The translations under genes and the position numbers were made by a program. Of a stretch of DNA of 7,197 nucleotides, positions 1 through 7,197 are shown piece by piece. The notes beneath the pieces were generated by a model, which was given only the letters and a program-made list of their open reading frames with translations, was not told the origin of the DNA and ran no database searches. Numbering within the stretch: position 1 is the stretch's first letter; every line of letters begins with the position of its first letter. Source of the stretch: an uncultured archaeon (GTDB lineage: Archaea > Iainarchaeota > Iainarchaeia > Iainarchaeales > 0-14-0-20-30-16); assembly GCA_964565125.1 (NCBI GenBank), contig CAZMCX010000038.1:1-7197 (forward strand), read 5' to 3'.

Positions 1-2
1 AG

Positions 3-71
3 AGAAGAATAGATGATGTCTTTGGCAAGGAAAAGGAAAAGCAGGAAGGCCTTGGCAAGTGGTTTGGCTAG
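3..71 (+). CDS. 3' end of a CDS truncated by the left window edge; product unknown
   Basis: Frame 3 is open from the window edge to TAG at 69-71 (..RRIDDVFGKEKEKQEGLGKWFG*). The other two plus frames hit stops within 15 nt. Only 22 codons are visible. The Lys/Glu-rich linker followed by a short amphipathic G-L-G-K-W-F-G tail resembles C-terminal membrane-targeting tails of MinD-type ATPases, but that is not diagnostic. This stretch is visibly more G+C-rich than the rest of the window. Confidence 0.25.
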   Translation, partial: RRIDDVFGKEKEKQEGLGKWFG

Positions 72-110
72 TTTCTTTTAATGTATGTTATGTCTAATTG
101 CTCGGCGACC

Positions 111-377
111 TTAAAGAAATTTTGCCCTAAATATTAATCCAATTGTAACTACTGTTCCAACTGTTAATAAAAATGCCATTAGTGGATTTGTAAGATAAAA
201 ACATAAAAACCAATTTGATATGCCTGGTAATTTACATACAGTTTCTTGAGCAACCCCTGAAACAATTTCCCCAAAAACATTTGAAAGTATAACATATATA
301 ATTGCACCAATAATAAATTCAATCATAGCAGGAATTTTTAATATAAACTCAATTATTTCTTCAATCATAAGATGCAA
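111..377 (-). CDS. small hydrophobic (predicted 2-3 TM) membrane protein, function unknown
   Basis: An 88-codon ORF is long for AT-rich DNA, where stops are frequent. The translation has long hydrophobic runs (IIEFILKIPAMIEFIIGAIIYVILSNVF; WFLCFYLTNPLMAFLLTVGTVVTIGLIF). The codon at 377 is TTG; the first ATG is at 368 (85 aa). No clear Shine-Dalgarno precedes either start. I recognise no family. Confidence 0.5.
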   Translation of the reverse strand: MHLMIEEIIEFILKIPAMIEFIIGAIIYVILSNVFGEIVSGVAQETVCKLPGISNWFLCFYLTNPLMAFLLTVGTVVTIGLIFRAKFL

Positions 378-618
378 TAAATCATTTACTAATAAAAAAT
401 TATCGGTTGCCTCGCAAATTTCTTTTAGTTGTCACTTTTGTTAAATGCTATAAAACAGAAAAAGAAAATATGAAATGCTTCGCGACTAAACCTAACCATG
501 ATTTAACGGCTCATTTCATTCGCCCAAATTTTTTCTTAGTGACGACAGGGGGCTTAGTCCTTCGGACATATAGTCTACTTCGCAGAAATTTTATAATTTG
601 AAATAAGAAAACTTAATT
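378..618 (-). other. 240-bp non-coding spacer with repeated TCGC-N0-2-AAATTT motif and potential RNA structure (candidate regulatory region or small RNA)
   Basis: No convincing ORF on either strand. The plus-strand motif TCGC followed by AAATTT occurs at 412-421, 520-531 and 580-592, and a related CTTCGC at 478-483. A small hairpin GTCC-TTC-GGAC lies at 557-567. Segments 484-492 and 551-559 are complementary over 9 bp. The single imperfect position is a G-U wobble if the minus strand is transcribed and an A-C mismatch if the plus strand is. This helix and the 557-567 hairpin share positions 557-559, so they are mutually exclusive. A sigma70-like TTGCGA (417-412), a 17-nt spacer and TATTAG (394-389) on the minus strand could drive the 111-377 ORF. 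Confidence 0.3.
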
Positions 619-1122
619 TTAAAATTTCCAACCTTCTACTCTGCACATTTCAATAATGTTTATACATTCAATATTATACTCTTTACATACAAATGGAATC
701 TTTACTTTATTTCCTCTTAACTTTTCTTCTGTTACTATAATTCTACCTTTTACTGTTTGAAATAATGTTTTTTGTGGGGCGCTTCCCATTTCAACCGCTA
801 AAGCAATAACAAAAGGATCTGCCGCTGCAGTTTCATTGTCAGATTTTGCTAATGACGGATACTTCCTAAGAATTTCTCTGACAATTTCCATTTGTCTTTC
901 ATCTAGTTTCTTAAAAAATTTTTTCTGCTTTTTTGCCCATTTCTTTAATGAGTCATCCATCAAAGAAATCTCCTTAAGAACTTCTCTATGAGAAATTAAT
1001 TGCCCTTTACTAATTAAAGTTTCAACATTTTTCCAAAGCGTAGGAAAAACATCTATTGGGTAACGCCTATTTAACTCTATAAGTGAGCTTGAGTCAATCA
1101 CATAGTAGTTTATGGTCGTCAT
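619..1122 (-). CDS. DUF4411-family PIN-like protein (putative nuclease effector/toxin partner of the upstream ImmA/IrrE-type gene)
   Basis: 167-aa ORF. Its ATG at 1122-1120 overlaps the upstream TGA in an ATGA junction. It has an N-terminal hydrophobic strand ending in Asp (YYVIDSSSLIEL), a central AADPFVIALAV segment, and a C-terminal IIVTEEK...KIPFVCKEY segment. This motif order matches what I recall of DUF4411 (PIN-like fold). That family typically lies immediately downstream of COG2856 peptidase genes, as it does here. Confidence 0.8.
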   Translation of the reverse strand: MTTINYYVIDSSSLIELNRRYPIDVFPTLWKNVETLISKGQLISHREVLKEISLMDDSLKKWAKKQKKFFKKLDERQMEIVREILRKYPSLAKSDNETAAADPFVIALAVEMGSAPQKTLFQTVKGRIIVTEEKLRGNKVKIPFVCKEYNIECINIIEMCRVEGWKF

Positions 1123-2282
1123 TTTTTAGCCTTACTTATTACTTTATCTAAATTCTTTGCTTTGATTGAAAGATAATCTAATGCATCGCTGTGCGTGATA
1201 AAACCTTTATCAACATTATTAACAACAAGAGAAACAAATTTCTGCCCTCTCTCGCTTAGGCACTGTTTGTCTGCTGTCGGCCTAAATCCGCCTTTTTTCT
1301 CTGCTTTTTCTTTTGGTTTTAGAATTTCTGGTTTATATCTTTCAAGAACTGCATCATATTGTTGTTTTGAAATAAAATTTAATTTTGACATATTGTAAAG
1401 AAGCATTGCTTTGCTTACTTTGAATGCTCTTGAAAGCTTGTTTAATGTTTTTGTTTCTATTATAACCTCTTTATTTTTACTAAACTCTGCTTTTGCTAAC
1501 ATATCTGGAAGCAAAAAAGCTGATGAGAACTCATTACACCACTTTTCAACACCAGCAACATTTTTAATAAATAAAGTATTTTCAGGCATACTAACTCCAC
1601 TTTCATTTAGGAGAACATGCCCAACCTCATGCATAAGTGTAAATATTCTCGCTTCAATCAGGTCTTTTGAATTAACAACAATAACAGCAGAGGAATCATC
1701 AACTAAAGTAAATCCTCTTGCGTCTTCCACTGGCATAGGTATTTGGAAAACAATTATGTTTTTGTCCTCAATAATATCTCGTAAAAAATTAAAAACCTCA
1801 TAGGATGTTTTGAGTTTCTTTTGTGTTCCTTCATCAAACTTGAATTCTGCCCTGTATTTTTCAGCTATTTCTTTAGGATTTTCTGATAATTTTATCGTTG
1901 GGATTGCTTTAACTAAACTTGTGTTAAGGTTTTCTGATAATTCTTTGCTTATTTTTTGAAGTCTCCTTGCTCTTCTTATTGCTAATATTGTTTTTTTATC
2001 AAATTTTCCTTCTTTCTCTGGAAGCATTCTATAATCTTTAGGAAGTGGCTTTTCTTTAGGTACTTCAGATAAGAAGAATACAGTAAGCGGTCTCTTGACG
2101 ATTTTGGCTAAATCTTCTAATTGCTTTAAAGTTGGTTTTGTCTCTCTATTGAGCCAACCATTAAGGATATTTTGGCTTATTTTCAGTTTTTTAGTTATTT
2201 CTTCTTCGTTCCAACCCGAACTACCAATAACCCACTTCAAAATTTCGGGTTTGACTTCAACAGTTAATGTTTTTCGTGGCAT
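1119..2282 (-). CDS. XRE-type helix-turn-helix fused to ImmA/IrrE-family (COG2856, Peptidase_M78) zinc metallopeptidase
   Basis: The N-terminus (..ITKKLKISQNILNGWLNRETKPTLKQLEDLAKIVKRPLTVFF) fits the XRE HTH pattern seen at the front of COG2856 proteins. An HExxH zinc motif, HEVGH, is encoded at 1617-1631 in the context FTLMHEVGHVLL. The ORF track extends to a TTG at 2297. I prefer the ATG at 2282-2280, which sits 1 nt after the hsdS stop and 7 nt downstream of GAAGGT (387 aa). Confidence 0.85.
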   Translation of the reverse strand: MPRKTLTVEVKPEILKWVIGSSGWNEEEITKKLKISQNILNGWLNRETKPTLKQLEDLAKIVKRPLTVFFLSEVPKEKPLPKDYRMLPEKEGKFDKKTILAIRRARRLQKISKELSENLNTSLVKAIPTIKLSENPKEIAEKYRAEFKFDEGTQKKLKTSYEVFNFLRDIIEDKNIIVFQIPMPVEDARGFTLVDDSSAVIVVNSKDLIEARIFTLMHEVGHVLLNESGVSMPENTLFIKNVAGVEKWCNEFSSAFLLPDMLAKAEFSKNKEVIIETKTLNKLSRAFKVSKAMLLYNMSKLNFISKQQYDAVLERYKPEILKPKEKAEKKGGFRPTADKQCLSERGQKFVSLVVNNVDKGFITHSDALDYLSIKAKNLDKVISKAKK

Positions 2283-2283
2283 T

Positions 2284-3675
2284 TTACTTACCTTCAATTA
2301 ATTTTTCAACTTCTTGTTTTGCTTTTTCCAATTCTTCTTTTGCTTCTTTCTGCAACTGCTCTGCTTTTTGCATTCGCTTTTTCACTTCTTCAGCGATTTT
2401 ATTTTGAACAGCAAGAAAGGGGAGAGGGATTTTAATGGCTTCTGTTGTTTCTCTAATTATCCCCATGATTGTCCCACCCGTAATATCTCTATTTATTTGC
2501 ATTTGACCTAATTGTGATTTAAGAATTGAAAATACGAAGTATGGATTTGCTTCTTGTTTAACTCTCATTAAAAAGACATGTTCATTTATGTTTACTTCTT
2601 CAAAAGGATAATCTTCAGGAACAATCCCTATTTTCCCCGTTGTTGCCCCATCTTTTACTATAATTATATCTTTTCTCTGAACTTTACTTTTTAATTGTTT
2701 TTTATGAAATTCCATTGGTATAAACTTTAAGTCGCTTGTGGCAATTGTTCCGTCCCTTAAAACATGCTCACCACCCAAACTTGGCACACCTTCGCTAATT
2801 TGTCTTACACCACCTTTTGGTCTTTGTCCGCTTTCTAATTTTTCAGCAATATATTTCAACTCCTTAACCTCAAACTTCCCTTTCTTTATAGCTTTCTCAA
2901 CTTCTTTAAACTTCGGCTGGTAATAATAAGAGTCTGCCCTTTTGTTCTGGACGACTTCATCAGAATTAACTATATAAACCATTTTATCTTGTAATTCAGG
3001 CAGTTTTATCCCCAATTCATTAAGAACATGATTATTTATTGAGTCTAAGAGTTTCTCGGCTTCAGATTCTTTGAATCGTTTAAGAGAATATGCTTTGTCC
3101 ATTAATGCGACGATTTTATCTTGTATTTCTAAAGGTGGGAGAGGGATTCGTATATTTTTAATTGCAGGAATCGTAATATTTCCTTGTAAACCTCCTGTTT
3201 TAGAACGAGTTGTTTGTAGTTTACCTAATCTACTATTTAAAAATAAACTTATATATTTGGGATTGATATTTTTATCTTCTTTTAATCTAAACCGAATCAT
3301 AAAAGAGCCAAAAGCAAATTTATCTGCTTCTTTAGGCACTCTTGCAACTACTCCGATAGTCCCACTTCTAGAAATTAAAAAATCACCCTCATTTACATAA
3401 TCAGAATCCATCAATTCTGATTTTTTAGCATAAACTAAGTTATCTAATTTTACTTTGTTTTCTTGTAGATTTTGGATTCTTAAAAAGGGAATTTCGCCTT
3501 TAGGATAGGCTTTTACAGAAGCACCATAATTAATTTTCTCGATTAAATCTCCTAGTTTTAATGTTTTCCACTTAGATTTTTCAAGATTTTTGATTAACCA
3601 AAATTCAGGTCTGTAAAAATGAGGGTCTATCCTATTCTCAACTTCATCAGCATAAATTGTAAAACATTCGGTCAT
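2284..3675 (-). CDS. hsdS: restriction-modification specificity subunit (HsdS-like, two target-recognition domains)
   Basis: 463 aa with the duplicated HsdS layout. TRD1 starts ..VENRIDPHFYRPEF and TRD2 starts ..NKRADSYYYQPKF. Each TRD is followed by a conserved spacer helix (IRIPLPPLEIQDKIVALMDKA.. and IKIPLPFLAVQNKIAEEVKKR.. plus a coiled-coil tail). AGGAG lies 8 nt upstream of the ATG at 3675, and the gap to the hsdM stop is 3 nt. Confidence 0.9.
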   Translation of the reverse strand: MTECFTIYADEVENRIDPHFYRPEFWLIKNLEKSKWKTLKLGDLIEKINYGASVKAYPKGEIPFLRIQNLQENKVKLDNLVYAKKSELMDSDYVNEGDFLISRSGTIGVVARVPKEADKFAFGSFMIRFRLKEDKNINPKYISLFLNSRLGKLQTTRSKTGGLQGNITIPAIKNIRIPLPPLEIQDKIVALMDKAYSLKRFKESEAEKLLDSINNHVLNELGIKLPELQDKMVYIVNSDEVVQNKRADSYYYQPKFKEVEKAIKKGKFEVKELKYIAEKLESGQRPKGGVRQISEGVPSLGGEHVLRDGTIATSDLKFIPMEFHKKQLKSKVQRKDIIIVKDGATTGKIGIVPEDYPFEEVNINEHVFLMRVKQEANPYFVFSILKSQLGQMQINRDITGGTIMGIIRETTEAIKIPLPFLAVQNKIAEEVKKRMQKAEQLQKEAKEELEKAKQEVEKLIEGK

Positions 3676-3678
3676 AGT

Positions 3679-5451
3679 TTATACTCCTGTATACGTTTTA
3701 GGATTTCTTAAAAAATTTTTCCATTCCCCTAACATATTAGGTAAATCATTAACGTCTGGTCTTCCAGTTGCGTCATAGCCAATATGTTTGGTAATAGCCA
3801 TAAAGATAGGATAATTACTTGCTTTCTCTCCTTCCCTTTTCTTCTGTAAAAATAATAATGATGCTTTAACACCTGCACCAGAGGATACAAATGCCAACTG
3901 TGGCAGAGAGACAACTGCTAATATTTTTGCATTTTTATTAATAAAATCTCTCACATATTGAAGTGAAGAGTTGGTTAATATTCCATCGGGTAAAACTATG
4001 CCCATTTTTCCACCAGATTTTAATAAATCTAGACATCTCTCAATAAATAAAATTTCAGTTCTTTGTGCTTTTCTATCCTTTCCTAATTCAAAATTATTTA
4101 AGACTTCTTCATCTTTTATAACTGCACCAAAAGGCGGGTTTGTAAGTAAAACGTCATACTTATTTGGTTTAATCTTTTTTGCAGGGTCAAAATTTTTATA
4201 ATTGGTTAAGGCGTTATTACATTCAATATTGCTATGTCCATCTTCATGGATAACCATATCCATCATAGCAACACGGGCAATTCTATCATTGATTTCAATT
4301 CCAAAAATCTGTTTATGTGAAAAATCCCAATTTAATCTGTCAATTGTTTCTTTATCTTCTTTATATTTTTCAGTAACTTTATTGAGAACATGTCTCATTG
4401 AATAAAGCAAAAATCCGCCACTACCACAAGCAGGGTCAATTAAATAATCGTCTTCGTCTGGGTCAATAACTTCAACCATAAACTCTACAATTTGTCTTGG
4501 TGTGAAATATTGTCCATACTCGCCTCTAAACAATTTTCCTAAAAAGTTTTCAAATGCTCTGCCCTTTGCATCTAAATCTGTTGTTCTCAAAGAAATATCC
4601 TGTAGATGTTCAACAATTCTAAAAATCATTGTGTCTGGCAGTTCTAATTTTGCCTTGAAAACTTCAGAATTTTTAGATTGGACAAATTCATATCTTTCTT
4701 TTACTCTTTTTGCTACATTTTTTGGTTCTTCGTATGTTCCAATTTGGAATTCATAATATTGTCCATGAGGTGTGAATCTTTCATCATATAATTTTGTGAT
4801 AAGCAATTTACTTATTTCATCAAAAGCGACAGCAGGATCTCTTTTCCCACCTTCCCAAATCTCATCATGGCAAAGTTGAAATTTATTACTCAATTCATTA
4901 AAATTAGCTTTTCTTAAATCCCATTCTGGATCACCTCTTTTATATCTATATTTAGGCTCTTTGCCATATTTTATAGGAATATCAGCTATTCTATATTTTT
5001 CTAATTTTTCAATTGTAGAAGGATGTTTTTCTAAATTATAAGCTAACCTTTCATTATCACATACCACCCACAAATATTTTGCATTCAATAAATTTGCATT
5101 ACCTAGCCCTTCTCTTTTCGCTTCTTCTATATCTTTTTTTGTAGCATTTGCTTTTGTTTCAACAACAATAAAAACAATTTCCTTTTCGTCGTCTTCATAA
5201 ATGACTATATCTGCTGGTAGTTTTGGTTCTCTTCTTGGCGGATAAACTTCTGTATTTATTCTTTTTTCTGGATATTTATATTTTTCAATTAACTCAAAGT
5301 AAGATCTTGCACGTATTGGCTCTTCTGGATCCTTAAAATTATATGACTTTTTTACTGTCTTGTATGTTATTTTACCGTCCCTTACAATAAATAACCCTTG
5401 TTTCTCACCGAGTGCTATTATTTCCTCTGTTAGTTTGTATTCTTTTGGCAT
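3679..5451 (-). CDS. hsdM: gamma-class N6-adenine DNA methyltransferase (HsdM / N6_Mtase-like) with an N-terminal PD-(D/E)xK, HSDR_N-like nuclease-fold domain
   Basis: The MTase motifs appear in gamma order: GQYFTPR, then motif I DPACGSGGF (4411-4437), then motif IV NPPF (4129-4140). The N-terminal ~180 aa is extra compared with a plain HsdM. It carries LPAD(85)IVIY...IVFIVVE(102)TK(104) at 5152-5211, a textbook PD...ExK arrangement as in HSDR_N. Residue numbers follow the 594-aa track ORF. That ORF starts at a GTG at 5463. The ATG at 5451-5449 lies 1 nt after the upstream stop and 8 nt downstream of GGTGG, so I prefer it (590 aa). Confidence 0.9.
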   Translation of the reverse strand: MPKEYKLTEEIIALGEKQGLFIVRDGKITYKTVKKSYNFKDPEEPIRARSYFELIEKYKYPEKRINTEVYPPRREPKLPADIVIYEDDEKEIVFIVVETKANATKKDIEEAKREGLGNANLLNAKYLWVVCDNERLAYNLEKHPSTIEKLEKYRIADIPIKYGKEPKYRYKRGDPEWDLRKANFNELSNKFQLCHDEIWEGGKRDPAVAFDEISKLLITKLYDERFTPHGQYYEFQIGTYEEPKNVAKRVKERYEFVQSKNSEVFKAKLELPDTMIFRIVEHLQDISLRTTDLDAKGRAFENFLGKLFRGEYGQYFTPRQIVEFMVEVIDPDEDDYLIDPACGSGGFLLYSMRHVLNKVTEKYKEDKETIDRLNWDFSHKQIFGIEINDRIARVAMMDMVIHEDGHSNIECNNALTNYKNFDPAKKIKPNKYDVLLTNPPFGAVIKDEEVLNNFELGKDRKAQRTEILFIERCLDLLKSGGKMGIVLPDGILTNSSLQYVRDFINKNAKILAVVSLPQLAFVSSGAGVKASLLFLQKKREGEKASNYPIFMAITKHIGYDATGRPDVNDLPNMLGEWKNFLRNPKTYTGV

Positions 5452-5452
5452 T

Positions 5453-6292
5453 TTATTCCCCACCTTCTGGGATTTTTTGATTTAACCATGGCATTTTCTC
5501 TTTAGGAGTAACTGCGTACCATCCTGTATTAATATTTCCTTTAATGGCTTGCTTAATTAATTCACAAGATTTTTTGATTGCCCCTATTACTGTTCGGAGG
5601 TCTTTTTCATTTTTAATTTTTATTTCACCCCAGTTTTCATGAAATTTAATATTTTTTACTCCTTCTATTTTTTGTTGATTTGTATAGATATATAAAACCA
5701 TCAATTTTTTTCTAAATTTTAAATATACAAAATTCTTTTCTGGAGAATAGTAGGTTATTGCAGTTTTTGCATAATGGTGATAAATTTCTTCATTTATTTT
5801 TAGAATAGCTTTGTCTAATTTTAAGAATAAATCTTGAATATTTTTAGAAACATTCTTTCTTTTTATATGATGTTCTAAATCATACTTACTCTCTTCTTTT
5901 TTTACTTCTTCTTCACCGAAGGGTTCTGGTTCCATATTCTTGATTTCTTCTTTTAATTCCAACACAGGAACGGGACATTCTTTCCAATCATGCACCCAAC
6001 AAACAACTAAATCACATTTTCTTCCTTTTTTGATATCGTCTAAATGTGACTTAAAACCAGAACTATTATATTCAAACTCTATAGAAATTTTTTCCCACCC
6101 CTTTCCTGTCCTTCTTCTTGCTATGCAATCTGGGTACCCGGTTTTAATTTCTTCTACGTACATGTTGAGATCTTTAAGAATCTTTCCAAACAATAGAACC
6201 ACCCCCTGTTCATTAACGGGGCTATAGACCATCCCTCTAAAATTGATTATACTTCCAACAACAGATTTTTCTTCATATTTTTCTTCTTCCAT
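5453..6292 (-). CDS. two-domain hypothetical protein: N-terminal restriction-endonuclease-fold-like domain, acidic linker, C-terminal DUF5655-like domain
   Basis: 279 aa. AAAGGGGA lies about 7 nt upstream of the ATG at 6292, and the gap to the radC stop is 3 nt. The N-terminus reads ..VEEIKTGYPD(55)CIARR..KISIE(72)FE(74)YNSSGFK(81)SH..CDLVVCWVHDW. That places acidic and Lys residues on alternating strand-like segments, as in PD-(D/E)xK folds (inference). Residues 115-135 form a Glu/Lys-rich linker. The C-terminus (..LFLKLDKAILKINEEIYHHYAKTAITYYSPEKNFVYLKFRKKLMVLYIY..) resembles the DUF5655 pattern as I recall it. Confidence 0.7.
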   Translation of the reverse strand: MEEEKYEEKSVVGSIINFRGMVYSPVNEQGVVLLFGKILKDLNMYVEEIKTGYPDCIARRRTGKGWEKISIEFEYNSSGFKSHLDDIKKGRKCDLVVCWVHDWKECPVPVLELKEEIKNMEPEPFGEEEVKKEESKYDLEHHIKRKNVSKNIQDLFLKLDKAILKINEEIYHHYAKTAITYYSPEKNFVYLKFRKKLMVLYIYTNQQKIEGVKNIKFHENWGEIKIKNEKDLRTVIGAIKKSCELIKQAIKGNINTGWYAVTPKEKMPWLNQKIPEGGE

Positions 6293-6295
6293 TTT

Positions 6296-7015
6296 TTAAT
6301 CCCCTTTAATCAAACCTTTATCTAAAAAGCTTGTATAGTTATCATTTCCTATTATGATGTGATCTAATACCCTTAAACCAACCAAATCACAGGCTTTTAT
6401 TAACCTATTTGTTATTTCTATGTCTTCTTTTGTTGGTTCTGATTCCCCACTTGGGTGATTATGAACAAATATCAATGCTGAAGCGGATTCTCTAACCGCT
6501 TCCTTAATTACTTCTTTTGGGTCTACAATACTGCTACTTAAACTGCCCTCAGAAAGAGTTATGTCTTTGATAATCTTATTTCTTCCATCTAATAACATCA
6601 CTTTGAATATTTCTTTTTTAAAATCTCTCAAATAAGCCTTATAATAATCGACTACATCTTCGTTTGTTCTAATTCTTTTTCTAATCCCTGATTTTTGTCT
6701 TAGAAATCTTTTTCCTATTTCTAAAGCTGCCTTTATTTCAGCAGCTTTTAACATACCCACGCCCTTTATTTTGCATAACTCTGAAATACTGACAGAATCT
6801 AAATCTCTAAAACTACCAAATTCCATTTTTAATTTTCTAGCTAGATCAATGGCACTACTTTTTTCTTCACTTTTTCCTTCGCCAGTTCTTAAAATAATAG
6901 CCAATAGTTCAGTATCAGAGAGTTTATCCGGCCCATATTTTATCAAACGTTCTCTTGGTCTTTCATCTTCAGGCCACTCTTTAATTGTAGGTTTATATTT
7001 ACCTTCTTTTTTCAT
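6296..7015 (-). CDS. radC: RadC-family protein (COG2003; N-terminal helix-hairpin-helix region plus C-terminal JAB/MPN metalloenzyme domain)
   Basis: 239 aa. The N-terminus ERPRERL..G...LSDTELLAIILRTG....A..LARKL...FGS...L....ISELCKIKGVG..KA..IKAALEIGKR is the canonical full-length RadC N-terminus. The JAMM-type motif HNHPSG is encoded at 6446-6463, followed by EPTKEDIEITNRL and VLDHIII. AAGGAG lies 10 nt upstream of the ATG at 7015. Confidence 0.9.
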   Translation of the reverse strand: MKKEGKYKPTIKEWPEDERPRERLIKYGPDKLSDTELLAIILRTGEGKSEEKSSAIDLARKLKMEFGSFRDLDSVSISELCKIKGVGMLKAAEIKAALEIGKRFLRQKSGIRKRIRTNEDVVDYYKAYLRDFKKEIFKVMLLDGRNKIIKDITLSEGSLSSSIVDPKEVIKEAVRESASALIFVHNHPSGESEPTKEDIEITNRLIKACDLVGLRVLDHIIIGNDNYTSFLDKGLIKGD

Positions 7016-7151
7016 TTTTCTCTAACTCCTTTTCAACAAAAATCTCAAACTGTCTTGAAATAACCAATCCCTTCTTTTTACAGTATTCTTTATAAGAATT
7101 ATAGAGTTTTTCATCAACCTTTAGAGTTATATTTTTGCTTCCCATAGTCAT
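6999..7151 (-). CDS. small ribbon-helix-helix (CopG/Arc-like) DNA-binding protein; candidate operon controller or antitoxin-like regulator
   Basis: Not in the supplied ORF track, presumably because it is below the length cutoff. Hand translation from the ATG at 7151-7149 to the TAA at 7001-6999 gives 50 aa: MTMGSKNITLKVDEKLYNSYKEYCKKKGLVISRQFEIFVEKELEKNEKRR. The pattern is beta-strand (ITLKVD), helix, a Gly turn, then a second helix. This closely parallels CopG-type RHH proteins. It overlaps the radC start by 17 nt. No obvious SD is present, so the transcript may be leaderless or have a short leader. Confidence 0.6.
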   Translation of the reverse strand: MTMGSKNITLKVDEKLYNSYKEYCKKKGLVISRQFEIFVEKELEKNEKRR

Positions 7152-7160
7152 CTAATAATA

Positions 7161-7186
7161 AATATTTACACATCTTTATAAATATT
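7161..7186 (-). promoter_or_regulatory. candidate operator/promoter element upstream of the first gene of the cluster
   Basis: An 8-bp perfect inverted repeat, AATATTTA (7161-7168) and TAAATATT (7179-7186), is separated by 10 nt and lies 10-35 nt upstream of the RHH start. A palindromic TTTATAAA (7175-7182) overlaps the right arm and ends 23 nt upstream of the ATG. It could be a TATA-like or -10-like element. AT-rich palindromes of this size are not rare in such DNA, and the window ends at 7197, so the context is incomplete. Confidence 0.3.
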
Positions 7187-7197
7187 ACTGAAAGACG

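Follow-up and report, generated by a model that had tools for sequence, protein, structure and literature searches.

A predicted mobile defence island of an uncultured archaeon, with a Type IIB-like restriction-modification core, a RadC partner and appended modules

A stretch of 7,197 nt from an uncultured archaeon of the Iainarchaeota (hereafter the window) carries seven tightly packed genes, and the question it raises is whether these genes form one defence system or a set of separable parts. The initial annotation had read them as one composite seven-gene defence module with no HsdR, in which accessory genes could replace restriction.

The packing itself was confirmed. All seven genes (619-7151) lie on the minus strand, and the recomputed junctions (-17, +3, +1, +3, +1 and -4 nt) were identical to those first described. 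SD-like motifs, earlier noted at most junctions, were seen before every internal start as purine-rich stretches 7-10 nt 5' of the start and within the preceding gene, and the gene calls in public contigs share identical ATG starts. Judged from this spacing, co-transcription and translational coupling of the seven genes seem probable. The profile search on all seven proteins returned, in gene order, a weak RHH match, RadC, DUF5655, HSDR_N_2 with N6_Mtase, Methylase_S twice, HTH_3 with Peptidase_M78, and DUF4411.

Features of the window, with positions counted from its first letter.
Feature	Position	Strand	Basis or remark
Small DNA-binding protein, 50 aa, probably RHH/CopG-like	6999-7151	minus	weak profile matches; 17-nt overlap with radC
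Full-length RadC, 239 aa, UPF0758_N + HhH + JAB/MPN+	6296-7015	minus	Pfam, NCBIfam
279-aa protein, N domain (about aa 10-120) + C-terminal DUF5655	5453-6292	minus	Pfam, AlphaFold, Foldseek
RM subunit, 590 aa from ATG; alternative GTG at 5463	3679-5451	minus	Pfam and PDB relative
Endonuclease domain of RM, aa 42-151	4999-5328	minus	predicted catalytic E68, D81, E98, K100
Specificity (S) subunit, 463 aa, two TRDs	2284-3675	minus	3 nt 3' of RM; Methylase_S
HTH_3 + Peptidase_M78 (ImmA/IrrE-like), 387 aa from ATG; alternative TTG at 2297	1119-2282	minus	Pfam, PADLOC
DUF4411 PIN-like nuclease, 167 aa, predicted toxin	619-1122	minus	ATGA overlap with ImmA-like gene
SD-like motifs: RadC GGAG; 279-aa gene GGGGA; RM GGTGGGG; S GGAG; ImmA AGGT; DUF4411 AAGG			
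Candidate archaeal TATA box TTTATAAA	7175-7182	minus	centre about 27 nt 5' of first ATG; read from sequence
Right copy of 21-nt direct repeat (20/21 identical)	51-71		last 7 codons and stop of polD DP2

M and S had been taken as the sole canonical RM parts of the cluster, but the M polypeptide appears to carry a nuclease domain of its own. Pfam placed HSDR_N_2 at aa 42-151 and N6_Mtase at aa 294-541, the methylase motifs DPACGSGGF and NPPF are both found in the protein, and the top PDB relative was RM.BsaXI (8w0p; E 4e-34, aa 25-542), with both the nuclease and the methylase parts matched. E68, P79-A80-D81 and E98-T99-K100 were invariant in our alignment (A2), and if a slip of about two positions is allowed at the PD motif, E68, D81, E98 and K100 align with E73, D90, E105 and K107 of BsaXI, the alanine substitution of which abolishes cleavage (PMC11997821). 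The protein annotated as HsdM is, judged from these matches, an RM fusion of an N-terminal PD-(D/E)xK endonuclease and a gamma-class N6-adenine methyltransferase, that is, a predicted BcgI/BsaXI-like Type IIB subunit. As the nuclease site appears intact, HsdR would be unneeded and restriction would need no replacement, contrary to the role proposed for the accessory genes. The lack of HsdR in the cluster was on the other hand upheld, and no such protein (SF2 helicase and nuclease) was found in the window, in the 6.5 kb upstream of it, which covers the region beyond position 7197 for which the initial annotation had left room for an hsdR, or in the 3.5 kb downstream of it on the 18-kb parent contig.

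The S protein holds two Pfam Methylase_S stretches (E 2e-32) and matches the PADLOC model Specificity_I (E 1e-51). With the Type IIB enzymes BcgI and BsaXI the locus thus shares an RM polypeptide in which the nuclease precedes the methyltransferase, a separate S subunit with two TRDs, and the lack of HsdR. The RM protein shares roughly a quarter to a third of its residues with BsaXI, the RM subunit of which (916 aa) has a C-terminal knob and paddle that are lacking in the shorter protein of the window; the size of the latter is presumably nearer to that of BcgI. Double-sided cleavage of a bipartite site, a feature of the BcgI/BsaXI type, would be a prediction for the present enzyme. A layout of M and S without R was also seen on plasmids of cultured bacteria. 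A classical Type I system, whose M and S components belong to the same families and whose hsd cluster can likewise have accessory genes for nucleases or abortive infection inside or next to it, was rejected, as the nuclease is here fused to M, HsdR is missing across the 18-kb contig, and housekeeping genes and a direct repeat set the limits of the island. MADS, likewise a multi-gene operon around RM-like M and S genes, was rejected as well. The partial matches of RM and S to MAD2 and MAD5 (317 and 152 bits) are far under the NCBIfam cut-offs of 720 and 400, RadC reached mad4 only at E 0.0075, and none of the seven proteins had a PADLOC or NCBIfam match to MAD6, MAD7 or MAD8, which are mandatory in the authors' MADS detection model (bioRxiv 10.1101/2023.03.30.534895).

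The radC product was recognised by Pfam (RadC E 5e-43, UPF0758_N E 4e-28) and by the NCBIfam equivalog PRK00024 (247 bits, cut-off 180). H185, H187, S189 and D198 of its JAMM site are invariant among 11 relatives, and E156 nearly so. The full-length HhH and JAB architecture and the JAMM motif (E, HxH, S, D) are shared with the RadC/YicR family (UPF0758), from whose other members the present gene differs by its place in an archaeal mobile island. On the question whether RadC co-occurs with HSDR_N-fused M plus S genes the answer was positive. Of 63 informative related loci, bacterial and archaeal, 37 have a RadC gene upstream of RM. These counts do not represent independent events, since three RM sequences supplied the short peptide patterns used for sampling and related metagenomes contribute many of the loci. 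Split by clade, RadC was 5' of RM and on its strand in 34 of the 49 informative loci with 33-44% RM identity and in 3 of the 14 with 60-88%; it was directly adjacent in 19 of the 37 RadC-RM loci, while 18 have an insert of 0.46-1.7 kb in between. Starting from RadC instead, an RM+S pair followed after 1-2 nt in three of four homologues (71-78% identity), and the surroundings of at least one of the three are archaeal (GatD). The RadC of the window is 60-78% identical to RadCs that adjoin RM+S pairs in remote lineages of both bacteria and archaea, and in one locus (L183) the RadC-RM-S triad directly abuts the housekeeping gene gatD, with no recombinase.

The link is not without exceptions. Among RM relatives whose upstream sequence is readable, the closest (84-88% identity; L086, L088 and L100) have neither RadC nor the 279-aa gene upstream, hence RadC is not obligatory for the present RM lineage. 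One close RadC homologue (L186) has no RM nearby. The present combination looks recent from these comparisons. We regard RadC-RM-S as a recurrent core and RadC as a recurrent partner of the present RM family. The literature search gave no operonic link between RadC and a Type IIB-like RM, the Type IIB systems described in the literature covered do not include a conserved RadC gene upstream, and the RadC-RM link appears to be undescribed. Bacterial RadC-RM-S loci often have HTH_17 genes on their flanks, along with what look, by sequence inspection, like large serine recombinases.

Between RadC and RM lies the 279-aa gene. DUF5655 was found in 27 of 28 members of this family, and the protein matches the PADLOC candidate PDC-S18 (E 2e-9), while the N domain had no sequence-profile match in Pfam or the PDB. 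In the AlphaFold models this domain has an alpha-beta-beta-beta-alpha-beta topology. Its invariant residues include E28, D55, E72 and E74, of which D55 lies where strand 2 begins and E72/E74 fall within strand 3. The best Foldseek matches were the nucleases Bax1, BamHI, SwaI, Hjc and HindIII, all of them weak (E at least 0.009, TM-score at most 0.44), and the modelled topology may be restriction-endonuclease-like, with the reservation that even the best match stands at E 0.009. A recurrence of this protein with RM and S, which had been asked for, was not borne out. Its homologues are mostly solitary, as about 70 of 80 genomic homologues have no recurring neighbour and no gamma-class methylase within 10 kb. 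No full-length 279-aa gene adjoined RM in the RM-related loci outside the window's own contig, and the genome scan of homologues gave a single locus (L043) with a full-length homologue 213 nt upstream of an RM+S pair. The gene is, as read from the related loci, one of many alternative genes in a variable slot between RadC and RM, in which we elsewhere found a fusion of HARE-HTH and the 279-aa N domain, an OLD-family ATPase-TOPRIM, a proteasome-like pair or an HNH protein. In related loci a further slot, between RM and S, is taken by YhcG/DUF1016, by AbiJ or by a set of four genes (ParB-like and PAPS-reductase-like by sequence reading).

The two last genes seem to make up a unit of their own. 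The ImmA-like protein matched Pfam Peptidase_M78 (E 6e-15) and HTH_3 (E 9e-6), has the zinc motif HEVGH (HExxH) in its translation and was matched by 16 PADLOC RmrA models (best E 1e-20, aa 22-315); the NCBIfam spr1629 repressor/antitoxin model gave 53.7 bits, under its cut-off of 335. We predict it to be an RmrA-like antitoxin or regulator. Its neighbour matched Pfam DUF4411 (E 3e-35) with the acidic residues D10, E51, D102 and E132/E133 invariant, and the ATGA-overlapped pair was kept in seven of seven homologue look-ups. DUF4411.1 has been found directly downstream of HTH-DUF955 fusions in a predicted three-component toxin-antitoxin system (Matelska et al. 2017, PMC5499597), and the present pair, a putative toxin-antitoxin, has exactly this arrangement together with the conserved acidic residues. 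RosmerTA shares the RmrA-type HTH and zinc peptidase; the DUF4411 protein matches no PADLOC model of the RmrT toxin, its only PADLOC match being PDC-M24B (E 0.0058). Both systems differ from the present pair in that the latter is appended to a nuclease-methylase fusion gene. In DPANN archaea we found the pair directly after such a fusion in five of eight contexts (the present locus and four others) and alone in three. The suggestion that the pair recurs with RM genes is thus supported within DPANN archaea but fails among the RM-related loci, where it was found in 0 of 80. No description of this link was found in the literature. Among Type I systems, EcoprrI holds the PrrC anticodon nuclease latent; a corresponding regulation of DUF4411 by the RM complex has no support here. 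PIN-like toxins have been tied to Type I subunits (PMC5499597).

Further, the whole cluster appears to lie within an 8.2-kb insertion at the polD 3' end, which has a 21-nt direct repeat at its two borders. The left copy is outside the window, at the stop codon of a DUF424 gene (the copies are at L001 5410-5430 and 13605-13625). No other repeat of this kind occurs in the 16.5-kb locus, and any such repeat was produced in just 2 of 200 shuffles. On the 18-kb contig the flanks hold archaeal host genes, with eIF-2 beta/DUF424 on one side and PolD DP2 on the other, and no integrase or recombinase was found within the 8.2-kb island. The exact seven-gene set was seen only in near-identical contigs, hence it is not a conserved system. 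Of the composite seven-gene module the operon-like packing holds, as do links of RadC and of ImmA/DUF4411 beyond chance, while the conservation of the set does not. By its gene content the cluster would consist of the recurrent RadC-RM-S core and two swap-in accessory modules, and a modular mobile island is the best reading of the locus, in preference to a single seven-component machine.

An integrated machine of seven components, in which the accessory proteins replace restriction or are required for it, we consider very unlikely. It would account for seven genes on one strand with junctions of -17 to +3 nt and internal SD-like motifs, it would fit the lack of HsdR, and multi-gene methylation-based systems with RM-like M and S do exist, MADS being an example. 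Against it stand the restriction of the set to near-identical contigs, the intact nuclease site of the RM protein itself, the absence of ImmA/DUF4411 from all 80 RM-related loci and of the MADS-defining MAD6-8, the occurrence of a full-length 279-aa gene beside RM only in its own contig and L043, and components that recombine freely with other partners. Even less credible, to the point of being extremely unlikely, is a scheme in which the actual restriction enzyme is the 279-aa protein, through a BamHI-like fold joined to a DNA-binding domain, with M and S as its cognate methylase and HSDR_N as a vestige. The RM nuclease motif is fully conserved, and RadC-RM-S loci exist with other genes, or none, in the slot. 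The 1-nt junction to the methylase gene, the predicted fold nearest to Bax1, BamHI and other restriction nucleases, the invariant acidic residues and the homologue in L043 speak for it; yet a Type II nuclease without a nearby cognate methylase would be expected to be lethal, and the solitary homologues lack one within 10 kb, at least of the gamma class that was searched for.

Pure juxtaposition deserves more weight, although we find it rather unlikely too. RM and S would then be a self-sufficient Type IIB enzyme, and RHH, RadC, the 279-aa protein and ImmA/DUF4411 unrelated cargo or backbone genes sharing a promoter. RadC could be a backbone gene of the mobile element and no RM partner, serving, for example, DNA processing in transfer or establishment instead of restriction. 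JAB domains of the RadC type are a typical feature of mobile elements, conjugative ones included (PMC3239186, PMC5512222), att-like repeats bound the island, and the HTH_17 genes and apparent large serine recombinases beside many bacterial RadC-RM-S loci point the same way, as do the nearest RM relatives without RadC in cis and the RadC homologue of L186. However, RadC always shares the strand of RM and precedes it, either immediately or with only a cargo slot in between, at gaps of 1-24 nt, and the triad has no recombinase nearby in L183 or in the window's island. A backbone gene would be expected beside a recombinase, not at the start codon of RM.

The explanation we lean towards, with somewhat more confidence than doubt, is that the window covers the greater part of an 8.2-kb mobile defence island inserted at the polD 3' end of an archaeon, probably one of a DPANN lineage, and that the island is made up of a Type IIB core, a RadC partner and appended modules. 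Two RM subunits would assemble on one two-TRD S subunit, and the resulting (RM)2S would modify host DNA by methylation of a bipartite target and make cuts close to this target in incoming DNA that lacks the methylation, with no need for an HsdR motor. RadC, heading the operon behind a small RHH regulator, might act on DNA or on the RM protein and so assist or control restriction. The 279-aa protein would be a self-contained nuclease-like module in the slot that holds other defence genes in related loci. HTH-ImmA/DUF4411 after S would be an autonomous toxin-antitoxin or abortive-infection-type module, zinc peptidase/repressor and PIN-like nuclease, which probably stabilises restriction or backs it up. 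Gene order, domains, catalytic motifs, recurrence counts and island boundaries are established by the analysis; the enzymatic activities, the single transcript and any cross-talk between modules are what we infer for this island.

The 50-aa protein at the head of the operon gave weak matches in the profile search, both under cut-off (RepB-RCR_reg E 0.006, RelB/DinJ E 0.007); it is probably RHH/CopG-like and a likely operon regulator. Its gene has no SD-like motif, and TTTATAAA at 7175-7182 would have the geometry of an archaeal leaderless promoter, a tentative reading in a sequence of 70% A+T. Scans for sigma-70 promoters and intrinsic terminators, with models unsuited to an archaeon, gave no more than the shuffle expectation. 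T-runs are frequent within the genes. At the position of the 50-aa gene, bacterial relatives of the locus have a small HTH_17 gene, and on a Collinsella plasmid a RelB/DinJ gene was seen directly 5' of an RM fusion gene.

The 590-aa protein of the cluster, read as HsdM in the initial annotation and here called RM, carries an HSDR_N_2 domain (aa 42-151) ahead of an N6_Mtase domain (aa 294-541). The closest solved structure is RM.BsaXI (8w0p, E 4e-34), and since the alignment spans aa 25 to 542 it covers nuclease and methylase alike. BsaXI is a Type IIB enzyme forming an (RM)2S complex, and its cleavage requires E73, D90, E105 and K107, residues that its authors describe as conserved throughout the Type IIB enzymes (PMC11997821). 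The counterparts of these catalytic residues in RM (E68, P-A-D81 and E98-T-K100) are invariant even among relatives just 40% identical, and an S subunit with two target-recognition domains (TRDs) begins 3 nt downstream of RM. Given the domain fusion, the BsaXI match, the conserved catalytic residues and the adjacent S gene, the restriction function seems to be built into the "M" polypeptide, and we predict the RM+S pair to be a BcgI/BsaXI-like Type IIB system for which HsdR would not be needed; the likeness to BsaXI comprises the nuclease-methylase fusion, the catalytic residues and the S subunit with two TRDs. Once the methylase is seen to carry a fused nuclease domain, the absence of HsdR is nothing unusual. 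Standard Type I models would call such loci incomplete systems. An equivalent layout, with S, no R and an N-6 DNA methylase (600-900 aa), is found on plasmids of cultured bacteria, e.g. a Klebsiella IncF plasmid, and in Collinsella a RelB/DinJ-type gene lies directly upstream of an RM fusion gene, resembling the position of the ribbon-helix-helix (RHH) gene here. Among the retrieved metagenome and genome loci (L-numbers), some RM homologues appear to be fused in frame to S or to carry a long C-terminal extension, both as ORFs of 1059-1068 aa (L098, L099, L104) and of ~840 aa (L089-L095, L114, L150, L156, L157, L162, L163), which suggests that single-chain RMS and two-gene Type IIB layouts have replaced each other repeatedly.

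An incomplete Type I system, with the hsdR that the initial annotation allowed for beyond position 7197, is ruled out by the flanking genes, with eIF-2 beta and DUF424 at one end and PolD DP2 at the other, and no HsdR-like gene was found anywhere on the 18.2-kb parent contig. The proposal that the accessory genes replace restriction likewise loses its ground, as the "M" polypeptide already contains the nuclease domain with BsaXI-type residues. The partial matches to MAD2 and MAD5 give the locus some likeness to MADS, but their scores lie well under the cut-offs and the mandatory MAD6-8 have no counterpart here, so the locus is not MADS. Nor is the module mainly viral, since scans of viral contigs returned no DUF4411 relative and one RM relative only.

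As for a composite defence operon without HsdR, the tight packing and the missing HsdR stand, but a tblastn search with the seven proteins across 160 related loci ruled out a conserved seven-gene system, and the locus is not a conserved seven-component system. Metagenome contigs were searched with RM aligned to two relatives; this yielded 80 loci, onto which all window proteins were mapped. The suggested recurrence with HSDR_N-fused M and S genes was seen for RadC; the 279-aa gene is mostly solitary, and the ImmA/DUF4411 pair occurs in none of the 80 RM-related loci and is therefore not part of the RadC-RM-S family.

The seven minus-strand genes are packed as described, with measured junctions of -17, +3, +1, +3, +1 and -4 nt, and the reported SD-like motifs were recovered as a purine-rich motif 7-10 nt before every internal start codon, within the upstream gene. 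No SD-like motif precedes the first gene (RHH), and TTTATAAA lies ~27 nt upstream of its ATG; this would fit an archaeal leaderless promoter, in DNA that is 70% A+T. Scans for sigma-70 promoters and intrinsic terminators gave counts at or below shuffle expectation with bacterial models that are not applicable to archaea, hence we infer co-transcription of the seven genes from their spacing only. The count of oligo-T runs was uninformative because T-runs are frequent within the genes. The G+C content is uniform, at 0.28-0.32 throughout the window. The window was scanned for Rfam families and tRNAs with no match, and neither the antisense ORFs of 84-130 aa nor the small flanking ORFs matched any Pfam model. 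In the spacer between DUF4411 and an 88-aa ORF (window ~480-600) a patch looks G+C-richer by eye (gaaggactaagccccctgtcgtcac), and it too has no Rfam or tRNA match.

Genes of the cluster, direct repeats and small ORFs of the island; coordinates refer to the window unless preceded by L001, the longest contig carrying the locus.
Feature	Coordinates	Strand	Remarks
50-aa ORF (RHH)	6999-7151	-	ORF layout
239-aa ORF (RadC)	6296-7015	-	ORF layout
279-aa ORF	5453-6292	-	ORF layout
590-aa ORF (RM)	3679-5451	-	ORF layout
463-aa ORF (S)	2284-3675	-	ORF layout
387-aa ORF (ImmA-like)	1119-2282	-	ORF layout
167-aa ORF (DUF4411)	619-1122	-	ORF layout
21-nt direct repeat, left copy	L001 5410-5430		at DUF424 gene stop codon; 20/21 identical to right copy
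21-nt direct repeat, right copy	L001 13605-13625 = window 51-71		reverse complement = last seven polD codons, LGKWFG-stop
Small island ORF outside cluster, 88 aa	111-377	-	hydrophobic; no Pfam match
Small island ORF outside cluster, 85 aa	L001 5621-5878		hydrophobic; no Pfam match
Small island ORF outside cluster, 94 aa	L001 6012-6296		soluble; no Pfam match

Five metagenome contigs, near-identical to one another, carry the gene for S, and L001, taken from the longest of these (18.2 kb), extends the window on both sides. Upstream of the cluster it has eIF-2 beta, the DUF424 gene and two small ORFs, and downstream the 88-aa hydrophobic ORF is followed by the gene for the archaeal DNA polymerase D large subunit (polD DP2), convergent with the cluster. 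These flanking genes mark the host as an archaeon, and the labels on close DUF4411 homologues, Nanoarchaeota or Micrarchaeia, point to a DPANN lineage. The 21-nt direct repeat is the sole such repeat in the 16.5-kb locus, and any repeat appeared in just 2 of 200 shuffles. The pair has the att-like signature of a putative site-specific insertion at a gene 3' end, and bounds an island of 8.2 kb with the seven genes and three small ORFs, inside which no integrase was found. The locus is best described as a modular mobile island around a Type IIB-like RM+S enzyme.

The 279-aa nuclease-like gene is swap-in cargo of this island, an interchangeable accessory module. Its protein family has 1020 matches spread widely over bacteria and archaea (46-80% identical among the matches listed), with DUF5655 as the C-terminal half in 27 of 28 family members; no Pfam model matches the N-terminal 120 residues. 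The predicted structure (mean pLDDT 81) shows the topology alpha-beta-beta-beta-alpha-beta, and the invariant residues include E28, D55, E72 and E74. Searching the PDB with the family, by sequence and by profile, gave no meaningful match, and the top Foldseek matches of the isolated N domain were Bax1, BamHI, SwaI, Hjc, HindIII and other nucleases of the restriction-endonuclease fold, all of them weak (best E 0.009). In BamHI a Glu takes the place of the usual Lys of this nuclease motif, which may be a parallel to the protein here. From its sequence and predicted fold the N domain looks like an unclassified nuclease-like domain family without a Pfam family of its own. In 80 genomic loci the 279-aa gene was mostly solitary with unrelated neighbours, a gamma-class methylase lying within 10 kb at ~10 of them, and these solitary homologues and heterogeneous neighbours rule out an obligate partnership with RM. 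The N domain is also fused to two HARE-HTH domains, and in five loci (L062, L065, L109, L125, L143) this fusion lies precisely in the space that separates RadC from RM. With the genome loci that match just aa 8-125 (L057-L085) taken in, the N domain has at least two architectures, being joined either to DUF5655 or to HARE-HTH (one or two copies), and its gene is usually solitary.

The locus family shows RM genes anchoring interchangeable defence cargo. At other loci the position between RadC and RM is occupied by an OLD-family ATPase-TOPRIM (AAA_15 + TOPRIM), a proteasome-like pair, an HNH protein or small unknown proteins, and that between RM and S by YhcG/DUF1016, AbiJ or a four-gene set, the latter ParB-like and PAPS-reductase-like as read from sequence only. 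Diverse defence-type genes were observed in these fixed slots in L112, L116 and L162 (RadC/RM), in L062, L122 and L125 (RM/S), and in L153/L154.

A further interchangeable accessory module is the ImmA/DUF4411 pair. The 387-aa protein consists of HTH_3 and Peptidase_M78 domains with an HEVGH motif and is matched by the PADLOC RmrA models at E 1e-20, while DUF4411 is a predicted PIN-like nuclease with invariant D10, E51, D102 and E132/E133. DUF4411.1 3' of HTH-DUF955 fusions has been published as a predicted three-component toxin-antitoxin, and PIN-like toxins coupled to Type I subunits were noted in the same study (PMC5499597); the likeness here is DUF4411 downstream of an HTH and Peptidase_M78 protein. 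In seven look-ups of DUF4411 proteins 66-90% identical, the ATGA-overlapped pair was intact in all seven. With the window counted, the pair lies directly 3' of a nuclease-methylase fusion in 5 of 8 contexts, a small and phylogenetically close sample. Three of these fusions are Type IIG genes that encode 913-969 aa, another is 1338 aa long, and the fifth context is the Type IIB pair of the window; the ImmA/DUF4411 pair stands alone in the other three contexts, once adjacent to an integrase. That it recurs beside more than one RM type points either to a functional link (stabilisation, or killing as a back-up upon blocked restriction) or to a shared insertion habit. In the poorly studied DPANN archaea an ImmA/PIN pair is found repeatedly behind nuclease-methylase fusions, the pairing expected of a back-up, PrrC-like immunity layer. 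On DPANN-like contigs the three-gene unit of Type IIG fusion, ImmA-like gene and DUF4411 lies by housekeeping genes (L169 2893-7504, L174 893-5501, L176 1100-5504, L172 1764-7504); in L174 it is inserted between gatB and an amidase gene, probably gatA, while it sits amid hydrogenase-related genes in L169 and is followed by a TIR-domain gene in L176.

RadC is nearly universal among bacteria. The protein encoded here is full length (UPF0758_N, HhH and JAB), scores above the NCBIfam equivalog cut-off and conserves the JAMM motif. In the RM clade of 33-44% identity RadC lies upstream on the same strand in 34 of the 49 loci with readable upstream sequence, as the direct neighbour of RM in 17 and with 0.46-1.7 kb between them in the other 17. 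The clade of 60-88% identity has RadC in just 3 of 14 loci, the window counted, and it is absent from the closest RM relatives whose upstream sequence can be read (L086, L088, L100), which counts against an obligate role. The RadC of the window is 60-66% identical to those of the distant (33-44%) clade, and the front and back halves of these operons therefore recombine. In the reciprocal test, three of four RadC homologues (71-78% identity) were found 1-2 nt upstream of an HSDR_N-methylase and S pair (L181, L183, L184), in L183 directly after the archaeal gene gatD; the fourth, in L186, stands alone without the pair. The operon head is usually a small DNA-binding gene, HTH_17 in ~14 bacterial loci and RHH here. 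RadC is a recurrent partner of this RM family, and apparently one not described before: the literature searched, of incomplete coverage, gave no account of RadC in connection with Type I or Type IIB systems or with RM, S-subunit or hsd genes.

Taken together, these observations would also allow a wider reading, which we regard as rather unlikely: RadC would be the functional third component of a distinct and widespread Type IIB-like class, RadC-RM-S, of bacteria and archaea. The HhH-JAB enzyme would control or complete restriction, e.g. by DNA processing at the cleavage site or by proteolytic tuning of the nuclease-methylase fusion while it establishes in a new host, and the two RM flanks would serve as dedicated slots in which back-up defence genes insert, among them an abortive ImmA/DUF4411 module set off by inhibited restriction. 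RadC might instead be part of a mobile-element backbone and not a partner of RM, since apparent large serine recombinases flank many bacterial loci. The function of RadC has been disputed for decades ('RadC, a misleading name?', cited in PMC3239186), and its tight, recurrent operon link to a Type IIB-like enzyme amenable to biochemistry offers a concrete handle on that function.

HTH_17 (excisionase-like) genes were seen at both ends of several loci, sometimes inverted (L108, L128-L130, L139, L148, L161, L117, L126, L158). In the same bacterial RM loci, proteins of up to 546 aa that by their sequence resemble large serine recombinases are encoded beside S or the HTH_17 gene, and such flanks suggest small mobile or invertible cassettes.

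Follow-up and report, generated by a model that had tools for sequence, protein, structure and literature searches.

The last two genes of a seven-gene array from a DPANN-type archaeon, an HTH-peptidase gene (1119-2282) and a DUF4411 gene (619-1122), probably encode a self-contained type II toxin-antitoxin or abortive-infection module of the VapBC52 type (RosmerTA-like). We base this assignment on sequence homology and on analogy with the solved VapBC52 complex. The array lies in a stretch of DNA of 7,197 nt, which we analyzed in full and refer to as the window. The module itself is ordinary: it is an archaeal (DPANN) copy of a family that was described in 2026 in terms of structure, toxin activity and trigger.

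Organization of the gene array

All genes in the window are on the minus strand. Ordered by coordinate, from the last cistron to the first, they are:

619..1122, minus strand: DUF4411 PIN-like toxin gene, 167 aa (Pfam DUF4411; VapC52 homologue)
1119..2282, minus strand: HTH-XRE::M78 (ImmA/IrrE) peptidase gene (Pfam HTH_3 and Peptidase_M78; VapB52 homologue)
2284..3675, minus strand: specificity (S) subunit gene, 463 aa, two target-recognition domains (Pfam Methylase_S, PADLOC, PDB)
3679..5463, minus strand: restriction-modification (RM) subunit gene, 590-594 aa (Pfam HSDR_N_2 and N6_Mtase/Eco57I)
5453..6292, minus strand: DUF5655-like gene, 279 aa (Pfam DUF5655 E 2e-4, below cut-off; PADLOC PDC-S18 E 2e-9)
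6296..7015, minus strand: RadC-family JAB protein gene (Pfam RadC E 5e-43; NCBIfam RadC 247 bits, above cut-off)
6999..7151, minus strand: ribbon-helix-helix-like ORF, 50 aa, first of the array (weak matches only)

The seven co-directional genes overlap or are spaced by no more than 3 nt throughout. The 50-aa ORF overlaps radC by 17 nt, and all of its matches (RelB/DinJ, a RepB regulator and a PHROG Arc-like repressor, E 3e-4) are weak. An iterated search seeded with RadC drifted and was disregarded. The DUF5655-like gene abuts the RM subunit gene, with an overlap or a 1-nt gap. The toxin-antitoxin pair forms the final two cistrons, antitoxin first and toxin last. The S-subunit gene stops at a TAA (2284-2286), and the ATG of the peptidase gene (2282-2280) lies 1 nt past this stop. 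The longest peptidase ORF starts at a TTG (2297-2295), which extends it 14 nt into the S gene. At 1119-1122, the peptidase gene ends and the DUF4411 gene begins within a single ATGA. These coordinates agree with the junctions given in a first-pass annotation of the locus, and the peptidase and DUF4411 genes are predicted to be translationally coupled.

The two candidate starts give an antitoxin of 387 aa (ATG 2282) or 392 aa (TTG 2297). Antitoxin homologues begin at 'MP(R)K', the counterpart of the window ATG, and the protein length in public gene calls is 387 aa. Because these observations agree, ATG 2282 is the likelier start. Antitoxin residue numbers below follow the 392-aa numbering, counted from TTG 2297.

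Neither the Rfam scan nor the tRNA scan produced a match in the window. A promoter scan, run together with a terminator scan, returned 24 sigma-70 promoter-like sites compared with 31.6 in shuffled sequences, which is fewer, and the bacterial sigma-70 model is inapplicable to an archaeon. The 241-nt spacer 3' of the toxin gene has a UUCG hairpin but showed no better folding than shuffled sequences (z 0.9 and 0.5 for the two strands).

The upstream genes resemble a Type IIB restriction-modification enzyme

The two genes directly upstream of the pair had been labeled hsdM and hsdS. The S-subunit label stands: Pfam Methylase_S matched in two stretches (E 2e-32), PADLOC returned a Specificity_I match, and comparison with the PDB entry for the EcoKI S subunit gave E 4e-14. 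The hsdM label needs correction. The N-terminus of this protein has a PD-(D/E)XK nuclease-like domain (D in 'ADIV' at 5212-5214, 'VETK' at 5161-5163), followed by a gamma-class N6-adenine methyltransferase with NPPF at 4138-4140. Among solved structures, it is closest to the Type IIB enzyme RM.BsaXI (8w0p_A), with E 4e-34 and an alignment that starts at residue 28. Type IIB enzymes of the BsaXI/BcgI kind likewise combine an N-terminal nuclease and a gamma N6A methyltransferase in one subunit and use a separate S subunit with two target-recognition domains, a likeness known here from sequence. A more accurate label for the two genes is Type IIB-like RM subunit and S subunit. Since the M protein has a PD-(D/E)XK nuclease domain, the RM partner of the pair is not R-less.

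The DUF4411 protein is a predicted PIN nuclease

The DUF4411 protein is a predicted PIN-fold nuclease with an intact acidic site of four residues. It matched the Pfam DUF4411 profile with E 3e-35, covering 159 of 159 profile positions. The predicted catalytic residues are D10 (1093-1095), E51 (970-972), D102 (817-819) and E133 (724-726). The first-pass annotation had asked whether acidic PIN residues are conserved in this family, and all four are invariant in 50 toxin representatives with 34-58% identity. The AlphaFold model of the toxin has a pLDDT of 82, and a Foldseek search of the PDB with this model returned about 45 top matches that were nearly all VapC/PIN domains (TM-scores 0.5-0.65). 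The DUF4411 family profile also matched chain 9vzy_D, annotated as 'DUF4411 family protein', with E 4e-31, and D6 of the D6A mutant chain 9vzz_A aligns with D10 of the window toxin.

The antitoxin combines an HTH domain with a zinc peptidase

The protein encoded upstream of the toxin is predicted to have three domains: an N-terminal XRE HTH, a Zn peptidase (HExxH plus Glu) and a helical C-terminal domain. Its features are:

about 2082-2222, minus strand: HTH
2028-2036, minus strand: D-Y-R motif (D88-Y89-R90), aligned with D-F-R of VapB52
1389-1769, minus strand: M78 domain
1617-1631, minus strand: HEVGH (reverse complement reads CATGAGGTTGGGCAT)
1590-1592, minus strand: switch position S236
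1545-1547, minus strand: third Zn ligand E251
about 1122-1310, minus strand: helical C-terminal domain

Pfam identified Peptidase_M78 with E 6e-15 and HTH_3 with E 1e-5. These matches, like that of the toxin to DUF4411, are far beyond chance and bear out the earlier proposal of a fused XRE-HTH::ImmA/IrrE peptidase next to a DUF4411 PIN-like protein. The intact HEVGH reported at 1617-1631 was confirmed by reverse complement. Across 70 antitoxin homologues, H223, E224, H227 and E251 are invariant, position 89 is Y or F in 70/70, and R90 is present in 70/70. Position 236, which corresponds to C229 of VapB52, is Asp in 40 of these homologues, Ser in 17 and Cys in 10; the window protein has Ser. 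Sixteen PADLOC RmrA models matched the antitoxin, the best with E 1.2e-20 over residues 27-320.

The pair is homologous to VapBC52 of Mycobacterium tuberculosis

VapBC52 (Rv2515c/Rv2514c) was shown to be functional as a toxin-antitoxin system in 2019, and its structure (PDB 9vzy/9vzz) and dissection were published in 2026 (PMC13273310). VapC52 is a PIN tRNase held by VapB52, a three-domain HTH-peptidase antitoxin that buries the toxin active site and cleaves itself in the presence of ssDNA (PMC13273310). Phage protection in the M. tuberculosis work was obtained by overexpressing the toxin and not with the native pair (PMC13273310). Residues 16-389 of the window antitoxin align with residues 3-386 of 9vzy_A, a full-length alignment with E 1.6e-18. 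Both window proteins are homologous end to end to VapB52 and VapC52, so the earlier statement that the pair is uncharacterized is outdated. The toxin-antitoxin or abortive-infection role suggested at that time is the best reading of the pair.

The likeness to VapBC52 extends to several features. The order and overlap of the two genes are the same, and the DUF4411 PIN toxins share the same four acidic residues. Both antitoxins are about 390-415 aa long, are alignable from end to end as XRE HTH, HExxH+Glu peptidase and helical C-terminus, and carry an (F/Y)R motif at the junction of HTH and peptidase. The systems also differ. The window pair is archaeal rather than actinobacterial, its proteins are only distantly related to those of VapBC52, and it is attached to an RM operon at its end. 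In Actinobacteria, according to Matelska et al. (PMC5499597), DUF4411 is usually encoded by a mono-cistronic gene. Finally, the cysteine switch of VapB52 (C229, the zinc cap) is replaced by Ser in the window protein and by Asp in most relatives, and auto-inhibition and trigger may therefore differ. The prevalence of Asp or Ser at this position in most archaeal members suggests that the VapB52 activation mechanism is not general.

The solved homologue provides a model for how the pair might work. The HTH domain of the antitoxin would hold the toxin dimer while the C-terminal domain blocks the active site, and silencing the toxin would require no RM proteins. A danger signal, which is ssDNA for VapB52 and CapP, would turn on the peptidase, and the antitoxin would cut its own chain between the HTH domain and the peptidase domain, at the invariant D-(Y/F)-R motif. 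The freed PIN nuclease would then cut tRNA and stop translation, a substrate suggested by a relative at roughly 30% identity. Predicted to be co-transcribed with the upstream BsaXI-like RM enzyme in this gapless defense array, the pair would add a second layer of defense.

The two genes travel as a unit

We examined the conservation of the pair across species-level loci. An HTH-peptidase gene lies directly upstream of the DUF4411 gene in 75 of 80 loci, and the remaining five are truncated or degraded. Most paired loci (63/75) have a 4-nt overlap like that in the window. Degraded DUF4411 fragments at a few loci (L066, L069, L074) would fit the idea that the two genes are passengers, decaying or already inactive, that serve no function today. 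We give that idea almost no credence for the window pair: both ORFs are full length, the catalytic and cleavage motifs are all intact, and five contigs carry an identical toxin sequence.

The neighborhood of the pair varies. It stands alone in 10 of the 40 loci with both sides visible, and copies on bacterial plasmids adjoin SIR2, CBASS-like and TIR genes, where RM genes are absent. A sister locus contains a pair 93% identical to the window pair without the M and S genes. The nearest relatives, with toxins 85-93% identical, neighbor a DUF5655 gene, a glycosyltransferase gene, an STT3 gene or a IIG enzyme. In a sister locus, a homologue of the DUF5655-like window gene immediately precedes the pair, and the identity to the gene in this position in L090-L093 is 45-46%. 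The DUF5655-like gene is a partner in the window clade only (3/30 upstream ORFs) and not a general one. The module is not mainly viral, as only 10 matches were found in 2.9 million viral contigs.

The pair is linked to diverse restriction-modification genes

The first-pass annotation had called for co-occurrence statistics with RM genes. We scored species-level loci as informative (n=49) if 2.5 kb or more of upstream sequence was visible, and defined a gene run as co-directional genes with gaps of at most 150 nt. An RM gene lies upstream of the pair in the same run at 22 of these 49 loci (about 45%), and 39 of 45 RM-like genes within about 10 kb of the pair occupy positions -3, -2 or +1; among toxin-antitoxin families, these adjacency counts cover the HTH-peptidase/DUF4411 pair alone. 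The pair sits between methylase-side and nuclease-side genes in eight loci. One locus (L030) has the classical Type I order hsdM-hsdS-pair-hsdR, and two (L077, L082) have the Type III order mod-pair-res. Partner types across loci are Type IIB-like, Type IIG, Eco57I-type methylase plus PLD-helicase (in two gene orders), Type I and Type III, and the RM-linked loci are scattered over the antitoxin tree. The genomic link between the pair and RM genes is real and non-random. A purely autonomous module leaves this strong positional link unexplained.

The link raises the possibility, a broader form of the earlier proposal, that the pair is an RM-coupled back-up. It might fire when restriction is inhibited, as in PrrC-, PARIS- or Ronin-like guarding, or it might respond to DNA ends or ssDNA generated by restriction or failed restriction. 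The frequency and position of RM neighbors, the variety of RM architectures and the dispersal of RM-linked loci all favor such coupling, as do the ssDNA trigger reported for the homologue (PMC13273310) and the precedents of PrrC and Ronin. We nonetheless regard it as unlikely. The toxin has a dedicated antitoxin, which buries the active site in the homologue, and many loci and plasmids carry the pair without any RM gene. The neighbors of the nearest relatives vary, the adjacency counts concern this one toxin-antitoxin family, and a comparison of the switch residue between RM-linked and other antitoxins showed no difference. The PrrC-like 'RM guard' proposed earlier is unsupported, given that the toxin has its own antitoxin and that the module occurs alone in many genomes and plasmids.

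A related and similarly doubtful proposal makes the VapBC52-type pair a second layer dedicated to RM systems: its peptidase, sensing ssDNA or DNA ends, would read out what the co-transcribed enzyme produces when restriction succeeds or fails. If true, this would explain the repeated capture of the pair between the methylase gene and the nuclease gene of RM systems (Type I, IIB/IIG, III, and methylase plus PLD-helicase) in archaea and bacteria. The wiring into RM operons of several unrelated architectures at nearly half of the informative loci, often between M and R genes, is a testable lead on the coupling of RM and abortive infection.

Another explanation is that the pair keeps or regulates the operon without a direct antiviral role, either as an addiction module stabilizing the RM/defense operon or through an XRE HTH that times RM genes like a controller (C) protein. 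Toxin-antitoxin pairs within RM loci have precedents: pneumococcal phd-doc (tvrAT), located between hsdM/S and hsdR, was found to act mainly as a regulator. In structure, the HTH domain of VapB52 comes closest to the RM controller protein C.Csp231I (PMC13273310), and the pair often lies just ahead of a nuclease gene. We consider this role improbable. The window pair ends its operon with nothing downstream to control, the catalytic sites of peptidase and PIN protein are strictly conserved although a plain repressor would not need them, and RosmerTA-class relatives protect against phage. The VapBC52-type toxin-antitoxin module remains our preferred reading.

Comparison with other known systems

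We compared the pair to other predicted and validated systems. A 'three-component' toxin-antitoxin system of HTH-DUF955(COG2856) and DUF4411.1 was predicted by Makarova 2009 (PMC2701414) and Matelska 2017 (PMC5499597). The architecture is exactly that of the window, with a fused HTH-peptidase upstream of DUF4411.1 and a peptidase proposed to cut its own HTH. These studies also connected PIN toxins with RM operons of Type I (PMC2701414, PMC5499597). They found no PIN toxins in Type II-like contexts, whereas Type IIB-like, IIG, Type III and methylase plus PLD-helicase systems are all among the partners found here.

RosmerTA (RmrT/RmrA) is a validated class of anti-phage systems with Zn-peptidase antitoxins (Millman et al. 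2022, bioRxiv 10.1101/2022.05.11.491447; Ernits et al. 2023, PMC10440598). It shares with the window pair an ImmA-type Zn-peptidase antitoxin, often with an N-terminal HTH, and has swappable toxins; PIN-like partners are on record for the ImmA node. Among the Rosmer toxins that were tested is a membrane-depolarizing protein but no PIN nuclease, and no RmrT model in PADLOC 2.0 matches the DUF4411 toxin. Because PADLOC 2.0 has no model for this toxin, defense catalogs would miss the DUF4411 pair.

PrrC/EcoprrI and Ronin resemble the window in that a lethal effector gene is physically joined to RM genes. As with PrrC, the window effector lies in an RM operon, and only 1 nt separates the S gene from the pair. 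PrrC and RonA lack an antitoxin, and it is the RM proteins that silence them, whereas the window pair has a dedicated antitoxin and a PIN effector. Ronin consists of HsdM and HsdS without a nuclease and a small membrane toxin, in contrast to the window, where M has a nuclease domain (D...ExK) and the toxin is a PIN protein.

The peptidases of CapH/CapP, ImmR/ImmA and DdrO/IrrE belong to the same M78 family, are activated by DNA damage or ssDNA, and cleave an HTH protein. In those systems, the HTH repressor is separate and the output is transcriptional. The window pair instead carries HTH and peptidase on one chain, and its output would be the release of a toxin.

Gene organization and identity of the pair

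Every long ORF of the window lies on the minus strand. The S-subunit gene ends with a TAA stop at 2284-2286 (-), and two start codons are available to the antitoxin gene that follows it: a TTG at 2297, which gives a 14-nt overlap with the S gene, or an ATG at 2282, 1 nt past the S stop. We prefer the ATG because the N-termini of homologues match the residues encoded from it and public gene calls give the corresponding 387-aa protein. Antitoxin residues are numbered below on the 392-aa form that begins at the TTG. The antitoxin stop and the toxin start share an ATGA at 1119-1122. The antitoxin contains HTH_3 and Peptidase_M78 domains, with HEVGH encoded at 1617-1631 (-), and the toxin matches the full DUF4411 profile (E 3e-35). 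Coordinates and Pfam searches therefore confirm the junctions, ATGA overlap, HEVGH motif and domains described in the first-pass annotation.

Both proteins have counterparts in PDB 9vzy: antitoxin residues 16 to 389 align with its chain A (E 1.6e-18), and a profile built from 50 diverse DUF4411 sequences matches its chain D, a "DUF4411 family protein" (E 4e-31). This structure is the Mycobacterium tuberculosis VapB52-VapC52 complex (Rv2515c/Rv2514c), in which VapC52 is a PIN tRNase. The N-terminal HTH domain of VapB52 binds the toxin dimer, the middle domain is an IrrE-type peptidase, and the C-terminal helical domain occludes the toxin active site. Activated by ssDNA, the peptidase cuts at a conserved FR motif, which removes the N-terminal domain. 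Overexpression of the VapC52 toxin shields M. smegmatis from phage D29 (PMC13273310). A three-component toxin-antitoxin (TA) system of the same architecture was predicted in 2009 (PMC2701414), and DUF4411.1 downstream of a fused HTH-DUF955 gene was catalogued in 2017 (PMC5499597). RosmerTA is a validated class in which Zn-peptidase antitoxins occur with interchangeable toxins (bioRxiv 10.1101/2022.05.11.491447; PMC10440598); the window antitoxin is likewise of the Zn-peptidase type and matches 16 RmrA models in PADLOC. Given these precedents, the earlier statement that such a pair had never been characterized experimentally is outdated.

Judged by its sequence, the window module is intact. Toxin residues D10, E51, D102 and E133 are invariant among 50 representatives (34-58% identity to the window toxin), so the acidic PIN residues, whose absence would have counted against the module proposed in the first-pass annotation, are conserved. 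VapC52 D6 maps onto D10 through the D6A mutant chain 9vzz_A. An AlphaFold model of the toxin (pLDDT 82) retrieved almost only VapC/PIN structures as top PDB matches, at modest scores (E from 7e-3, TM 0.5-0.65). In the antitoxin, H223, E224, H227 and E251 are invariant across 70 homologues. The VapB52 FR site has its aligned counterpart in a conserved D-(Y/F)-R motif, with D kept in 68/70 sequences, Y/F in 70/70 and R in 70/70. The best-supported reading, which we consider probable, is a self-contained TA or abortive-infection module that would work like VapBC52, with the restriction-modification (RM) operon providing transcription and a first layer of defence.

The restriction-modification array

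Seven co-directional genes at 619-7151 (-), with gaps of at most 3 nt or overlaps, form one compact array in the order RHH-like, RadC, DUF5655-like, RM, S, antitoxin, toxin. This arrangement suggests one transcription unit of ~6.5 kb.

Array genes upstream of the pair
5453-6292 (-): DUF5655-like gene, 279 aa, weak PADLOC PDC-S18 match
3679-5463 (-): RM subunit ("hsdM"); N-terminal HSDR_N_2 with D...ExK (ADIV...VETK), then gamma-class methyltransferase with NPPF
2284-3675 (-): S subunit with two TRDs

The N-terminal domain of "hsdM" is PD-(D/E)XK nuclease-like and is fused to the methyltransferase. Among solved structures, the protein is closest to the Type IIB enzyme RM.BsaXI (E 4e-34, aligned from residue 28). 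Together with the two-TRD S subunit, "hsdM" appears to make up a complete enzyme of the Type IIB-like kind rather than a Type I remnant lacking R, and this would account for the missing hsdR. No HsdR-like gene was found in the 14 kb examined of L001, an 18-kb groundwater metagenome contig with an identical toxin sequence. L001 further encodes aIF2-beta, DUF424 and the DNA polymerase D large subunit; housekeeping genes flank the array there, with PolD downstream and aIF2-beta upstream. This gene content, and the fact that the nearest genome loci are from Woesearchaeota, indicate a chromosomal locus of a DPANN-type archaeon.

An 88-aa hydrophobic ORF at 111-377 (-), 241 nt downstream of the toxin gene, matches no family. 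By eye it appears to have 2-3 membrane helices, and it was found only on L001, L003 and L004, which belong to the window's own population.

Probable autonomy of the pair and its link to RM genes

Gene calling, neighbour clustering and Pfam annotation of representatives were applied to 80 species-level loci from genomes, whose toxin homologues show 38-89% identity. The antitoxin gene is immediately upstream of the toxin in 75 of the 80. Of the 40 loci with both flanks visible, 10 have the pair on its own, and on bacterial plasmids its neighbours are SIR2, CBASS-like and TIR genes rather than RM genes. Neighbours also differ from one close relative to the next. One sister population carries a copy of the pair that is 93% identical to the window's; there a DUF5655-like gene is fused directly upstream and M-S genes are absent. 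The DUF5655-like homologues (L090 372-1280, L092 790-1569) are 45-46% identical to that of the window. Either the M-S genes were inserted in the window locus or they were lost in the sister population. In other close relatives the neighbour is a IIG enzyme or an STT3 glycosyltransferase. Solo loci, RM-free plasmids and varied neighbours indicate that the pair acts as a mobile two-gene unit.

To count the link to RM, we took the 49 loci in which 2.5 kb or more of upstream sequence is visible and looked within the same co-directional run (gaps of at most 150 nt). An RM gene shares the run in 22 of them, one being the window's own contig. In 8 loci methylase-side genes flank the pair on one side and nuclease-side genes on the other, and 39 of the 45 RM-like genes seen hold positions -3, -2 or +1. 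The partners are diverse. Besides the window's own Type IIB-like pair, there are single-chain Type IIG enzymes, Type III mod-pair-res loci (L077, L082), one classical hsdM-hsdS-pair-hsdR locus (L030), and Eco57I-type methylases accompanied by a ~1060-aa PLD + SNF2 helicase, for which two gene orders occur. Loci with an RM link are dispersed across the antitoxin tree, so the co-occurrence that the first-pass annotation proposed to check is real and arose or persisted many times. These positional statistics favour a functional coupling, in which the pair could guard against anti-restriction or sense the DNA products of restriction through its ssDNA-responsive peptidase. However, no protein feature favours such coupling, and we regard it as unlikely; the specific RM-guard mechanism is a hypothesis. 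A stabilizing or controller-like regulatory role, for which the pneumococcal tvrAT/phd-doc pair within a Type I locus offers a precedent, seems less likely still.

In Thermoplasmatota and other archaea, the two-gene methyltransferase and helicase system recurs beside or around the pair. Its methyltransferase (1130-1245 aa, Eco57I-type) often carries a TaqI_C specificity domain, and its ~1060-aa helicase combines PLD-nuclease and SNF2/ResIII domains.

Gene orders of the recurrent system
helicase-methylase-pair: L033, L044, L054, L061
methylase-pair-helicase: L039, L053, L065, L070, L021

At locus L011, a TPR protein of 1269 aa (559-4368) carries a PIN domain of the PIN-TPR-GreABC type; encoded two genes upstream of the methylase-pair unit, it is a further predicted defence component of that island. 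The woesearchaeotal locus L074 has a degraded 85-aa DUF4411 fragment followed by a RadC gene, with a fused S/M-like 841-aa gene nearby (10100-11186, 12920-15445), an arrangement that recalls the RadC-RM-toxin neighbourhood of the window.

Comparison with known systems

In PrrC and Ronin, RM proteins silence the toxin. These models fit poorly here because the window toxin has its own dedicated antitoxin. The VapB52 cysteine switch (C229) is not kept: antitoxin residue 236 (1590-1592, -), which aligns with the zinc-capping Cys of VapB52/CapP, is Ser in the window, and among 70 homologues Asp occurs in 40, Ser in 17 and Cys in only 10. The residues at this position hint at an aspartate switch or another form of auto-inhibition in most archaeal members, and auto-inhibition of the window module may differ from the mycobacterial paradigm. 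PIN toxins adjoining Type I subunits have been recorded, with none in Type II-like contexts (Matelska et al., PMC5499597). Of our results, only the repeated occurrence of the pair inside RM operons goes beyond the literature we found. We conclude that the pair is an intact module of an already known kind in a new host lineage.

Follow-up and report, generated by a model that had tools for sequence, protein, structure and literature searches.

A putative Type IIB restriction-modification enzyme without a motor subunit encoded in an archaeal metagenomic contig

[quoted passage not shown] The window analyzed here is a stretch of 7,197 nucleotides, with both genes on the minus strand. One of these (hereinafter the RM gene) combines, in a single polypeptide, an endonuclease and a methyltransferase, with a PD-(D/E)xK site equivalent to residues that are essential for cleavage in a characterized enzyme; the other (hereinafter the S gene) encodes, as a distinct polypeptide, an HsdS-like subunit that contains two target-recognition domains (TRDs); and no HsdR-type helicase was found either on the source contig, of which 18 kb are available, or among 85 related loci. 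This is the combination of features expected of the Type IIB enzymes with the RM + S composition, and the pair most likely is an ordinary, usually mis-annotated member of this known class. The first-pass annotation of the window had described a nuclease-methyltransferase fusion accompanied by a separate two-TRD S subunit and had likened this architecture to Type IIB rather than to Type I; the relationship with BsaXI, the conserved catalytic residues, the fold of the modeled N-terminal region, and the lack of HsdR in the loci searched all bear this out. The further suggestion that the two proteins could suffice for both restriction and modification is supported, at the level of sequence, by the BsaXI homology, the conserved active site, and the missing HsdR.

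Table 1. Predicted features of the analyzed window (RM residue numbers count from the GTG codon at 5463)
Feature	Position	Strand	Description
HTH-IrrE/ImmA peptidase (1119-2282) and DUF4411 PIN-like protein (619-1122)	619-2282	-	Predicted toxin-antitoxin-type module
HsdS-like specificity (S) gene	2284-3675	-	Two TRDs; two Methylase_S stretches
RM gene	3679-5451	-	Nuclease, helical connector, and N6-adenine methyltransferase; 590 aa from ATG 5451
Gamma-class N6-adenine methyltransferase domain	3829-4572	-	Pfam N6_Mtase, residues 298-545, 138 bits
Multi-helical connector	4573-4911	-	Residues ~185-297; position of the BsaXI connector
N-terminal PD-(D/E)xK nuclease domain	4999-5328	-	Pfam HSDR_N_2, residues 46-155
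Catalytic tetrad	5152-5250	-	E72, 5248-5250; D85, 5209-5211; E102, 5158-5160; K104, 5152-5154
279-aa protein	5453-6292	-	Uncharacterized alpha-beta-beta-beta-alpha-beta N-domain and DUF5655; variable insert between RadC and RM
RadC	6296-7015	-	HhH and JAB domains; leads the gene cluster; possible accessory

The open reading frame originally delineated at 3679-5463 is real (minus strand, GTG start, 594 aa), but the ATG at 5451, which shortens the product by 4 residues, is the likelier start because it lies 1 nt past the upstream stop codon and because the 590-aa product is called on four independent contigs. The residue numbers used throughout are those of the 594-aa version. The stop codon of the RM gene and the start of the S gene are only 3 nt apart, and an S gene follows the RM gene in all 11 loci of the short RM class. 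A substantial region does precede the methyltransferase core, as initially noticed, but it comprises about 300 residues rather than about 180, namely, the nuclease domain, which ends near residue 160, and a helical connector, about 110 residues long, that aligns to BsaXI residues ~205-340 (the BsaXI connector occupies residues 193-348). The gamma-class motifs reported downstream of this region are present as described: DPACGSGGF (motif I; residues 343-351, 4411-4437) and NPPF (motif IV; residues 442-445, 4129-4140) are both nearly invariant across the RM family. For the S protein, the best PDB match is the HsdS subunit of EcoKI. Scans of the window for tRNAs, Rfam families, and repeats yielded nothing except an internal repeat in the S gene (2394-2431 and 3111-3148), which is located at the junction of each TRD with its conserved helix.

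The N-terminal region of RM matches the HSDR_N_2 profile with a score of 36.2 bits (cutoff 25; E = 6.9e-9) and contains the previously pointed out sequences P-A-D85 (5209-5217) and V-V-E102-T-K104 (5152-5166). The bare nuclease motif is not significant: among shuffled versions of the N-terminal 190 residues, the pattern D-x(10-30)-[DE]-x-K arises in 97% and P-x-D...E-x-K in 17%. It is the combination of the profile match, homology, conservation, and fold that takes the nuclease observation beyond chance. In the alignment, E72, D85, E102, and K104 correspond to E73, D90, E105, and K107 of BsaXI, each of which is essential for cleavage (PMC11997821). Among 115 homologs with 53-99% identity, these four residues are kept in 114, 115, 115, and 114 proteins, respectively. 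The equivalence of D85 and D90 is drawn from the strand pattern because sequence aligners place D85 two residues off its BsaXI counterpart. An AlphaFold2 model of residues 5-195 (pLDDT 87) adopts the alpha-beta-beta-beta-alpha-beta core of the nuclease fold, in which strand 1 carries E72, D85 lies where strand 2 begins, and strand 3 contains both E102 and K104; the residues singled out at the outset are thus predicted to occupy the canonical positions. When this model was compared with the PDB using Foldseek, the best match was BsaXI (E = 4.9e-5, TM 0.64), followed by Cas4 and then by the Type IIG enzyme BpuSI. Given the strict conservation of the catalytic residues, the possibility raised in the first-pass annotation, that the nuclease-fold domain is inactive or plays a sensing role, finds no support.

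BsaXI, a Type IIB enzyme consisting of RM and S subunits (PDB 8w0p, 8w2p, and 8w2q), is also the best PDB sequence match of the complete RM protein (8w0p; E = 3.7e-34; query residues 28-546). This match spans the nuclease, connector, and methyltransferase, in the same order, whereas the HsdM chains of Type I enzymes match the methyltransferase part only; a separate two-TRD S subunit is present in BsaXI as it is here. The relationship is nevertheless distant: BsaXI is bacterial whereas the present locus is archaeal, its RM subunit consists of 916 aa compared to 590 aa in our case, and the identity is only ~21%. Furthermore, in BsaXI RM, unlike in the query, a knob interrupts the methyltransferase domain and a paddle is located at the C-terminus; these two elements characterize the BsaXI subfamily. 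Query residue 546 pairs with both residue 626 and residue 739 of BsaXI, and the knob (626-742) thus has no counterpart; the query ends about 140 residues before the paddle. Because the paddle residues D816 and E823 are required for cleavage by BsaXI (PMC11997821) and the query has neither knob nor paddle, the BsaXI mechanism is not transferable wholesale.

The RM + S group, which includes BcgI, has neither knob nor paddle (PMC11997821). BcgI is devoid of a motor; its A subunit combines a PD...ExK nuclease with a methyltransferase, and its B subunit resembles HsdS (PMC3592470). The subunit logic of this archetypal Type IIB enzyme (A2B) is the same as in the present pair, a likeness of architecture only. 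The nuclease-connector-methyltransferase module is also shared with the single-chain Type IIB enzymes of the AloI/TstI/CjeI type and with the Type IIG enzymes BpuSI and MmeI, in contrast to which specificity here resides in a separate two-TRD polypeptide. Within the RM family, three layouts were found: RM with a separate S, RM fused to a single TRD (~830 aa), and fully fused RMS (~1060 aa). Thus, close homologs, with 53-72% identity, bear one or two fused TRDs, layouts that are known among Type IIB and Type IIG enzymes (PMC11997821; PMC6158711).

BsaXI and BcgI suggest an (RM)2S complex, in which a pair of RM chains would bind a single S subunit and the two TRDs of S would read a bipartite target. 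The gamma-class methyltransferase would then methylate one adenine per half-site, with AdoMet as the likely methyl donor, and in this manner mark the host DNA as self. In unmethylated DNA, the PD-(D/E)xK domains, with E72, D85, E102, and K104 in the active site, would cleave close to the site, at a constant distance from it, without ATP-driven translocation. Two-sided cutting is the defining trait of Type IIB enzymes. Judging from the subunit composition, cuts would most likely be made on both sides of the site; like BcgI, which requires two sites and higher-order assemblies, the enzyme may need two sites or additional protomers. We infer the stoichiometry, cofactors, and cutting geometry from these characterized enzymes.

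The role of RadC has long been disputed. Apart from S, RadC is the only conserved neighbor of the RM gene: it is located directly upstream of RM in 23 of 58 related loci (~40%), which include all three RM layouts, often with a gap of 1-20 nt or an overlap. The RadC protein encoded in the window scores 247 bits against the NCBIfam RadC model (cutoff 180), and its metal-binding residues, E135, H185, H187, and D198, are completely or almost completely conserved. In the reverse search, which started from six RadC homologs (55-78% identity) chosen solely for their long contigs, four led an N6-methyltransferase operon. Searching the literature for a linkage between RadC and restriction-modification, we found nothing relevant. 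Tentatively, a RadC-family JAB/HhH protein might assist these motor-less nuclease-methylase enzymes as a functional accessory; it could, for instance, control them, process DNA, or be a protease that alleviates restriction. The surroundings of the RM gene vary among the relatives: in one (L179), an SNF2 helicase is encoded between RadC and RM, and in another (L176), an OLD-family nuclease follows S. The latter relative was considered as a case of nuclease domain loss, which was rejected because a D-x14-E-L-K motif is retained in its RM protein, along with a weak match to HSDR_N_2.

According to another suggestion in the first-pass annotation, cleavage might be delegated to the 279-aa protein or to the DUF4411 protein, which is unsupported because neither is a conserved partner. 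The interval between RadC and RM can be occupied by several unrelated genes, of which that for the 279-aa protein is one; it occurs together with RM in few loci only. Of 80 genome loci that encode this protein, no more than about 10 include an N6-methyltransferase at a distance of up to 10 kb. No significant structural match in the PDB was detected for the model of this protein (pLDDT 85), its profile has no PDB sequence match, the N-domain matches no Pfam family, and a literature search on DUF5655 produced nothing relevant. An obligate nuclease partner was accordingly rejected as its role, on the grounds of its rarity near N6-methyltransferases, its place among variable inserts, and the lack of PDB matches. 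The HTH-IrrE/DUF4411 pair is a recognized predicted toxin-antitoxin-type module (PMC5499597) that, among the 86 loci, is found on the source contig only; it adjoins the RM system without being part of it and was dismissed as a candidate effector.

The locus shares several features with classical Type I systems such as EcoKI and EcoR124I: a two-TRD HsdS with conserved helical regions, a methyltransferase core homologous to HsdM, and a nuclease domain that Pfam assigns to one family with the N-terminal part of HsdR. In public databases, homologs of RM are annotated as 'type I restriction enzyme M protein', and the best PADLOC models for the locus are MTase_I. Taken at face value, these labels would make the pair a methylation-only or classical Type I M.S complex, in which the N-terminal domain is inactive or merely binds DNA and any restriction depends on an HsdR encoded elsewhere; that the source genome is represented by the 18-kb contig only leaves room for such a gene. 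However, in contrast to Type I, the nuclease here is fused to M, and no HsdM_N domain was detected in the RM protein. The hsdR gene, whose product combines a nuclease with an SF2 motor, usually adjoins hsdM and hsdS; yet, no HsdR-type helicase was found on the source contig or in the 85 other related loci (687 kb in total for the 86), in agreement with the absence of hsdR remarked on initially. Altogether, 45 neighboring open reading frames of at least 450 aa were scanned for a hidden HsdR, and 10 of the largest were then inspected one by one. They encode recombinases, SMC/AAA ATPases, an SF1 helicase, Argonaute (Piwi-domain) proteins, GmrSD, a Toprim-domain protein, proteins of the glycosidase-like and BACON-domain types, and a second methylase; none is an HsdR. 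Moreover, the four catalytic residues are essentially invariant, and the BsaXI homology runs through the nuclease domain, so a methylation-only or Type I pair appears very unlikely.

Two other readings differ from ours in how restriction would be achieved. The enzyme might restrict DNA by itself without being a true Type IIB enzyme, producing one-sided cuts, nicks, or cuts at a variable distance, in the manner of a Type IIG/IIS enzyme with a detached S. The family members with a single fused TRD indeed have the Type IIG layout, BpuSI is among the top fold matches, and the paddle, which contributes to cleavage by BsaXI, is missing; but a two-TRD S that recruits two RM chains would position their nuclease domains so that they flank a bipartite site, as is the case in BsaXI and BcgI, the characterized enzymes of the same subunit composition, and we regard this variant as unlikely. 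It is also conceivable, and appears quite unlikely, that M and S recognize and self-mark DNA at the core of a larger defense system, MADS-like or RadC-dependent, in which efficient restriction requires neighboring proteins, such as RadC or the 279-aa protein, or partners encoded elsewhere. MADS is an eight-gene system (mad1-mad8) in which M and S act with other proteins. The closest curated NCBIfam models are those of MAD2 and MAD5, and the MAD2 profile aligns over residues 44-568 of RM, so that MAD2 appears to share the nuclease-methyltransferase layout; the frequent association with RadC in both search directions and the SNF2 or OLD partners of some relatives can be read in the same way. The scores, however, are far under the equivalog cutoffs (316.8 bits against 720 for MAD2; 152 bits against 400 for MAD5), neither the window nor the contig contains any further mad gene, and the other window proteins show no significant match to mad models; MADS membership was rejected on these scores and the gene content. 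As for other partners, about 60% of the related loci with upstream sequence lack RadC, the 279-aa protein is seldom encoded near an N6-methyltransferase, and the IrrE/DUF4411 module is confined to the source contig among the loci compared. The strict conservation of its own nuclease site argues that the RM protein is the effector.

The self-contained enzyme proposed here belongs to an abundant family. At least 475 metagenome stretches encode a relative of its nuclease domain, and members are routinely labeled either as above or as 'N-6 DNA methylase'. Read correctly, each such locus would be a complete restriction system and neither a defective Type I system nor an orphan methylase, which would alter censuses of defense systems, above all, in archaea and uncultured lineages. 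Type IIB enzymes whose S subunits can be swapped are of practical use as reagents, 2b-RAD being one application, and represent natural examples of a step that has been proposed in the evolution of Type II systems from Type I; the small archaeal versions lacking the knob and paddle could help show how two double-strand breaks are made. The linkage with RadC, if functional, would provide a way into the disputed role of this protein, and an accessory role, if true, would give RadC a concrete, testable function.

The window contains six substantial genes, all of them on the minus strand and closely packed, in DNA of ~31% G+C from an archaeal host. The intergenic gaps are 1–3 nt long, with the sole exception of the 3' end of the IrrE/ImmA peptidase gene, which the DUF4411 gene overlaps by 4 nt. 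Identical proteins are encoded on four public metagenomic contigs, the longest of which (L001, the 18-kb source contig) additionally encodes aIF2-beta and the large subunit of the archaeal DNA polymerase D, genes that mark the host as archaeal.

Genes of the window, with the methyltransferase ORF as first annotated
Product	Coordinates	Strand
RadC (HhH + JAB)	6296-7015	-
279-aa protein	5453-6292	-
Methylase/RM ORF	3679-5463	-
Two-TRD HsdS	2284-3675	-
HTH + IrrE/ImmA peptidase	1119-2282	-
DUF4411 PIN-like protein	619-1122	-

The RM (nuclease-methyltransferase) gene is real, but the GTG start at 5463 chosen in the first-pass annotation is less likely than the ATG at 5451, because the latter lies 1 base past the upstream stop codon and is the public gene call on all four contigs. 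With the GTG as start, the ORF would run into the end of the gene before it (window 5449–5463). The product is probably 590 aa long; residue numbers here follow the 594-aa version. The motifs reported at first pass were all recovered, namely, P-A-D85 and V-V-E102-T-K104 (5152–5217), and those of the methyltransferase, DPACGSGGF (4411–4437) and NPPF (4129–4140). On its own, a bare D...ExK pattern is uninformative in a protein this rich in Lys and Glu: it recurs in 97% of the shuffles of the N-terminal 190 residues. The weight rests on domain, homology, conservation, and fold evidence.

Pfam searches identified HSDR_N_2 (residues 46–155, 36 bits vs the cutoff of 25) and N6_Mtase (residues 298–545). 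Among solved structures, the best sequence relative is the characterized Type IIB enzyme RM.BsaXI (E = 3.7e-34), with an alignment that runs from query residue 28 to 546 and encompasses the nuclease, the helical connector, and the methyltransferase; Type I HsdM chains align to the methyltransferase part alone. Cleavage by BsaXI is abolished by alanine at E73, D90, E105, or K107 (PMC11997821). Three of these residues pair exactly with those of the window protein (E72/E73, E102/E105, and K104/K107, RM protein/BsaXI). D85 is two columns off D90, the hairpin being 2 residues longer in the window protein, and the hydrophobic strand directly after each (D-IVIY vs D-VLVK) clearly identifies D85 as the counterpart of D90. 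Among 115 homologs (53–99% identity), D85 and E102 are invariant, and E72 and K104 are each conserved in 114. The confident AlphaFold2 model of residues 5–195 (pLDDT 87) shows the canonical alpha-beta-beta-beta-alpha-beta core, in which E72 falls in strand 1, D85 opens strand 2, and strand 3 carries both E102 and K104. The top Foldseek match in the PDB is again BsaXI (E = 4.9e-5, TM 0.64), followed by Cas4, BpuSI (Type IIG), NucC, and part of an HsdR. The Pfam match, the BsaXI alignment, the conservation, and the predicted structure bear out the N-terminal nuclease motif seen at first pass.

We analyzed 80 metagenomic loci whose products include a relative of the nuclease domain, together with 6 loci reached by looking up exact proteins (687 kb in total). 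The RM protein comes in three forms: about 590–600 aa, with the S (specificity) gene directly downstream in all 11 loci with downstream sequence; about 820–850 aa, with a single target-recognition domain (TRD) fused; and about 1060 aa, with the whole S fused (RMS). All three match the already known Type IIB and IIG layouts (PMC11997821, PMC6158711). The absence of hsdR noted at first pass extends to the related loci: no HsdR-type protein was found among the 45 neighboring ORFs of at least 450 aa, among 10 of the largest scanned singly, on the long contigs, including the 18-kb source contig that is the known extent of the host genome, or adjacent to bacterial relatives on annotated replicons. 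One such relative (Aerococcus tenax CP127381, 8673–14948), annotated as 'type I M', has no adjoining hsdR; it adjoins a tyrosine recombinase (integrase) and several invertible S-gene fragments that face either way, in what looks like a phase-variable specificity shufflon.

Unlike BsaXI, the window RM protein lacks both the knob (BsaXI residues 626–742) and the paddle, which takes part in BsaXI cleavage, and therefore groups with the smaller 'RM + S' enzymes including BcgI. The nearest curated NCBIfam models for the window proteins, MAD2 and MAD5 of MADS, match well under threshold, and no other mad gene is present in the window or on the contig. Taken together, the domains, the BsaXI homology, the conserved catalytic residues, the predicted fold, and the lack of HsdR in the loci support the Type IIB-like architecture suggested originally, that is, a fused nuclease-methyltransferase with a separate two-TRD S; the locus is most likely a new archaeal, compact member of this known class. 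Proteins of this family usually carry the wrong annotation, as M subunits of Type I systems.

The alternative that cleavage is delegated to the neighboring 279-aa or DUF4411 protein found no support. The 279-aa protein, one of a family of about 1,000, joins an uncharacterized N-domain to DUF5655. This N-domain (about residues 25–120) matches no Pfam family and is predicted to adopt an alpha-beta-beta-beta-alpha-beta fold; its E47, P54-D55, and E72-F-E74 are invariant, and it may be a new PD-(D/E)xK-like variant. Elsewhere, as in Planctomycetota, it is attached to different C-terminal parts. An N6-methyltransferase lies within 10 kb in only ~10 of 80 genome loci that encode the 279-aa protein, and across the compared loci (L101, L102, L104, L105, L140, and L170) the interval between RadC and RM is occupied by unrelated genes, whose products are Phd/YefM-like antitoxins, a YhcG-like protein, the DUF5655 protein, and two other nuclease-like proteins of ~390 aa. 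The 279-aa protein is, then, a variable insert between RadC and RM. HTH-IrrE with DUF4411 is a recognized, predicted three-component toxin-antitoxin-type module (PMC5499597) that, among the 86 loci, is seen on the source contig only. The peptidase gene begins 1 nt past the S stop codon, and the module and the RM genes apparently share a transcript.

Besides the missing paddle and the MADS matches, two operons with additional enzymes call for caution in reading the pair as a self-sufficient RM + S enzyme. That of a Marinimicrobia MAG (L179/L180, 5001–10708) encodes an HTH protein, RadC, an SNF2/ResIII helicase of 1029 aa, and a nuclease-methylase of 840 aa. It seems to be a version of the RM module that includes a motor, arranged much like DISARM or a split Type ISP system. 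The other (L176, 5001–10966) encodes RadC, a 769-aa RM protein with a BsaXI-like D-x14-E-L-K motif, S, and an OLD-family ATPase/Toprim nuclease. Elsewhere (L160/L170, 5356–11311; L009, 7101–12335), several fused RMS genes are followed by those for a ~620-aa protein (in L009 it resembles UvrD) and a 1030–1255-aa SMC-like ATPase, which may be another neighboring defense module.

Under the RM + S reading, one S subunit and two RM chains would assemble, and S would read a bipartite site; the methyltransferase would mark host DNA using AdoMet, and the fused nuclease domains would cut unmodified DNA near the site, probably on both sides, without ATP-driven translocation. The RM and S components are those encoded here; we infer the stoichiometry and cutting geometry from BsaXI and BcgI.

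The only conserved neighbors of the RM gene are S and RadC. Of the 58 loci whose sequence reaches 900 bp or more upstream of RM, 23 have RadC immediately upstream, and they include each of the three RM layouts; often the two genes are 1–20 nt apart or overlap. In the reverse search, four of six RadC homologs (55–78% identity), picked solely by the length of their contigs, lead an operon with an N6-methyltransferase: RM+S (L181, L183), RM+S+OLD (L176), and SNF2+RM (L179). The JAMM metal-site residues of RadC, E135, H185, H187, and D198, are invariant or almost so across 141 sequences. RadC is predicted to process nucleic acids and is found fused to the anti-restriction protein ArdC (PMC3239186, PMC5512222). 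Our literature searches found no account of the RadC-RM operon linkage, and this coupling is the part of the locus that would best repay follow-up.
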